Source: a virus
Lineage: Duplodnaviria > Caudoviricetes
Reading direction: 5' to 3' (one strand)
Virus record (IMG/VR): IMGVR_UViG_3300013383_000001
Coordinates: 102,365 to 166,364 of that record
Length of the DNA stretch: 64,000 nt
Positions 1-64,000 of this stretch are shown one piece after another (the first letter of the stretch is position 1; each line of letters starts with the position of its first letter). The notes beneath the pieces were generated by a model, which saw only the letters and a program-made list of their open reading frames with translations, ran no database searches and was not told the DNA's origin. A program made the position numbers and the translations under genes.

Positions 1-1695
1 CATTCATAGATTGTAAATTTCACTAAAGTAAAAACACATGATTTTACTAAATTACCTGATATGTTGGTATCTTCTTATGCTACAGAAATCACAGATAGAA
101 AAGGTTTTTATAAATTATCTATTTCTAATTTTTTACATATATTAGAGCAAGTAAGTCCAGAGGATTATAGACAATTTGTAGACCAAGAAGGTAAGCGACT
201 TCCTCTATCTAAGATAATGAAAAAAGAAGGATCAGAAGAACAAAAGGACTCTGCTAGAAAACTCATATTAGATTTATTTAATAAAATTCCTTTAACCCAG
301 TTTATATGCAAGGGGATTTCTGTAACAGATAGTACTATAACAATACGAACCTCTGTTGGGACATTGTCTAATACATCTAGCTTTGAAGGGACTTACAATA
401 CTATAAATCAATTAGTAAAATTTCAATCGGTTTACAAAGGATTTCAAATTTATGCTAGAAATAATGATGGAGTAATTGATTATTTTTATGCAAATCAACA
501 AGGATTGTCCCCAAAAATGAGAGTAAATAAATATTATAGCACAATTGAGGAATGTTTTAAAGCTGTAGATAGTATTGTGGAAACAGATACATTTAAAAAT
601 AGCTGGCATCCTGAGTTTAGATCTCTCAATACTAATTATTTAATTACTAAATTTGAATCTAAAGAAACATTATATCCGGGACATATTATAAAGATATTAA
701 ATATTCCTATAAATACTAGAGTGTTAGATAGTCGTTTTTCAACGATAATACGTGGGAATTATACTCTCGCAAATTTCATATAGTTATTTGGCACGGATTC
801 TACTAAAGTTTCCAAGACAATAGATAGTATAGAATCTGCTGCTATACTTGCATATTTATTATCTGAAAAAACTCCTGAAGATTAGAGTAAATATACTCTA
901 GATGAAGCACTTGATATAATAAGTAAAGCAAAATCAGAGAATAATTACAAAACCTATTTTGTAACGGATTTTGATAAAGAAAAAGGATATAATTCAATAT
1001 ATGTTTTTGACATGGAAGGAGATGTTGAAGAAGAAGTTGGAGAAAAAAAGCCAGAACCAATAATAAGACAATTACAATCTTTAGCAGATTGGTTTGAAGA
1101 GAAATTTGGAGTACCTACAGAGGTAGTAACAAATTCAGAATTTAATAGCTATTCCCCAGAAGGTGCAGAACGAGCAATATATAGAGATGGAAAAGTTATT
1201 TTAAATGGTTAGACTGCATCTACTAATTCTCAGTTATTTGAATATTCTGTATTGATTTTACAAGCAATAAAATCATAGTATAAAGGATTGTATGATTATA
1301 TACGATAGACTGCAGAAAATATGGATTGGTTTCCTCGAACTTTATTGAACTAGATGGATAGAATAAAATCTGACCAAAATACTGATCCAGATGTTATTCG
1401 AGAAACTGCTATAGATGCTATTCTTGCTTAGTAGTTGAAAAAAATGTTTAAACAAACAACTCGTGAAAAAATATTTGATGGCTAGGTTGAGAAATAGGTT
1501 GAAGAAGTGGTACGAACTATTGTAGATGATGGAAAAACTGACATTGGATAGTTGTATAAAAGAACTTTAGCTAATTTGTTTCAAAATATATTCTCGTATA
1601 AAAAAGAAGGTGCAGGATTACTTCCTTCAACTTTAAAAATAACTGATGTAGCAGAAGAAGATATTAATAAAAAATTTAATTAGAATTGTGGATAA
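1..1695 (+). CDS. Large virion-associated protein, C-terminal part (5' truncated by the window), TAG recoded
   Basis: Frame 1 is open from base 1 to TAA at 1693-1695 apart from about 13 in-frame TAGs. Track ORFs 61..783 and 1012..1212 are fragments of it. Confidence 0.8.
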
Positions 1696-1697
1696 AT

Positions 1698-4600
1698 ATG
1701 AGTGGTGAAAGTTGTTCAATAAATGTAGGAACTCGTACCTTTAATTCATTTCAATTAAGAAATTTAGTCTATTCTACAGATATTTCAGATCCGTTTGCAG
1801 TAATACATGGATTATAGGATTAGGAATTTTATCCTTAGTATGAAACTACATTAAAGTTGTTTGAATTGTAGAAGCAAGGCAGAGAGTTAAGAAAGAAAAT
1901 TAATACTTCTTTTAATACAGGTAATCTTGAGTTAGAATTAGAAGAATCTGCAGATCAAGATATTATTACTATCTAGCAATTAATGCTTAGCGATATATTT
2001 GATGAAGTAAGCTCTGGAAGTAGATTTAATTTGGAAGAATATAAAGCACACACGATTCAACAACTTCAAAATACAGAAGGACTTACTGAAGAGCAAGCAA
2101 GAAAAAAAGTAGAAATATTGATTGATAATTGGATGCAAATTGCAAAAGATTCAGCAGCACTCCACAAAGCAATACAATTATATAATGAAGATGAGACCAA
2201 GTTTGAAGAACTTTGTATGTAGGATGAAGACATAAAACCATATAAATTACTTCTTTCTTAGTTACATGCATCTATAACTAATAGTTTGAATACCTTTATT
2301 TAGAAGGGTATTTTGATGAAGGGATGTAGAATTGTAAATGGTCTCAATTTGGTTAGCGAAATGAAAGATTTGGATAAGAAATTATTCGGACACATTGACA
2401 AAATTATAATTGATAAATACAATGATGTATATATCATTAATTACAAATTCACAGAAGGAGGATTTAAATTATCTACAACAAAATTGGAAAACTGTAGATA
2501 TCAAATGGCTTTATTGACAGAAATGCTTGCAAAAAAAGGGATAAATGTTAGAAATATAAAGTCGTATGTAATTCCTGTTAAGTTAACATATAGCACTCAA
2601 GATGATTCTTTGTAGAATCTTAAAAAAGTATCGGTTGATTCTCCTTTTAATTTATCTATTTCTAACAATAGAAATAGATCTACAAAACATTTAAATACTG
2701 CGCGACATTTTATTGACGCTCCGATTTAGATTAAAACAAGTATGTAGGATGTTAATGCTGTAAAAAAATAGATAGATTGCTTGTTTAGTTCTACTGATAT
2801 AGCAGCTGATGGTGTAACAGTAATTCCAAAAGCATGGATAGCTAGAAATCGATCAAAAATTAAAGTAAGTAATTCCCCTGAATATGCATACGAAGTTAAT
2901 TTTGGAGAAAATGATACTGCATATATAAAAAGCTCTGCTCCTCCCTCAAATAATTAGGAAATATTTGAAGAAATAATAAAAAGACAAAATGATTTATTAG
3001 AAGATGACGATTCAGTAGTAAGAACACTTGTTAAAAATGTAAGAGCAGGAATCAATGGAGAAATGTTTAATTTATGTGAATCTGGAATGTTTGGTAAAGC
3101 AGGTTACTTCTTAAATAATTTATTTGGTCAATACTTTAAAAAAGACAAAGATGCTCCTCAAGAATATGAATTTATTAGAAATGATGTTCTAAATTCTTGT
3201 AATATTATATTAATCAAAAAAATAGGTAAAAATGGTATGCCTGATCAAATAGATGTGTTTAGGATAAGTGGATTTGACTTAGATCAAAAAGTCAATCTAA
3301 AAAGAACATCACAACATATATTTGGAGATATATTAAGTTAGCTTGATTCAAAAGTTAAAGAATCAATCAAATATAAACCTACATACGGCAATATAGAAGC
3401 ACTTGTAACAATGCTTTTATTAAATCAAGTACTTCCTAAAATATCTGGAGATTTCACATTAGGATCAGTCAATGTTGTTTCTACTAATTACACAGGACAA
3501 TATATTCCTTATTCTGCTAGACAATTAAATACTGAACTATTTTCTACAGCAACAGAAGTATTAAATGATTTTTCAGAATTAACTGTTAATAACAATTTCA
3601 GTAATTAGAAATTTGTAGATCCTATTGATTTAGTTGTTGAATAGTTTAGAAATATTATTTCAGATCCTGGAGTATATAATTCTGAAGTTGATAAATACGA
3701 AGACATGGGGTTTGATGATTTATTAACAGTAAACAGTAAAGAAGCTAAGTTAACTCTTCTTAGATCTCTTGCTAAAAAATTAGTTGAAGATAAAAATTGG
3801 TTAGAGAATTTTGAAGCAGTAAGAAGATCTAAAAATGGATCAAGGTGGAATATACTATACAGAAGAATACTAGAAGCGATAGCTTATTATGATGTTGGAG
3901 AAGTAAGTTCTGTGGAAGAAAAAATGTCTTTTGCAGATTCTAAAGGAATGATTTCTAGTAGAATTAGAAATAAAAATGTTCAATTAGTAACTGAATTATA
4001 TACTAGAACTATCAATGAAATATCTGAAAAAGTGCATATTAAATGGGAGCCTATTAGACAAGTATTCTTCTAGTTCTATAAAGATATGGGATATTCTACT
4101 ACGAGGAATGCTGTAATAGGTGACTTAGTTAGAATATTTGATGATCTATATGCTCAAGACGAAAGAGGAGAAAGAACTCTTAGACTTTTAAACCCATACG
4201 ATAATGCAGATATGGCTCAAATTAAAGATAAAAGAGAAATTAAACGTAAATTTCTCAAAAGAGTATTATTTGAGTTCGCAAAGGTAAGATACCCTCAAAA
4301 AGGAATTGCGTTTAACTTTAAGAATGAGAATGATCCCGATCTTCAAGAGTTTATCAATAGACATAGACAGGATTATTTCAATATACCACTCACAAGAGCA
4401 AGTAAAAGTACTCGTAATGTAAAGATGAGTGTTAAAGAGAAATGGAAAGATACAGCTCGCCTTGCAGTTAAAATTATCAAACATCCTAAAGCAGCTTTTG
4501 AAGAACTTTATAATGATGTTGCTAATCCTGATGAAAGAAATTACTATGAAGATGCAGGTATAGGTAGTTTACAAGTTCGCAATAAATTCTGGAAAGGAGA

Positions 4601-6323
4601 TGATCTTGATGAAAGAGATAATTACATTGCTCAACAAGGTGTTAATTACTTTGAAACTAATCTTGAATCATTACTTATTGACTATATAGAAAAAGATATT
4701 CAAACTAAAGGATATTAGAAAGCACTTCTTACAATTAAAGGTGTAATTCTTTAGTTGGATTTATTAAAAGGAAGTCCTAATCTTAAAGCAATTGCAGAAC
4801 AAACTATTAAAGAGATAGAAGACTACGTTAAAGTCAATGTGTTTAATACGTCTATTATGTCTAAGTTGTCTCAATAGATTATGGCAATATTAGCTATTCC
4901 TAAACGTATTGTATCTGATACATTAATTGGAGGCCATGTAGTAGGAGGTGTCCGAGATGTTTTTCAAGGTACTTGGGAGAATATGTTGCGAGTGATTGTT
5001 AAGTTTGATACTAAGCTATCAGCTAAATCTTTAAATAAAGCATACGTTGAAGTAACTAAGAATGTATTTAAAAATGCTAGATCTATCAACATAATTAATC
5101 AATTATGTTAGATATATCGTATTTCTAATGTGGATGTTGCTCGTATATCAGAAGGTTTGAAAACCGATAGAGGTATGGCTAATTTCAAGACTTGGTTATA
5201 TGCTTCTCTTCGTAGACCTGACTTCCTTAATCGTATGGTAATGTTTGTAGCGCATTGTATGGAAGATGGTGTGTATGATGCTTTTGATATCAAAGATGGT
5301 AGATTAGTATATGATTGGAAAAAGGATAAACGATTCAGCATCTTTGCAGCAGGTAAAACAAGCGATCCAAAATATAAAGAATAGATGGGTGCATATTATA
5401 ATGCAGTAAGAGCATATAATGCAGATCACCCTGATGCTACCATTGGATTTAACCCCTTTGAAGAAGGAGCTACACCACTTCCTATGCCGTATTCTTTTAA
5501 TGATGTTGAGAATATTAAAAAGGTTGCAAATAATATATACGGTTCATACGATAGAAGTACTCGGCAAGGAATTGAGAATATATTTATAGGACAGACATTT
5601 GGAATGTTTGCTACTTGGATGAATGGTATATATGCCAACTGGTTTACAAAGCCTGGAACTTACTCTACTGGTTAGTTTGAAATGCAACAAGCTAAAGATG
5701 ATCAGGGTAACTTATTATACTTTGATATAATGGGTAATGTGATTGTTCAAAGAGTAGACACAGATGGTAATGTAAAATATTACTATGATGGAACAGACAC
5801 AGAAGTAACAGAAGGATTGGATAAAATAGTCCCTGTTATGGATAAAGTACCTATTCCAATACAAGGTATCTTCTATACTCTTAAAGAATGTGGTAAAGCC
5901 TTAAAGAATGGAGACTTTAAAGAAGAGATATGGTAGAATGATGTTAATAAAGCTAATCTTAAACGATTAATGGCAGAGCTATTAGCTTGGTTAATATTTG
6001 GAACTATTTATAAGTGTGTTCTCACTCCTGGATTTAAAGAATTTAAGAAAGGAATGAAGGAGCGAGATATACTTACAAATGCAATTACAGAGCTTATTTA
6101 TAAATCATCATCTTCATCATATGATAGTTTTAAAGGATTATATAATATAATAGATTTTGTTGGAAATGCTGATGGAACACCTATTTATAAATAGAATAAT
6201 AGACTACTTATGGATTTAGGTAAAGTTGCTTTAGGAGATAAAGGATTCTTCGATGCTTTTAAAGGTAACATAGCCATATTTAAAAATTTCCAATATTCTA
6301 TATCAGCAGAAATGAAAAAATAA
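1698..6323 (+). CDS. ~1541-aa large virion/cargo-type protein with a degenerate PD-(D/E)XK-like segment, TAG recoded
   Basis: ATG at 1698 lies just after the previous TAA. All frame-3 track fragments (1983..6194) end in TAG and join up to TAA at 6321-6323. Motif GHIDKIIIDKYNDVYIINYK...YQMAL. Confidence 0.8.
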
Positions 6324-7933
6324 TGGGAATACTAGACACTTTAACTGAACATTTAAAGAAACTGAATGGAACTCCTTCTGGTAAACCTTCAAACTTAATA
6401 AGTGAAATTATTTAGGTGGGGGGGGTGAATTTAGTTAAACAACAATTTTCCCCAATGGTAGAAACCTTTTCAAATATGTTTCCATCTTTTACAAATTCGG
6501 GTGAATATACTGTTAAATCTGGAGATAATCTTTGGAATATTGCTAAGAGTCATGGGATAAGTTTAAAAAAATTAAGAGAACTTAATCCACAATAGAAAGG
6601 AGATACTATACATGTTGGAGATAAATTGAAAGTGAAAGATGGGAATAGTTCTAAAGGAATGCATGCAGTAGATATAGTGGAAGAAGAGCAGAGAGAAAAA
6701 GAATATAATAAATCCAATGCTACTGCTATATTTAATTTTAAGCATAATGGATCATTTATAGTTGTAGACAAAGCTAATACTAGATTAACAGTATATGATA
6801 AAAATAACAATCCATTATTTACTACTACAAATATTGCATCTGGAGCTTCTGGGAATGACTACAATACTATAACATATACTGATGATTCTGGAGATCTTAA
6901 GGATATGATGGGTAATAATTCTACTCCCGCCGGAATAACATATATTGGAAGTATATCTGATTATCATGGTCGTCCTTCTTTTACCAGACAGAGACAAAAT
7001 AGAGATGGGTCTCGTGAAGATATTGCTTCTTCTATGCATTATAGTAGTAATACTAGTAAAGCACATATAAGTAATGGATGTATAAGAGTTGGAGGAGACG
7101 ATATGAAGAAAATTGCGAAATACGTAACCGAAGGTACTCCAATTTATGTACTTCCTGAAAAACCTGGATCTAGATTTGTATTACGAGCAGGAAAACTAAA
7201 TTATATTGCAAATAATCCATACGGAGTTGATACTGGTGAGAAGAAGTTATGGGATGATTATAATGTATATATAGATAAATCATATAATCCTATAACTATT
7301 GAACTAAAAAATAGAACACTAGACCCAACTTATAATCACAATGCTACTGTATTTGCAGAAACAATTTCTAGAAATAAATATCAAGTTTAGAAATAGTTTA
7401 ATTTGAGTAATTATGAATACAATAAATTGGCACAACTTGCAATGGGTATTGCTGATCAAGAGTCAAAATTTGGTACTTCTACAAAATATAAGATGAAAAA
7501 TGGAACATCTATGAATTAGGATCTGATAGCTGTAAAACACTTCTTTGTAGATCATCTTATAAAAGGTAAACCTCTTGTTTCAAATAGTAAAGGAATTACT
7601 CAAATTAAATATGGAGATGATATAAAAAACAAGGAGCTACAAAATTTATATAATTAGTTTGGAATACACAGAGGAGATGATTTAGATAGTATTGAAAATA
7701 GTGCAAAAGCCACTATGATTAGACTTGCTTTTATTTATAATTCAGAAATAAAAGGAAGAAATTTTACAGGAGCAGGAAATAAACCTATTTCTCCTTGGGA
7801 TGCACTACTGTATATATATAATGGAACTAAGTATAACTTAACTAATAAGTCTGCAACCCCTGAAGTAAATAAGTATATTAAAAATATAAATCGTTACGCT
7901 AATAATTTCAAATATACAGAATATAGATATTGA
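6323..7933 (+). CDS. 536-aa peptidoglycan-acting protein: LysM + YkuD L,D-transpeptidase + SLT/lysozyme-like domain, TAG recoded
   Basis: TAATG overlap start, 6 in-frame TAGs, TGA stop. LysM: YTVKSGDNLWNIAKSHGISLKKLRELNP. YkuD: IVVDK...TPAG...SMH...SNGCIR. SLT-like: QESKFG...SKGITQI...YNG. Confidence 0.8.
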
Positions 7934-7981
7934 AAAAAATAAGGGAGAACCCTAGGTAATTAAACCTAAGATTCTCCCTTT
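7934..7981. terminator. Intrinsic terminator between the convergent blocks
   Basis: AAGGGAGAA...TTCTCCCTT stem flanked by an A-tract and Ts. Confidence 0.7.
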
Positions 7982-8075
7982 AACTATTTTTAATGTATGG
8001 AAAATGCACTACAAAGACATTCGATGTTCTACTAGTGCCAAAATTAGGCACTGTTAGTGTATCTGTATAAAACTT

Positions 8076-8140
8076 AAAAAAAAATAAAAATAAGGAAGCA
8101 TAGATTCATATAGAATCTACACTTCCCTTTAGTTTTTTAT
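8076..8140. terminator. Second hairpin terminator, probably bidirectional
   Basis: GGAAG-TAGATTC/GAATCTA-CTTCC stem with an A-tract before and a T-tract after. Confidence 0.55.
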
Positions 8141-8166
8141 TTAAATGTAAGTTAATGTTATTAACT

Positions 8167-8634
8167 TCATTTGGTTATTCTTACTTTCTTACATGCTGCA
8201 GTTACTCCTTTGAGCGGAACTATCAACTTTGTTACTTCACCATTTCCATAATATATACACATAGTATTATTTTTTTTCAGAAGATTTAATAAAGTCCTGT
8301 CATAATCATCGAAAACTATTCTTAGATAAGAACCGTCCTTGTCTTTAATACTTACAACTTTAAAATCATCAAGAGATTGAAGTTCAGTTGAATCATCAAA
8401 ACTTATAATACAAGTCATATAGTATGTTGTTTCTTTTTTAGGTATGCATGCACCATAAGGACTAATATTTGTAAGAATAATAAGTTGATTATTTTTAAGA
8501 TTGTACATAGTTACAAAATTAGAATAGTAATCTGTATAAGAAACACAGTTACCTCCTTCATATCTCCAATATGCCGCACTTATAGAACTAACACTACATA
8601 CAAACGCAATAAATATAAATATAAGTTTCTTCAT
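8167..8634 (-). CDS. Exported hypothetical protein with signal peptide
   Basis: MKKLIFIFIAFVCSVSSISA signal peptide. Start moved to ATG 8634. Confidence 0.7.
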   Translation of the reverse strand: MKKLIFIFIAFVCSVSSISAAYWRYEGGNCVSYTDYYSNFVTMYNLKNNQLIILTNISPYGACIPKKETTYYMTCIISFDDSTELQSLDDFKVVSIKDKDGSYLRIVFDDYDRTLLNLLKKNNTMCIYYGNGEVTKLIVPLKGVTAACKKVRITK

Positions 8635-8635
8635 A

Positions 8636-9379
8636 TTAAATATAGTAATTATATTGTTCTTCTTTATCTTCATTTTGTTTAACTAATTTCTCAATTAGCT
8701 TTTGACTCTCTTTAAGTTGATCTTGTAAAGATGCACATACTTTCTGAAGTTCTTTAATGTCTTCAGAATTTTGAGTGATTCTTTCTTCATGATTCGCAAT
8801 AGCCCAAATTACTGCTTGACCAAGATCATTGAGGTGATATAACTTAGTATCTGTTTTACAACCTGTTTCAAAATCCCTTAACTCATTCTCAATAACGGAT
8901 AAATAATTCTTTCTAATTAACTCATTATTACATTTGCGAATTGTAGATTCAGGCATATTTATATGTTTAGCAAGTTCTACATTTGGTAAAGAAAGTTTTC
9001 CATATCCTTCTACATCTTTATACATGTACTGTTGAGCAGCAACTAAATATGACTTTGTAGTAAATGATACATCATCTTTATTTATAAATTCTGGACTAAA
9101 TGGTTCAAATTTCTTATATTCATTAAAAATATATTCTTTACCTCTACCTTTAGTTTTAATCTCTATGTATCCATTCTTTTCTAGTTCCTTAAGACTATTC
9201 TGTATAGTAGGAATACTTGCACCAGATCGTTGGCTTATCTTGGTTAAAGACGGAAAACATCCATCCTTACCATCAAATGATTTCAATACTGCATAAATAA
9301 GTTGATCCCTTGGTTTTAAATCAGTTTCTCCCATACCATTTGGAACTTGATAATGTTGTTTACTTTCTATATTTTCCAT
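8636..9379 (-). CDS. Double winged-HTH, replication-initiator-like protein (paralog of 30834..31535)
   Basis: CFPSLTKISQRSGASIPTIQNSLKELEKNGYI HTH, second HTH ELAKHINMPESTIRKC, C-terminal coiled coil. Confidence 0.7.
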   Translation of the reverse strand: MENIESKQHYQVPNGMGETDLKPRDQLIYAVLKSFDGKDGCFPSLTKISQRSGASIPTIQNSLKELEKNGYIEIKTKGRGKEYIFNEYKKFEPFSPEFINKDDVSFTTKSYLVAAQQYMYKDVEGYGKLSLPNVELAKHINMPESTIRKCNNELIRKNYLSVIENELRDFETGCKTDTKLYHLNDLGQAVIWAIANHEERITQNSEDIKELQKVCASLQDQLKESQKLIEKLVKQNEDKEEQYNYYI

Positions 9380-9489
9380 ATATCATCAATTAAAATTAAA
9401 CATCTTCATCTACATAATCTATATGCGATATTACATAAATATTTATAAAGTACAAAAGTTTAGTATGTATAATCTGTTTTTAAAATCTG

Positions 9490-9597
9490 GTGCGAATCAC
9501 TCGCACCATTTTGCATGATCATCGCACCAGATTGTAAGGTCGTCGCACAGGATTGCATATAACTATACTTAAATACTATACTTATAACTATACTTAA
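9490..9597. repeat. Iteron-like direct repeats (3 x ~21 nt, TCGCAC core) plus ACTATACTTA triad
   Basis: TCACTCGCACCATTTTGCA / TCATCGCACCAGATTGTA / TCGTCGCACAGGATTGCA, then ACTATACTTA x3, upstream of the wHTH gene. Confidence 0.7.
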
Positions 9598-9748
9598 ACG
9601 TTCCGTATATTTCATTTCTAAGACACCCATACATCGATTTTCAGACACAAGTTGATGAGTTATGTTACCATGAATTTGAGAATCGATATATGAGCCTCTA
9701 TGAAAATCAACTATCTGTAGATGAAATATTTAACTTTATATAATGATT

Positions 9749-10171
9749 TCAAATCAATTTTCTCTTATCCTTAATCTTAAAAAGTACAATAGGTGCTTCA
9801 TCCATTTTATCTTCTCCAAACCATACTTCATTTCTAAAGTCATATATAATATTCTTATCTTTTGAGTACTTCTCTTTAAGAAGATTAAATTTATTATCAG
9901 CTTCTTCTTTAGTAAGATTATCATACTGTTCTAAATCAGTATCTTTAATAACTGGAGGATTTACTGGACCTCCATTTATCTTAGCAATGACACTATATAC
10001 TTTATTATCATCTACAGTATTACAATCATCAGATATAAATATTATATTACATATATCATCTACATCTTTTGAATGCATTAGAGTATCGAATAAGCTCAAT
10101 AAATCATTAGCTGCAATATAGCGTTCAGATCTATTAAAATATTCTACTTTATAAAGGTTATTTTTAATCAT
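9749..10171 (-). CDS. Hypothetical protein
   Basis: ORF in a tightly packed minus-strand operon. N-terminus resembles 10790..11455. Confidence 0.65.
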   Translation of the reverse strand: MIKNNLYKVEYFNRSERYIAANDLLSLFDTLMHSKDVDDICNIIFISDDCNTVDDNKVYSVIAKINGGPVNPPVIKDTDLEQYDNLTKEEADNKFNLLKEKYSKDKNIIYDFRNEVWFGEDKMDEAPIVLFKIKDKRKLI

Positions 10172-10527
10172 ACAAATTCATGCATTACTTCATCGAGTAC
10201 TTCTCCCATCACATTCAATCTAATACTTACATCAATCATCTCAGGACTATGTTCAAAGTCAGTATCAAATTCATCACATACTTCTCTAATTAGATCCCAG
10301 TTATGGCACAAACATTCTTCTGCTTTCCAAGCATTACACCAATATGAACCAGATATATTACCTGTTACATCATCAGTTTCATAAAATGTGTCATAGAGAT
10401 TTTCTCTGATCTCTTCATAATCATCCTGTGTAATAATTATATCATTCTCGTTGATATAATCTCGTATATCATCCTTTACGGCTTTATAATAATCGTATTT
10501 CATCATTTGATTCCAATAATTTCCCAA
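10168..10527 (-). CDS. Hypothetical protein
   Basis: Operon-packed acidic ORF (DDVTGNISGSYWCN). Confidence 0.65.
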   Translation of the reverse strand: MGNYWNQMMKYDYYKAVKDDIRDYINENDIIITQDDYEEIRENLYDTFYETDDVTGNISGSYWCNAWKAEECLCHNWDLIREVCDEFDTDFEHSPEMIDVSIRLNVMGEVLDEVMHEFV

Positions 10528-10793
10528 TCAACAAGTGTAGAGTTATTACTAAACACAGGAGGATCAGCAATAGTTATTTCACAAATCTCATAACTTCCAG
10601 TATGTCTATTACAAAGAAGAACAACATCTCCCTTTCTCAAGAGAGGTGCTGTTCTATAGTATTCTCCATTTAAATATACTCCATTACCTTTAATGATGAG
10701 TGTACCTAAATTAGTTTCTATTCTTCTAGGCATTATTTTAAAATACCCGATCAAAGCAATAATTATAAATAGTATAATTAGAAGCGGTATCAT
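10503..10793 (-). CDS. Membrane-anchored hypothetical protein
   Basis: N-terminal hydrophobic helix, overlaps its neighbours. Confidence 0.6.
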   Translation of the reverse strand: MIPLLIILFIIIALIGYFKIMPRRIETNLGTLIIKGNGVYLNGEYYRTAPLLRKGDVVLLCNRHTGSYEICEITIADPPVFSNNSTLVDWEIIGIK

Positions 10794-11455
10794 TTTTCTA
10801 CTATTTTATCATATAAATAAACTAAAGCATCTGTAGTAAGTCCGTGAGAATCATATTCTGTAAATATTTTTTCATCATTCTTTACAGTATATCCTTCAAG
10901 GATAATATGATTATACTCATCAAGTTTAACTGATTCTACCCAGAGATCTTGATGATCATAATTAGAAGGATCATGATCATCATAATTGATGAGTGTATCC
11001 TCCATTACAATAGGCTCCTCAAACAGAATCTTACCGTTCTCTTTAATCATATTAAAAATATATGACCAAATGATTCTATAGAATGCTTCTACAGTAGGAC
11101 GAATATTATTTGCTTTCTCAATTAGCTCTTTAATAGTAGACTGTTTTAAATCTACTAATGAAATGCAATCACCAACATAAAATATATCTCGAATATCAGA
11201 TTCGCCTTCTATTGCTTCTTGTGGGGATTTAGCAATTATATATGCAGAAGTATAACCACTATATTCTACATAGTACACCTTAACTATAGTGGAAGTATTT
11301 TTAATAATATAATCTTTAGATACTGTCTTTATAAATTCCATATTACTTCCATCTGTACACAATGAAGAAGCAATACTTTTTATATCGTTTGCAATGTAAA
11401 ATTTCGATTGAGTATCCTTATAAGTAGGATTGTTGTATTTTGCTTTATATAACAT
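10790..11455 (-). CDS. Hypothetical protein
   Basis: 221-aa ORF with ATGA overlap. Confidence 0.65.
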   Translation of the reverse strand: MLYKAKYNNPTYKDTQSKFYIANDIKSIASSLCTDGSNMEFIKTVSKDYIIKNTSTIVKVYYVEYSGYTSAYIIAKSPQEAIEGESDIRDIFYVGDCISLVDLKQSTIKELIEKANNIRPTVEAFYRIIWSYIFNMIKENGKILFEEPIVMEDTLINYDDHDPSNYDHQDLWVESVKLDEYNHIILEGYTVKNDEKIFTEYDSHGLTTDALVYLYDKIVEK

Positions 11456-11459
11456 ATTA

Positions 11460-12290
11460 TCAATAATTAGTAATTAAAACTTCATCTGTAAGGCTTCCTT
11501 TATTAACTGCACTCCATTGACAATAATCATAATTCCTATTCAAATGATGTACATTATATTTCTCACACCATTCTTTAAGAATATCATTAGACTTCTTCTT
11601 ATTTTCTAATACATTACTTAAAGCAAACTTAACACCTTGTTCATTAATATTATCTAGAAACTCTAATAGTTTAACCTCTTTATCTTTATTCCACGGATCG
11701 TTCACATTATAAAATGGATATGTAATCAGATAAGGAGGATCACAATATACAAAATCTCTAGATGTAAGAGAACTTAGATCTATATTATCATACGATGTAG
11801 AACAGAAAGTTATATTCTTAATACTATCCAGAAATATATCTAGATTCTTTTGGATATTAGGATTAAACCAACTTTTATTATTTCCAAAAGATTGATTAAA
11901 CATTCCATTCTTAGCAAATCTAAGTTGATGATTATAACAGAATACTATAAGTACAAATAGATCTAAAGGATTAGGATTCTTATTATAATCATCTCGAAAC
12001 TTTAAGTATGCTTCTTTATCTGTCTTAGATAATCCATACTCTTCTATTCTATTATTTATATGCTTAAATACATCTTCTTTCGACATCTTTTGAAATGTAG
12101 TATATATATCTATAACAGGTTTTTGTATATCATTTGCTATTACTTTACCTGCTTTTACGTTTATAGCAACTGTTGCTCCACCTGTAAATAAATCTACAAA
12201 ATATCTAATATACGAAGGAAACAAAGGTAAAATTTGTGGGAGGAGTGTAAACTTTCCTCCCACGTAATTTAATGGACTTCTTTTATACAT
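11460..12290 (-). CDS. dam: Orphan N6-adenine DNA methyltransferase (Dam/D12 class)
   Basis: YVGGK, DLFTGG, ND and DPPY motifs, C-terminal EVLITNY. Confidence 0.9.
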   Translation of the reverse strand: MYKRSPLNYVGGKFTLLPQILPLFPSYIRYFVDLFTGGATVAINVKAGKVIANDIQKPVIDIYTTFQKMSKEDVFKHINNRIEEYGLSKTDKEAYLKFRDDYNKNPNPLDLFVLIVFCYNHQLRFAKNGMFNQSFGNNKSWFNPNIQKNLDIFLDSIKNITFCSTSYDNIDLSSLTSRDFVYCDPPYLITYPFYNVNDPWNKDKEVKLLEFLDNINEQGVKFALSNVLENKKKSNDILKEWCEKYNVHHLNRNYDYCQWSAVNKGSLTDEVLITNY

Positions 12291-12498
12291 AAATCATTCG
12301 TCTTACCATTCTATAATAGTAATAGTTACCATCTTTCTTTAGATGATTAACTAATGTTTCTGCTTCTTTATCTGTAAGACAATATCCTATTACAGAATTA
12401 GGATCTTTCATTATTACCCATATTACACCAACGTCTGTAGCCATGTTTTAAAAAGTTGTAATACTGTTTTACCCAAATTCTATACTCAAAGGGATCTT

Positions 12499-12873
12499 TC
12501 ATTTATTAAAAATATTTTTCCAAGAGATTAAATATACATTATCATCTTTAATTGCATCAATGGATTCAGAAAGATTAATCACTTCAAATCCTCCCTCTAT
12601 AAAAGGTTGAAATATTTCTTTGATGTGACCTTTCAAATCGTCCTCAATATCAATGACACATCTATATGATTTTGAGAGCTGTAGACTGAACTCCGACTTA
12701 CCTTTGATAATATCCTTTATAGAGTCTTGTTTATCCTTTATACGCTTCTCTATGGCTTTGTATGAGCCTGGTCCGTATGTGGTTTCTATCCAAGCACGCT
12801 CTGCAGTAAATGGAGTTTCAGTCTTAGTAACACACTTTTTAATAGTATTCTTAATGTTTTCTGTTACGCTCAT
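12499..12873 (-). CDS. Hypothetical protein
   Basis: Operon-packed ORF. Confidence 0.6.
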   Translation of the reverse strand: MSVTENIKNTIKKCVTKTETPFTAERAWIETTYGPGSYKAIEKRIKDKQDSIKDIIKGKSEFSLQLSKSYRCVIDIEDDLKGHIKEIFQPFIEGGFEVINLSESIDAIKDDNVYLISWKNIFNK

Positions 12874-13429
12874 TGATTTCTTTTTTAAGTTGTTTGATTC
12901 CTCTTTTATTTAATGACATTGCTACTACTGGGATATTATATTTACTCTTCTTTATTTCTCCATCTTTATCACGATATTCATAAAGTCGAGATTCACCTTC
13001 CCAATTAGAATATCCTTTATCTAATGATTTATGATATTCTAATACATTTAATAAATATTCCCAATAGTATGCTGATCCATTTTGTCTTTCTCCAAATTCA
13101 TCTCTATAGTATATATTAAAATTAATAGAGAATCCAAATTTTCTAAAGAAACAAACCCATATAAATGGATTTGCTTCATGTCTAGGACTATTGTATTTAT
13201 CTTTCCACATTATATCACTTGCCCAAATATCTAATATACTTGATATATTTTTAAGCCAAGTATAAGGACAATTATATATAGGGTTAGAAAAGAAACTAAT
13301 ACTAATTTTTGGTCTTTTAAACCACATTCTCATCTTCCACCAAGTCTTAAGTGGGTTTTTAATCGATATATTAATTTTCATAACATTCAAATTCATCAAT
13401 ATTCCACCCATCAAGGTTTGGAAGCTCAA
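12851..13429 (-). CDS. Hypothetical protein (start probably at MKINIS)
   Basis: Long Trp-rich ORF. Confidence 0.6.
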   Translation of the reverse strand: MSFQTLMGGILMNLNVMKINISIKNPLKTWWKMRMWFKRPKISISFFSNPIYNCPYTWLKNISSILDIWASDIMWKDKYNSPRHEANPFIWVCFFRKFGFSINFNIYYRDEFGERQNGSAYYWEYLLNVLEYHKSLDKGYSNWEGESRLYEYRDKDGEIKKSKYNIPVVAMSLNKRGIKQLKKEINERNRKH

Positions 13430-13604
13430 CTTGATCTAGAACATCCTGTTTTAATGTAGGATACTCGTATGATACATTGTATCCACTTTCTCCTCCTTGT
13501 TCTAGGAGTTCTGGTTCTGCAAATTCTTCATAGTTATCTGTATATATAGTAAAGTCTTTACTAATACACAAACATACTGTTACATCAACCTTTTTCAAAT
13601 TCAA
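13371..13604 (-). CDS. Hypothetical protein (similar to 14160..14396)
   Basis: Shared C-terminal motif LDGWNIDEFEC / LNDWNVENCEY. Confidence 0.6.
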   Translation of the reverse strand: MNLKKVDVTVCLCISKDFTIYTDNYEEFAEPELLEQGGESGYNVSYEYPTLKQDVLDQVELPNLDGWNIDEFECYEN

Positions 13605-13842
13605 TTATCCATTCGTTGTCTTCAACGCCAATCTTAGATACTTTCATCCCATCTATCTCCTTTCCTACGGAGATAAACGGACCTCCAGGAGGATCTATAA
13701 AAGAATAATTATGATTCTTATAATCTTCATCAGAATCAAAACCTACCCTTACATGTTCTCCAGAGCATTTTAGAATATATTTATTCTCAGATATTGGTTC
13801 AAGATGTACATCATCACCATACCTGTTATAAAGTTTAATCAT
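13585..13842 (-). CDS. Hypothetical phage protein
   Basis: FIDPPGGPFISVG motif, operon-packed. Confidence 0.65.
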   Translation of the reverse strand: MIKLYNRYGDDVHLEPISENKYILKCSGEHVRVGFDSDEDYKNHNYSFIDPPGGPFISVGKEIDGMKVSKIGVEDNEWIIEFEKG

Positions 13843-14108
13843 TTCTCAAGACGTTTAATTTCGTCATTAATATAGAATCTTGCTTTCTTTAAATCCTCTA
13901 TCTGTTTATCTTTAGATGATATTCCTTCTTCTGATTTATGACCAGCACGAATTACATACTTTATTACATTTCCGAGATTAAAGTTCATGTGTCTAGTTAT
14001 ATCAATAACTTCTACACCACATAAATCTTTAAGCCAAGTATAATGCGAAGGATGTTCTACTCTATCAGGAGTTCTATTTAAATATGCTTGTTTTAACCAA
14101 TCTCCCAT
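13839..14108 (-). CDS. DUF3310 family protein (T7 gp1.7-like, putative nucleotide kinase)
   Basis: VEHPSHY...GNVIKYVIRAGHK...EDLKKARFY. Confidence 0.85.
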   Translation of the reverse strand: MGDWLKQAYLNRTPDRVEHPSHYTWLKDLCGVEVIDITRHMNFNLGNVIKYVIRAGHKSEEGISSKDKQIEDLKKARFYINDEIKRLEK

Positions 14109-14159
14109 GTACTAGTATAATTAGAATAATCAACTTTAAAAAATTCTACATTATTGTAA

Positions 14160-14396
14160 TCAACGTGCCAAGTATTCACAATTTTCCACATTCCAATCAT
14201 TTAAATCAAGTCCATTTAGTTTTAATCCTACCTTATTTAATATCTGTTGAACCTTAGATAGAGCATTATGAGGAAGTAATATTTCCTCTTTTGCTCTATT
14301 TAAAAGTTCTTCATCTGAAGTATTCTCACTTACTTCTAAAAATAAACTTCTACTCATGGTTATATTACAAACCACTTCTTTCATCAATGAATCCAT
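14160..14396 (-). CDS. Hypothetical protein
   Basis: Operon-packed ORF downstream of polA. Confidence 0.6.
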   Translation of the reverse strand: MDSLMKEVVCNITMSRSLFLEVSENTSDEELLNRAKEEILLPHNALSKVQQILNKVGLKLNGLDLNDWNVENCEYLAR

Positions 14397-16408
14397 CCTA
14401 ATCCTGTTTCAGGTTCTGCTGGTATCGGCAACTTTTTACAAAATACAGACGCGGCATTTTCCATACATTCTACTAATTTAGGAACTACCACATCTTTTAA
14501 CTCTTTTGGGTACTCTATTACATTTTCATCATGTACAATATTACACAATTTTACTTTACCAAACAAGTTACTGGAAATAATCCATTTAAAGAACATAATA
14601 TTTGAGAGCTTTATAATACAAGCACCAGTACCTTGAGTGGGTGAATTTAAAGACAATCTTTCCCACTTAGATATAGCCATATTATGTTCTTTTAACTCTT
14701 GTTTAGAATAAGTAGCTCTTCTAATATCATCAGGAATACTTTCTATTTTAGTCCATTTGTCAAAATCTTCCCAATAAATTTTATGACCAGTGACAGGAGT
14801 GATTAAAACATATCCATACTTTCTTACAAATGCAGCTCCCTTCTTTCTAAACTCAGAGATTCCTTTAAAACCTTCATTATAATTTTGTGCAATTTCTTTT
14901 GCTTCTTGCATACTACATCCTAAAGAATTTTGAATTGCTCTTGCACTACCGCCAAACTGTTGTGAAAACTCTACAGGTTTAGCTCTTTTTCTAAGATCTG
15001 GATATAGTTTTTTAATATCCTTTACAGGTACATCTTTTAATTCTTTAAAACAATGCTTAGCAGTTAGAGAATGAATATCTCCAGAACCTTCTAAATACTC
15101 TTTAAGCATAGATTGTTCATTATAAATATCTGCACCTAGTCTTGATTCCAAAGCGGCATAATCACAACTAGTTAAAAGATTACCATCTTCAGGAGAGAAA
15201 GCCATTCTAGTATCGTGATCACTAGGGAGATTCTGTAATTGAGGATACTGACAACTGCCTTTAGGTAAATGTTTATACTTAGTTAAATCTGTATTCTCAT
15301 TCTTAGATCCACAAGACATTCGCCCAGAGGAAGCTCCTAATTGTCTGAATACAGTGTGTATTCTATTAGTAATAGGATTTATAGCATCAAGATATTTTTG
15401 CCCAAAGGTATTGCACACAATTTCTGTTTCTTTTACTGCTAAATATAACTTTAAAAATTCATCATTAACACCTTTTTGTTTTATAAGTATCTTAGCATTT
15501 ACACTTTTCTTAGATTCTCCTGTTTTTTTATCAACAGCACTAACATCAAAACCGAGTGCTTCTACTATTGGGATTACTTGTTGTGCAGAAGACCAATTAA
15601 CTGTGCATATTGGACCAGTATTAAATTCTTCAAATAAAGAAGCATCAGGTATCTTATACATTTTAATAGGGAAATCTTTATGTTGCATATTAAAAGATAT
15701 TGCCCATTTATTAAGATTTTCTAAAGCCTCTTTATTACCATTCTCATCCTTCTGCATCTTTGTTTTCCATTTATTTACATCTAAATGAATCCCACACCAT
15801 TCAAGATACGCTATAACTGCAACAAAGCTATTTTCTAATTTAGCTCCATTATAACAAGATTTATCTTTACATTCTTGTAGTTGTTGCTCATAAATTTTTT
15901 CAAGATATGTAACATCTCCTGCTGCATATATTACAACATTAGAATCAAGACCTCTCCATATAATTTCACCACGAACTGTCTTATCTATATCAATGCCTAA
16001 TCGTCTTTCAGCTATAGCTTTTAAAGATACACGAAAGAATTTGCTATCATAACCAAGATGCAATAGTTGCTCTACTATCATAGTATCCCAAATCTTTCTA
16101 GGAACTATTTCATAATTATAGAGGAATTGTAAATCAAATTTAAGATTTTGACCAATGATAAGTTTTGATTCTAATATATCTTTAAAAAGAGTAATAGGGT
16201 AGTCTTTAGCATCTATAACCACCCTAGCATCACTAGAATCATTGCCTAATTGATAACATAATAATTCGCATAAATGCGGATCTCTACCACTAGTTTCAGT
16301 ATCAAACTGAATTACATCCCAACTTTTAATGATATTATAAGCATCTTCAAATGGTACTACTTTATACTGGTCTGTACTTTCTAAAGTATTACTTACAAGA
16401 AGAATCAT
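14384..16408 (-). CDS. polA: Family A DNA polymerase with 3'-5' exonuclease
   Basis: ExoI FDTET, ExoII QNLKFD, ExoIII YAAGD. Motif A DYAALESR, motif B RKRAKPVEFSQQFG, motif C VHDE. Confidence 0.95.
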   Translation of the reverse strand: MILLVSNTLESTDQYKVVPFEDAYNIIKSWDVIQFDTETSGRDPHLCELLCYQLGNDSSDARVVIDAKDYPITLFKDILESKLIIGQNLKFDLQFLYNYEIVPRKIWDTMIVEQLLHLGYDSKFFRVSLKAIAERRLGIDIDKTVRGEIIWRGLDSNVVIYAAGDVTYLEKIYEQQLQECKDKSCYNGAKLENSFVAVIAYLEWCGIHLDVNKWKTKMQKDENGNKEALENLNKWAISFNMQHKDFPIKMYKIPDASLFEEFNTGPICTVNWSSAQQVIPIVEALGFDVSAVDKKTGESKKSVNAKILIKQKGVNDEFLKLYLAVKETEIVCNTFGQKYLDAINPITNRIHTVFRQLGASSGRMSCGSKNENTDLTKYKHLPKGSCQYPQLQNLPSDHDTRMAFSPEDGNLLTSCDYAALESRLGADIYNEQSMLKEYLEGSGDIHSLTAKHCFKELKDVPVKDIKKLYPDLRKRAKPVEFSQQFGGSARAIQNSLGCSMQEAKEIAQNYNEGFKGISEFRKKGAAFVRKYGYVLITPVTGHKIYWEDFDKWTKIESIPDDIRRATYSKQELKEHNMAISKWERLSLNSPTQGTGACIIKLSNIMFFKWIISSNLFGKVKLCNIVHDENVIEYPKELKDVVVPKLVECMENAASVFCKKLPIPAEPETGLGWIH

Positions 16409-16916
16409 AAATTATTACATTTCCAATAGGATCAACAATAGTATCTTTAATGTTATAAAGTGCCAGTTTCTGACTAAAATATTCAGGTTGTTTATCTACT
16501 ACATATTGCACCACACTATCAGACATTGGTATTTCGCAATATATTTTGCCTGTGATTATATTTTTAACACGAGGATCTTTAGACAGAATTACATCAAGTC
16601 TATGTTCATATTGAGCATTAGTGTACCACAAATCCTCAGTTACCATAAGTCCATGATGTGCAATATCTCTAGTAATACTATCACTAATTGCAATTGCAGA
16701 TTCCATTACACTAGCAGGATTCACTGTTAATCGTATTCTGCATTTAAGTTTATTAGCAAAATATTTTAATTTATCTATTGAATCAATTAATGCTTGACAA
16801 CTTCTTACTTTATATGTTTGAACAAATTGCGAGTTCGCAAGACTTATTGTATAATAATAATCCTCATCAAACTTCAGAAACCAATAAGGTGTTAATTCGT
16901 GTCGATTTTTAATCAT
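16389..16916 (-). CDS. Hypothetical protein
   Basis: Operon-packed ORF between the sigma and polA genes. Confidence 0.6.
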   Translation of the reverse strand: MIKNRHELTPYWFLKFDEDYYYTISLANSQFVQTYKVRSCQALIDSIDKLKYFANKLKCRIRLTVNPASVMESAIAISDSITRDIAHHGLMVTEDLWYTNAQYEHRLDVILSKDPRVKNIITGKIYCEIPMSDSVVQYVVDKQPEYFSQKLALYNIKDTIVDPIGNVIIYDSSCK

Positions 16917-17764
16917 ATAAATTCACTTAATTCTTCGGAATAATTCTTTTTTAAATTAGAGATAGTAACTATAAGAAGTTGTCTTACTCTTTCTTTAGTA
17001 AGACCCATTCTAGCAGCAATCTCTTCTTTAGTTAAAGATTGCATACCAATTCCAAAGTACATACATATTAAATCATGTTCCCTTGATGGAAGCTCTTCTA
17101 CTATCTCGTGTATCTTCTTAGATAAATCATTATTAATAAGAGTACTATCAACTAACTCTTTTTCATCTTTCAAATTATCGGCAAGAGTGCCTATTTCTCC
17201 TTCACGAATAGGATTATCTAAAGATACGCCTTTATTATAAGTAGATAAGATAGTACTAATCTTTTCTTCATTTAAATCAGTATCATCTTGTATCTCCTCG
17301 ATAGTAGGTCTTCTTTGATACTTTTGCTCAAATTTATCTATAACTCTATTCAGTTTACCAAGATTTGCAGAATAATTGGTAGGTATTCTTACAGATCTAC
17401 TTGTATTAGCTAATGCTTTAACAATAGCTTGTCTAATCCACCATACTGCATAAGAGATGAACTTAAATCCTCTTGATTCATCAAATTTTTCAGCAGCTTT
17501 AGTAGCACCTATTACTGCTTCTTGTATTAAATCAACTAATGGAAGACCTTTGTGTTGGTATTGTTTTGCTACAGATACACAAAAACGAAGATTGGCAGTC
17601 ACTAATTCGGTAACTGCCTTTTTATCTCCATTTTTAATACGTCTTGCTAATTCAATCTCTTCTTCATCTGAAATCATTTTTATCCTATTTAAATCCATAA
17701 ATAAGATACGAAGAGAATCATCAGGTCTATCAGTTATAGATTTGGATATTGTAAAATTACCCAT
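16913..17764 (-). CDS. RNA polymerase sigma-70 factor (RpoD/SigA-like, Bacteroidota type)
   Basis: Region 2 ANLRFCVSVAKQYQ...DLIQE...FDESRGFKFISYAVWWIRQAI. Region 4 HTH EEIAARMGLTKERVRQ. Confidence 0.93.
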   Translation of the reverse strand: MGNFTISKSITDRPDDSLRILFMDLNRIKMISDEEEIELARRIKNGDKKAVTELVTANLRFCVSVAKQYQHKGLPLVDLIQEAVIGATKAAEKFDESRGFKFISYAVWWIRQAIVKALANTSRSVRIPTNYSANLGKLNRVIDKFEQKYQRRPTIEEIQDDTDLNEEKISTILSTYNKGVSLDNPIREGEIGTLADNLKDEKELVDSTLINNDLSKKIHEIVEELPSREHDLICMYFGIGMQSLTKEEIAARMGLTKERVRQLLIVTISNLKKNYSEELSEFI

Positions 17765-18217
17765 TTATAATCCTGTTTGTATTGTAAAGAAATTAAAATC
17801 CTTACTCTTTCCAAGTACATGTACTGTATTCTTAAGAGTTCTAATGATATTAACATCTCCTTCAAAATCTTCAAGTACTGTTACACAATGAGGATATTCT
17901 TTAATAAAATCATTAAATGTAGGATTCACTTTAAGAACTTCCTTAAGAAGAAATACACCAACCATCCCAGCATCTGCAGTAAAAGTACCTAGCTCGGGGA
18001 GATCAATATCATAATCACTTCCTGATTCTAAATAAGAACAGATTTCTGCTTCTGGCTTCTTATCAGTTTTAAATGTAGTACATGTCCAATCTCCACACAC
18101 AGTATTACTTATTATATAATTTTTAAATTTATGATTTGTTATCTCATCATAAATATCATCATACGCATTAGTAATATAACATGGATCAGTGATAATAATT
18201 GTTCCTTTAAACATCAT
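17765..18217 (-). CDS. Hypothetical phage protein
   Basis: IIITDPCY and GTFTADAGMVGVF motifs. Confidence 0.65.
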   Translation of the reverse strand: MMFKGTIIITDPCYITNAYDDIYDEITNHKFKNYIISNTVCGDWTCTTFKTDKKPEAEICSYLESGSDYDIDLPELGTFTADAGMVGVFLLKEVLKVNPTFNDFIKEYPHCVTVLEDFEGDVNIIRTLKNTVHVLGKSKDFNFFTIQTGL

Positions 18218-18221
18218 TTTA

Positions 18222-19412
18222 TTAAATTAAATCAGCTCTAAAGGCTAAAAATTTAGGTTGTTGAGGGATTCCCTCTTCTGATAATTCAAAGTATTTACAA
18301 TCTCCTAATTGATTTCTATAACTCTCAAAATTATCAACGTATTCTTGCTTAGTTTCTCTATCTCCTAATGGCATCGCCCTAAAAGTTCTACCATCTTCCA
18401 TTTCACAGATAAATACCATATCTTCTGAACCTCGAAGACCAAGCTCATAATCAATAACTTTAAAAGTATCATCCTTATACTCCTTTATCTTTATCCAATC
18501 ATTGCCACGAGATCCAGGTTTGTAAACAGAATCAGCTAAACGAATAACTAAACCTTCCCAACCTTCTGACACGAAAGCATCATGAAGTTTTTTCATATTA
18601 TCCCAACCTGATACTTTCTCTTGTGGTACTAATTGTATGCGTAGATCATCATCAGAAAAAGACTTATACGGATCGAAATCAGGCAATTGTAGCTCCTTAC
18701 TCCACTCCAGCATAGTCTTATATCGTTCAGTAAATGACTTCGTCAGATCGACTATATCATACCAATAAAACTGTAAATCTTTACCATCATCTACAGTACT
18801 TTGAGTTCTACATATTCCTGATATTTTCTGTAATGACATTCCATGTTTATAGATTTCACCATCTAAAACAGCATCAGGATGATTTTTGAAGAACTCTTTA
18901 AGTATAGGATGTTCAATTATATGATATAAAGCTATATCATAATTCATTGCTCCTCTAGATGCAGTATGTATTTTACCATTTTTGTAGTATAAAAGTGCTC
19001 TTGTTCCGTTAATTTTTCTACTTCCATAATACTCTTTATTAAAAGCACTTTTAGGAACTTTCTCGCTTTGTTTAGCGAGCATAGGTTTGAGGATTCCTTC
19101 TCCTCTAGTCTTTACTTCTCCGATGAGTTTATTTAATTCATCTTCGGAATAAGCATCGATAGGATTAAGAAGTTCCTTGTAACCTTTATCTTTATATTTC
19201 TTTATAAGGCTATTAAACTCAAGTGCTGCTTGTTCAGAAACAGTTCTCTTTGCTTTACCTTTCTCTATATGTTTATTAGGTTGTTGGGTCATTTTACCAT
19301 TATAACAACCTGTAAATCTATAAATAATATATGAGTGGGACTCTTCATCCCACTCACACTTTATAGATACAACTCTTATTTTTCCTTTCGAGTCTTTACT
19401 TACAAGATCCAT
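18222..19412 (-). CDS. ATP-dependent DNA ligase with N-terminal WGR-like extension
   Basis: Motif I RKINGTR, III LDGEIY, IV EGLVIR, V WIKIK, C-terminal PQQPKFLAFR. Confidence 0.9.
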   Translation of the reverse strand: MDLVSKDSKGKIRVVSIKCEWDEESHSYIIYRFTGCYNGKMTQQPNKHIEKGKAKRTVSEQAALEFNSLIKKYKDKGYKELLNPIDAYSEDELNKLIGEVKTRGEGILKPMLAKQSEKVPKSAFNKEYYGSRKINGTRALLYYKNGKIHTASRGAMNYDIALYHIIEHPILKEFFKNHPDAVLDGEIYKHGMSLQKISGICRTQSTVDDGKDLQFYWYDIVDLTKSFTERYKTMLEWSKELQLPDFDPYKSFSDDDLRIQLVPQEKVSGWDNMKKLHDAFVSEGWEGLVIRLADSVYKPGSRGNDWIKIKEYKDDTFKVIDYELGLRGSEDMVFICEMEDGRTFRAMPLGDRETKQEYVDNFESYRNQLGDCKYFELSEEGIPQQPKFLAFRADLI

Positions 19413-19768
19413 TAATACCAGATGCTAAATATAATTTCTTGATCATCATCAAGAGTTTCTGCAATATCAAGAAGGTTTTCAAACTCATCAAGAGCATCTT
19501 TTACATCTGCAAAGTAGTTATCATCATAGTCAGTACTACCAAAGAAGAAACCTTCACGAGTTGGAAGAAGTTCAGGTGCTTTAGAATGGTCGTCAAGAAC
19601 AATTCTTGCTTTCTCAATGAAATCACGAATATCAGATTTATAAATGCATACTTCTTCTTGAGTAGCTATCTGTTCATCTGTCATAAACTGAGGAAGTAAG
19701 AAATTATACTTTCTAAAGTCACACACACCTCTTTCGGTTCTAATCGATACATTAATGTCAAGTCCCAT
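19412..19768 (-). CDS. Hypothetical phage protein
   Basis: MGLD...LLPTREGFFFGSTDYDD motif. Confidence 0.7.
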   Translation of the reverse strand: MGLDINVSIRTERGVCDFRKYNFLLPQFMTDEQIATQEEVCIYKSDIRDFIEKARIVLDDHSKAPELLPTREGFFFGSTDYDDNYFADVKDALDEFENLLDIAETLDDDQEIIFSIWY

Positions 19769-19769
19769 G

Positions 19770-20066
19770 TTATTTTAAATTATGTTTAACAATATTCCAA
19801 ATATCTCTAAGTGTTTCTGTAGGTACTTCTTTATTATCTATCTTCATTATATAATCAGGTCTGTTCTTCTTTTCATATAACCACCAATAGATAGTTTCTG
19901 CGCCTTCATCATCGAAGTAAGCATGTATTACTTCATCAAACATCATAAATGCATAATTTGTTATAAAGGCATCTCCCATATAAAATCCTGCATCATATAT
20001 AATATCTAATTTATCATTTACTTCTTTAGTACTATTCATTAACTGAATAAAAGATACTTCGTTCAT
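19770..20066 (-). CDS. Hypothetical protein (paralog of 50590..50907)
   Basis: Shared F.EEG.E.I.W.L and T..ELW motifs. Confidence 0.65.
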   Translation of the reverse strand: MNEVSFIQLMNSTKEVNDKLDIIYDAGFYMGDAFITNYAFMMFDEVIHAYFDDEGAETIYWWLYEKKNRPDYIMKIDNKEVPTETLRDIWNIVKHNLK

Positions 20067-20400
20067 TAAGCCAATTAATTATTTCATTTTTACTAGTTCC
20101 TGATTTCCACCAGAATAAATCCTCTATAAGTTTATTATCCTTCCATAGATCAGGATTATCTAAAGCATCCATGATTTGATTAACTGATACAGTATCAGTC
20201 ATTTCACAACAATCATCACACCATACATCTTCTTCAGTTTCGCAAAATTCACAAAAAGAATAATCATTTATATAAACCCATGCTTTACAACATACATTAT
20301 CAGATCCACATTTTTCACAAAACAGAGTGTTGCTTCTAATATTACTCATTCTCATTTTCTTCAGTTTTAGATGAAATGGTAAATCTATTACATCCGTCAT
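20032..20400 (-). CDS. Zn-ribbon hypothetical protein
   Basis: CEKCGS...WCDDC. True start probably near 20350. Confidence 0.6.
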   Translation of the reverse strand: MTDVIDLPFHLKLKKMRMSNIRSNTLFCEKCGSDNVCCKAWVYINDYSFCEFCETEEDVWCDDCCEMTDTVSVNQIMDALDNPDLWKDNKLIEDLFWWKSGTSKNEIINWLNERSIFYSVNE

Positions 20401-20704
20401 GGTGATATGCTTCTAATTGATATGTTGGCAGTTCTGCATTATCATCAATTACCCAGATATTAAATTCATCAGTATCTTTTCCAAGACATTTACGTACTGC
20501 CTCAACATACGTATCACATTCGTATGGCATAATATCCTTTTGACCATGCCATAAACCAAGTGTACCTGTTATAACACAGGGATCAGTAGGAAGTTCATCT
20601 ATAAAATCATCATACATCCAATCAAATTCATCATCTTCCTCAATAGGATGTCCGAGAAATGATTCTTCTGTACTAAGTACCAGTTTACGAGTTTTCTCTT
20701 GCAT
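20342..20704 (-). CDS. Hypothetical protein
   Basis: GTLGLWHG...YHHDGCN. Start moved to MQEKT. Confidence 0.6.
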   Translation of the reverse strand: MQEKTRKLVLSTEESFLGHPIEEDDEFDWMYDDFIDELPTDPCVITGTLGLWHGQKDIMPYECDTYVEAVRKCLGKDTDEFNIWVIDDNAELPTYQLEAYHHDGCNRFTISSKTEENENE

Positions 20705-20894
20705 ATTTATAAACATTAGACCATTCATTACTATTACGAAGTGCTGCTTCAGCAGTTTCAAGATTACAACCAGTTGCATGAACAACTTTCAGAATATTAC
20801 CAATACTATTAGAAATCATTGTCTTCTCCTCCTTTAGCGATTAACCATCCAGTTATTAATATAATTAATATACAAATTATAGGTATTACCCAAT

Positions 20895-21149
20895 TCATTC
20901 TTTTATAAGTTCTTCAATACAGTCCTTTATTGTATCTTCATCTGAATAAAGTTCATCCATATCTATATCAGCATCTGCAGGAATATCACAAACTTGCTTG
21001 AGATAATGATAAGGATCTTCGTAGAACTCATCTATTAAATTATCTATATCTTTAATGTCAGGATTTTCTTCTACAATAACCTTTGCTATATCATAAGCAT
21101 TAATCCTATCCCATTGCTCTACTCGATATACAACATCAATAAATTCCAT
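20895..21149 (-). CDS. Acidic hypothetical protein
   Basis: Operon-packed ORF. Confidence 0.6.
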   Translation of the reverse strand: MEFIDVVYRVEQWDRINAYDIAKVIVEENPDIKDIDNLIDEFYEDPYHYLKQVCDIPADADIDMDELYSDEDTIKDCIEELIKE

Positions 21150-21462
21150 ATTCTTTTACTTTATTTTTAAATGCTTCTTTTATTTCATCTTCATATTCTT
21201 CAATAATCTGAAAGTCATAATCATCCTCTCCTACCGTCTCAGGCAATCCTGCACAATGTAGATAATATGTACAATTAGAATAAAAGAGGTCAAGGAGTAT
21301 TTCCATGACCTCTTCTATATTCTTATTATTAACTATATTAGATTCTTTAAATTCATGCTTCATCTGTTGTTTAGTAAACTCATTAGTTACTACTACATTA
21401 GCTAACTTATCAATATCTAAATCTAAAGAATCTTGAATAGTATAATCAATATTTATTATCAT
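21136..21462 (-). CDS. Acidic hypothetical protein
   Basis: Operon-packed ORF. Confidence 0.6.
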   Translation of the reverse strand: MIINIDYTIQDSLDLDIDKLANVVVTNEFTKQQMKHEFKESNIVNNKNIEEVMEILLDLFYSNCTYYLHCAGLPETVGEDDYDFQIIEEYEDEIKEAFKNKVKEYGIY

Positions 21463-21722
21463 TTAAATACCCTGCGTCTTTGTGCTTCAGTTACTTCATT
21501 GGCTTGCTTACCCCATACTCCCTCTTTCTTCATACGATTTATAAGGGCAACACTCTTCCAATTACCATCACCATCAAGGTATCCTTGAACACCTCTAATT
21601 ATGATAGGTTTACGACCTGCCCGCTGATCTTTATCAAGTTTAGCTATCTGAACTTTGTTAAGTTTCTTAGGTTGCATTTTCTCAAAGTTCGCTGATTCGT
21701 CAATTATATCATTCTTAGGCAT
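21459..21722 (-). CDS. Basic hypothetical protein
   Basis: Operon-packed ORF. Confidence 0.6.
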   Translation of the reverse strand: MPKNDIIDESANFEKMQPKKLNKVQIAKLDKDQRAGRKPIIIRGVQGYLDGDGNWKSVALINRMKKEGVWGKQANEVTEAQRRRVFK

Positions 21723-21728
21723 ATTATT

Positions 21729-22280
21729 TTATTTATTAGATATATAGTTTCCATCTTTATCGAGGTTAGAATGCCCGAAGCCTCCGCCACGGTTTTCTCC
21801 GACTAGCTCTGAGAGTGATTTTACACTCTGCCAATCTATATGAGGTACTTCACTTAGTACCATCTGTGCTATACGCTCACCATCTTCAATCCAAATGGTC
21901 TCAAAACCATGATTAATTACTGGTACGCCTATCTCATTTTTATAACTCGCGTCTATAGTCCCTATAGAGTTAGTTAAATTTAATCCTTTCTTGATTGAGA
22001 GTCCACTACGAGGCCTAATTTGTATTTCATAACCTTCAGGGATAGAAGTGTATAGACCAGTAGGAATAATTGCTCTGCTACCTGGTTCTAAGCGCAACAT
22101 AGTAGTAGGATGCCCTTCACCAGCAAAGATTATCTCACCTTCTCCATAAAGTTTAATGGGGTTCTCTGGAGATACTCTACTAAAATCTGCACGGATGTCT
22201 GCACCTGCATCTGTAGGATGTGTGTATTCAGGATTAGGATTATTAGAAATGTTATAAATTTGTACTACTACATTAATCAT
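21729..22280 (-). CDS. dut: Trimeric dUTPase
   Basis: DAGAD, PRSG, GTIDASY, RIAQMV and RGGGFGHS motifs. Confidence 0.95.
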   Translation of the reverse strand: MINVVVQIYNISNNPNPEYTHPTDAGADIRADFSRVSPENPIKLYGEGEIIFAGEGHPTTMLRLEPGSRAIIPTGLYTSIPEGYEIQIRPRSGLSIKKGLNLTNSIGTIDASYKNEIGVPVINHGFETIWIEDGERIAQMVLSEVPHIDWQSVKSLSELVGENRGGGFGHSNLDKDGNYISNK

Positions 22281-22609
22281 ATAGCTTCCTCCTCATTAGT
22301 TTTAATATTACATCTATAAACTACATCTGTATCTACTATTCCATACCATCCATTAGCTAATGCATCAAATAAATATACATAGTCATCTAAGCAGTATGGC
22401 TTTTCTACTTGAGTGTGTCCTACTATTTGTTTATAACCTTTAAACTTATCCATTATAAGTGTATTAGGTCTTATCCAAGTGCAGGGTTGAGTTACACTAT
22501 CTCCTGAATGATCCCAAGGATTATGTGTAGCATAGGCTTTTAATCGCATCTGCATATCTGCGGCAAATCCTATCTTTAATCGATCAGAAGATTTTAATAA
22601 ATATAACAT
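22277..22609 (-). pseudogene. Apparent deletion chimera: T5orf172/GIY-YIG-like N-terminus joined to a metallophosphoesterase C-terminus
   Basis: MLYLLKSSDRLKIGF...RLKAYATHNP joined to ...WIRP...QIVGHTQ. The N-terminal metallophosphoesterase motifs are absent. Confidence 0.5.
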
Positions 22610-22622
22610 TAAATTTTGACCA

Positions 22623-22778
22623 TCAAAAGTCAACTTCCTCTTCGGAAAGTTCTGCATACGCTTCTGCCATTTCAGCGAGTGTATCTTCTGCACCCTCATC
22701 AATATCAAGACTATCGTAGTATGCTTGATTTTCTTCTGCAATTTCGGCAAGTATATCCATTTCGTTTTCAGTATACAT
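22623..22778 (-). CDS. Very acidic 51-aa protein (not in ORF track)
   Basis: MYTENEMDILAEIAEENQAYYDSLDIDEGAEDTLAEMAEAYAELSEEEVDF fills the gap between its neighbours. Confidence 0.6.
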   Translation of the reverse strand: MYTENEMDILAEIAEENQAYYDSLDIDEGAEDTLAEMAEAYAELSEEEVDF

Positions 22779-22780
22779 AA

Positions 22781-23047
22781 TCATTCATTTAAATATTTAA
22801 TAAGTGAATCTACAACATCCTCTCCTGTCTCAGAATAAAACGCCTTAATCGCTTTATCATTCTCATATACTACTATAAAAGGATCAAGTTTAGCAGCGAA
22901 TTGATTTTTAATCTTCCATGCTTCTTTTTTTCCAGATCTAGTAGTAGAATCTATAAAATGAAGAAAAGGAGAACCTGTAATTGCATAAGGTCCTCCTAAT
23001 CTTCTTAATACTTTTGGATCATTATAGATTAAATATATATCCTTCAT
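22781..23047 (-). CDS. Hypothetical protein, possibly thioredoxin-like fold without CxxC
   Basis: DPFIVVYENDKAIKAFYSE, located downstream of RNR. Confidence 0.55.
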   Translation of the reverse strand: MKDIYLIYNDPKVLRRLGGPYAITGSPFLHFIDSTTRSGKKEAWKIKNQFAAKLDPFIVVYENDKAIKAFYSETGEDVVDSLIKYLNE

Positions 23048-23256
23048 TCAAAGATAATATATAATCCACACATCATTACTAGTACACAATCTAAAGCAAT
23101 CAATACTCCTGCTAATTTTACTATTTTCTCACTAAACGTTTCAAGAAATTCACTTTTAGAAGCAGTAGTATATACTAGTATCATCTTTAGAAAACTAACT
23201 ATTGTTACTATAATTGCTATTATAATCATATTTTTAATTGCATCGACTGAAACCAC
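23044..23256 (-). CDS. Two-TM membrane protein
   Basis: Two hydrophobic helices. Confidence 0.55.
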   Translation of the reverse strand: MVSVDAIKNMIIIAIIVTIVSFLKMILVYTTASKSEFLETFSEKIVKLAGVLIALDCVLVMMCGLYIIFE

Positions 23257-26200
23257 AGGAATTGCATTGAATGCAACCTCCAGAATGAATCAAAGTTTTC
23301 TTATGGCAGTTAGGACATTCTTCTAAAGAATTATCCTCTTCTTCAGTTTTATTTTCTACTTTAGATCCATTACATTTGCAAATAATCTCTTGCATTTCAT
23401 TGTACATGTCTTTAATTGCATTGCCGATAGCAACAGGACAACTACTTCCTTTAGAAGTATCGTTCTTTGTTGCAGATCTAACAGCATAAGAAGGACATAC
23501 ACCACAAGATTTCAATTGATCAAGAATAGAATCAACCTTAATTCCTCCTCTAGCTGCAAGTGAAATCATTCGAGATAATGAAATCATAAAGTTATTACAA
23601 CCTCCTGTAGATCCTTTAGAAAGATAAATCTCTCTTAGATCCCCAGTCTTATTATCAAAGAAACATTGAGCATGTAAGCTGCCACATCCAGTACTAAGAG
23701 TACGTTTAATTCCAAGACAATCATTACTTGAAGGAATTATAACACCTCTCTCAAGTTTATCTGATTCTTCTTTAGATTCAGAGGTAGTAAGTATACCTTG
23801 TCTACTTCCATCTCGGAATACAGTAATACCCTTTAGTCCTTTCTCCCAAGCATACCTATAAAGTCCTTTAATATCCTCTACAGTAGTAGACTCTGGGAGA
23901 TTTACAGTCGAACTAATCGCAGTATCTACATACTCTTGCATTGCTGCTTGCATTTCTACTCTTTGCTTCCATGGAGTATCATTCGCAGTTACAAAATAAG
24001 AAGGGATGTCATCATTGCCAGTTATTTCTTTATATTCATCCAATGCTTTTACATTAACTTTATAGTATGTCTCTTCTTTATTTAGAGATACTGTTCTTCT
24101 CATATAGCTTAAAGCAAAGAATGGCTCACAACCAGTCCCTATATTGAGCATAGTTCCCAATGCATTTTTGTTCCAATAAGTTCGCAACACTTATTGCGCT
24201 TTCGCAGCTTATAGTTTCCCATAAGATCAGACTATATCTTATTATTCTCTATATACGTTATCAATATTACTATTTGAATGAACAAAAGTATGACATTTAT
24301 GACATAAGCATATTAAGTTATCAAGTTGATTTGCTTCAATAGGATCATTAAATGATTTATATCATGTTTTGTCATAAATCTACGGACAGTAGTCTGTCCA
24401 ACTCCCAATTTTTTAGCAATATCTCTAGTGGATAATTCCTAATTAAAATAAAGTTCCTCAAACTCTTCTTTTGAAATAGTAATTTTACTCATAAATAAAA
24501 AATAATTTCCGTGTTTCCATTGCCATCAGCTTACAATGTACATAATAGTCGTTGAACCTATAAAATACTAAGTCAAAAGTATTTTTAGGCTGCTGATTGC
24601 CCATCTTTGATTCTGATTTAGATATTGACTCAATACCAATATTCTGCACAAATACATTGTCAATTCATCAAAATACAAAATCTAAAATTATTTTAACTAT
24701 TATTTAATTTTTATAGTAAATTTTAGCTTAAGGGTGTTCCAGCAATTAACGGAATTTATACTGAGCCATTAATAAACCAACCCAGTTGGAGCAATAGATA
24801 ACAGACTACAGTTTCTAAGTTTGTTTATTCTCTTGAATTTCTTTATTTCTTCAGTAGAAAATGCATGTTCTATTATATGAGAATCCCAAACTTTAGATGA
24901 ATATCCAGGAAAGTTTCCACGTTCTTTTGCAAGATCTACACTTGCTTGTACTGCAGTCCTAAATATTTCTCGCATTACATTTCTAACCAAGTTAACTGCA
25001 TTAGGAGATCCGTAAGTTATCTTACACTTAACAAGAAAGTCTGAAAGACCCATGACGCCTATGCCTATATTTCTAAATTTTTCTGCCATAGCTCTTTGCT
25101 CAGGTAAAGCATGACGTTCTAAGTTCTCTTCAAGTACGTCATCCATTGCTTTAACTATAACAATTATATCCTTCTTTAGATTATCCCAATCAATAGAACA
25201 ATTATCTTTAAATGGATTAATTACATATTCAGATAAATTAATAGAACAAAGGTTACAAGCAGAATTTTTAGCCAAAGGTTGTTCCTTTATTGTTATCGTG
25301 CGGGCTTTTTATCCTACACTTCCGGGAGTTTCCTCCTTACTATATTCAGATTTATCATCTGACGGAACGGCATATATTTTTATTAATTCTCTTGAAATTA
25401 ATATTGGACACTCGTGGGAGGATTATATTTATTCACCTCCTATGCTCTACGGTGATAATTCGCCTTTCGCGATCGAATTATTTACCACGGTATTATCATG
25501 CAGATAAATTATCTGTGTAGACTTCACCGTTTTTGCCCAATTTTACTGCGGCAAACGTCCACCGCAGGGGTTGCAAGTCTCTATATTATATTCTGGTACA
25601 AATTCCATAAGATTATAATTACGGAATCTATTAGTATAGATAATCCCAGGCTCTGCACTCTTCCATGCAGATTTTGCTATAGTATTAAATATTTTTTCAG
25701 GATCTATTTCTTTGGATGTATAATTCTTCCACTTTAAGGACGGGGTATAAGTTGTACCCTTATTGAGATTTTCCATAAATTCATCATTAATCTCTACAGA
25801 AAGATTCGCTTTATTTATTTCATTCGGATCTTCCTTTATAGTGATGAATGTTTCAATTTCTGGATGTTCTACTGATAAGGACATAAGTAATGCACCTTTA
25901 CGAGATCCTCCTTGGCTGATAGATTCTGTTATGGTATTAAATATATGCATAAATGGAACAATTCCATCAGATTTATATCCACCTTTTACAAGACATCCTT
26001 TGGGTCTTATCTTAGTTAAAGATAATCCTTGTCCACCTTGAGCTTTAAAGGTCTTAGCAATATCACTAGAAGCCTGCGTTATTCCATCAATAGAATCATC
26101 TATAAATCCTCTTGAATAACAATTTGAGTAGCTTCCAGTATCTCTAATACCTCTATTAGCTAAGGTTCTACCTCCAAACAGGAATTTCTTATCTTTAATC

Positions 26201-26334
26201 AACTGACGTATCTCTTTATTACCGCCACTAACTCTATCTAACCACTGATTAAAAGATTCATTTTCAAATCGATATTTTTTATTCCAAATATCGAGAGAGA
26301 GTTGATTGTTGTTAAGCCATTCTTTTTCCGTCAT
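23234..26334 (-). CDS. nrdJ: Class II (AdoCbl) ribonucleotide reductase in 3 exons: 26334-25561, 25284-24780, 24162-23234 (735 aa spliced)
   Basis: Splicing restores NPCG|EQPL and SIAPTG(S)|LGTML. Exons total 2208 nt, in frame. Also SNC, ISSTVN, KGITVFRDGSR, TSCPD-like domain and C-terminal Zn ribbon. Confidence 0.9.
24163..24779 (-). mobile_element. Group I intron 2 in nrdJ (617 nt) with HNH remnant
   Basis: P1 CUGGGU/GCUCAG. Core AAUUGCUGGAA, AAUCAGCAG, CAACGACUA, AAGAUAUAGUCU. Terminal G. Confidence 0.9.
24242..24492 (-). pseudogene. Internally deleted HNH homing endonuclease within intron 2
   Basis: N-terminal HTH (YFN[TAG]ELSTRDIAKKLGVGQTTVRR) out of frame with the C-terminal NQLDNLICLCHKCHTFVH. 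Confidence 0.7.
25285..25560 (-). mobile_element. Group I intron 1 in nrdJ (276 nt, no ORF)
   Basis: Exon ends in U and intron ends in G. P1 CUGCGGU/GCCGCAG with U.G. P7-like GCAUA/UAUGC. Confidence 0.85.
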
Positions 26335-27175
26335 TTACAGTCCATAAATAAGGTTCAAATATTTTCTTAAAATCCTTTTCCATATCTTTTTTTACTTCTA
26401 TATTCTTATGCTTATAATCTACCTTAGCATAAGGATAAACATTATCCTTTGTTATAAATGCAGAATTATAAATAGCACATACTAGATCAGATCCAACTGC
26501 ACCAAGGAAATCTTCTTTAGTATCAAAGTCCTCAGTATATATATCAAGGTCTAAGAAATAAAGAAGAAATTCAGAATATACATCAAATGCAGTATTCCAC
26601 CATTCTTCTGCTACATCTTCATGTGCAAGTTTAGACAAAGTTATCTCTTTTATGTCACTTCTCCAAGTTGGATTCTTCTCAAGGACTCTTTCAGCTACGG
26701 AAGTAGGAGATGCACCTAAAGCAATAGAAGAATCAAACATTGTTTCATAGTAATCAGGCTTATAAAAATTCTTATAATCCTCTAATACCTGTATAACTTT
26801 AGCAGCATCAGGAGTAAGTTTATCTAATGTAGGAACTTTCTCTGCTCCTCTTCCAAATTCCTTAGTATATGTATTTTTAAATCCACCTCCATCTTTAAGA
26901 AGAGATATTATAAAATTCATATTCTCACTCCAGTGATCTCTAATGTTATATATATTTTTATACTTATTAAGTATTTCTCTATACTTAAAGTTAGATAAAT
27001 AATGTTCCTCATATAACTTTCTATCAGGAAATTCCTTTTGTATCTGAAGGATTTCATCAAGAGTTATAGAAGGATAAGATTCTACATACATTTCATTCAG
27101 ACACTCCTTATATGCCTGTTCAATACAATCTCTACGACTTTTCATATTGCCATTATATTGGAAACTAACCAGCAT
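26312..27175 (-). CDS. Hypothetical protein
   Basis: 287-aa ORF, start probably at MKSRR. Confidence 0.65.
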   Translation of the reverse strand: MLVSFQYNGNMKSRRDCIEQAYKECLNEMYVESYPSITLDEILQIQKEFPDRKLYEEHYLSNFKYREILNKYKNIYNIRDHWSENMNFIISLLKDGGGFKNTYTKEFGRGAEKVPTLDKLTPDAAKVIQVLEDYKNFYKPDYYETMFDSSIALGASPTSVAERVLEKNPTWRSDIKEITLSKLAHEDVAEEWWNTAFDVYSEFLLYFLDLDIYTEDFDTKEDFLGAVGSDLVCAIYNSAFITKDNVYPYAKVDYKHKNIEVKKDMEKDFKKIFEPYLWTVNDGKRMA

Positions 27176-27906
27176 TTTTCAAATTTATTAACTATATCTT
27201 TCCCTTTATCATTACAAATAAGATTAGTGAAAGCATTGTAAGCATCAAACAAACAAATATCCCCAGATTCAGTAAAATAATCGGAATCTTTGTTTATAAC
27301 AAGATCTTTATATGCTTCTACTGGAATACTCTCTGCGAGTTTTACTTTACCATAACCATTATTATAAGAACTATTAATAGTTCTATCAATCCATTGTCCG
27401 AGATAATCAGTTAATTCATCTCTCTTTATAAATGTGTTAGACATCATTTCGAGTGTTGCTTTAGTATTATCTGTCATCTCCATTACAACTGAAGCAAATG
27501 TATAATCCATAGCTCTTTCAGGTTCAAGCTCCTGAACTAAAAGATGCTCTGGATTAAATACACACATATTTAAACAAGCCATTCTAACTGTATTTTTAAA
27601 GATCTTATAAATTGGCTTACGAGTGTCAAGAGCATAAAGTAAGCTAACAGATTGTTTGTGACCATCCATTGCATAATCATCTGGGAGAATAGCCTCAACC
27701 CACACTCTAGAATATGAATTATTAATTTCTCCGTTATCAGAAGTCATAGACATAATATCTGGATTTTTAACATTTATAATAAAATTATTAGTGTATTTAC
27801 TCATTTTTTCTAAAAATGGTTCTACATAGGCAGATGTAGAAAAAAATCTATTATTTTTAATTATTAAAGGTTTTCCTTCATAAAGTTGGTTCATTGTTAT
27901 TTCCAT
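27142..27906 (-). CDS. DUF932/DUF945-like protein
   Basis: RMACLNMCVF motif and C-terminal LFDAYNAFT. Confidence 0.6.
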   Translation of the reverse strand: MEITMNQLYEGKPLIIKNNRFFSTSAYVEPFLEKMSKYTNNFIINVKNPDIMSMTSDNGEINNSYSRVWVEAILPDDYAMDGHKQSVSLLYALDTRKPIYKIFKNTVRMACLNMCVFNPEHLLVQELEPERAMDYTFASVVMEMTDNTKATLEMMSNTFIKRDELTDYLGQWIDRTINSSYNNGYGKVKLAESIPVEAYKDLVINKDSDYFTESGDICLFDAYNAFTNLICNDKGKDIVNKFEKCWLVSNIMAI

Positions 27907-27917
27907 ATAATATTCTT

Positions 27918-27957
27918 AAAAATAAAAGAAGAGAAGAGTAATACTACTCTTCCCTTC
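27918..27957 (-). terminator. Intrinsic terminator
   Basis: GAAGGGAAGAGTA/TACTCTTCTCTTC stem plus T-tract on the minus strand. Confidence 0.75.
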
Positions 27958-27964
27958 ATATTAG

Positions 27965-28318
27965 TTATTCGTAAAAATCTATTTCTTCGATATTCACTCC
28001 ACACCAATCTCTCCAATCATAATATCTGTTATATGCTTTCTGGAGATCTTCAATACTATACTTAGGAAATAGTTTATGGAGATTTTCTACTTCATTATCA
28101 TCTTCCTCTTCTATTCCATGCTCTTCATTGTAATCCCATAATCTACAAAGGAGTTTATCATATAATTCACTAGATATGACTCCATGTTCATTATGTTCAT
28201 CTTCAATCTCTTTTTGAAGCATTTCTGCTTTCTCTTTGGTGGTGCAAACGGCAAAAACATGTTCCCATCTATCTTCCCATTCTCCACCAAATTCACTAAC
28301 TACATAAACCTTTCTCAT
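27965..28318 (-). CDS. Hypothetical protein
   Basis: KVYVV...VCTTKEKA motif shared with several small ORFs. Confidence 0.65.
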   Translation of the reverse strand: MRKVYVVSEFGGEWEDRWEHVFAVCTTKEKAEMLQKEIEDEHNEHGVISSELYDKLLCRLWDYNEEHGIEEEDDNEVENLHKLFPKYSIEDLQKAYNRYYDWRDWCGVNIEEIDFYE

Positions 28319-28477
28319 ATTGTTTTAAGATATTCTTCAAGTTCTTTACGAGTAATTCCTTCAAGTACACAGCATTGTACTTTAGAAAGATATTGTGTTC
28401 CTTTATAAGTTACAGGAACTGCCTTATGATTAGGCTTGTAATTTTCAAAACTATAAAATGATTTCTTATCCATAATA

Positions 28478-28756
28478 TTAATTTTTAAAAGGTAGAAATT
28501 TAAATGTTATATGTTCTTCACTTGATTCTATTATTTTAGTAAGTAGACTTGATAGAGAATCCTCAACTAATTCTGGAACATTATTAATGTTTATATAGTA
28601 TCGCCAATCCTCATTATCGTAATGATAAGCAATATATCCTCTAACATTACCATCAAGAAGTACAAGTATAATTCCTTCGGAATCTGAATATATATCAGAA
28701 GAAAGTACTGTATCCTTAGGTACTTTAGTTATAGGAATAAGATCTAAAAGTTTCAT
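28478..28756 (-). CDS. Hypothetical protein, GIILV family member 1
   Basis: SEGIILVLLDGNVRGYI. Confidence 0.65.
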   Translation of the reverse strand: MKLLDLIPITKVPKDTVLSSDIYSDSEGIILVLLDGNVRGYIAYHYDNEDWRYYININNVPELVEDSLSSLLTKIIESSEEHITFKFLPFKN

Positions 28757-28757
28757 A

Positions 28758-29378
28758 TTATAAACAATTTAAATATATTTCTCTAAATACTTTATTTATT
28801 TCAAATGCTTCTGCATGCTTTTCACCAGTTAATTCCTCAATATGGCATTCGTTATAATGATCGTTGACCCAATTCATAACAAGTGCTTTTGCTTTAGGAA
28901 GTTTACTATAAAGTTTAGAAGCACTTAATCCTGATTCTTCAATTAAAGGTAAGACTTCTTTAATTAAGTCTTCTATTTGAGATTTAAAAATATACCCATA
29001 AAAATAGGCAGAGTTGAGACAAAATACAAGACAATCTTTCTTTACAGTTTCTTCAAGTTGAGAATAATATCCAAGTACTTGAATTAACTGCTTAGTTATT
29101 TGTATGCGACTAGCAGTTACATCTCTCTTAGATTCTTGTAAACCATAAAATGCAATTACTCTATTTTTATATCTAAATCGCATAAGACCATCAGTCCATC
29201 CTTTTTTAATTATGTCTACTTTACCTATACTGGTTAACAAAGTGTTATTATTATAAACAGTTTCAATAACTGCTTCTTTATCTACTTTACCCCAGTAAGG
29301 TGTATCTATATAAAAATCAGGACAAAAGTCAGTTCCTTTTATAATAGTAAGGAAATTCTTAGGAAGTCTTTGTCTCAT
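28758..29378 (-). CDS. Hypothetical protein, possible PD-(D/E)XK-like fold
   Basis: WTDG...LQESK...Q.LGY resembles a nuclease core (weak). Confidence 0.55.
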   Translation of the reverse strand: MRQRLPKNFLTIIKGTDFCPDFYIDTPYWGKVDKEAVIETVYNNNTLLTSIGKVDIIKKGWTDGLMRFRYKNRVIAFYGLQESKRDVTASRIQITKQLIQVLGYYSQLEETVKKDCLVFCLNSAYFYGYIFKSQIEDLIKEVLPLIEESGLSASKLYSKLPKAKALVMNWVNDHYNECHIEELTGEKHAEAFEINKVFREIYLNCL

Positions 29379-29725
29379 TACTCGTATACATCATAATAAA
29401 TGGGAAGATACTCAAATCTACATTCTCCCTCATAGTCCAATATATCATCAATTAAAGACTTGAGGGAACTACTAGAGCAAACACTATCCTTTAAAGATAG
29501 GCTTTTAATCATGTGCCAAGTTACACCGATTTCATTCTCTCTATCATTATATGTACTAATAATATACCCTATCAAGTAATTCTCTTTGTCATATACGAGA
29601 ATTACACCATTTGATTTTTCATTTAAACATTCTACTGCAACCTGTGCAATATCACGATCATGTATTATTTCCATTACGATTTTTAATTCAGTTACGATTT
29701 TAAACAAGAAAAGGAGATCCTCCAT
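29378..29725 (-). CDS. Hypothetical protein, GIILV family member 2 (start probably MEIIHD)
   Basis: SNGVILVYDKENYLIGYI. Confidence 0.6.
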   Translation of the reverse strand: MEDLLFLFKIVTELKIVMEIIHDRDIAQVAVECLNEKSNGVILVYDKENYLIGYIISTYNDRENEIGVTWHMIKSLSLKDSVCSSSSLKSLIDDILDYEGECRFEYLPIYYDVYE

Positions 29726-29742
29726 TACTGGAGAACCTCCTT
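29703..29742 (-). terminator. Intrinsic terminator
   Basis: AAGGAG..CTCCA/TGGAG..CTCCTT stem then TTCTTGTTT. Confidence 0.65.
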
Positions 29743-29776
29743 AAATAAAAGATTATTAATTTATTGACCTTGCAAA

Positions 29777-30310
29777 TTAGTCACGTTCTACACCAAATAC
29801 CATATAGCTACCAATACGAGCATTCTTAGAAGGAGTATACTTAATCTTGAATGCAATGGGAGAACCTTCTACAACCTCCTTAATTACATTGCAAGTAAGA
29901 TCACCACGATAACCATTCTTATAAAGCTCCTTAGCTTCTGCAATAGCATCTGCCTTAGTGCCATCGCAACGCTTAACGATTGTACCATTGTCATCAATAA
30001 GTGCATGAACAGTCTTCCACTTACGAGCACCATCACGCTTAACTGACTCAACAGTATAAGGACGCTCACGAGTGCTTGCTACAGCTGCTTCGAGAGTAAT
30101 TGCGAAACCTACACCAGGAACACACTTAGTCTTCTTCTCGAGGTAGTCAATCATAAACTGCTTCTTATCTGCCTCTGTAATAGCATTAGTCTGCTTCTTA
30201 CGCCATGCTGTATATGCCTGTGTAGCATCACCCATAATCTCAAAAGGAGCCTTCTCCATTGCTTCTGTCTTAGTTGCACCACTTACTTCAAGAGTTTTAA
30301 AATTTACCAT
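29777..30310 (-). CDS. Hypothetical protein, probably highly expressed and monocistronic
   Basis: Strong AAG/CGT/GGT codon bias, own promoter and terminator. Confidence 0.75.
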   Translation of the reverse strand: MVNFKTLEVSGATKTEAMEKAPFEIMGDATQAYTAWRKKQTNAITEADKKQFMIDYLEKKTKCVPGVGFAITLEAAVASTRERPYTVESVKRDGARKWKTVHALIDDNGTIVKRCDGTKADAIAEAKELYKNGYRGDLTCNVIKEVVEGSPIAFKIKYTPSKNARIGSYMVFGVERD

Positions 30311-30388
30311 ATTACAAAAAAATTTAGTTTAACATTAATTCATATTTATCATCTAGAACTCTGTCATTAATCTCATTTCTAAGTACTG

Positions 30389-30419
30389 CAAACTTACTAT
30401 TCCTAATTTACTACCCAAA
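30389..30419 (-). promoter_or_regulatory. Bacteroidota-type -33/-7 promoter
   Basis: TTTG-N19-TAAGTTTG matches the TTTG/TAnnTTTG consensus. Confidence 0.75.
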
Positions 30420-30498
30420 ATTGAGCATTAGAATTTTGAGTTAATAAAAGTTAAGAGATTTATTTACAATGATAATCTAACAGAATCTACAAACCTAT

Positions 30499-30831
30499 TC
30501 AAAATGGTAGATACATTTGAAGAATAGATTTTATCTTATTAGGTATTTCTTTATCCTGTAATCCGAATGTGGGAAATTCTTTACAACCGTATGCAAAATC
30601 TTCACATACTATTGCTAAGCCTTCCATTATGACATCTGTAAGATTACATTTACCTTTATTATTAATCTGTTTGATTATATCTAAGTAGGTTATATTAGGT
30701 TTCTTTGGATGAATCTTAGAATATAAATAACCAATAAGACTTATAAGTGCAAATTTAGTATTTATATCTGTATTTAAATATCCTAGAGAAAATTTACCTG
30801 CATAGAGTAATCTTTTATCAGAAAAATTCAT
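30499..30831 (-). CDS. Hypothetical protein
   Basis: 110-aa ORF following the wHTH gene. Confidence 0.65.
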   Translation of the reverse strand: MNFSDKRLLYAGKFSLGYLNTDINTKFALISLIGYLYSKIHPKKPNITYLDIIKQINNKGKCNLTDVIMEGLAIVCEDFAYGCKEFPTFGLQDKEIPNKIKSILQMYLPF

Positions 30832-30833
30832 AA

Positions 30834-31535
30834 TTAAAGATAAAACTTCATTTTCTTCGGAATGTTTAATTTGTTCTGAATCTCTTCAAGAGTTCGCTTC
30901 ATCTCCTCGTTTTCACGCTTAAGTTTATTAATATCTTCTGTATTTGTTTCAATTCTTTGATCAATATCTCTGAATTTTAGGATAAATAATTGATCAAGTT
31001 CTCTCAAATTAAAAGACTTAGTTAAACTAGAAGAGCCACTTAAATATCCTTTGCGTTCTAATTCTTTGTTACACTTACTTATAGTAGCAACAGGCATATT
31101 TATACGTTCACTTAATTCTTTATTAGTGAAACTTACTCTTCCTTCTTCGGTATCTTCATCTTTATACATATATTGTTGAGTAGCTACTATGTATGCTTTT
31201 TCAGTAAATGTTAGGTTCGGGTTATCTAAAAAATCATAAGAAAATGCTTCGAATTTCTTCTTATTATTAAATTTATAGAAGATTCTTCTACCTTCTTTAC
31301 GAGTTTCTAAGTATCCTTCTTTGACAAGATTATCTACACATTTTTTGATAGTTTTAGCAGCTGCTCCCGTACATCTAGTAATCTCTGCATAACTTGGATA
31401 ACATTCCATTGTTTTCTTATTCATATACCTACGAATTGTAAGATATATCAATTTGTCTTTAGGATCCAAGTCCGGTTGAGGTTCACTATTTTCTTCGTGT
31501 GGATAAATTACATATTGATTCTTTGTATATTCCAT
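30834..31535 (-). CDS. Double winged-HTH, replication-initiator-like protein (paralog of 8636..9379)
   Basis: DLDPKDKLIY...CYPSYAEI...AYIVATQQYMYKD...ELSERINMP. Confidence 0.7.
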   Translation of the reverse strand: MEYTKNQYVIYPHEENSEPQPDLDPKDKLIYLTIRRYMNKKTMECYPSYAEITRCTGAAAKTIKKCVDNLVKEGYLETRKEGRRIFYKFNNKKKFEAFSYDFLDNPNLTFTEKAYIVATQQYMYKDEDTEEGRVSFTNKELSERINMPVATISKCNKELERKGYLSGSSSLTKSFNLRELDQLFILKFRDIDQRIETNTEDINKLKRENEEMKRTLEEIQNKLNIPKKMKFYL

Positions 31536-31559
31536 AATAACTCATTATTGATTATGGTA

Positions 31560-31590
31560 CAAATATATTAATAATATGAACTATGCCAAA
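31560..31590 (-). promoter_or_regulatory. Bacteroidota-type -33/-7 promoter
   Basis: TTTG-N19-TATATTTG upstream of the wHTH gene. Confidence 0.7.
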
Positions 31591-31613
31591 TAAAGTTTAG
31601 TTAAATACTGTTA

Positions 31614-31732
31614 AATCTACCAGTTACCAAGATAATCTATGAGGGCTCAAGATAATCTATCAGCTACCAAGATAATCTATCAGATACCAACTAACTATAC
31701 TTAATACTATACTTAACTATAACTATACTTAA
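31614..31732. repeat. Iteron-like 20-nt repeats x4 plus ACTATACTTA triad
   Basis: AATCTAnCAGnTACCAAGAT-type unit with period 20, followed by ACTATACTTA x3. Confidence 0.8.
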
Positions 31733-31773
31733 TGCGCTTTTTGGAGATATTTGGATTCACGAATTATCCTTTT

Positions 31774-32802
31774 CTAGATCCACACACCAAAATCACTATG
31801 TTCCTTTGCTATATTTTCTGCAACCAATTTAAAAAGAATAGTAAACTGTTTCCACCCTTCATAATACATAAATTTAGTCATTGGAACTACTTTAGTATAA
31901 TATTTTGGAATAGTTGATACAACTAGATAGTTTCCTTTAATTATAGGATTATCCATTTCATAATATTTCTTAGCACAAAGACTTAATAAGAAGCTGTAGA
32001 AAGCAAGCTCCCTATTATAGCTATAAGCAGAAATGTTCTTGTCGAACTCTGATACAATTCTGCCTAATGTCTTTACATCATTTACAGTAATCGTATTATT
32101 CTCTTTATCTATAGTATAATTATCAAGTTTTGCCTTAAGTTTAATAATGAAATTTGCATCATATTCCGGCACATTTACTTCCACATCAAGAAGTATTGCT
32201 TGTTCATTCTCGCTGATAGGATCTTCAAGCATACCTTTCGGATGAAGAAGTTTTTGCACTGACCTATTGTTATCCAGTGCCTTGATACACTCACAGGCTG
32301 CCTGACGAGTTTTCTCATCCAAGTAGATCAATTCCTTGTCTGAGGTATATGATTGCTCATATTCACGTCTTTGATGCCAGTATGGACGACACTTCTCAAG
32401 TACCGAATTAATCTGACTTTCATTGAGCAATCCTTTATAATAGTCAACAGCAACAGCAGCTTCACATATATCCTCAATAGTTATATCTCTATCTTTAAAA
32501 ATAGGATATAATTTATCTGCAATAAGTCCTACCTTTGCTGTAGGTTTATTTATAGATTCCACTATCTCAAATAAATCCTTCTGGAGGGTCAATTCGTGGA
32601 CTGCGCTTCCGAGAGCCAAACTCGAACTAAAGAATGGTTTAAATCCTTCAACGAATTTTTCAAAATTTCCCTCTTTATTAGGATCGATTAGGTTTAATCG
32701 TGAGTTAGACAGATAGTTTTTATATTTTTTACTGAAATAAACGGAATCGTCTATTTTTTCTAATCGCAGTGTATCAAGTAATATCTTTATATCCATAAAC
32801 AA
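31774..32802 (-). CDS. PD-(D/E)XK exonuclease (RecE/DUF3799-like)
   Basis: LSNSRL, GSAVHEL, KAKLDN...NDVKT, YNRELAFY. Confidence 0.8.
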   Translation of the reverse strand: MFMDIKILLDTLRLEKIDDSVYFSKKYKNYLSNSRLNLIDPNKEGNFEKFVEGFKPFFSSSLALGSAVHELTLQKDLFEIVESINKPTAKVGLIADKLYPIFKDRDITIEDICEAAVAVDYYKGLLNESQINSVLEKCRPYWHQRREYEQSYTSDKELIYLDEKTRQAACECIKALDNNRSVQKLLHPKGMLEDPISENEQAILLDVEVNVPEYDANFIIKLKAKLDNYTIDKENNTITVNDVKTLGRIVSEFDKNISAYSYNRELAFYSFLLSLCAKKYYEMDNPIIKGNYLVVSTIPKYYTKVVPMTKFMYYEGWKQFTILFKLVAENIAKEHSDFGVWI

Positions 32803-32828
32803 GAAAAGAGGAGATTAAATCTCCTCTC
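32798..32828 (-). terminator. Intrinsic terminator
   Basis: AGAGGAGAT/ATCTCCTCT stem then TTTCTTGTTT. Confidence 0.7.
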
Positions 32829-32831
32829 TAT

Positions 32832-33074
32832 TTAAATAAAATGAATTGTTAAATAAGTTCCTTCAACTTCCTCATCAGCTTCTGCATTACGAATACGACA
32901 TTCCAATGCTTCTGCATATTTCTTCATTGCGGCAAGTTGAATACATTTATTAGCATACTCTACTTTATCGTCATTTTCAGATCGATCACTATAGATATAA
33001 TTATGAAGTCTTTCAATATGACCTGAAAGCTCTTCATATTCATCACGCATACGTCCAAGATAGTTATTACTCAT
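32832..33074 (-). CDS. Small coiled-coil phage protein
   Basis: RMRDEYEEL...QLAAMKKYAEALECRI. Confidence 0.7.
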   Translation of the reverse strand: MSNNYLGRMRDEYEELSGHIERLHNYIYSDRSENDDKVEYANKCIQLAAMKKYAEALECRIRNAEADEEVEGTYLTIHFI

Positions 33075-33354
33075 AATGTTGTATTTTTACTTTTAGATTA
33101 TTAAATATGTCATTTAGTTTTATACAAAGATCATTTAGATCTTCGCTTGTTAGTTTTGTATATTCTATCATAGTATGACCTAAATAAGGTTTGTCTGAAA
33201 ACATCCAAACTTCGTTTGTTGGATCGTATAGAATCTGACCTCTTAGATTATTATCATCACTATATACAAGAATAATTCCATTTAGATATTCAGGGTAAAT
33301 CTCTGAAGGAATAATAGAGTTATCATCTGGTATTTGAAATAATACATTCAACAT
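33067..33354 (-). CDS. Hypothetical protein, GIILV family member 3
   Basis: LNGIILVYSDDNNLRGQI. Confidence 0.6.
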   Translation of the reverse strand: MLNVLFQIPDDNSIIPSEIYPEYLNGIILVYSDDNNLRGQILYDPTNEVWMFSDKPYLGHTMIEYTKLTSEDLNDLCIKLNDIFNNLKVKIQHYE

Positions 33355-33863
33355 AAATCACGAAAGTTTTTAAAAGTAGTTTTCATAAATAAATTATATA
33401 CTTCCTCTATTTCCTCCTTCTCTAGAGAGAATATTCTACCTATTGGACCCCAATCTTGATTATTATCAGAATCCATTAAGAGAGTAGGAATACCTGCAAG
33501 ATTACATTCTATAAAGTTAGCAATAGAATCGTCTATATGCACATCACATCCACTTCGTCTTAGTTGTGGTACTTTACTCAATCTTACACCGAATACCTGA
33601 TACACAGGTGCAGGAGGTAAGTTATTTTTAATGAGATATTGACGCATCCATCTTTTAGGAATAACTCGTGCAGTAGTATAACAATGTACATCGCATTTAG
33701 GATAATGCTTTATAGGTAAATCCATCCAAAAATTCTTATCTTTACGGAGGATTCTCATTACATTACGAGTTATTTCATAGTCATCAGAAGGATTACCAAA
33801 TCTTTCTAAATAAACTTTATACCAGTAATTTACAGTATCATCTAAATCTAAAGATATTTTCAT
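33348..33863 (-). CDS. HAD-family 5'(3')-deoxyribonucleotidase-like protein
   Basis: DLDDT, YTTAR, K and HIDDS motifs. Confidence 0.8.
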   Translation of the reverse strand: MKISLDLDDTVNYWYKVYLERFGNPSDDYEITRNVMRILRKDKNFWMDLPIKHYPKCDVHCYTTARVIPKRWMRQYLIKNNLPPAPVYQVFGVRLSKVPQLRRSGCDVHIDDSIANFIECNLAGIPTLLMDSDNNQDWGPIGRIFSLEKEEIEEVYNLFMKTTFKNFRDLC

Positions 33864-34078
33864 AGTTCTTCTACATCTTGTATTTTACCAATAAGAATAT
33901 CACTCTTATCAGCAATCTTTATAAATTCATTTAAATCCATTACTTCATCTAAATCATATTTAGATGCTATAGAGGTTATCAGTTTCTCTTTACATTCTGC
34001 GAGAGATCTAGCACTGATAATCATATTATACACTTTACTATATCCTATATCACAGATAGGAATTATATACTTATTCAT
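33860..34078 (-). CDS. Hypothetical protein
   Basis: Operon-packed ORF. Confidence 0.6.
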   Translation of the reverse strand: MNKYIIPICDIGYSKVYNMIISARSLAECKEKLITSIASKYDLDEVMDLNEFIKIADKSDILIGKIQDVEEL

Positions 34079-34292
34079 TAAGTGTAATTATTTCTGACTT
34101 AGTTGGACCAAATGATGTAAAATAAATATCATCATCCACCATGTTAATCAATCTATCGTATGTCATATTAGACATTAATGGAAAACATTTCTGCGCAAAT
34201 ATATCATTTGCAGCATCTTGAGATTCTGCTTCAACTTCATAAAGTTTGACAGTATCCATCCATGTATCACGAATACAATATAAATATTTCAT
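34071..34292 (-). CDS. Hypothetical protein
   Basis: Operon-packed ORF. Confidence 0.6.
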   Translation of the reverse strand: MKYLYCIRDTWMDTVKLYEVEAESQDAANDIFAQKCFPLMSNMTYDRLINMVDDDIYFTSFGPTKSEIITLNE

Positions 34293-34651
34293 TTTAGTAT
34301 TCCTTGTAACGCATTTCTTACATATTCAGGATCACTAACATCTTGAACTTCTTTAGTAGGTTCTATTGCATCAGTTAATACGGCAAACTCATCAGAATGA
34401 ACAAAGTTAAGTTTTACTACTTCGTCATCTGTAAATTCACGTTTACCATATATTTCTACTCTACCATCCTCATTTAGGAGAGCTTCTGTTATCTCATAGT
34501 TCTCCCACTCATCTCCTACGTCTTCAGATGCAACAAGTACGACTCTATCAAAAGTATAGTGACCGTTATGAGCTTGCAATGCTCTTTTAAGCTCATGTAG
34601 TTCTATTCTATTTATAACATTATGCATCCACCAAGTATCACTTCCTTTCAT
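34289..34651 (-). CDS. Hypothetical protein
   Basis: Operon-packed ORF. Confidence 0.6.
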   Translation of the reverse strand: MKGSDTWWMHNVINRIELHELKRALQAHNGHYTFDRVVLVASEDVGDEWENYEITEALLNEDGRVEIYGKREFTDDEVVKLNFVHSDEFAVLTDAIEPTKEVQDVSDPEYVRNALQGILK

Positions 34652-35204
34652 GTACTTCAAATAGTTTAAAAAAGTAATCTATATCTATCATTACTACAGT
34701 ACCAGGACTATTGGTACCTGCTTCTGCTGCTTTCTTCCATATTAAAACAAAATCTCTTGGATCAGGACATTCACTTTTAATTTTAAAATAATTAGGTGTG
34801 TTAGCATAGTTTTTGCACTGAATGGCTATAGGAAGTTTACCAGAAGGATCAGCAATATCGACCTTTGAGTCGTCTAAACGCTTCGATTCAGATGCAGACC
34901 TACATGCTTCTGTAAATCCTATATTTTTAAGTCGATTAACTATTTCAGTTTCTAATTGACCTCCTTTATTTCTACTCTTCTTAGATTGATAAGATCGGAA
35001 AGTAGTATCATTGATCCATTTGCAATGAATTTTATCCTTCTTGCTTGCGGAACCACTTCTAGCCTTATTACACCTAATCTTTATACTAGCTTCACTTAAT
35101 CCTGAAATCTTACTTGCTTCTTCTAATGAAGATGCTATTTGCTTAGATCCATCTTTAAAAGTTATTTCTACAGATGTATCTAATTCTCTCTATCTCTTTG
35201 CCAT
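34638..35204 (-). CDS. Holliday junction resolvase (Hjc-like PD-(D/E)XK) with N-terminal HTH, one TAG at codon 5 (not in ORF track)
   Basis: MAKR[TAG]RELD...KSRNKGGQLETEIVNRLK...KVDI...IQCK. 188 aa, TGA stop. Confidence 0.8.
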
Positions 35205-36172
35205 ATTAAATATTGCTTTATATATTGTTTAACTTGTTCTCTTCCATACTTTTTGAATAAATCTGAAAAATCTTTTGCTCCATACTTTCTAGGAATTATA
35301 AGGCACTTAACTTGAGGATACATCCTCTTTATTTTATTTAAAAATGTAACACCCGTAAGATCATTATCCCATATTGCAAATACATTTTCAAATCTACTAG
35401 TTAAGTCATCTATTAATTCTTTAGATGGTATAACAGTTTCACTATTAGGTGCACAAGCGGGTACTCCTAACGAATAGAAACACATAACATCTTTCATGCT
35501 TTTTGTAATTACACATATTTTACCTTTATCAGGCAATTGCTTATATCCTTGAATATATGTAACTGGATAGTTACCTAAGAATCTATATTCTTTACGTTTA
35601 GGATAATAACATTTCCATAGTTCTCTACCATTATCTATTCCACCAAAATAACCATATATAGGACATTCAGGCTTAGATACAGATAATAATGAATCATTTA
35701 GAAATACATGTTTACAAGAATACACGTTATAATGTCTAAGTATCTTTTCAGATATACCAAACTTATACCACCATTTTAATTCAGATTCATCAAAATCTTT
35801 TAGTTCAACTTGTATCTTAGAATAAGATTTTACTTTTAAAGATGGAGCAATATATCTATCTTTAGATATACTATTTGGGACAATATTAAAATCATTTGCA
35901 ATTATTTTTAATGCTTCATTGTAACTACAATTATACATTGTCTCAACGACTGCAAATATATTTAAATGTTGCCCAGTTGCAAAATCTTTAAAAATAAGTT
36001 CTCTATTTTTATTTCTATAAAAACTACAAGTTGGTTTATTATCCACTCGTAACGGAGAACAGAAAAGTCCCTTTTTAATAGGGACTTTTAAGTAGAAACT
36101 CATTATCTGTTCATCCGATACTTGGGATAGAATATCTTTTTTAGTTACATTTATATTAAATGTAAAACTCAT
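35180..36172 (-). CDS. DNA primase (CHC2 zinc-finger-like + TOPRIM)
   Basis: FCSPLRVDNKPTCSF, ITKSMKDVM, WDNDLTG, KDFSD. Confidence 0.88.
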   Translation of the reverse strand: MSFTFNINVTKKDILSQVSDEQIMSFYLKVPIKKGLFCSPLRVDNKPTCSFYRNKNRELIFKDFATGQHLNIFAVVETMYNCSYNEALKIIANDFNIVPNSISKDRYIAPSLKVKSYSKIQVELKDFDESELKWWYKFGISEKILRHYNVYSCKHVFLNDSLLSVSKPECPIYGYFGGIDNGRELWKCYYPKRKEYRFLGNYPVTYIQGYKQLPDKGKICVITKSMKDVMCFYSLGVPACAPNSETVIPSKELIDDLTSRFENVFAIWDNDLTGVTFLNKIKRMYPQVKCLIIPRKYGAKDFSDLFKKYGREQVKQYIKQYLIWQRDREN

Positions 36173-36915
36173 TAAAGATACTTATCAAAATCAAGGTCTT
36201 CAGTGGATTCATCATTATTAGCAGGAAGATCAAGTGATTCAAGAGGACTATCTTCCTTCATAGGAGTAGGCTTAGCATTCTCATACTTAGACTTCTGCTG
36301 CATTTCGTATGCAGAGAAATTAAGTTTATCACCAAACGGACTAATAAGCCAAGTATACCACTCTCCAATCTTTACTCCATTGCTTTCAGCAGACTTCTCA
36401 TTCTTTGCCTGAGCAATACCAGTAAAGCGAGGGAATGATGCGAATACAGTACCATTAGATTCTCTTCCAAGAAGTTTCATTCCAGTGGATACTTTATTAA
36501 GGTTTGCTTTACCCATCTTAACGAAGGCATTAGCAATATCATCAAAAGTTTTAGCCTTTGCAGATGCAGCTTGAAGTTTACCAAAATCATTAGGAAAGAA
36601 AGCAAATCCAATAGCAGCAAGCTCATTACTTACATTAGTCCAATTACTAGGAACCATTCTTTTGCCGCCATTAGAGCCATCTACTTCACGCATTTGGAAA
36701 TTAGAATTATCATTCGTTATAAAGAAGATATTATGCTTATAACTTCCTTCATCACAAGAGAATGTTACTTGAATTGCCTTCCATTCATTACCATCAGATT
36801 TCTTTCCTGAAATAATATCAATATCACTCATCTTTACATCCTTGTAAATATTATAAGGCTTGAGATAAGAGGTTGTATTTGCAGGTTTTACTTCACTAAG
36901 ACTAAAATTAAACAT
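36172..36915 (-). CDS. Probable single-stranded DNA-binding protein
   Basis: Position in the replication module, beta-rich, acidic tail STEDLDFDKYL. Confidence 0.6.
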   Translation of the reverse strand: MFNFSLSEVKPANTTSYLKPYNIYKDVKMSDIDIISGKKSDGNEWKAIQVTFSCDEGSYKHNIFFITNDNSNFQMREVDGSNGGKRMVPSNWTNVSNELAAIGFAFFPNDFGKLQAASAKAKTFDDIANAFVKMGKANLNKVSTGMKLLGRESNGTVFASFPRFTGIAQAKNEKSAESNGVKIGEWYTWLISPFGDKLNFSAYEMQQKSKYENAKPTPMKEDSPLESLDLPANNDESTEDLDFDKYL

Positions 36916-36927
36916 ATTCTTTAAATA

Positions 36928-37464
36928 TTAAAGTTGAAACATTGAAACATCTACTTCTTCTTTATCACCATCTATAAGGTCTTCGAGATCTATAGGAAGG
37001 TCTGTAACTTCTTCACTAAGTTCTTCAATCTTTATCTCTTTATCACCTTTAAGTATAAACAATCCATCTCTTTCAGGATGTTTAATCACATCAAAGATAG
37101 TTCCATACTTCTCCAGTTCAGTATGTTTAACACCCCTACAAGGGACGTTATTAGACTGATTGAGAGCGTTACCTCCTTTAGTGCCGAATACTTCATCAGT
37201 ACCAATTACAGGACGCATAACACCCTCTATCTTCTCGTATTTAATGTCTATCTTATCTCCCTTCTCAACTCCGAGAAGTTCAACAGCTGCTTCTGTAAGA
37301 TGATATTTATTCTCCTCAAGAATAAGTTGAGGATTAGGATTCTCTTCCTTTTTCTTCTTTTTAGGCTTAGAAACCTTTACAGATTTACACTCACCAGTTT
37401 CCTTGTTAACTACAAGAAACTCTTTAGTGTCAGTATTATATTCAAATTCAAATTGGATTATCAT
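36928..37464 (-). CDS. Hypothetical protein in the replication module
   Basis: AbrB-like segment AVELLGVEKGDKIDI, acidic tail. Confidence 0.6.
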   Translation of the reverse strand: MIIQFEFEYNTDTKEFLVVNKETGECKSVKVSKPKKKKKEENPNPQLILEENKYHLTEAAVELLGVEKGDKIDIKYEKIEGVMRPVIGTDEVFGTKGGNALNQSNNVPCRGVKHTELEKYGTIFDVIKHPERDGLFILKGDKEIKIEELSEEVTDLPIDLEDLIDGDKEEVDVSMFQL

Positions 37465-38159
37465 GCTTCGTTATATTCCTTTATACGATTAATTACATAA
37501 TTAAGATCATTGTCGATATACATCTCATCAAACAATCCTATAGGACTTTTTGCAGTACAAGTTCCATCTGAATTAGTAAGGAATTTATAAGAAATCTCAC
37601 CAGATCCCTCATCTTTCTTTACTCTTGTGAATAGAACGTAACTAAAAAGACCCTCAAGTGTTATAACAGAATCAAGCATCTTTCCTAAGGTCTTGATCTT
37701 ATAATAACTATTGATATTATCACCTGTATTCTCACTATGGGTCATAATTACTACATTCAGATCATCTCTAAGATCCATACCTAGCTTAAGAGCTTCATAC
37801 GCATGCTTAGCGATGTCAGTAAACTTCGAATACCCTTTTTCTTCCACTCTATCCATCGATTCGAAGGCTTGAAGATATTGAAAGTCATCTATAACCAAAG
37901 TTTTTATGTTAGGTAGCTTCTTATCTACAAGACTCATTATTTTCTTAATGTTCTCAATGTTTGCAGTAGTGTAAAAGTTACCTTTAAACGATTTACTTTC
38001 TTGGTCGATAGTAAAATTAGGATATTTCTTCTTAGCTCCCGGAATACCAGGTCTTTTACCAGTTGTAGAAATAATAAATACTTCCTCAGGGTTTAGATTG
38101 CGAATTGAAGAGGTTTTTCCGCTTCCTGAGTCGCCAACAATAGCTATAAGCTCGCTCAT
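37461..38159 (-). CDS. AAA_24 / Sak4-like ATPase
   Basis: Walker A GDSGSGKT, Walker B LVIDD, TAKSP. Confidence 0.85.
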   Translation of the reverse strand: MSELIAIVGDSGSGKTSSIRNLNPEEVFIISTTGKRPGIPGAKKKYPNFTIDQESKSFKGNFYTTANIENIKKIMSLVDKKLPNIKTLVIDDFQYLQAFESMDRVEEKGYSKFTDIAKHAYEALKLGMDLRDDLNVVIMTHSENTGDNINSYYKIKTLGKMLDSVITLEGLFSYVLFTRVKKDEGSGEISYKFLTNSDGTCTAKSPIGLFDEMYIDNDLNYVINRIKEYNEA

Positions 38160-39236
38160 TTACAATTTAAATTTAAAATTTTCATTTTGAGTATCTTTAG
38201 TTTCTGAATTATCTAGAATCCATTTCGGAGTTCTATATTTTTCATAGTCATAAACTTCATCTGGCTTAGGTAGTTCACGGAAATAATTAATCCACCCATA
38301 AAAACTTACTCCAATTTCTACATCACAATCTCCAAATCGATTCTTTAGAACCATAATGCTTCTAAATGTTCCTTGGAGCCTAGATATATCATACTTCTTA
38401 TAAGTTTTTAATGCATCTCTAAATGGATTATATAGTGCAATCATTACATTACAATCTTGCACAGTATTTCCACTGTCCTTTGCATCATTGATAGTAAAGG
38501 CAGACTTACCTTGCTTGAAACGCTCTATGTTGCCTTGCTCTCTATTAGCCTGTTGAATAACAACTGGACTTATTCCGCATTTCTCTCTTAGTGTTACTAG
38601 ATAACTAGATAAGAGATCCATCTCTTGTTTCAAACTTCGTCCTTGTTGCGGTCTTATTAGTCCAATATGGTCTATAATTACATTATAAATAAGATTTGGA
38701 TTATTAGGAGTATAAGTTAACTTATTCTCAGTTTCCTTAAAAGTACCCATCTCTTCTAATCTCTTTCTAAGAATAGCATATACAGTATTAGCGTGTACTT
38801 GCTTATCATAGATTTCTAATTTAGAAGAGATTTTATCAATCCAAGGCTTACATTTAAGTATTAGATCATAGTGTTCATCGGATAACACATAATTTGATTC
38901 TCTAGATAGTATCTTTTTAAAAGATAATTCTATTCCATAAGTTTCAAATATATAGATAGATAATAGCTTTATAAATAGAGATGTTTCATTCATTTCTAAT
39001 GAAAAATACAGTATTTTAAAGTCATCATCATCTAAATGTGCCATAAGAGGCTTATAGACATATGAAAATAGAGCAAATGAAGTTTTACCTGCTCCTGAAT
39101 TTGACAGGATTAAAGTGTAAGTGTCTCTACACACTCCATCAATAACTCCTTCCAATTTTGGGAGTCCAAATGGTATACCATGATTAAGTCCTTGTCTTCC
39201 TCGATCGATTTCTTTAAAAATGTTATCTGAAATCAT
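38160..39236 (-). CDS. DnaB-like replicative helicase
   Basis: SNSGAGKT, YFSLEM, IIDHIGL, QQANR, LKNRFG. Confidence 0.88.
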   Translation of the reverse strand: MISDNIFKEIDRGRQGLNHGIPFGLPKLEGVIDGVCRDTYTLILSNSGAGKTSFALFSYVYKPLMAHLDDDDFKILYFSLEMNETSLFIKLLSIYIFETYGIELSFKKILSRESNYVLSDEHYDLILKCKPWIDKISSKLEIYDKQVHANTVYAILRKRLEEMGTFKETENKLTYTPNNPNLIYNVIIDHIGLIRPQQGRSLKQEMDLLSSYLVTLREKCGISPVVIQQANREQGNIERFKQGKSAFTINDAKDSGNTVQDCNVMIALYNPFRDALKTYKKYDISRLQGTFRSIMVLKNRFGDCDVEIGVSFYGWINYFRELPKPDEVYDYEKYRTPKWILDNSETKDTQNENFKFKL

Positions 39237-39853
39237 AACATTTCTATGGTATCAAAGTTAATGTTACCACTTGTTCCGTCTCGTAATGCTTTAAGATCAT
39301 TCCATTTTTGATCCACAATAAAAGTAGCTAAAGAGCAATTAATTATATTGTTTTCATTAGCCCATTTAACTAATTCTATTATTTCACTATGTACATCAGG
39401 ATTAAATCTTATTGCTTTACCATATTTAAAATAAGCATCTTCAAGAGAATTAAACTTTTTGGCAACACCTCTTAGTGAGGTTAAATTACCTCCAACATAT
39501 CCAAATTGAGGGTATGCTTCAAACAATTCTTTCCCTAATTCAAAAGAGCATTTATAAAGATTTTTGACTTTATTTTTATTTAAAGGAATCTCATCAATAC
39601 TTTCTTTAAATTCCTCAGGATTAGAAGGAATAATATATGATTTATTTATAATTCCTTTATCTTGAAGAGATTTAATAATAGTACTTAGTTTAATGTTAGA
39701 TAAATACAACACTTCACAGAACTCACCAAATAAATTATTATCTCCATCTTCCTGACGAATAAGGAGTGCTCTCATAAACATAAACTCATTTGCATCTATC
39801 TTATTCTCTTGCATGAAGCGTATTTCAGTATCTAATGTAGGTATTAAATTCAA
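39233..39853 (-). CDS. Hypothetical protein upstream of the helicase (possible loader)
   Basis: wHTH-like IKSLQDKGII, ELFEAYP. Confidence 0.6.
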   Translation of the reverse strand: MNLIPTLDTEIRFMQENKIDANEFMFMRALLIRQEDGDNNLFGEFCEVLYLSNIKLSTIIKSLQDKGIINKSYIIPSNPEEFKESIDEIPLNKNKVKNLYKCSFELGKELFEAYPQFGYVGGNLTSLRGVAKKFNSLEDAYFKYGKAIRFNPDVHSEIIELVKWANENNIINCSLATFIVDQKWNDLKALRDGTSGNINFDTIEML

Positions 39854-39903
39854 TAGTTAAAGATTAAAACATTACTGAGTCTATCTCTAACTATTATACG
39901 TTA

Positions 39904-40095
39904 TTACTTTTTCAAGTCTTTATCGATAATATATGGTTCTAAAAATTCATCTATTAGCTTATAAAGATCGTTTTTAAACTTACTTCCATTATAAGTTTTA
40001 CCTTTATAAACAAACTCATCAGTAACTCCTTCATATCTGATCATTTCCATGATTTTACACATACAAAGGAATATCAACATTCTTTCTTTAATCAT
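39904..40095 (-). CDS. Hypothetical protein
   Basis: Short operon-packed ORF. Confidence 0.5.
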   Translation of the reverse strand: MIKERMLIFLCMCKIMEMIRYEGVTDEFVYKGKTYNGSKFKNDLYKLIDEFLEPYIIDKDLKK

Positions 40096-40097
40096 AA

Positions 40098-41357
40098 TTA
40101 ATATCTAAATGTAAATTTAGGTATATTCTTTACATAAGGTTTAGGTTCTTTACCTTGAAGAATATCATTCAGTCCATTTTCATCTATAGTAATGTATTGC
40201 CCTTCTATATGGCTATTTTCAAACCATTTAGTCTCTACTGTGGAGTTAATGATAAGATTAAATATCATTGCTTCCTTATCACCTTCTCTACGGACAACAC
40301 GTCCGACCCTTTGTGTGGCTTTAATCTTAGAAGAGTCAATTCCAAGCATGATTGCTATAGATAATCCTGGTAAATCGAGCCCCTCATCAGCCTTTCTTAC
40401 TGAGCTGAGCACGCCGGAAGGAAGTTTAGAAAATTCTTCAAGTGTAATCCTACCTTTTTTCTTAGAATCTCGTCCTGTATATACATATCCTATACCAATA
40501 GATTCTGCCATCTTCACATTATTAGAAAATGTAATAATCTTCTTATCAGGAAATGCTTCTATTATTCTACGAGCTACTTCAAGTTTCTTAGGATGATTAT
40601 TTATAAATGCTTTACGTTGTTGAATTGCTTTTGTAAAGCCTATAGCATGGTAATTGATATTTTTAAAGACTCTTTTCCGTTCTTCTTCTGTTCCATTAGG
40701 GCACATTTCATCACGGAGTTTAGCTCTTTCTTTAAAACCATCTTTACCCACGCATTTGAGGGCTCTATCGAATGAGAATCCAAAAAATTCAAAATGTTCA
40801 GTAAAACTCTTATTATACTCTTTATAAATATCAATATCATCTACATCTAAAATAACTTGATACTCTTTAAATGCAGAAACCCAACCTTTAAGCTGGGCTT
40901 CTGCTAATGTAATTCGATCAAAAACAGGACAAAATTTATTAATTAAAACATGCTTTCCATCAAGACGTTCAATAGTAGCAGTTAAGCCTAGAATCATTGA
41001 ATACCTAACCTTTTCAAACACTTTCTTGAAGGTTTCCGCGAATACTCTATGAATTTCATCGATTACGACTAAATCACAGGTGTATTCATGTTTAATAACT
41101 GTATTAATTACCTCTACCGTACAATTAAGAGATAAACCTTGAGAATCTAATAGACTTAACCATTGATCCTTAAGTGCAGTAGTTGGTACTACTATTAATA
41201 CAGTTTTATCTGGATCTACCTTCAAAATAGATTTAATACAGTCAATTCCTACTCTTGTTTTACCAAACCCAGTACAAGCTTCCAATGTTCCTTTACATTT
41301 ATGCTTAATCCACCCTACTCTACATTCTTCTTGACGAGCAGTCCTATCATCAATCAA
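40098..41357 (-). CDS. Superfamily 2 helicase (UvsW/XPB-like)
   Basis: TGFGKT, DEIH, GLTAT, EGLDLP, QRVGRVVR. Confidence 0.9.
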   Translation of the reverse strand: MIDDRTARQEECRVGWIKHKCKGTLEACTGFGKTRVGIDCIKSILKVDPDKTVLIVVPTTALKDQWLSLLDSQGLSLNCTVEVINTVIKHEYTCDLVVIDEIHRVFAETFKKVFEKVRYSMILGLTATIERLDGKHVLINKFCPVFDRITLAEAQLKGWVSAFKEYQVILDVDDIDIYKEYNKSFTEHFEFFGFSFDRALKCVGKDGFKERAKLRDEMCPNGTEEERKRVFKNINYHAIGFTKAIQQRKAFINNHPKKLEVARRIIEAFPDKKIITFSNNVKMAESIGIGYVYTGRDSKKKGRITLEEFSKLPSGVLSSVRKADEGLDLPGLSIAIMLGIDSSKIKATQRVGRVVRREGDKEAMIFNLIINSTVETKWFENSHIEGQYITIDENGLNDILQGKEPKPYVKNIPKFTFRY

Positions 41358-42228
41358 TATAAATATCCTTATATTCTGCTACTTTCTCGATTTCTTGCAT
41401 CTTCTTCTCCCAAGTAGTAGCATGATAATTAACTTCACCTTCCAAACGATACAGAATCTTATTACGAAGAATAGTAAGTTGCTCAGTAGTAAGTTCTGAA
41501 TACTTTTTAGTACGATATGCTCTAAGAATAAGCATTGCACGAAGTTCAGAGAATGTAAGACCACCTGCCTTTACGGTAAGTTTTACATTCGGACGTATAT
41601 TAAGTTGTTCCTTAATCATTTCCATCTTACTACGGCGTTTACCTTCAAGGTCTTTACCATTGAACTCATCAAGTTCTTTAGATGTAAGACAGATGCCAAG
41701 ATTAAGAATAAAGTTAAATGTGATATGCTTAGAATTAAATGTTCCAAACTTATCAAGACAGCAATCTACAAGTTGACCAAGAGTAATCTTAGAAAACTCA
41801 ACAGGAACTCCATGCAAGAATGTAGTTATAGGAGATGAATCAAAATCATTCTCTGTAAAATACTCTTTATTCTGCTTTTTAAAGTCAAGAATACGTTGAA
41901 GCCAAGTAAAACGAGGACACTTTGTATCATCATTAGAAAAGTCTCCACTCTCAAGTTTACGAACAAACAATTCGACATTACACATATCTCTTTGTTCACG
42001 AATCATATCCAAGAGAACATATCGACCAGGATTCTTTTTGTCAGTGCTATAAAGCATAGATTTACAATGATCGTAGAACTTCTGAAGTTCTGCACCATCA
42101 CAATCAATCAAACGTTTCTCTGGTTGAGTTCCATCACTTTGCTTAGCAAATTTCCAAACAAAAGTCTTTACATCATTCTTTTTTGCAGTTTCCGCTTCTT
42201 TAAGTTTTTCTTCCATTACTGTTGCCAT
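41350..42228 (-). CDS. Hypothetical protein
   Basis: 292-aa ORF with biased codon usage. Confidence 0.7.
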   Translation of the reverse strand: MATVMEEKLKEAETAKKNDVKTFVWKFAKQSDGTQPEKRLIDCDGAELQKFYDHCKSMLYSTDKKNPGRYVLLDMIREQRDMCNVELFVRKLESGDFSNDDTKCPRFTWLQRILDFKKQNKEYFTENDFDSSPITTFLHGVPVEFSKITLGQLVDCCLDKFGTFNSKHITFNFILNLGICLTSKELDEFNGKDLEGKRRSKMEMIKEQLNIRPNVKLTVKAGGLTFSELRAMLILRAYRTKKYSELTTEQLTILRNKILYRLEGEVNYHATTWEKKMQEIEKVAEYKDIYID

Positions 42229-42240
42229 GATTTTCTAAAT

Positions 42241-42555
42241 TTATAAATAATAATAGTAATCTTTCGCATTCTTTTTAGGATCATCTATAAATAAATGAAA
42301 ATACACGGCATTATATTTATAAGGATTATTATTCTCTCCATCATACCAAGTATCTTCACCTGCTTTCACTTCTCTAGTAGTTAAATATCCTACATCTCCT
42401 AATTCAATGTTACTACAATTCCAATTAGGAAGTCTTGTACAGGATATATAAATACGTTCTTCTACATTATCTACATCTCGGAATACATAATTAGTGTATC
42501 CCATAGAGTCTTCTTGTTTTGCGATCAATTTTGCATGAATAGTTTTTTCATTCAT
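42241..42555 (-). CDS. Hypothetical protein, OB-fold-like
   Basis: Beta-rich, IELGDVGYL. Confidence 0.6.
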   Translation of the reverse strand: MNEKTIHAKLIAKQEDSMGYTNYVFRDVDNVEERIYISCTRLPNWNCSNIELGDVGYLTTREVKAGEDTWYDGENNNPYKYNAVYFHLFIDDPKKNAKDYYYYL

Positions 42556-42668
42556 TATAATAAATACATCCTAAACTAGCAAAATTAGACTTACAATTAT
42601 CTATACCCTCAAAACAAGGGTATTTCTTACATTTAGAACAACTATTATTTAAGTTAACTGTTTTTGGT

Positions 42669-43274
42669 TTACTCATGTATGAACTTTTTCCGCCAATTAA
42701 AGAACTTAAATACTTTCTCAAACTTATGAGGATTCTTCTTCAATTCCTTAAATACCATTTGTTCAGAATTATCAAAAGACTCTTTAAGTTCATTCATCTC
42801 TTTAATCTTATTATATTGTGCTTTAGCTTTGTCATACCCTGTAATATAATTACCAGGATTATTCTTAAGATAAAGTGCTTCTCTTTTAAGAATTGCATCT
42901 ACAGTATCATTATTTATAAGTCCTTTATCTGATACGAACATACAAGGATCTGAATTTCTTGCACGTTCTAAAGCAATTTTCTTTCCGAGTTCAATATTAA
43001 ATTCATCCTCAGGAGAGCAAATAGATACACCAAGTGAGAGTTGTTTACGAACAATTCCAATTGTTTCATTATCTTCAGCATCTACTTTATTAGTAATATA
43101 TCTACTTACCCAATGTGTTACAGGAGTTTCTGCACCAAATATAAATGGCTTAAAATCTTCCAGTTCATAAGCCTTAGTAGGAAGTTCTTGGCTTAGTGCA
43201 CAGATTACAAAGTTATGTTCAAGACCTGAGAAATCAGTAAACTTATCTATTATGTAATTTATTCTTTCTTTCAT
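42669..43274 (-). CDS. Hypothetical phage protein
   Basis: GVSICSPEDEFNIELGKKIALERA motif. Confidence 0.65.
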   Translation of the reverse strand: MKERINYIIDKFTDFSGLEHNFVICALSQELPTKAYELEDFKPFIFGAETPVTHWVSRYITNKVDAEDNETIGIVRKQLSLGVSICSPEDEFNIELGKKIALERARNSDPCMFVSDKGLINNDTVDAILKREALYLKNNPGNYITGYDKAKAQYNKIKEMNELKESFDNSEQMVFKELKKNPHKFEKVFKFFNWRKKFIHE

Positions 43275-43539
43275 AAACTTTTAATTTATTAGATTTTACA
43301 AATTCTTCTGTTACGGCAATGCAATTAATATGTGTATCAATAGTATATCCTTTGAATTGTTTTACAGATACACTATTTTTAATAGTAAGTGCATTATCAC
43401 GTTTTATAAATTCTGATTTAATACAATAGAATTTATTAGAAGTAGTGAGATATTGACTTACTTCATATAGGAAATAAGGCAATATCTCAACAACATCATC
43501 GCCAAAACGGTACCTCGTTGGGAGCGTAAGTTTTGCCAT
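43243..43539 (-). CDS. Hypothetical protein
   Basis: Operon-packed ORF. Confidence 0.6.
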   Translation of the reverse strand: MAKLTLPTRYRFGDDVVEILPYFLYEVSQYLTTSNKFYCIKSEFIKRDNALTIKNSVSVKQFKGYTIDTHINCIAVTEEFVKSNKLKVYERKNKLHNR

Positions 43540-43885
43540 TAAAAGAATATTTAATTACATTCTTATCAAAACTTCTTACAATCTCAGGTACATCACTTTG
43601 CCAACACTTTATAGAATAAGTAGACTTATCATAAATCTTATTCTTCTTTAGAAATATAATAAGTTTAGATTCTACTCTAATTGGCTTATGAGGACAATTA
43701 TTAAAATGCATATCCTCTTTATGAACTCTTCTAAGTTTCTTAAGTGCTTTCTTTTCTCTATTAGATTTAGTCCACACTTCAGGATCTCTAGGAGTTACAG
43801 GATAAGGACGCATGAAACCAGCTTCACGCATTGAGTTGTCATCATTAACATTAACAGGTTTATCCTCTTTTGATTTCTTTGCCAT
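43496..43885 (-). CDS. Basic hypothetical protein
   Basis: Operon-packed ORF. Confidence 0.6.
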   Translation of the reverse strand: MAKKSKEDKPVNVNDDNSMREAGFMRPYPVTPRDPEVWTKSNREKKALKKLRRVHKEDMHFNNCPHKPIRVESKLIIFLKKNKIYDKSTYSIKCWQSDVPEIVRSFDKNVIKYSFNGKTYAPNEVPFWR

Positions 43886-44345
43886 ACTTTTTAAATATAT
43901 TATAAATTGCTCGTTTTACTTTTTTGTTATCATGTACATCATAATGTGGATTCCAATCTCCATTATCGTAAATCCATTTAATATGAGTATAATTTATACT
44001 AGGAATAGTATATTCTTCGCAATCCCAGTATTCATCAGTAAGATTGACATCACCGTAATGATTTATATGTATATAGTAATGTTCTACAGTATGAATACCG
44101 CAAATACTAGTTTCATCTGTAGTATTTCTATCCATACTTCTTATTTCGTTAATGATAGCTTTATTGTTTCTCTTTACATCATCATCACAACATTTCAAGC
44201 TATATTTAATTCCGAATTTATCGAGATAATAAGCAATACAATAAGCTACATAACAACAACCCCCAGAATTTACATCAAATCTTCTATCTAAAGATTCACA
44301 TACTTTGTTGAGGTCATCGAACAACTTTCTCTTTATATCTTGCAT
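43860..44345 (-). CDS. Hypothetical protein, papain/transglutaminase-like Cys-His motif
   Basis: NSGGCCYVAY...EHYY. Confidence 0.55.
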   Translation of the reverse strand: MQDIKRKLFDDLNKVCESLDRRFDVNSGGCCYVAYCIAYYLDKFGIKYSLKCCDDDVKRNNKAIINEIRSMDRNTTDETSICGIHTVEHYYIHINHYGDVNLTDEYWDCEEYTIPSINYTHIKWIYDNGDWNPHYDVHDNKKVKRAIYNIFKKYGKEIKRG

Positions 44346-44596
44346 AAATCTTCTATTTCTTTCTTTATCTGTTTATATTCTTCTAAGTATTGCTTTAAGG
44401 ATACTGTTTCTTCTTTATTATCTAACTTATGTCTAATAATAAGTTTGATAGCTTTCTCAAAAGAAACTCCGTATGCAATATTTTTGAACTGAGTTTTCTC
44501 ATTTGGTTTACCTTTATTTACAACATAGAGTACTTCCACATCATAGAATAAAGATGAACTTGGTATAATTCTGAAATCAGATTCCTCAATAACCAT
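44333..44596 (-). CDS. Hypothetical protein
   Basis: Operon-packed ORF. Confidence 0.6.
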   Translation of the reverse strand: MVIEESDFRIIPSSSLFYDVEVLYVVNKGKPNEKTQFKNIAYGVSFEKAIKLIIRHKLDNKEETVSLKQYLEEYKQIKKEIEDLCKI

Positions 44597-44987
44597 GTTT
44601 CTTCATTACACTTTTAATGTGTTTCTTATAATTTGGATCGGAAGCATATTTAATTCTCTTTAGAAATTGGAAGTAATCTTCTCCTTTACGATACCTCTTT
44701 TGGATAAGATTTTTATATGCTTTTACACTTTCCCACCAATGTTTAAATTTCATTGGTCTTCTGCTTCCTCCTAATCCAAATAAATTATTATACTTCTTAC
44801 AATAATGTGATTTAAAGTAACCAGACTCCCATATTGCTTGAGCATACACTATTTCTTTATGATGTATATCATAATACTCTAATGCTTCCCATAGACCATC
44901 TTTAGGAGATTTTCCCATAAAGGAAGGTTCTCTTGCTCTTACATTAAAGGAGAGCAGTAATAATAAACTAATTAGTAAACTTCTCAT
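44586..44987 (-). CDS. GH73 glucosaminidase-family peptidoglycan hydrolase with signal peptide
   Basis: AQAIWESG, NNLFG, YASDPNY. N-terminal MRSLLISLLLLLSFNVRA. Confidence 0.85.
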   Translation of the reverse strand: MRSLLISLLLLLSFNVRAREPSFMGKSPKDGLWEALEYYDIHHKEIVYAQAIWESGYFKSHYCKKYNNLFGLGGSRRPMKFKHWWESVKAYKNLIQKRYRKGEDYFQFLKRIKYASDPNYKKHIKSVMKKHGY

Positions 44988-45082
44988 AAATCTTCTTTAT
45001 CAGTGAATATATAAGATACCCAAGAATGAATATCCCATATATCACTGTTATAAACATAAAGAATAGATTTTCAAGGATTTTT

Positions 45083-45502
45083 TTACTCCTTGACATATCT
45101 ATTTACCGCATCATCAATATAATTTGTAACATTCATATTAGGATGATCCTTAGCATATACAATAAGATCCTGACAAATCTTATTATAATCTATAATGGGA
45201 TTCTGTATATAGTAATACTGCTGAAGAACCTTAGTCATAATCACTTCATCAATTGAACCATACACAAGGGAACGAGTAGCATCAAAACAACGCAACTGAC
45301 TATTTATATCAGTGATAGCATTGTGAATTTTAGTAAGTTCCTCTTGAAGATGCTTACGTTCCTCAAGGAGATTCATAATACGCTTGTCATCATCAGACTT
45401 AGCAGAGAATCCTTCAATCTTTTCTTTGTTAGTCTTCTCAATCTGACGACGACAAATGTCCTGGATTTTACAAGCAATTGCTTTTACTTCAAACTTTTCC
45501 AT
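45083..45502 (-). CDS. Coiled-coil hypothetical protein
   Basis: 139-aa ORF. Confidence 0.6.
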   Translation of the reverse strand: MEKFEVKAIACKIQDICRRQIEKTNKEKIEGFSAKSDDDKRIMNLLEERKHLQEELTKIHNAITDINSQLRCFDATRSLVYGSIDEVIMTKVLQQYYYIQNPIIDYNKICQDLIVYAKDHPNMNVTNYIDDAVNRYVKE

Positions 45503-45505
45503 AAA

Positions 45506-45892
45506 TTAATAATGTACAAAAACGTGAACTTTTAATCTATAATATATATTTCTTGCTTTATCTATCCATTCAAATCCATCTCTTACTTCATAATGAGATA
45601 GATTCTTAGGATTTACATATTTTCTTAAAGTATTTGAGTCATACTCTTTATAAATAAGAGAGGCCATTCTAAGAAGTCTAATTAAAGCATCTATCTTATC
45701 TTGATTATCAAGATATTTCTTACATCTTTCTTCACATTCAATCATACGTTTAATCCAATATATTTCATATTGCATCTCTGTATGATCAGTGATTAGACCT
45801 CTTACTATTTTGTGGGCTTTAAACCAATTCTTTAGATTAATGAAGAATCTTCTAACATCCCAACATACTCTTGAAAAGAAATACTTAATCAT
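45506..45892 (-). CDS. Hypothetical protein (paralog of 56374..56787)
   Basis: KIDALIRLL / KIDLALRLL and YVNPKN / YINIKN. Confidence 0.65.
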   Translation of the reverse strand: MIKYFFSRVCWDVRRFFINLKNWFKAHKIVRGLITDHTEMQYEIYWIKRMIECEERCKKYLDNQDKIDALIRLLRMASLIYKEYDSNTLRKYVNPKNLSHYEVRDGFEWIDKARNIYYRLKVHVFVHY

Positions 45893-46260
45893 TTCATGTT
45901 ATTTTTAATGAAATTATTAATTGCTTCAGTATCATACAACTCAAAGATATTCTCAATATCAATTCCATGAGAGATTTCAATACACTTACGCATGAACTCA
46001 AGATAGTTGTTTGCATACTTCATTCTTTTCTCATATGGAAAATCCTCGTATGTTAATTCTCCACCAAATGTAGAATGAAAGAGTTTGTCACTCTCTTCTT
46101 TATTCCAATCTTCCATGTGATTAACATACCAATATGCATCTTCCTTTATTGCTTGAAAATCATATACTGAATTGAGTTTATTTTTAAAGATAAAAATAAC
46201 AGGAATTGTTTCGCAATCATTATCTTCACTAATAAACACTGTGTACTTTGTATTATCCAT
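45889..46260 (-). CDS. Hypothetical protein
   Basis: Operon-packed ORF. Confidence 0.6.
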   Translation of the reverse strand: MDNTKYTVFISEDNDCETIPVIFIFKNKLNSVYDFQAIKEDAYWYVNHMEDWNKEESDKLFHSTFGGELTYEDFPYEKRMKYANNYLEFMRKCIEISHGIDIENIFELYDTEAINNFIKNNMK

Positions 46261-46288
46261 AATTATAAATTTTTAAATAGTTAATTAG

Positions 46289-46334
46289 GGCAGGAGAAGA
46301 GAATCGAACTCCTCAAAAGCAACCATGCTCCTAC
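46289..46334 (-). ncRNA. 46-nt tRNA-like element (acceptor stem + T arm, no anticodon arm)
   Basis: GUAGGAG/CUCCUGC acceptor, AGGAG-UUCGAUU-CUCUU T arm, followed by C-CUA. Confidence 0.6.
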
Positions 46335-46342
46335 ATAACAGA

Positions 46343-47125
46343 TTAATCTTCGTATTGCAATTTTTCTTCTACTGCTTTCTTATACGAATTAATATCCTGT
46401 TCTGAATCCCAAAGATAACCATACGGATTCCATTTAGTCTGTAATTTAAGGTATCCTTTAAAGTAATCTATAAAGATTTCTTTAACTTCTTCTTTAGTTT
46501 TATTACATACATCAAGATTAGGTACACAGAATAATTCTTCTGATACACAATCTGTACCCAACATTATAGAAGATATACTATTGGGATGTTTGTACTCAAT
46601 AAATAAATCAGATTCATTACAAACAGAAGTATCATCAGTAAGCTGAGATAGTGCCGTTGAACGTACAGTAAAATCACATTCCTTTAGAACAGGTGCAATT
46701 ACTTTATTTACATACTTCATATTTTTAACATGAGATTCAAACAACTGCATTTCATATTCTTCTGCATTTTGTTGAATCCATATACACCTCTCAAAATACT
46801 CTAATCCATGGAAACCTTCAGTATTATCACGAAGCATTATACCTTCATTACTATGTTGTCTATAAGGACAATGAATTAATGCACCTGTGACAATAAAGTT
46901 TTCTTCTTTAAATTCCAATTCATGCTCCTTATTATCACTAAATAGTTCAGTAAGATATTTATCATATTCTTCTGTTTCATTAGTATAAAGAGTTATTCTG
47001 AACTTATGTAGTTTATGAATATAATCTACTGCTATTAGACTAGTATCACAATAGTTAGTATATTCAAGGCCATAGCCTTTACTTAGAAGATAATCATTAT
47101 ATTCTTTAAGACTATTTGTTTTCAT
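46343..47125 (-). CDS. Hypothetical protein
   Basis: 260-aa ORF. Confidence 0.65.
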   Translation of the reverse strand: MKTNSLKEYNDYLLSKGYGLEYTNYCDTSLIAVDYIHKLHKFRITLYTNETEEYDKYLTELFSDNKEHELEFKEENFIVTGALIHCPYRQHSNEGIMLRDNTEGFHGLEYFERCIWIQQNAEEYEMQLFESHVKNMKYVNKVIAPVLKECDFTVRSTALSQLTDDTSVCNESDLFIEYKHPNSISSIMLGTDCVSEELFCVPNLDVCNKTKEEVKEIFIDYFKGYLKLQTKWNPYGYLWDSEQDINSYKKAVEEKLQYED

Positions 47126-47379
47126 GATTCTATTTTTAAAGGTTTACACCAATAAGTTTCGTAGAAGCCAAGATCTTCCCAAGCATCTTTAAGTCTTTGG
47201 GAGTATTCGTATGATCCATCTACTAATTCAAACTTATTAAGTTCTTCTTCCTTTATATTAATTCTTTCACAGAAATCTTTACAAGCAGATTCTTTAGATG
47301 TAAAAGACTTCATTTCTCTCCAGTAATCAATAAGATCGCATCCATCGACAATGTGACCAGTTATCCAAATTTCTTTCAT
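47122..47379 (-). CDS. Hypothetical protein
   Basis: IWI...FTSKESA small-ORF motif. Confidence 0.6.
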   Translation of the reverse strand: MKEIWITGHIVDGCDLIDYWREMKSFTSKESACKDFCERINIKEEELNKFELVDGSYEYSQRLKDAWEDLGFYETYWCKPLKIES

Positions 47380-47381
47380 GC

Positions 47382-47693
47382 TTATTGATATATGTATTCT
47401 TTAACACAATATACTGTATATTTCTTTGACTCTTCATTAGGATAAGAAACAGTATATTCTAATCTCAATTCATCATCATGTTTACGAACATAATATTCCT
47501 CTCTAATCACATCTACACATGCAATGTCCTTGAAAGCTTTATATGCTTGTTTTTTGGTATAGCAAACATATACATCCCAAGGTTTACTTGAATCTCCGAC
47601 AACATATACGTAATGTGCTTTGTCAATTCCTTTGCAATAAAGAAAAGCTATGATTAAATATCCTATTGTTAATACAATTAATACACATATCAT
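47382..47693 (-). CDS. Membrane-anchored hypothetical protein
   Basis: N-terminal TM plus YVYVV...YTKKQA. Confidence 0.6.
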   Translation of the reverse strand: MICVLIVLTIGYLIIAFLYCKGIDKAHYVYVVGDSSKPWDVYVCYTKKQAYKAFKDIACVDVIREEYYVRKHDDELRLEYTVSYPNEESKKYTVYCVKEYIYQ

Positions 47694-47695
47694 AA

Positions 47696-47911
47696 TTATT
47701 TTTCTATTATTACTTGTTTATAACAAAAGAAACATAAATCTGCTCCTAAAGTATTACAGTATAATCCATCTTCTGTTTCCTTTATAGAGTCTGTATAATC
47801 TATTTTTTTAATAGTTTCATAAAACTCTTTAAGGGCATCTTTTTCTGAAGAAAAAAACTTCAAATCAGATAATACTTCAATAGGTTCACATCCTACTACC
47901 CATATATTCAT
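47696..47911 (-). CDS. Hypothetical protein
   Basis: IWVV...FSSEKDA. Confidence 0.6.
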   Translation of the reverse strand: MNIWVVGCEPIEVLSDLKFFSSEKDALKEFYETIKKIDYTDSIKETEDGLYCNTLGADLCFFCYKQVIIEK

Positions 47912-47912
47912 T

Positions 47913-48149
47913 TTACATTTCTATTTTTAGTTTCTGTATAATTGCATAGAACAAATCAGGAGTTGTACTTTTAACAATCCATAAATTTTCTTTTGTATCT
48001 ATAATTTCTTCAATAGGAAAGTATTCCTTTATCACATCAATAGCATATTCTTTCTCTGTATAAAGACCTTTAATATAAATATCTCGTATAGAACTTAACT
48101 TATTTATTATCCGTACAGTATAGAAATATTCTTCTTCTTTTAATTCCAT
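47913..48149 (-). CDS. Hypothetical protein
   Basis: Operon-packed ORF. Confidence 0.55.
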   Translation of the reverse strand: MELKEEEYFYTVRIINKLSSIRDIYIKGLYTEKEYAIDVIKEYFPIEEIIDTKENLWIVKSTTPDLFYAIIQKLKIEM

Positions 48150-48610
48150 TCATCAAGCCATATAAATGTTTCTCCTTCTACAAAGAAAGGATATATTTCT
48201 TTCATAAATTGCTCCTTTATTTCAGGGTTTATATATTTAGTTAAAAGATAAACATCTTCCTCTCGACAAATATCCTTTCCTAAAAGTTCGTTTTCTATTT
48301 TTCTTGGGATTGTATTCTCATCAAAAAAATAATTATCCCCTATATCTAATGTTTTATAATTTACATCATAATCATAAACATATTCATTTTTGTACCATAT
48401 TCTATGACATTCACTTAAATATGCTCTTGAAACATAACCCTCAATATAAGGATTGTCCCAAAGTTCCCAACCATCATCTATTATGTATTTAATCAATTTA
48501 TAACGACAAAATTTAGGAAGTATTCTTCTTTCTATTATGTCGTCATCTTTTAATATGTTACCCCTAATAACTTCCTCTTTGGAAATGTATTTAAATACAC
48601 TAATCTTCAT
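48140..48610 (-). CDS. Hypothetical protein
   Basis: 156-aa ORF. Confidence 0.6.
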   Translation of the reverse strand: MKISVFKYISKEEVIRGNILKDDDIIERRILPKFCRYKLIKYIIDDGWELWDNPYIEGYVSRAYLSECHRIWYKNEYVYDYDVNYKTLDIGDNYFFDENTIPRKIENELLGKDICREEDVYLLTKYINPEIKEQFMKEIYPFFVEGETFIWLDEWN

Positions 48611-48676
48611 TTATTATTCTTATTTTTATAAAATCTTCTCCTTCTATAAAAGGATTATAATCTTTATTGTATTCTT

Positions 48677-48907
48677 TTAGTTTTTTTCATTATTTAAATC
48701 ATCTTTAGATGTGAGATAATCCACTAATAGATCGTTCTCCCAAAACCCACAATGTTTAACATACATGATTGAATTATCATCAATACAAAGTTCTTCAGGA
48801 AGATTATTACAGTATATATAAAGCTCCATTCCAGACCCAGCAAATAAATTACTCAAAGACTCGAATTTATTAAGAGTTAGTTCTTCAAAATCAACATATA
48901 ATTTCAT
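48677..48907 (-). CDS. Hypothetical protein
   Basis: 76-aa ORF. Confidence 0.5.
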   Translation of the reverse strand: MKLYVDFEELTLNKFESLSNLFAGSGMELYIYCNNLPEELCIDDNSIMYVKHCGFWENDLLVDYLTSKDDLNNEKN

Positions 48908-48962
48908 AATATTCTATAGATTAATGTGATTATTAAATTTATATCTGTGGCTAAGAGACCCA

Positions 48963-49508
48963 TTAGTATAAATCTTCTGAAAATAATCCATTTTCATGTA
49001 TAGTTTTCCCTTTTTTCACTTGTCCTGCTTCCAATGCTATTTGCATTGCTTCAGTCCTGCTTACAAAGCGGCCTTTTGAAGTAAAGAAACCTTGTGCTAA
49101 AAGGTCTTTTCTAATTAAATCGTTAAAATGGGTCATAATGTCACAGTGTCTATATCCTAATATGCATTTATGAGCATCACTATAAGTAACTTCTTCTACA
49201 GGTTCTTTTCTCAAAATGGCAGAACATAAGATATATTCAGTATCTTCTAAATTCCTTTCACTGTTATACAATTGAAGAAACTCCTTGTACTTCTGCTTCC
49301 ACCTTTCATACTTTACATTACCTATTTCCTTTAATCTCCGCTCTTTATAGTACTCTTCAAGAAAAAGCATGTTTTCTTCTTTCCATGCCTTCCAATCTTG
49401 CTTTGCTTGCTCACTAACTCTCTTCTCTAAAGCACGTTCTAATTTTGCTTTAAAGAAGGGATCATTCATCTTAGCATCTATTTTATCCTTTACATCTGAA
49501 AGTTTCAT
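48963..49508 (-). CDS. Hypothetical phage protein
   Basis: C-terminal GYRH...QGFFTSKGRFVSRTEA...LFSEDLY motif. Confidence 0.7.
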   Translation of the reverse strand: MKLSDVKDKIDAKMNDPFFKAKLERALEKRVSEQAKQDWKAWKEENMLFLEEYYKERRLKEIGNVKYERWKQKYKEFLQLYNSERNLEDTEYILCSAILRKEPVEEVTYSDAHKCILGYRHCDIMTHFNDLIRKDLLAQGFFTSKGRFVSRTEAMQIALEAGQVKKGKTIHENGLFSEDLY

Positions 49509-49864
49509 ATTAAGACTTCAATTATTTTCTTTATACCTCTATGTGTCGCTGTTATTTCTACTCTATATAAGTCTTGCAACTCACTAATAAAGCAGAGAGG
49601 AAGTTTACTAAGTTCTTCCACTGTAATATCCTTATCAAACTGAGGAAACAGTTGAAAATTATCTATAGCAACTTCATTTATAGTTTCACTTAAATAGCCA
49701 CCATACAATATGAAGGATTTTTCATTACTACCTGTATAAAAGAACATTATGCTACTATAAATATTAATTTCAGCTTCTTTACATTGCTCACGTATTTTTC
49801 TAAGCTGCTTGATGAAGTTCTCCATATATAGGATGTCAATATCAGAAAATCTTTTAGTATTCAT
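49505..49864 (-). CDS. Hypothetical protein
   Basis: Operon-packed ORF. Confidence 0.55.
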   Translation of the reverse strand: MNTKRFSDIDILYMENFIKQLRKIREQCKEAEINIYSSIMFFYTGSNEKSFILYGGYLSETINEVAIDNFQLFPQFDKDITVEELSKLPLCFISELQDLYRVEITATHRGIKKIIEVLI

Positions 49865-50033
49865 AACTCAATAAAAGGTGTTATCCAATCGATTAAAAAA
49901 ACAATAAGGAATAAAGTTGTAGGACATATTAAAAAACAGAATATAAGTTATTCTATTTACTTTATCTATTATATTCCAATACTTTAGGAAAGGGTGACGA
50001 TAAATATTCTTTTTCTAATGCAGTCATGATTAA

Positions 50034-50387
50034 TTATTTTACCATAAACAGCATTATATTATACGCTGTATCATTATCATCTTCTTCAATAATTACACCC
50101 CATAGACAATTAATAAATTCTATAAACTTTTTTTCATTTACAGAATCAGAAGTTTTCATATACTTTATTATTAATGGCACATCAAGTATATTATCTTTAT
50201 TGATACTGAAGTAACATACAGTATCATCGGTACTTTGCCCTCCAACCACACTTAATTCTACCTCATTTATTGAGTAAAATGAAAGAATTGAGTTATTAAG
50301 TTTTATTTCATGTTCTTGACAAAACTTATTTATGGCATGACATCTCTTGATTAATGCAGTTATTGCTTGTTTCTTTGTTGTAATCAT
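50034..50387 (-). CDS. Hypothetical protein
   Basis: 117-aa ORF. Confidence 0.55.
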   Translation of the reverse strand: MITTKKQAITALIKRCHAINKFCQEHEIKLNNSILSFYSINEVELSVVGGQSTDDTVCYFSINKDNILDVPLIIKYMKTSDSVNEKKFIEFINCLWGVIIEEDDNDTAYNIMLFMVK

Positions 50388-50398
50388 AAATTTATTAT

Positions 50399-50593
50399 TT
50401 AAATTATTGCCAATGACATTCCTATATTAACAGCACATATTGCACTTATAATATAGTATAAAACTACTAGACCTTTATTATTCCACAGTTTCCTACCTTC
50501 TTTTCTATAAGGACACATGAACCATGTCATAAAGACCAATACAATTACATTTATAAGAAGTAATAATATCACCATTGGTATGATTAGTTTCAT
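50399..50593 (-). CDS. Two-TM membrane protein
   Basis: Two hydrophobic helices. Confidence 0.55.
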   Translation of the reverse strand: MKLIIPMVILLLLINVIVLVFMTWFMCPYRKEGRKLWNNKGLVVLYYIISAICAVNIGMSLAII

Positions 50594-50907
50594 TCAATTA
50601 AAAAATTTCTAACATATTTCCACAACTCTATTGGAGTTTTTATTGTAATAGGTTTATGTGTAGTAAGACTGACATATAAATCAGGGTCTACATCATTACT
50701 ATTTGGCTTGTCTAAATACCAATTTATGCATTCTATGCCTTCTTCTTTAAAGTTAGTCATCATTAAATGACTCCATAATGAATCTATCATTGCATTTTGA
50801 TAAGAGCAATTTAAATCCATACCATAATCAAATGCAATATCATCATTCATTTTTTGATATTTTTGGTAATCCTTTATTATATTAAAAAATCTTTGTTTAG
50901 TTATCAT
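50590..50907 (-). CDS. Hypothetical protein (paralog of 19770..20066)
   Basis: FKEEGIECINWYL...TPIELW. Confidence 0.6.
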   Translation of the reverse strand: MITKQRFFNIIKDYQKYQKMNDDIAFDYGMDLNCSYQNAMIDSLWSHLMMTNFKEEGIECINWYLDKPNSNDVDPDLYVSLTTHKPITIKTPIELWKYVRNFLIE

Positions 50908-50924
50908 ATATGTGTAATATTATA

Positions 50925-51164
50925 TCAACTGTATTTTAATCTTTTAAGTACTGCTTTATTTTCAGGAATTTCAAGAATATCATCAATACTTGTAGGAATT
51001 TTCATAAACTGACCATAAGTATGATTTCTCTCCTTGTTATCAATCATTATCTTGCAAAAACTAGGTCTAACACAAGTAATAATACCTGTTTTGCCTATAT
51101 CATCAGAATGAGAATGAAGTATAACTACTTCATCTCCTTCTTTATATTTCATGTAGTTCTTCAT
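50925..51164 (-). CDS. KOW/SH3-like small protein
   Basis: YKEGDEVVI...IGKTGII. Confidence 0.55.
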   Translation of the reverse strand: MKNYMKYKEGDEVVILHSHSDDIGKTGIITCVRPSFCKIMIDNKERNHTYGQFMKIPTSIDDILEIPENKAVLKRLKYS

Positions 51165-51380
51165 AAGAGATTAATTTATTATATTTCTCTATTTCGATGT
51201 TTATATAGATATTTCATCAAAACTTAGAGTCAGTATAAATATGCTTACAATCAATACTAATATACCAATGCTTATCAAATACATATATCTAAGTGTCTTG
51301 ATTTTATCTATACACCAACATTGCTTGTATGGAAAATACAGATTTTTAAAGGAATAATGCTCCAGCTATCAACCAAAATA

Positions 51381-51722
51381 TTATATTCCTTTAATCCTTT
51401 CTCTAAACATATCACTTCGATCAATAAGTATATTTACTAATGTACTATATGTCGTATCATTATTAAATAAACTTGTTGTCATAAATTCTATTTTAGAATT
51501 TACTTTATTGTCATCAGTTATATAGAATTGCACAAATGGAGATTTAATATTATATTCATTGATAATTTCAAATACTTTACTTCTTTTATCATCTTCTACT
51601 TTATATAAGTTAGGAATTGTGATAATATAATAAATCTTATCTTTCTCTGAAAATATAGTATTAAACCCTCTATACTATTCATTAGATGATCCTAGATCAG
51701 TTGTTTTGTAATCCTCTTCCAT
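51381..51722 (-). CDS. YbjN/T3SS-chaperone-like 113-aa protein with one in-frame TAG at codon 16 (not in ORF track)
   Basis: MEEDYKTTDLGSSNE[TAG]YRGF...KVFEIINEYNIKSPFVQFYITDDNKV, TAA stop. Confidence 0.55.
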
Positions 51723-51933
51723 TTAAAAGTGTATTTATATATTCAATTATTGCCTTGTGAGAGTTTCTTTTTAATAGTTTAAAGAAAGTATCATCATCAA
51801 GATGAATATCAAATTCTAACTCTAAAGACATAATTAAATTAAGTCCATCTATACTATCGTAGTCTTTTACTAAGATATTATTTAACTCATTTTCTTCTAA
51901 TATACTATAATATCGTTTTTCAATTTCATTCAT
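51697..51933 (-). CDS. Acyl carrier protein-like
   Basis: YDSIDGLNLIMSLELEFDIHLDD matches the ACP DS motif and helix II. Confidence 0.7.
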   Translation of the reverse strand: MNEIEKRYYSILEENELNNILVKDYDSIDGLNLIMSLELEFDIHLDDDTFFKLLKRNSHKAIIEYINTLLNGRGLQNN

Positions 51934-51949
51934 AGCAGTTATAATTTAG

Positions 51950-52021
51950 TACCTCCAGATGGAATCGAACCATCATTTAGGGTTTAGAAGACCCTTATTC
52001 TATCCATTGAATTATGGAGGC
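51950..52021 (-). tRNA. tRNA-Arg(UCU)
   Basis: GCCUCCA/UGGAGGU acceptor, AGGGU-CUUCUAA-ACCCU anticodon arm, GAUGG-UUCGAUU-CCAUC T arm. Confidence 0.9.
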
Positions 52022-52107
52022 AAGTTCAGGAGTCAGTTTTCTAAAGATACCTCTTTACATGTTAACATTGCTGTCATGACTCCTTATTAGAAATTATGAA
52101 TAAAAAA

Positions 52108-52603
52108 TTATCTATAATCAGCTGAATCCAGATCACAATAATCTTCTATCATTCCGATAATTGCGTCTTGTTTAGACTCATTAGTAGGACAATTAAATAC
52201 TTCTCGCAAAGCATCTACAAGTCTCTTTTCAGGAGTACTTGTCATATCTTTAATACGAGAGAGTTCAACTTGATGCAGATAAGATTCAACAGAGAACTTA
52301 ATATATTCTGCTTTAACCTCACACTGATCCTCAAGAACCATCATAGACTTTACTTTCTCAATGATCTCTGCCATAAATGCAGGAGCAATATCATGTTTAC
52401 CAATAAAGTCACATACTTCTGTAAGATCATCTGAAATTGTATAGCATCCTATCTTAAAGGACTCTCTAATGAACTTTTCAGCAGTCTTTGCATCCAGAAA
52501 ACTTTAATTTAGTTAATCTTTCATATAATGATTGGCGAATCTCAGTAAGGTTTTTAGTTTCAGTCAATGACTTCAACTTCTTAAGACATGATTTAAATTT
52601 CAT
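52108..52603 (-). pseudogene. Hypothetical gene split by a +1 frameshift at AAG-TTT-T (about 52500)
   Basis: The ATG 52603 frame ends soon after 52500, while the 52374 frame is open from about 52500. Confidence 0.45.
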
Positions 52604-52737
52604 ATTTTAAAGGTACTTCTTCAATAATATAATTATTTATTCTATTTAGCTTTTTAAGCCAATTTAGTTTCTTAATTAGTAAATCCTTACTCCAATGATA
52701 TTCTATATAAGATTTGGAATTAGTATTTACAGTGGCT

Positions 52738-52971
52738 TTATAACTCATGATTACAAAGTCTTTCTACTTTTAAAAGATAAAGATAAAACCAACCATATAT
52801 TTCATGCATACCATGAACTTGATCTATATCTCCGTCTTCGTCAAACTCTTTAACTATATCATTGCAATCAGATAAGAATGTTTCTACATATTTCTCTACA
52901 TCATCGTAGGAGGAGAAAGTATGTGCTTCCATTCCTTCTGCTGCTGTTTCAATTACTATTATATATTTCAT
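52738..52971 (-). CDS. Hypothetical protein
   Basis: Operon-packed ORF. Confidence 0.6.
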   Translation of the reverse strand: MKYIIVIETAAEGMEAHTFSSYDDVEKYVETFLSDCNDIVKEFDEDGDIDQVHGMHEIYGWFYLYLLKVERLCNHEL

Positions 52972-53309
52972 TCTGATTTAGTTGATACTACTATTACATA
53001 CTTTTCAGGAGATTCTACAGCACTTCTTAGTACTACTCCTCCATCTACAAACTCTGAATTTAAATCAGGATCATCATTTAAAGTATTTTGTCTGACTTTA
53101 TCTTTATTATACATACGATATACTATATCTTCAAAAAGACCTAATGCATGATCGTAATCCCTAGTTACATAACAAGAATTTCCTATAGAGTTATATACTA
53201 CATATACATCTCTATCATTTATAAATGATAATGCTTCTTCAAGTATAGTTCCCACATATTCATTATCCTCTCGAGCATCCTTTAATACTCTTTCTATATA
53301 TGTTTCCAT
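52968..53309 (-). CDS. Hypothetical protein
   Basis: Operon-packed ORF. Confidence 0.6.
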   Translation of the reverse strand: METYIERVLKDAREDNEYVGTILEEALSFINDRDVYVVYNSIGNSCYVTRDYDHALGLFEDIVYRMYNKDKVRQNTLNDDPDLNSEFVDGGVVLRSAVESPEKYVIVVSTKSE

Positions 53310-53707
53310 TATAACATTTGTGTTGCTTGTACAGCTAATTTATCAACATATTCATTCCATTCATTTCCTTGATGCCCATGAATATGTTTAAACATAATCA
53401 TCTGTCGTTTTCCTAACTCTTTATATATTTCTTCCCATAATCTCTTATTCTTTTTAATCTTCCAATTATTATTGATAGTACCAACAACATATTTGGAATC
53501 AGAATAAAGAGTTATGGAATCATATTTCTGTTTTATCAATCTAAGTGCAACAAGTACTGCACCTAATTCCATTTGATTATTAGTGCAGTGATCATAATAT
53601 TTATTATATTCAAATATCTTCTCACCATCCAATAAAAAGACGATGCCTATCCCACCTCTATCTTTAAGAGGAGAATAAGCACCGTCAGTATAGATTTCTA
53701 ACTTCAT
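53309..53707 (-). CDS. rnhA: Ribonuclease HI
   Basis: IYTDGA, TNNQMEL, YSDSKY, HIHGHQGNEWNEYVDKLA. Confidence 0.93.
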   Translation of the reverse strand: MKLEIYTDGAYSPLKDRGGIGIVFLLDGEKIFEYNKYYDHCTNNQMELGAVLVALRLIKQKYDSITLYSDSKYVVGTINNNWKIKKNKRLWEEIYKELGKRQMIMFKHIHGHQGNEWNEYVDKLAVQATQML

Positions 53708-53852
53708 TCAATTAAAACTACTTGTCCTTTTTGAGTATTCTCATATTTATATCTAAGAGCATCTGGTATATCATCAAACTTTATAGGTATACCATCTTTA
53801 CCTGTGCACACAACAGGTTCATTAAATGTGTCAATAACAATATAATACATAG

Positions 53853-53904
53853 TTGAGGTGCGGAGAGTCGAACTCCGATATAAAGTATACCGTACTTCAC
53901 CTCA
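53853..53904 (-). ncRNA. 52-nt tRNA-like element (acceptor + one small arm + T arm, no anticodon arm)
   Basis: UGAGGUG/CACCUCA acceptor, AAGUA-CGGUA-UACUU arm, CGGAG-UUCGACU-CUCCG T arm, then A-CUA. Confidence 0.7.
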
Positions 53905-53915
53905 TCCGTTTTAAA

Positions 53916-54113
53916 TTAATAATCTTCTATAACTGTCACCAATGGATGTCTGAATATCTCATTAATATGAGCAGCAACTTTCATTGCATCTCCAATTCTT
54001 TCATATTTCTTAGCTTTATCCAAGTAAGGAACTAAAAGAATTTCTCCATCGTCTGCTTTCTGAACAAAACAACGAGGACTAACTTGCAAGATATAATGTT
54101 TACTGTCGTCCAT
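53916..54113 (-). CDS. Hypothetical protein
   Basis: Operon-packed ORF. Confidence 0.55.
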   Translation of the reverse strand: MDDSKHYILQVSPRCFVQKADDGEILLVPYLDKAKKYERIGDAMKVAAHINEIFRHPLVTVIEDY

Positions 54114-54264
54114 CTATCGGAATTGTATCATTAACAGAATCATCTGTTGAATCTACATTAGAATCTACAGTTTCAATTACAGTATCAGTATCCTGAACTG
54201 TCTTAGTAGTTTTGTTGCAAGCTGCAAATGCCAACAACGCAAGAGAAAGAATAAAAATTTTCAT
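54100..54264 (-). CDS. Small lipoprotein (not in ORF track)
   Basis: MKIFILSLALLAFAAC lipobox followed by a D/T/V-rich tail. Confidence 0.65.
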   Translation of the reverse strand: MKIFILSLALLAFAACNKTTKTVQDTDTVIETVDSNVDSTDDSVNDTIPIDGRQ

Positions 54265-54522
54265 AATAATATTATTTATTTGTTTTATATATATTGATCT
54301 AATATTCTTAACTATCTAAGACTGCTAATTTATCTATTTATAAATACTAGCGCAAAATCCAAGGAGAGCTTATGATTATCATAGTTATCATAGTTACTCC
54401 AGTTATAAAACAAATTGCCATTAGAGAAAGTTCAAACCACAGTTTATTTTTAACAAAGTATGATACCTTGTAAGTTCCTATAACAATAAGAAGTATTGCT
54501 GCTAGTATTAATAGTCCTATAC

Positions 54523-55173
54523 TCATTTCTTTAGAACAGGTTTAATCATTTTTGAAGTATAAAGCATTTTATATTCTTTGAGTGCATTCTGTCCTGCTTC
54601 TGAAGAAATCCATTTACACGAATTAGGTTCAGGGCAGATACCACCTCTAAAGATACATTGAGGAACAAGATGCTTCCCAAGTGCGGGATCAACCTTATTT
54701 ATCTCAAATAAAATTGCTTGCATTACCTGAATAGTTTCCATAGATGCTTTATTACATAATCTCTTATGTGCCATATTCATTAGTGCTTCTGCATTAATTA
54801 TAAAGGCAAGATTAGTAGGAGCATACCTATCAAACTCTTTAGGAAGATCTTTTATAGATTCTTTAGTATCTTCTATAGTATCTTCTGTAAGATTATTTGC
54901 AAGGTCTGTACATTTCTGTTTAAAGTCTGATCCACCCCTATCTACTCGTCTAGAAAGTTGGTAGAATTGCACTCCAACATGACTTCTTACAAGTTGTGAA
55001 GCCACAAAGAGAGGAATACCATATAGTTCAACCCAAAAGAGTTGAGTACGAATAGGTGAATGACCATATTTATAAGCAGTAGCAAGCTGCATTACACTAC
55101 CACTATTAGTTGTAAAACGATTAGCTTCACGAAGAAGATTTACACCAGTGAGTTTTTCTACTTGTATATCCAT
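54523..55173 (-). CDS. thyX: Flavin-dependent thymidylate synthase (ThyX), divergent motif
   Basis: GHSPIR, VASQLVRSH...QLSRR, HKRLC, CIFRGGICPE. Confidence 0.8.
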   Translation of the reverse strand: MDIQVEKLTGVNLLREANRFTTNSGSVMQLATAYKYGHSPIRTQLFWVELYGIPLFVASQLVRSHVGVQFYQLSRRVDRGGSDFKQKCTDLANNLTEDTIEDTKESIKDLPKEFDRYAPTNLAFIINAEALMNMAHKRLCNKASMETIQVMQAILFEINKVDPALGKHLVPQCIFRGGICPEPNSCKWISSEAGQNALKEYKMLYTSKMIKPVLKK

Positions 55174-55175
55174 TA

Positions 55176-55712
55176 TTACATTCTTTCTAAAGTTGCACAA
55201 TCTTTAAGAGTTACTTCTACATTATCTACTGCATATATAGATGCTTGATCTGATGCAAGTATCTTAGCATCTTCTTTCTCACAGTATACAGTTGTATTAC
55301 CATCTGCATAAAACCAAGGAATACAATCATCATCCTCATATATTACAACATAATCAAACGCTGCTCTATCATTAGACCGAGCATTTTCATAAATGTTATA
55401 AGTTGCAAGAACATCTTTATATTCACTCATTAGAGCAGGTGTTATGATATTATCACGACACGCTATGTAGAAGTTATCTTTAATTAGTTGAATTATATTA
55501 TCTAAAGAATCATATTCATTAACATGATTTTTAAATAATTTATTCAAACTAAGTCTTGTTCTTAGTATACACTTTAAATCATTAGCAACCTTTGTTTTTC
55601 TTTCTAATTCTTTTATAGTGTATGCTTCTAAAGCAAGATCTTTTAATGTTTGATTATCTCCATAATACCAATCAATTGCTTGTTCAATCGGTATAAAAAC
55701 GTTTCCATTCAT
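55176..55712 (-). CDS. Hypothetical protein
   Basis: N-terminus resembles that of 57479..57997. Confidence 0.6.
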   Translation of the reverse strand: MNGNVFIPIEQAIDWYYGDNQTLKDLALEAYTIKELERKTKVANDLKCILRTRLSLNKLFKNHVNEYDSLDNIIQLIKDNFYIACRDNIITPALMSEYKDVLATYNIYENARSNDRAAFDYVVIYEDDDCIPWFYADGNTTVYCEKEDAKILASDQASIYAVDNVEVTLKDCATLERM

Positions 55713-55902
55713 TTTCTATATATTTAATTACAGCACCATGTGACTTGAGTTTATGAAATTTATCATCATTCAGATGAACATCAAGTAATGATTCTGCGGT
55801 TATTAGAATGTCTAATTGAGAGATACTATCCAAATCACAAAACTCATCATGAATCTCAAGATCGTCTAGTATCTCATTATATTTATTTGATACATAACTC
55901 AT
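55684..55902 (-). CDS. Acyl carrier protein-like (second copy)
   Basis: DLDSISQLDILITAESLLDVHLNDD...GAVIKYIE. Confidence 0.7.
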   Translation of the reverse strand: MSYVSNKYNEILDDLEIHDEFCDLDSISQLDILITAESLLDVHLNDDKFHKLKSHGAVIKYIENEWKRFYTD

Positions 55903-56360
55903 GCAAAATCCTCATCTACAGTAAATCTGAGGTTATCAATATAGAACTCGTTGTATCTATCTACATCAATTCCAAACTTTGTCTTATATTCACATACCTT
56001 TTCAGGACTTCTCATCTGACCATGATAAGGATCTTTGGATTGTCCATAATATTCTGCACAATCCAATCCATCAAACCAAATTTCCTCGTTCCAAAATTGG
56101 TCAAATGTATATTTCTCACCATACTCATCATAGATGTCTCCTGATTTAAGCCATTCGATGAGTGATTCTTTAGTCGGTTTGAAGTATCTGAAATCATGTG
56201 CATCCCAACAGAATTTCCAACCACAGCTTCGTTTGCCTATATGGATTGTTTCAGGAATGTTTTCAACAAGTGCATCCCAGTTCTCTTTTTCGACAAGCTG
56301 TTTGAGCTTCTCTTTTTCTTCTTTATTTATTCTCTTTCTGAGATCAAAGTTTGTCCCCAT
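55899..56360 (-). CDS. Hypothetical phage protein
   Basis: MGTNF...HIGKRSCGWKF...IYDEYG. Confidence 0.7.
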   Translation of the reverse strand: MGTNFDLRKRINKEEKEKLKQLVEKENWDALVENIPETIHIGKRSCGWKFCWDAHDFRYFKPTKESLIEWLKSGDIYDEYGEKYTFDQFWNEEIWFDGLDCAEYYGQSKDPYHGQMRSPEKVCEYKTKFGIDVDRYNEFYIDNLRFTVDEDFA

Positions 56361-56373
56361 AATTTATAGCTTT

Positions 56374-56787
56374 TTAATCCCACCAACTTCTCATGTACTG
56401 TTCACGAATCTTATGATACAAATGCCAGACTTTCTGTTCATACAGATAATATCTGAGAACATCTGGAGCTCCATTCCATTCTTGAATACCAAATCGTTTC
56501 CTATTTTTAATGTTTATATATCTAAGGCCAATTCGGTGACGGTCGGGTTCAAGTGTTCTATCAGTGATTATATCGAGCAATCTTAATGCCAAATCAATCT
56601 TTCTAATAAGATCTTCATTACTTATAGTTTTCTTCAAACAATGTTGTAGAGTGAGTAATTGATGTCTTTCGACTTCAATTACATCTATCCAATCGAATCC
56701 GCAGAGTCTTTTACAGACTTTCCAATATCCGAACCATTGTTTGATTCGCCATTTCCAACAATGGAGATTATTTAGAAAATTATTCAT
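56374..56787 (-). CDS. Hypothetical protein (paralog of 45506..45892)
   Basis: Ends MRSWWD. Confidence 0.65.
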   Translation of the reverse strand: MNNFLNNLHCWKWRIKQWFGYWKVCKRLCGFDWIDVIEVERHQLLTLQHCLKKTISNEDLIRKIDLALRLLDIITDRTLEPDRHRIGLRYINIKNRKRFGIQEWNGAPDVLRYYLYEQKVWHLYHKIREQYMRSWWD

Positions 56788-57010
56788 CTTTAAGTAGATT
56801 ACAATAACCCATAATTCCTCCTGCTAAATACATTCCCATTGCCATTATAATTGGAGTAGGATTATGTCCTGTATATGTGAACCAACTACATGTAATAGCA
56901 GCAAATGCTAAACCAAGTATAATATTAAAGGCAAGTACTTGTTTGTTAGGATATTTAACAAACAAACTCTTTTTAATAATTAATATTTCCCACACGATTA
57001 CATTAACCAT
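56780..57010 (-). CDS. Membrane protein
   Basis: Two TM helices. Confidence 0.55.
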   Translation of the reverse strand: MVNVIVWEILIIKKSLFVKYPNKQVLAFNIILGLAFAAITCSWFTYTGHNPTPIIMAMGMYLAGGIMGYCNLLKDE

Positions 57011-57098
57011 TAAAAAGAGTTGTAAGAAGGATTATGTGTTATAAATGTTATTACTATTACAATAAGTAGTAATATATAATACGCTAATAGTTTCCCTT

Positions 57099-57482
57099 TC
57101 ATATCTTATGTACTACATATAGTATTTTTAGATTACTATATATAATATAGATTTCATTTCTTTGATAAGTAGTTCTATACACGAATCGAATAATTCCATG
57201 TACATTCTCTTCATCGACAAAATTATATGCTCTTACATAATCACCATCCTCATCATACCCTTCACCTTCGGAGGATAAAAGATGATAGATTTGTGGATTC
57301 TTAGTATTTATAAATACATTCTGATCATTACTATCATAGAGTATACCAATACCCACTTGTTGCCAATTACTCCATCCTTTTCCTTCATCATACGAGAAAT
57401 AATCAGCTTGATAATATACTCTACCTGCGAATGCAGTTACACTTGTTATAAGTATTACTGCTATTAGAAATATCTTTTTCAT
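57099..57482 (-). CDS. Exported hypothetical protein
   Basis: Signal peptide MKKIFLIAVILITSVTAFA. Confidence 0.7.
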   Translation of the reverse strand: MKKIFLIAVILITSVTAFAGRVYYQADYFSYDEGKGWSNWQQVGIGILYDSNDQNVFINTKNPQIYHLLSSEGEGYDEDGDYVRAYNFVDEENVHGIIRFVYRTTYQRNEIYIIYSNLKILYVVHKI

Positions 57483-57997
57483 AACCATTTACATATTGAT
57501 GATTTAAAGTGAGTAAGAAAATGTTGTGCTACATCTTTATTATAGAATATAAGTCCATTAGTAGTTCTAAACTGTGGATTATTATTTTCTATAATCTTAG
57601 CAAATATATCGTCATGTACATATTGCCATCCTTCATGGCATATAGCATCTATTTCCTTTGGATCAGGATCATATCCTGTACCATAGAACTGTATTTCATA
57701 CGCTGTATAATAATCCTCATTATTATCAGATGTTGGACTAAGTTCATTAAGAACTGCATTTATAGCAGAAATCTCTATAAACTTAGCCATAGTTGTTCCA
57801 ATGTAATCATCTTTAAGATTGAAAGTATTGGAAGTATTTTTAAAGATATAATCATATACATCTTTTACTGTTTTTATATCTTTATACGATGGTTTCTCCA
57901 CTTCTTCTTTGGTAAAATGTTGGAGAATGATTTCATTTACTTCAGGATTACCCTTAGCGTAAAGTTGCTTTGCTAAATCTAATGCTTCTGTTACCAT
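57479..57997 (-). CDS. Hypothetical protein
   Basis: 172-aa ORF. Confidence 0.6.
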   Translation of the reverse strand: MVTEALDLAKQLYAKGNPEVNEIILQHFTKEEVEKPSYKDIKTVKDVYDYIFKNTSNTFNLKDDYIGTTMAKFIEISAINAVLNELSPTSDNNEDYYTAYEIQFYGTGYDPDPKEIDAICHEGWQYVHDDIFAKIIENNNPQFRTTNGLIFYNKDVAQHFLTHFKSSICKWL

Positions 57998-58161
57998 GAA
58001 TAATTAATTAAATAATAAACTACTGAGCAGATGCCTATTATGTCTATTACAAGCATAATAAGTCCTACAATATTCTTCTTGTCGAAATATCTAAATATAT
58101 AATATAAAGATATTGCAAAACAAATTAATGAGAGTATTGAAATTGTTACAAACATACTAAT

Positions 58162-58202
58162 TAAAAAATAAAGGAGAGATCTCTGATTAGAAACCTCTCC
58201 TT
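58162..58202 (-). terminator. Intrinsic terminator after the tRNA cluster
   Basis: AAGGAGAG/CTCTCCTT stem plus T-tract. Confidence 0.75.
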
Positions 58203-58423
58203 GAATATAAAATGTTTAACCCTAATTGTCAAAAGAACAGAGAACGCAAATATTCTAGTACTTGCGTTCTCCGATTTCCTTCCCTCAACTGAGGAATGAA
58301 CTATTTTTAATAGATTTATAAGGCATCTATTAAGCCTTGCTAATATAATTTCTTATTAGCCTAAGACTACGGGTAGGAAATGCGAGACTCGAACTCGCAC
58401 GATCACAATGATCAAGGGATTTT

Positions 58424-59168
58424 CTTACAAAACAATTTGTTTTGCTTGGACTATGTCTTAACCATATAGTCAAACTACTTAGGTTGTGGGTATATAGTCT
58501 CTACACATTTATAATGATAAAATCATTAACTTAGCTCGGCGTTCTTGCAATTTATACGGTTTGCACATTCACCGAATTAGCCCACTTCTACATCAGAAGT
58601 TTCCTTCTGTGCACTCATTGCCTTACCTCTATAGTTGTCAGTAAAAGCATGACAATTAGGACAGAGTATTTGTAAATTCTCTATTCTTAAATCATCTTTT
58701 ACACCATTTATATGATGTAGTTCAAGAGCTATAGGTTTACCTAGCCACTCTGTTCTACCACAACATTCACACTTCCTTTCTTTAATCCCTTCATTAAGGA
58801 GCCTATGTCGAAGATGATTTGTTGTTACATAAGTAGAATGTTCAACTAATATTTCTTCTATAGGTTGTTTAGGCTTTATTTGCCTATATCTATCTCCTTG
58901 ATTCCAGGCTTTTCCAGTCATGTGCGAGGTATCTAATTTTAATTCTTTTATCTTTCGTTTAACAGTATCATAATTACTTCCTGCCACTTTTAATCCTATC
59001 TTTCGCAGAACTTCAGCATAAGACATACTTATCTTAACTGCATCTACAAATTGATCATCAGTCCATTTTCTTTTACTCATAATGTGTAATTTATTAATAC
59101 ACAAAATTAATAAAAAGAAATTGTGTTTACCAATTAAACAAAAAGTTAAATGAATTAAAACTTTCTCA
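58424..59168 (-). mobile_element. Group I intron (trnL-UAA / IC3-like, 745 nt) with an HNH ORF in L1
   Basis: IGS GAGU pairs with exon ACUU (U.G). Core AAUUCGGUGAA, CGCCGAGC, UGUAGAGACUA, ACAUAGUCC. Terminal G. Confidence 0.88.
58577..59080 (-). CDS. Intron-encoded HNH homing endonuclease (167 aa)
   Basis: CECCG...LELHHINGVKDDLRIENLQILCPNCH. Start moved to MSKRKW. The 3' end overlaps the ribozyme core. Confidence 0.9.
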   Translation of the reverse strand: MSKRKWTDDQFVDAVKISMSYAEVLRKIGLKVAGSNYDTVKRKIKELKLDTSHMTGKAWNQGDRYRQIKPKQPIEEILVEHSTYVTTNHLRHRLLNEGIKERKCECCGRTEWLGKPIALELHHINGVKDDLRIENLQILCPNCHAFTDNYRGKAMSAQKETSDVEVG

Positions 59169-59212
59169 AAGTCCCTCGTGTCTACCAATTCCACCAATTT
59201 CCCGTAATTTAG

Positions 59213-59273
59213 GAGGTTAGGATGGACTCAAACCATCATCCATAGTGTTTTACCATTTTAAACTACTAACCTC
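59213..59273 (-). ncRNA. 61-nt tRNA-like element lacking the anticodon arm, with a His-like G-1:C73 pair
   Basis: G-AGGUUAG/CUAACCU-C acceptor, D arm GUUU-AAAAUGGUA-AAAC, 9-nt linker, GAUGG-UUUGAGU-CCAUC T arm, then CUA. Confidence 0.7.
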
Positions 59274-59294
59274 ATTACCGACATCATATAAATG

Positions 59295-59460
59295 ATGTTC
59301 TTGCCTTTGCAACATTTAAGATTGCTAAGTTAATACACTCCTAGTGATTCTATTTAGCTAAATCTTGTCTTACTCACTAGGTATTACACTCACTAACTAT
59401 AATATGGCCAATCAAGTTAGCATATTTGCGCAAGTAGGGTTCTCAGAACTATCAAGAACA
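59295..59460 (-). ncRNA. Candidate ~165-nt structured RNA with an H-type pseudoknot
   Basis: Closing UGUUCUUG/CAAGAACA. Pseudoknot AAUAUG/CAUAUU with CUAACU/AGUUAG. Further stems CUAGUGA/UCACUAG and UAAUAC/GUAUUA. Confidence 0.45.
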
Positions 59461-59469
59461 ATACGTGTA

Positions 59470-60195
59470 TTATATTTTTGAAATAAATTCTTTCAATTCT
59501 TTTGATTTTGTAGGTAAATCATATATTTTTAACCATTTTCTTATACAATTATCACTAACATTAAAATATTTACCTACTTTAACTATTGAATTTAATTCTT
59601 TGATTTTATTAAGTATTTCTTCTTTGTCAGGTCTTTCAACTTTTCTTTTTATTTTTGATGCACAAGTAGGACAATATTTAGATTCTTTTGTTTTCTTTTC
59701 TACACCACACAATTCACAATAATATTTTTGTGGAGTATTAGCTGAACCACAATAATTGTCAGTTTGACTATGACAATTTGGACATAATATCTAAAGATTG
59801 TCTAACCTATTATCAGTATTATCACCATTTATATGATGTAATTGACATACTAAAAGATTATCTAGCCAATATCCTCCTTTACAGGGGCATTTAGGATTCT
59901 CACATTCATTTTTCTTAATACCTTCTTTAAAGAGCTTCTCTTTTAATTTACTTGATTTTATAGGCTTATTTGTGCCTAAATACTCCTTTGCTGGAATATA
60001 ATTCTCAATCCCTCTTTTTTGTTTAGCTCCATAAGTAAAATGAGAGTAATCTATATTATATTCTTCCAATTTCTTTCTAAGAGTTGCAGAATTATTGCCT
60101 GCTCTTGGGATATTTAATTTATCTAATACCTATGTTAAAGAATCACATTCTTTAATTACAGATTCAATATTTTCTTTTGACCAATTATATTTCAT
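59470..60195 (-). CDS. Free-standing HNH endonuclease (241 aa) with C-terminal Zn finger and HTH, 2 in-frame TAGs
   Basis: Track ORFs 59791..60069 and 59470..59712 join. QLHHINGDNTDNRLDNL[TAG]ILCPNCH. Confidence 0.88.
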
Positions 60196-60210
60196 TTTTA
60201 TTTATATTAG

Positions 60211-60282
60211 CAGGGAATAAAGGAATCAAACCTTTTCCTCTTAATCCAAAGTTAAGTGTGACTATCATTACACCAATTCCCT
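60211..60282 (-). tRNA. tRNA-Gln(UUG), non-canonical T loop UUUGAUU
   Basis: AGGGAAU/AUUCCCU acceptor with G73, CUUAA-CUUUGGA-UUAAG anticodon arm. Confidence 0.8.
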
Positions 60283-60580
60283 GAATATTCAGGGAATACT
60301 ATTCTCACGAACCATACTCCCTTTCTTCATCACCATTCCAATGACAAAATTACCACGACAAATTCAATTCACAAATTAGATTAACTATTTTTTAGTAATC
60401 TTAAAAAGTATTTTTCCTATTCCTGCGAACAGAAGATTGATTACACTACCTGTAAGGAACAGTAGTGCGAGTACTAATATTGCTCCCATATTCTCCAATT
60501 AGAATTACCAAATACGAATTTATATTCATTAGCTTCTTTATAAGTATTGAATCTCTTTATAAAGAAACCATAACTATCTC

Positions 60581-60859
60581 TTACTGTATACATCCTTTTA
60601 TCTGTGCTTGTACATCTTTAGGAAGATATTTCTTATATTCTTTCCCTGATTTAGATATTCTCTTTATATAAAGAGAACCATTCTTTGAGATCCATACAGG
60701 ATATGTTTTACCATCTTTATCTGTGTAGAAATACGGAGTTAATACATCAGACTTAGAGGTTTTCTCAGTTTTAAAAGTATTTCCATTACGGATTACTTTC
60801 TCTGCAAATGTAGGTACACTTAATATAAGTGCAACTATTAGAGTGATTATATATTTCAT
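60581..60859 (-). CDS. Exported hypothetical protein
   Basis: Signal peptide MKYIITLIVALILSVPTFA. Start moved past the terminator. Confidence 0.7.
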   Translation of the reverse strand: MKYIITLIVALILSVPTFAEKVIRNGNTFKTEKTSKSDVLTPYFYTDKDGKTYPVWISKNGSLYIKRISKSGKEYKKYLPKDVQAQIKGCIQ

Positions 60860-60873
60860 ATTTTTAATTGATT

Positions 60874-60910
60874 TAAAAATAAAAAGTGCTGAGAGAAACT
60901 CCCAGCACTT
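60874..60910 (-). terminator. Intrinsic terminator ending the ncRNA array transcript
   Basis: AAGTGCTGGGAG/CTCTCAGCACTT stem plus T-tract. Confidence 0.75.
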
Positions 60911-61036
60911 ACCAATCACTACCCGATTGGCTAGGCTTGCTCATGTTTTAGATGATGGGCTCCCATCATGAAGCGTTGTTATAAAGCCTATAACGGCACC
61001 TCATTAAAACGGTAGCATGCTTACCTAGAGAGTTAT

Positions 61037-61850
61037 TAGTTCCTAGTATGGATTTCACTCCACACTAGGATGTACAACCTATTCATCACGAACTAGTTGC
61101 TTAGATTCATTATTTTCTAATAAAAATTAGTTCCTAGATGAAGTATTACCTTACATCTAGGATTACTAACCTATCTATCACAGACTAGTTAGTTGTGTAA
61201 TTATAAATATAAATTAAAAATTATTACCTACGGGAATTTTAAATCAATTCTTAATGTAAAACTTATCGACATGAAATTATTTATAGACATCTAGCCTCCC
61301 AATCAGGACTTGAACCTGAAACCTACAGTTTAGAAGACTGTTGCTCTATCCAATTGAGCTATTGGGAGTAATTAAGAGTACTATCTATCACAGACTGTAC
61401 TCTTTAAACATAATCAACCAATTAAAAACCATTCAACAATGAACACACCCTGTGTAACCTACATTAATGAATCCCGCATTTATCACGAAGTCGTTCAATT
61501 ACAACAGGGGTGATTAGTTCCTAGACAGAGTTACCAGCTCTATCTAGGATAATTAAGTTAGTTCATCACGAATTTACTTAACGTTTAATCATTCACCAAT
61601 AATTTCAACACAAACAATGAACTAGTTCCCTGTAACGATATTACTCTTTACAGGGATTGCTCAATACATCTATCACAGACATATTGAGAGGAAACCAATT
61701 TATTAACTAACTACAGCTATCTAGTTCCCGAGAAGAATATTACTTCTAACTCGGGATTACTAATCTATTCATCACGAACTGATTAGACCAAAACAAATTC
61801 ACTCAATGACAAATTAGTTCCCAAGGAGAGTAATTAGCTCTCCAAGGGAT
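61037..61850 (-). ncRNA. Array of six tRNA-minihelix-like hairpins (UCC...GGA-A-CUA), five preceded by a conserved GUGAU-loop hairpin
   Basis: Minihelices at 61040-61070, 61131-61162, 61518-61549, 61626-61656, 61725-61756 and 61818-61849. Stems covary while length (~12 bp) and ends are conserved. Confidence 0.7.
61295..61368 (-). tRNA. tRNA-Arg(UCU), embedded in the array
   Basis: CUCCCAA/UUGGGAG acceptor, ACAGU-CUUCUAA-ACUGU anticodon arm, UCAGG-UUCAAGU-CCUGA T arm. Confidence 0.92.
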
Positions 61851-61866
61851 ATTTATGAACAGAAGA

Positions 61867-62175
61867 TTATTCTACTATATCGATAGGAAAAATGTTCACA
61901 TCAAGGATAGGAGATTTTTTAATTGCATAGATGCAAGTATAATCTCCTTTTTGTTCCATCTCAAGATGATCACCGATGACTGCATACTCATTACGAGCGC
62001 AGTATCTACGAATGTAGTCGATGAGGAAATTAGATTCTACACCAACTTGTTCCATGAATTGATTGAGAACTTTCTCAATCATCCAATCTTGGAGTTGAGG
62101 AATGAGATTTCTTTCGATCTTCAGACATCCTACTCTTCCGATCTCATGTGCTGCGAGTACTTTGAATGTTTTCAT
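61867..62175 (-). CDS. Hypothetical early protein
   Basis: ATGA-overlapped ORF. Confidence 0.6.
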   Translation of the reverse strand: MKTFKVLAAHEIGRVGCLKIERNLIPQLQDWMIEKVLNQFMEQVGVESNFLIDYIRRYCARNEYAVIGDHLEMEQKGDYTCIYAIKKSPILDVNIFPIDIVE

Positions 62176-62486
62176 ATCTCTACCATTTGATTGTTTTCAT
62201 CCACGAGATAGGCATCAACGCCTATTTGATTCTCTACTGTTATAATGATGAGATCATCATCTACATCAACAGAGAGACGATTAGAGATCATTCCACACTC
62301 GTTATTTTTAACGAGGTTGATGAGATCTTCGATGTCAATCCACTCATCTATATTATTTACAGATGCGAAGTGGTTGATGACGAATGTGAGTTGCTTGATA
62401 GACATTGCGTTGAAGTCTTCGAGATCTATTTCGAGAGTAGCAACCGTTTCATATTTCGGTTCTACGTTTACATAGAATTTTTTCAT
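62172..62486 (-). CDS. Acidic hypothetical early protein
   Basis: ORF with A-rich leader. Confidence 0.6.
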   Translation of the reverse strand: MKKFYVNVEPKYETVATLEIDLEDFNAMSIKQLTFVINHFASVNNIDEWIDIEDLINLVKNNECGMISNRLSVDVDDDLIIITVENQIGVDAYLVDENNQMVEI

Positions 62487-62521
62487 TGTTGTTTGAGATT
62501 CTTGAGGTTAATAGAGAAGAA

Positions 62522-62767
62522 TTATTTCCCCTCCATTGTGAATATGATTTTATCTTTTGTACAATATACAAAGATATTATCTGAGATCATACCATCTTCA
62601 CGATTCTTTACTAGATAATCACATTTATCATAGTTAATAGAATCATGAAGATGATTATTCTGCATGAAAGAGTTGAAGAGAAGTTCTTTCTGACTCTTTA
62701 ATAGTGTATCATAATCTCTATAAGTAAATGTGAGAGGATTATAGAGATTATCTATTACCTCCCACAT
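62522..62767 (-). CDS. Hypothetical early protein
   Basis: Operon-packed ORF. Confidence 0.55.
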   Translation of the reverse strand: MWEVIDNLYNPLTFTYRDYDTLLKSQKELLFNSFMQNNHLHDSINYDKCDYLVKNREDGMISDNIFVYCTKDKIIFTMEGK

Positions 62768-62770
62768 TTT

Positions 62771-63136
62771 TTAAAGAGTATATGCTACAGGATCACCATC
62801 GCAATTAATTACGATGCAATTAGGATGAAGAGAGCAGTAGTTCTCTGCTTCTTCGAGGGATTTGAAGAACATCACTGATCCATCATCATTTACTGAATAT
62901 GATGGAGTAGTTGTGTCTTTGAGAGTGTTGATATGATGTCTTCTGAGACGACCAGGAAGAGAGAGGTCATTGACAGTTGTGACGACTGCTTCCTGATTGT
63001 CGAAGAGAGTTACATCATATACTTTGTTGTCATCAATAACTTTGATGCGAGCGATTTCTTGCACTGGTACGAGTGCTACTCCGATACCGTATGTAACGAA
63101 GTATTCTTTTCCTTTATAGGAGATTATATTATTCAT
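62771..63136 (-). CDS. Hypothetical early protein
   Basis: 121-aa ORF. Confidence 0.6.
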   Translation of the reverse strand: MNNIISYKGKEYFVTYGIGVALVPVQEIARIKVIDDNKVYDVTLFDNQEAVVTTVNDLSLPGRLRRHHINTLKDTTTPSYSVNDDGSVMFFKSLEEAENYCSLHPNCIVINCDGDPVAYTL

Positions 63137-63274
63137 CTGTGAATAGTTTGTCTGTGAAGTTGTTCCACCATTCTTCTAGGCGATGGTGTGTAACCTTATT
63201 GATGATGTATATCACCACCATCAGTGACAGGATACCGCCACTAATGATGATGATAAACAGTGAGAAGATCTGAG

Positions 63275-63613
63275 TCATACTTCCTTGAGGACTGTATATC
63301 CGAGAGACTTCAGATACTTGATTGCTTCTTCCTCTTTGGTGAGAGTTGTTGGTCCATCGAGAGCCAGACGATGAAGAGCTTTGAGTTCACCGATGTAGAT
63401 AGGAGTTCTACGGATGAACATATACTCATTGTATCCTCTTCTCACGATGAAATGTTCTGCTTTAAGGAAAGCATTGAACATACTGGAAGGCAGTTTACAA
63501 CCTGTGAAGATTGCGCCTACTTCTACTCTGGTGAGAGGCTGATTGAGAAATTTCACTCTGAACTCGTTGAGCAACTTGATGCTCTCTGTGGGATTGAACT
63601 TGATGTTTGCCAT
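63275..63613 (-). CDS. Hypothetical early protein
   Basis: C-terminal EEEAIKYLKSLGYTVLK motif. Confidence 0.65.
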   Translation of the reverse strand: MANIKFNPTESIKLLNEFRVKFLNQPLTRVEVGAIFTGCKLPSSMFNAFLKAEHFIVRRGYNEYMFIRRTPIYIGELKALHRLALDGPTTLTKEEEAIKYLKSLGYTVLKEV

Positions 63614-63670
63614 TGCTTGCTGATATTGTGAGAGAAGAATGTACGAGACACTCTCCTCTCTGGTGGATGA

Positions 63671-63982
63671 TTATTTGCACAGTTCGATGAGAAGTTTAAA
63701 GAACTTCATAGACACACAGCCAGTGACATTGTCATTGACACGGATTGGTGCATACAGTCCGATTGTGTCTGCGTTGGAGAGGATTGTGTTGATCTGCTCA
63801 GGATACTCCTGATTAGCGAGTTCAATGATTTCCTCTACCTCGTCACAGTGACGCTCACCCATAAACTTCTGAGTGAGTGCTGATGCGATGAGCTTGACGA
63901 GACACTCACCTGCGTTGACGGGACGACTATTGTTGCCCCAAACGATTACTGCTACTTTTTCGATAAATTCTGCTATTGTCAT
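63671..63982 (-). CDS. Hypothetical early protein
   Basis: 103-aa ORF with A-rich leader. Confidence 0.6.
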   Translation of the reverse strand: MTIAEFIEKVAVIVWGNNSRPVNAGECLVKLIASALTQKFMGERHCDEVEEIIELANQEYPEQINTILSNADTIGLYAPIRVNDNVTGCVSMKFFKLLIELCK

Positions 63983-64000
63983 GATGATTGTTTTTTTTTA

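What the first reader, a model, noticed from the sequence alone, without database searches (positions are those of the whole stretch)
60291..61786. Conserved leader hairpin (GUGAU/GUGA loop) just 5' of both minihelices and real tRNAs
Seen: a hairpin with a variable outer stem, a small AG/UA-type internal loop and a U(U/C)Y-GUGAU-R(A/G)A cap. It occurs at 61075-61099, 61165-61193, 61553-61581, 61660-61688 and 61760-61786, each 2-4 nt before a minihelix. It also occurs at 61374-61404 (5 nt before tRNA-Arg), at 60291-60322 (8 nt before tRNA-Gln, GUGA loop), and as a variant near 61470-61495. The cap stem covaries (UUC/GAA vs UCU/AGA). Inference: a dedicated 5'-processing or protein-binding signal that treats tRNAs and minihelices as one class. 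Alternatives are a boxB/put-like antitermination element or a DNA hairpin promoter.
Basis: partly seen in the sequence, partly recalled or inferred. Interest (0 to 1): 0.75.

Follow-up and report, generated by a model that had tools for sequence, protein, structure and literature searches.

The report
Conserved crAss-phage RNA hairpin before tRNA-likes
The repeated hairpin is real and folds as RNA, but it is not a tRNA-specific signal: it belongs to a widespread, apparently undescribed hairpin family of crAss-like gut phages that elsewhere mostly looks like a transcription-terminator stem-loop, and this phage reuses it as punctuation between tRNA-like RNAs.

Summary
Observation confirmed. Seven hairpins on the minus strand lie 3-11 nt upstream of six minihelices' neighbours, tRNA-Arg and tRNA-Gln. 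Five related phage lineages keep them with strong covariation. The motif is: outer stem, C-G, a 1x1 mismatch (mostly A.A), G.U, 3 covarying pairs, and a GNRA(+U) loop. G.U pairs and GNRA variants (GUGA, GAGA, GCGA, GUAA) point to RNA on the transcribed strand.

The window is the end of a 166-kb, TAG-recoded crAss-like phage. The same hairpin precedes tRNA-Glu in Bacteroides phage crAss001 and tRNA-Met/Glu in IAS virus. However, its 16-nt cap occurs in more than 113 IMG/VR contigs (25 for a control). There it lies mostly between ORFs, about a third to a half of copies have a U-tract, and few are next to tRNAs. In Bacteroidaceae chromosomes it is rare.

Best reading (about 0.4): a terminator-type RNA hairpin reused as inter-unit punctuation, so that RNase P cleavage leaves the upstream RNA ending in a hairpin with a short tail. 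Rivals are a protein-binding site (boxB-like), an RNase P helper, and a DNA-level cassette boundary. No Rfam match and no published description were found. It is testable in crAss001.

The parts
61760..61786 (-). Hairpin H1 (cap UUC-GUGAU-GAA), 3 nt before minihelix M1
61660..61688 (-). Hairpin H2 (cap UCU-GUGAU-AGA), 3-4 nt before minihelix M2. Its outer stem matches the hairpin that precedes a different minihelix in L052/L055, so it is a probable recombinant.
61553..61581 (-). Hairpin H3 (cap UUC-GUGAU-GAA, deviant internal loop), 3-4 nt before minihelix M3
61374..61404 (-). Hairpin H4 (cap UCU-GUGAU-AGA), 5-7 nt before tRNA-Arg(UCU). It is 93-100% conserved across lineages, while the tRNA is only 76% conserved.
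61165..61193 (-). Hairpin H5 (cap UCU-GUGAU-AGA), 2-3 nt before minihelix M5
61075..61099 (-). Hairpin H6 (cap UUC-GUGAU-GAA), 3-4 nt before minihelix M6
60291..60322 (-). Hairpin H7 (cap UUC-GUGA-GAA, true GNRA tetraloop). It lies 62 nt after the stop of a small ORF and 8 nt before tRNA-Gln(UUG).
61819..61849 (-). Minihelix M0, first element of the array, with no hairpin upstream
61726..61756 (-). Minihelix M1
61627..61656 (-). Minihelix M2
61519..61549 (-). Minihelix M3
61448..61509 (-). 62-nt TCC...GGA element with an inner branch.
61294..61368 (-). tRNA-Arg(UCU)
61132..61162 (-). Minihelix M5
61041..61070 (-). Minihelix M6
60884..60910 (-). Canonical terminator hairpin plus T-run that closes the array
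60210..60282 (-). tRNA-Gln(UUG)

Best explanation
The element is an RNA hairpin of a widespread, unannotated family of crAss-like (Crassvirales) phages. The family is defined by a variable outer stem, a C-G pair, a 1x1 purine mismatch, a G.U pair, three covarying pairs and a GNRA(+U) loop. In most phages it works like, or is derived from, the stem-loop of an intergenic terminator or 3'-end hairpin.

In this 166-kb phage clade it has lost the U-tract and has been multiplied as punctuation inside a polycistronic early transcript of tRNA-like minihelices and tRNAs.

Inferred mechanism: RNase P cuts at the 5' end of each tRNA or minihelix, 2-8 nt after the hairpin. The upstream RNA segment then ends in a stable hairpin with a tail too short for 3' exonucleases to load, just like a terminated transcript. 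The hairpin also insulates the folding of neighbouring units.

Shown: the structure, its strand, its conservation, its position and its distribution. Inferred: RNase P cleavage, the protective effect, and polycistronic transcription.
For: RNA-level, sense-strand structure:
- Covariation is strong.
- There are 36 G.U pairs, giving 264 vs 231 of 270 cells paired on the sense vs antisense strand.
- Loop variants are GNRA.

Same family elsewhere behaves as a 3'-end or terminator hairpin:
- The exact cap CAGTCTGTGAAGATAG is found in more than 113 IMG/VR contigs, against 25 for the reversed control.
- 39 distinct copies have 5-8 bp covarying outer stems. All are intergenic and co-oriented with neighbouring ORFs, and many lie 9-50 nt after a stop codon.
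- U-tracts are present in 11/39 GUGA copies, 8/9 GUGAU copies and 12/22 copies in GTDB genomes. One of the latter is the gdhA terminator of Bacteroidaceae MAGs.

Array logic:
- The first minihelix has no hairpin upstream in all five lineages.
- Every interior junction has one.
- The last unit ends in a canonical terminator.
- The tail from hairpin to the next element's 5' end is 2-8 nt.
- The other tRNA-like elements of the genome, and the crAss001 tRNAs, also have unrelated hairpins ending 2-7 nt upstream.

Other points:
- No per-unit promoter motif was found, and spacers are only 31-46 nt.
- The whole 976-nt stretch folds into local hairpins, z = -9.2.
- Hairpins are under purifying selection: 83-100% identity against 54-63% for spacers.
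Against: - No RNA data could be obtained, so neither polycistronic transcription nor RNase P cleavage of the minihelices is shown.
- Stability alone does not explain why a mismatch plus a G.U pair is conserved. That pattern points to recognition by some factor.
- The RNA that the hairpin would protect is the least conserved part (the spacer), unless the upstream minihelix stays attached.
- For real tRNAs, RNase Z would cut the protected piece off.
- In Kolpuevirus one copy lies in a 5' leader, 26 nt before the first ORF of an operon.
- A hairpin only 2-4 nt from the cleavage site might hinder rather than help RNase P (established knowledge: the RNase P protein binds a single-stranded leader).
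Confidence: 0.4

Rival explanations
1. The cap (GNRA loop + G.U + mismatch) is the binding site of a specific phage or host protein. Through it the protein would control termination or antitermination (boxB/nut-like), or it would be an endonuclease that cuts next to the hairpin. The same factor would act at terminator-like copies between ORFs and at the tRNA-like array.
For: - The cap sequence is kept nearly identical across very distant phages, while the outer stems vary freely. Examples are crAss001, IAS virus, this clade, and more than 100 IMG/VR contigs.
- A conserved G.U (23/27) next to a conserved mismatch (23/27) is typical of recognition sites, not of stability design.
- The GNRA(+U) pentaloop resembles the boxB fold (established knowledge of lambda N-boxB).
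- Many copies are terminator hairpins, the natural targets of such control.
Against: - No candidate protein was found. The neighbouring ORFs have no Pfam or PHROG family.
- The minus-strand block shows no RNA-binding or RNase domain other than RNase H. However, one search listed only 25 of 27 families, and the plus-strand genes were barely scanned.
- No boxA-like partner was looked for.
- Typical genomes carry only 1-2 copies.
Confidence: 0.25
2. One reading: a 5'-leader module that helps or directs 5' maturation (by RNase P or another nuclease) of tRNAs and minihelices as one class.
For: - All 7 copies in this genome, and all copies in four related lineages, lie 2-12 nt upstream of a tRNA or tRNA-like element.
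- The same holds for tRNA-Glu in crAss001, for tRNA-Met and tRNA-Glu in IAS virus, and for 5 IMG/VR cases. This is far more than chance.
- The distance to the downstream element is tighter than the distance to the upstream one.
- The Arg-leader hairpin is more conserved than the tRNA behind it.
Against: - Most homologous hairpins elsewhere have no tRNA or stable structure downstream, and many are terminator-like.
- The first minihelix does without a hairpin in all lineages.
- Other tRNAs use unrelated leader hairpins.
- A structured leader so close to the site is expected to weaken binding of the RNase P protein (established knowledge).
Confidence: 0.15
3. The constraint is at DNA level. The hairpin cap would be a boundary of mobile cassettes that drives modular shuffling, like PeSL elements of T4-type phages. 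Alternatively it would be a hairpin promoter for the virion RNA polymerase.
For: - Units are gained and lost between lineages.
- H2 of the window looks like a recombinant between two hairpins.
- The tRNA behind a fully conserved hairpin has been exchanged or has diverged strongly.
- The same cap occurs next to unrelated cargo in many phages.
- PeSLs show that repeated intergenic stem-loops can do this (PMC2839356).
- The phi14:2 virion polymerase prefers single-stranded templates, and its early promoters have no known motif (bioRxiv 10.1101/2020.03.07.982082).
Against: - G.U pairs and GNRA loop variation fit RNA, not the template DNA strand.
- No promoter motif accompanies the hairpins.
- Recombination at repeats can be a side effect of any repeated functional element.
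Confidence: 0.1

Closest known systems
Intrinsic (Rho-independent) terminator hairpins
   Same: A stable stem-loop with a GNRA loop in intergenic regions, co-oriented with the genes. About a third to a half of family members outside this clade are followed by a U-tract.
   Different: The copies in this window have no U-tract (0 of 30 in the clade) and are followed at once by a tRNA-like element. The family also keeps a sequence-specific cap with a mismatch and a G.U pair, which terminators do not need.
PeSL (promoter-early stem-loop) regulatory cassettes of T4-type phages (Arbiol et al. 2010, PMC2839356)
   Same: A repeated, conserved intergenic stem-loop motif in plastic regions of a phage genome. 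It acts as terminator or attenuator and marks the borders of exchangeable small units.
   Different: PeSLs include a sigma-70 promoter and flank small ORFs. No promoter motif was found here, the cargo is tRNA-like RNA, and the PeSL stems are G/C tracts rather than a defined GNRA cap.
Lambda boxB (nut site) hairpin
   Same: A short hairpin whose loop folds like a GNRA tetraloop with one extra base. It is located in leaders and between genes of early transcripts and is read as RNA.
   Different: In boxB the loop is GNRNA with the fourth base flipped out. Here the extra base is a 3' U and is dispensable. No boxA and no N-like protein were identified, and many copies here are themselves terminator-like.
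tRNA punctuation / plant mitochondrial t-elements
   Same: tRNA-like structures inside longer transcripts define RNA ends through RNase P and RNase Z. A hairpin just upstream would become the 3' end of the preceding RNA.
   Different: That is an organellar system. Processing is not shown here, and no conserved upstream hairpin is part of the t-element concept.
T7 early-region RNase III sites
   Same: Hairpins between units of a polycistronic early phage transcript. After cleavage they remain as protective 3' hairpins.
   Different: Those are about 20-bp bipartite stems cut by RNase III inside the hairpin. Here the stem is 11-13 bp, and the proposed cut is outside it, by RNase P.

Membership tests
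Intrinsic terminator | Stable hairpin on the RNA-sense strand | tested here: met
   Folds of -6 to -15 kcal/mol for six of seven copies (H3 only -2.7); covariation
Intrinsic terminator | U-tract directly after the stem | tested here: not met
   0 of 30 distinct copies in this clade have at least 5 T in 7. It is met in 8/9, 11/39 and 12/22 family members elsewhere.
Lambda-type nut/boxB | Short stem with a GNRA-like pentaloop | tested here: inconclusive
   The loop is GNRA or GNRA+U. The pentaloop register differs from GNRNA.
Lambda-type nut/boxB | Cognate arginine-rich N-like protein and a boxA element | not tested
   There are no family hits for the neighbouring ORFs. No dedicated search was made.
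N4-type DNA hairpin promoter | Perfect 5-7 bp hairpin with a 3-nt loop on the template strand | tested here: not met
   Loops are 4-5 nt. Pairing drops from 264 to 231 of 270 cells on the template strand because of 36 G.U pairs.
PeSL cassette | Stem-loop combined with a consensus early promoter | tested here: not met
   Motif search in the 60 nt upstream of 37 hairpins found only the preceding minihelix. The candidate motifs are not repeated elsewhere in the genome.
Any Rfam 15 family | Covariance-model match | tested here: not met
   Only tRNA and chance-level hits at E<=10 over window 59500-62500
CRISPR or TIGR arrays | Identical repeats with unique spacers; for TIGR, dual 8-12-nt repeats, 9-nt spacers and a Nop-domain gene | tested here: not met
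   Outer stems differ between copies and the period is about 95 nt. No Nop domain is among the Pfam hits shown. TIGR features are from PMC12045711.
HDV-like theta ribozymes next to phage tRNAs | Nested double pseudoknot directly 3' of a tRNA | tested here: not met
   No Rfam ribozyme hit. Only 2-4 nt follow the hairpin, which is too short for J4/2 and the P2 strand.

The most novel reading that the evidence does not exclude
The cap (C-G, A.A, G.U, three pairs, GNRA) is the recognition signal of a dedicated trans-acting factor shared by Crassvirales. It would be a crAss-wide RNA control signal for termination, antitermination or 3'-end formation, comparable in rank to lambda nut sites. This clade would have coupled it to tRNA-like minihelices to build an RNase P-punctuated array of early small RNAs.
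Probability: 0.2. Interest if true: 0.8.

Novelty: new variant of a known kind. Interest (0 to 1): 0.5.

Why it matters
crAss-like phages are among the most abundant viruses of the human gut, and almost nothing is known about their RNA signals. This work defines a compact, sequence-specific RNA hairpin shared by a 166-kb recoded phage, the cultured model phage crAss001, IAS virus, Kolpuevirus and more than a hundred uncultured phage contigs. It is absent from Rfam.

Its two uses can be tested directly in the crAss001 / Bacteroides intestinalis system, namely terminator-like between genes and U-tract-less just before tRNAs and tRNA mimics. The result would show how these phages set RNA ends in early transcripts and in tRNA arrays. 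The finding also corrects the narrower idea of a tRNA-specific processing signal.

Tried and rejected
- Known RNA families, including ribozymes: no Rfam hit.
- Per-unit promoters: an EM motif search upstream of 37 hairpins returned only the preceding minihelix end. The recurrent TTGGTGAAT and T(A/G)AATTTGTTTTGG strings are not repeated elsewhere in the genome.
- Loop-loop pairing between GUGAU and the minihelix loops: only M0 offers a complement (read by eye). Rejected.
- K-turn / box C reading of GUGAUGA: it holds for only half of the copies, there is no D box, and other copies read GUGAUAGA. Rejected.
- TIGR/CRISPR-like array: rejected.
- HDV/theta-like ribozyme made of spacer plus hairpin: rejected, because too little sequence follows the hairpin.
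- Generic host terminator motif: rejected. The loose pattern is not enriched in 121 Bacteroidaceae genomes, with about 113 matches against about 127 for the reversed control by my count. Only 2 of 29 sampled matches are real hairpins.
- Phage-encoded RNA-processing enzyme as partner: none was seen among about 95 minus-strand ORFs. The plus-strand genes were not scanned systematically.
- A first protein-based search for relatives with a single ORF found nothing. Relatives came from an alignment query and the large protein collection.
- Resemblance of the cap to the sarcin-ricin loop (AGU..GNGA..GAA): noted from memory only. The strands are symmetric here, so it is not claimed.

Full report
**What is there.** All elements lie on the minus strand, like the three tRNAs of the window. 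Reading 5' to 3' on that strand from 61850 to 61037, the order is:
- minihelix M0
- H1-M1
- H2-M2
- H3-M3
- a 62-nt branched TCC...GGA element
- H4-tRNA-Arg(UCU)
- H5-M5
- H6-M6
- about 130 nt of structured sequence
- a canonical terminator with a T-run at 60910-60884

After two small ORFs comes H7, 8 nt before tRNA-Gln(UUG). The minihelices all start TCC and end GGA-A. The cap pattern occurs 8 times in the window against 1.1 expected. Six of the seven hairpins fold at -6 to -15 kcal/mol; H3 folds at only -2.7.

**Genome context.** The window is the last 64 kb of a complete 166,364-bp virus record with terminal repeats. The genome has 31% G+C. Long genes (up to 3996 codons) appear only if TAG is read as sense.
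- The minus-strand block encodes DNA polymerase A, ligase, primase, helicases and ribonucleotide reductase.
- It also encodes a sigma-70-family protein and a crAss001_48-like protein.
- The polymerase is 45% identical to that of Kolpuevirus and 35-39% identical to IAS virus and crAss001.

The phage is therefore a large, TAG-recoded member of Crassvirales. The array lies 2-3 kb from the right genome end, behind a run of small acidic ORFs of no known family.

**Relatives and covariation.** Homologues of a neighbouring ORF led to four further lineages with the same array:
- L048/L014 (IMG/VR, 167 kb)
- L049-L051 (including a 168.5-kb contig from a baboon gut sample)
- L052/L053
- L055

On 27 distinct hairpins the 10-pair helix is 97.8% paired, and 8 pairs change on both sides. 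The covariation score is 0.69 against 0.27 for shuffles, and slid controls reach only 27-42% paired. Column pair 11-23 is G.U in 23 of 27 copies, and pair 10-24 is unpaired in 23 of 27.

A covariance model finds only the seven known copies in the whole genome. It also finds extra, untrained copies in the relatives with loops GAGA, GCGAU and GUAAU and cap UAC/GUA. So the loop is a GNRA tetraloop with an optional 3' U.

Because of 36 G.U pairs, 264 of 270 helix cells pair on the sense strand but only 231 on the other strand. This argues for an RNA structure in the orientation of the tRNAs and against a template-strand DNA hairpin.

Orthologous hairpins are 83-100% identical, whereas spacers are 54-63% identical. 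The Arg-leader hairpin is essentially invariant although the tRNA behind it is only 76% identical.

**The turn: the family is much wider.** The model hits cultured Crassvirales:
- crAss001 at 1878-1909, 6 nt before tRNA-Glu
- IAS virus, 3 nt before tRNA-Met and 4 nt before tRNA-Glu
- Kolpuevirus twice, not before tRNAs. One copy lies between two ORFs. The other lies 26 nt before the first ORF of an operon. Both are followed by T-runs.

- Among the 80 loci fetched there are 39 distinct copies with 5-8 bp outer stems of unrelated, complementary sequence.
- None lies inside a long ORF.
- They are co-oriented with neighbouring ORFs.
- Many lie 9-50 nt after a stop codon.
- 11 have a U-tract.
- Only 5 are within 15 nt of an ARAGORN tRNA, plus a few tRNA-like sequences.

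The GUGAU form gives 21 hits, 15 with 7-10 bp stems, and 8 of 9 distinct ones carry a U-tract.

In GTDB genomes, 22 of 83 exact hits have at least 5 bp of stem, and 12 of these have a U-tract. They include the gdhA terminator of several Bacteroidaceae MAGs and a prophage-like region of Prevotella corporis.

The motif is nevertheless rare in host chromosomes. A loose pattern is not enriched in 121 Bacteroidaceae genomes, and only 2 of 29 sampled matches are true hairpins. In this clade, by contrast, 0 of 30 distinct copies have a U-tract and all precede a tRNA or tRNA-like element.

**Interpretation.** The hairpin is a selected RNA module of crAss-like phages, not a tRNA-specific device. Its commonest setting elsewhere is that of a terminator or 3'-end hairpin.

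Several observations fit a role as the end-cap of the upstream segment:
- In the array every interior junction has one hairpin.
- The first minihelix has none upstream.
- The last unit ends in an ordinary terminator.
- The hairpin stands 2-8 nt before the 5' end of the next element.

The proposed sequence of events is as follows. RNase P cleavage of the next tRNA-like element would leave a hairpin plus a tail as short as a terminator's U-tail. From established knowledge of PNPase, RNase II and RNase R, such a tail is too short for 3' exonucleases to load. Unrelated hairpins occupy the same position before the other tRNA-like elements of this genome and before crAss001 tRNAs. So 'hairpin, a few nt, RNase P site' is a general design in these phages.

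No promoter motif was found in the 31-46-nt spacers. The whole 976-nt stretch folds into local hairpins with z = -9.2, which fits a polycistronic, heavily structured precursor. All processing steps are inferred, because no RNA data could be obtained.

**What this does not explain.** The conserved mismatch and G.U pair, and the near-identity of the cap across distant phages, suggest recognition by a factor. For that reason a boxB-like or nuclease-binding role is kept as the main rival (0.25). The enrichment next to tRNAs is real, but most family members lack a tRNA.

A DNA-level role as a cassette boundary, as for PeSLs of T4-type phages (PMC2839356), is suggested by unit gain and loss and by a recombinant hairpin. 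It is more likely a side effect of repeated sequence.

**Prior knowledge.** There is no Rfam match. No description was found in the papers searched:
- crAss transcription (bioRxiv 10.1101/2020.03.07.982082). It reports strongly transcribed early intergenic regions in phi14:2 and no motif for early promoters.
- Theta ribozymes (PMC10879173)
- Zeta crAss-like phages (PMC12386605)
- The B. thetaiotaomicron transcriptome (PMC7366714)

Earlier notes of this scan had flagged the minihelix array and the TAG recoding on this genome. A follow-up report on an overlapping stretch exists but was withheld.

Noticed in passing
whole genome; window 1-7933 (+): Long genes (up to 3996 codons) are open only if TAG is read as an amino acid. 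The minus-strand replication block hardly needs it.
   Followed up: partly
window 61041-61756 (-) and L048, L049, L052, L055: Minihelices M1, M2, M5 and M6 are identical, loops included, between lineages whose flanking ORFs are only 41-61% identical in protein. The CUA(A/G) tail after them in this genome is not kept in relatives (CTGA, CTCC, CATG, CCAA).
   Followed up: partly
window 61448-61509 (-): A 62-nt element with a TCC...GGA closing stem and an inner branch, conserved with compensatory changes in L052 and L055. It resembles a minihelix with an insertion.
   Followed up: partly
window 52027-52080 (-); L048 8390-8455 and 8680-8800; L067 2675-2720: A second class of tRNA-leader hairpin with a long stem and an ACAGCAA motif precedes tRNA-Arg(52021). 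It also precedes several tRNAs in relatives and tRNA-Pro in crAss001.
   Followed up: no
window 8000-37500 (-): One ORF in this block matches sigma-70 regions 1.2, 2, 3 and 4, so the phage encodes a full sigma-70-family factor. Its promoters were not identified.
   Followed up: no
L069, L073, L074, L078, L080 (IMG/VR): In several phage contigs the hairpin is followed by a recurrent sequence (...TCAGAAAATGACAAACATGTGGGGCGTAAG...). This may be another conserved RNA or the start of a conserved gene.
   Followed up: no
L245 793-824; L208, L217, L199: The terminator behind glutamate dehydrogenase, convergent with a DAP-dehydrogenase gene, carries exactly the same 16-nt cap as the phage hairpins in some Bacteroidaceae MAGs.
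   Followed up: partly
window 61660-61688 (-) vs L052 6226-6251 and L055 6219-6245: H2 has the outer stem of the hairpin that precedes a TCCTAAG minihelix in relatives, but in the window it is followed by M2. This looks like loss of one unit by recombination between hairpin caps.
   Followed up: partly
L048 7053-7141; L055 6998-7086: ARAGORN calls an 89-nt 'tRNA-Phe(AAA)' after the last minihelix in two relatives. The window has a shorter structured stretch there (60911-61036). Its nature is unclear.
   Followed up: no
window 58577-59197 and 59791-60069 (-): Two HNH endonuclease genes lie next to the tRNA-like region. The first has a clear HNH domain, and the second looks truncated under the standard code.
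   Followed up: partly

Follow-up and report, generated by a model that had tools for sequence, protein, structure and literature searches.

Hairpins of about 12 bp, here called B, occupy tRNA slots in a tandem array on the minus strand of the phage genome IMGVR_UViG_3300013383_000001. Every copy except the first, B1, stands behind a second hairpin, A, which is a leader hairpin of tRNAs across the clade. B is a strand-specific structure of RNA type and is under strong purifying selection. The preferred reading, given a probability of roughly 0.45, is that the B copies are minihelix-like small RNAs that would be released by tRNA-processing enzymes from modules made of a leader and either a tRNA or a hairpin.

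The record is 166,364 bp long, with 31% G+C and a 77-bp terminal repeat. Its final 64 kb form the window, which is the whole stretch of DNA analyzed here, and positions refer to the window unless the genome is named. The plus-strand late genes (window 1-9900; genome 15-112 kb) are readable only when TAG codes for an amino acid. Taking TAG as sense raises the open-frame cover from 13,026 to 29,783 aa, and a single 3,996-aa ORF contains 65 TAGs. Genes of the minus-strand block in the window follow the standard code, and their products include DNA polymerase A, ligase, helicases, and primase. Zeta-type crAss-like phages match this genome in size, recoding, giant proteins, and gut origin (PMC7886860, PMC12386605). 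These properties fit a TAG-recoded, crAss-like phage of about 166 kb, consistent with the Zeta type.

With default settings, ARAGORN finds three tRNAs only, all on the minus strand (Arg at 51949-52021, Gln at 60210-60282, and Arg at 61294-61368). When introns are permitted, it also calls a tRNA with a 987-nt intron at genome 3905-4969, beyond the window. The 3' acceptor end of this intron-split tRNA (TACCCCA-A-C after the T-loop GTTCAAATCC) matches that of the CTA suppressor tRNAs of relatives. It is probably the missing amber suppressor, interrupted by a group I intron. A 206-aa HNH ORF lies at window 58374-59203 (Pfam HNH, E = 1.9e-5). Among the ten ORFs adjoining the array, Pfam gave HNH matches alone, in intron ORFs, and the early ORFs beside the array matched no Pfam family.

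The original prediction described six minus-strand hairpins that start with UCC and end with GGA, and all six were recovered, at 61041-61849 (Table 1). The proposed span of about 12 bp with a 6-7 nt loop agrees with the 12 stacked positions found here (11-13 bp, some with a bulge or U.U), and the stems are unlike one another between copies, as the same prediction had noted of their internal sequences. B had been entered there without its leader hairpin; the repeat unit is A plus B, larger than that entry. Within the array, the B units lie about 95-105 nt apart. The array region folds at z = -12.6 relative to shuffles, and the 157-nt stretch at 60880-61036, which includes the terminator hairpin, has a folding z of -4.8. 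On the minus strand, the spacers after B3 (61590-61625) and after element X (61410-61445) have a U/G-rich motif in common, GUUCAUUGU ... AUUGGU. This motif occurs twice more in the spacer before the tRNA-Arg of the related genome G001.

Table 1. Features of the array and its surroundings, in window positions.
Feature	Position	Strand	Description
Hairpin B1	61819-61849	-	UCC...GGA; 12 positions including two U.U; loop CUAAUUA; without leader hairpin
Leader hairpin A1	61756-61790	-	Apex UUC-GUGAU-GAA, with G.U and A.A beneath; 3 nt upstream of B2
Hairpin B2	61726-61756	-	7 bp, internal loop, 4 bp; loop GUAAUA
Leader hairpin A2	61657-61691	-	Apex UCU-GUGAU-AGA; 3 nt upstream of B3
Hairpin B3	61627-61656	-	Loop GUAAUA
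Leader hairpin A3	61550-61584	-	GUGAU loop, looser apex; 3 nt upstream of B4
Hairpin B4	61519-61549	-	12 bp including one U.G; loop CUGGUAA
Element X	61446-61512	-	Bulged outer stem of about 12 bp round an A-like GUGAU hairpin and a single-stranded 3' segment
Leader hairpin A5	61372-61406	-	5 nt upstream of tRNA-Arg
tRNA-Arg(UCU)	61294-61368	-	Inside the array; followed by G73-CUA
Leader hairpin A6	61162-61196	-	2 nt upstream of B6
Hairpin B6	61132-61162	-	9 bp, bulged U, 3 bp; loop GUAAUA
Leader hairpin A7	61070-61104	-	4 nt upstream of B7
Hairpin B7	61041-61070	-	12 bp; loop GUGAAA
Structured non-coding stretch	60911-61036	-	Between B7 and the terminator; multibranch fold
Intrinsic terminator	60874-60910	-	12-bp G+C-rich stem, then U tract; closes the transcription unit
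Leader hairpin A, GUGAG variant	60289-60323	-	Upstream of tRNA-Gln(UUG) at 60210-60282

A covariance model (R1), which the original prediction had named as a check, was built, and B shows covariation and a constant helix length among relatives. Alignment A3 covers the arrays of five related phages and holds 17 distinct variants of B. In this alignment, 95.1% of cells are paired, compared with 35-56% in controls in which the partner was slid. Double-sided changes occur in nine of the 12 pairs, and the three open-end pairs are invariant. All 17 variants keep 12 stacked positions, with a total length of 30-32 nt. R1 scores 45-52 bits on the six copies of the array and never exceeds 20 bits in the rest of the 166-kb genome. 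The acceptor-like end of B is fixed and comprises A-1, U1-A72, C2-G71, C3-G70, an unpaired A73 (16 of 17 variants), and usually C74 (13 of 17), while the distal stem and the loop are variable.

The alignment also contains 14 cells with G.U, which would become A.C on the opposite strand, and the R1 score is 52 bits for the sense strand versus 19 bits for the antisense strand. The fold of B is therefore assigned to the sense RNA. This strand preference bears on an explanation at the DNA level, in which the hairpins would be promoters or origins for a virion RNA polymerase or for replication, extruded from single-stranded DNA as in phage N4. The distance of 1-5 nt from the foot of A to the RNA 5' end recalls the N4 geometry. 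Moreover, gp66, the virion RNA polymerase of crAss-like phages, has a preference for single-stranded DNA, and its early promoters lack a known motif (bioRxiv 10.1101/2020.03.07.982082). However, the conserved G.U and many others would turn into A.C mismatches on the template strand, and the fold is favored on the sense strand alone. Because the G.U pairs are strand-specific, a promoter role is disfavored, and the DNA-level explanation is considered highly improbable.

The loops of B (GUAAUA, CUAAUUA, CUGGUAA, GUGAAA, and UUUGGCGA) do not follow the T-loop consensus UUCRANY. ACUA follows B where an intrinsic terminator would have a U run. A search of Rfam with cmscan, at the gathering threshold and at E <= 10, returned only the three tRNAs and no match to A or B, and the cloverleaf model for tRNA (RF00005) reports neither hairpin.

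Other candidate identities for B were considered and rejected. A ToxI-like RNA of a type III toxin-antitoxin system, for which exact repeats of about 34-45 nt in tandem beside a gene of ToxN type would be expected, does not suit units that differ in sequence and are spaced as described above, and the neighboring ORFs are without a Pfam match. A mimic of CRISPR repeats was set aside on two grounds, namely that the stems differ between copies and that an exact search with B7 had no match in 185,579 representative prokaryote genomes. No hidden CUA-anticodon stem-loop was found within the array, and the complementarity of B to the phage genome is limited to chance 11-13-mers.

The leader hairpin A has 11-13 bp and a GUGA or GUGAU loop, with a fixed G.U wobble and an A.A mismatch below the apex. 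The apex has the form YYY-GUGA(U)-RRR, in which the triplets covary (UUC/GAA, UCU/AGA, and UCC/GGA). In the 30 sequences of alignment A4, 87% of cells are paired, double changes affect ten of 12 pairs, and the G.U is retained in 26 of the 30. Matches of R2, the model of A, in the present genome are confined to the tRNA/array region. In G002, G004, G008, and G009, whose DNA polymerase is about 50% identical, R2 locates A 3-5 nt upstream of tRNAs. The tRNAs preceded by A are those for Leu and Arg in G001, Cys in G004, and Asn and Gly in G002, G008, and G009. A combined pattern and fold scan additionally places A 3 nt before a tRNA-Ala in G007, where the sole R2 match is a copy ahead of a protein gene. 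Furthermore, G001 has A and a tRNA-Leu(UAA) at the position held by element X in the present genome. The same leader thus sits 1-5 nt upstream of B and of genuine tRNAs, and since A stands before both, B fills tRNA slots.

Hairpins with a UCU-GUGA-AGA apex that are followed by U tracts are present in G007 (L151:8737-8770) and G006 (L150, minus strand, about 5971-6004), with a protein gene next in G007. In these two genomes, an A-type hairpin may double as a terminator. Comparisons of A with an anticodon arm, a hammerhead core, and a K-turn were unsuccessful, as the motifs do not match. The idea that the GUGA loop of A docks onto the CU:AG base of B was also rejected, given an implausible geometry and no correlation across units.

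Five array types were compared, those of the present genome (G000), G001/L173 (167 kb), L154/L155 (154 kb), L168, and L170. Each array carries 5-9 B units, and the order is common across the relatives. Between G000 and G001, B2, B3, B6, and B7 do not differ in a single letter, even though the spacers and the tRNA-Arg have diverged and the early protein adjoining the array has 42% identity. The differences that do occur in B among the relatives are compensatory changes. For instance, B2 is identical in G001 and L154 and shows a compensatory G-C to A-U change in L170, and B7 is identical in G001 and L154 with compensatory changes in L168. B3 is identical in all full-length arrays that keep it (L155 has no copy there), and B6 is identical in G001 and has one G-C to G.U change in L154. 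The outer stem of element X covaries in L154 (GCAAC/GUUGC versus GUAA/UUAC).

The junctions of the arrays resemble recombination of neighboring units; in L168, for example, leader A6 is joined to a B7-type hairpin. Right after the last B, G001 (L142:6109-6196) and L154 (L154:4341-4429) encode a tRNA-like RNA that scores 42.9 bits with the Rfam tRNA model. In place of an anticodon arm, this RNA has a 26-nt insert with a 5-bp GUGA-capped hairpin, and it is without a usable anticodon. In G000, the corresponding slot after B7 holds a different structured stretch (60911-61036).

Many copies of an invariant short motif on variable stems, in numbers that range from 5 to 9 among close relatives, would also be expected if the array were a sponge or scaffold for a phage or host RNA-binding protein that reads the A apex and/or the UCC/GGA end. 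Analogues are the multi-hairpin sponges CsrB and RsmZ and the phage pseudo-ToxI repeats that neutralize a host toxin. The adjoining early proteins, which match no known family, are possible partners. Yet A precedes lone tRNAs in distant relatives that are without B, which suits a processing or leader role better. In addition, no candidate binding protein was found, and the GGA is paired in B, unlike in CsrA sites. A sponge or scaffold is accordingly regarded as doubtful.

The sole intrinsic terminator detected, placed by the scan at 60884-60910, lies downstream of the array, and no Bacteroidetes -7 motif was found inside the array. On this basis, the array is most simply read as the non-coding 3' part of one early minus-strand operon. 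The last of the small early ORFs (102 aa) ends with its stop codon about 17 nt before B1. Abundant and persistent early non-coding RNAs, whose role is unexplained, have been described in the crAss-like phage phi14:2 (bioRxiv 10.1101/2020.03.07.982082).

The placement of the array between ORFs and a terminator, and of B1 so close to a stop codon, is also compatible with a role in punctuating the transcript. In that case, A and B would serve both as cleavage sites, for RNase III, RNase E/G, or a nuclease of the phage, and as 3'-end protectors, thereby separating and stabilizing the early mRNA and the tRNAs. Once excised, the hairpins would be functionless. The terminator-like A hairpins with U tracts in G006 and G007 favor this explanation as well. 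However, six to nine units follow one another with nothing between them to separate, and single B sequences stay identical as the tRNA-Arg and the spacers diverge. The conserved part is an open helix end with an unpaired A, unlike the mid-helix boxes of RNase III, for which 12 bp would also be short. Punctuation alone is therefore judged somewhat unlikely.

B is restricted to few phages. Across ten related genomes, R1 matched array copies only, at 32-54 bits, and no match elsewhere reached 25 bits. B is thus limited to one narrow lineage of TAG-recoded crAss-like phages of about 166 kb. A blastn search of 50,697 phage records matched the tRNA alone. A loose scan of IMG/VR for the A plus B pattern gave mostly chance matches and one true relative, and exact scans of IMG/VR with B2 and B7 found one relative, the same one. 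An exact scan of JGI metagenomes with B3 found one contig, of the G001 type. These exact scans indicate that the B lineage is rare in IMG/VR and in JGI metagenomes. Contigs from four DNA runs show that relatives with rearranged arrays are present in gut samples.

The 3' ends of the hairpins and of the tRNAs are similar in part. N73-CUA, which had been claimed to follow the tRNAs of the window, does so in three of three, including the tRNA-Arg that sits within the array. The A73 and CUA signature attributed to B holds for all six copies here but does not extend to the relatives, where CUA is not kept. Following GGA, the arrays of this genome and its relatives have the tails ACUA, ACUG, ACUC, ACAU, ACCA, GCAA, AUAA, AUUA, and ACAA. 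CCA is not encoded after B, save for an ACCA tail on two units in relatives. Most tRNA genes of the clade end in N73-C74, followed by U or A. No CCA-adding enzyme and no RtcB were found among the proteins encoded by the phage. Rnl1 was not found in the phage either, a weak blank given that the control gave no match anywhere.

According to the preferred reading of B as minihelix-like RNAs, a module consists of A and, 1-5 nt on, either a real tRNA or a 12-bp B. Host tRNA-processing enzymes would handle B like a minihelix, with RNase P cleaving at its 5' end and either RNase Z or exonucleases cleaving behind A73. The product would be an anticodon-less RNA of about 32 nt that may gain CCA. The first three or four pairs and the discriminator of B, the part of a tRNA that acceptor-end enzymes check, are fixed and the rest is free to covary, the pattern to be expected if an enzyme inspected the acceptor end only. 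The released B could perhaps act via this acceptor-like end, as a competing substrate or decoy for an enzyme that reads the first pairs and the discriminator. One enzyme of this kind is the toxSAS FaRel2, whose choice of tRNA depends on the acceptor stem (PMC11559606). A decoy role of B is nevertheless a guess. A more specific version, in which the excised and CCA-tailed B would mimic the acceptor end of one host tRNA type and absorb a defense enzyme that targets the tRNA 3' end, or would serve a non-ribosomal reaction as amino-acid carrier, seems improbable.

Several observations count against the minihelix reading. A is also about 12 bp, and this length is not unique to B. The loops of B are without the T-loop consensus, the CUA tail is unconserved, the lineage is narrow, and no CCA-adding enzyme was found in the phage. 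Moreover, in G006 and G007, the A-like GUGA hairpins that run into U tracts have the appearance of ordinary terminators. A stable hairpin only 1-5 nt upstream might also hinder, rather than aid, bacterial RNase P.

Known RNAs resemble the array in some respects. Synthetic minihelices and natural hairpin substrates of RNase P, such as the precursors of 4.5S RNA and of the P1/P7 C4 RNA, share with B a hairpin of about 12 bp and an unpaired 3' base of the discriminator type. Unlike these, B has no encoded RCCA or T-loop, is preceded by a leader hairpin, and occurs in six to nine tandem copies. Plant mitochondrial t-elements and mascRNA-type signals are tRNA-like stems within longer transcripts and presumed substrates of RNase P or RNase Z, and B1 likewise follows an ORF. 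However, they are single cloverleaf-like structures at mRNA ends, whereas the present array consists of plain hairpins with nothing in between. In phage T4, species 1 (rnaC) and species 2 (rnaD) are structured RNAs other than tRNAs that lie beside the tRNA genes and are probably co-transcribed with them, as B may be. These RNAs are 120-140 nt long, have one copy each, and are unexplained in function, in contrast to B, which is about 31 nt long, has 5-9 copies, and is accompanied by leader hairpins.

Repeated viral units that join a tRNA-type processing module to hairpin RNAs are also found in the TMER array of Murid herpesvirus 68. This is a eukaryotic virus in which Pol III transcribes the units, the hairpins are pre-miRNAs, and the vtRNAs receive CCA and are uncharged. 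The order differs as well, since the tRNA-like part precedes the hairpin in TMERs and the leader hairpin precedes the minihelix here. A precedent for a repeated phage RNA that acts by mimicry against host abortive infection is pseudo-ToxI, the phage RNA repeats that reportedly mimic a host antitoxin RNA, according to work by Blower et al. in 2012. ToxI repeats form pseudoknots in tandem, exact 36-nt units that ToxN cleaves, whereas B units vary in sequence and lie about 100 nt apart.

The crAss literature that was searched does not mention the A and B elements. Two previously unannotated RNA families, both with clear covariation, emerge from the analysis. One is a tRNA leader hairpin found across the clade, and the other is a 12-bp hairpin specific to the lineage. 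B replaces tRNAs in their slots, and its conservation exceeds that of the neighboring tRNA. The Crassvirales are dominant gut phages, and phage tRNA clusters are now viewed as countering host defenses that target tRNA. Even under an ordinary reading, A and B are signs of the way these phages assemble and cleave their tRNA operons. If B is processed like tRNAs, the hairpins would be natural minihelices and would offer a handle on a host enzyme that reads only the acceptor end during infection. If a decoy or carrier role is true, this would be the first natural array of minihelix decoys or carriers.
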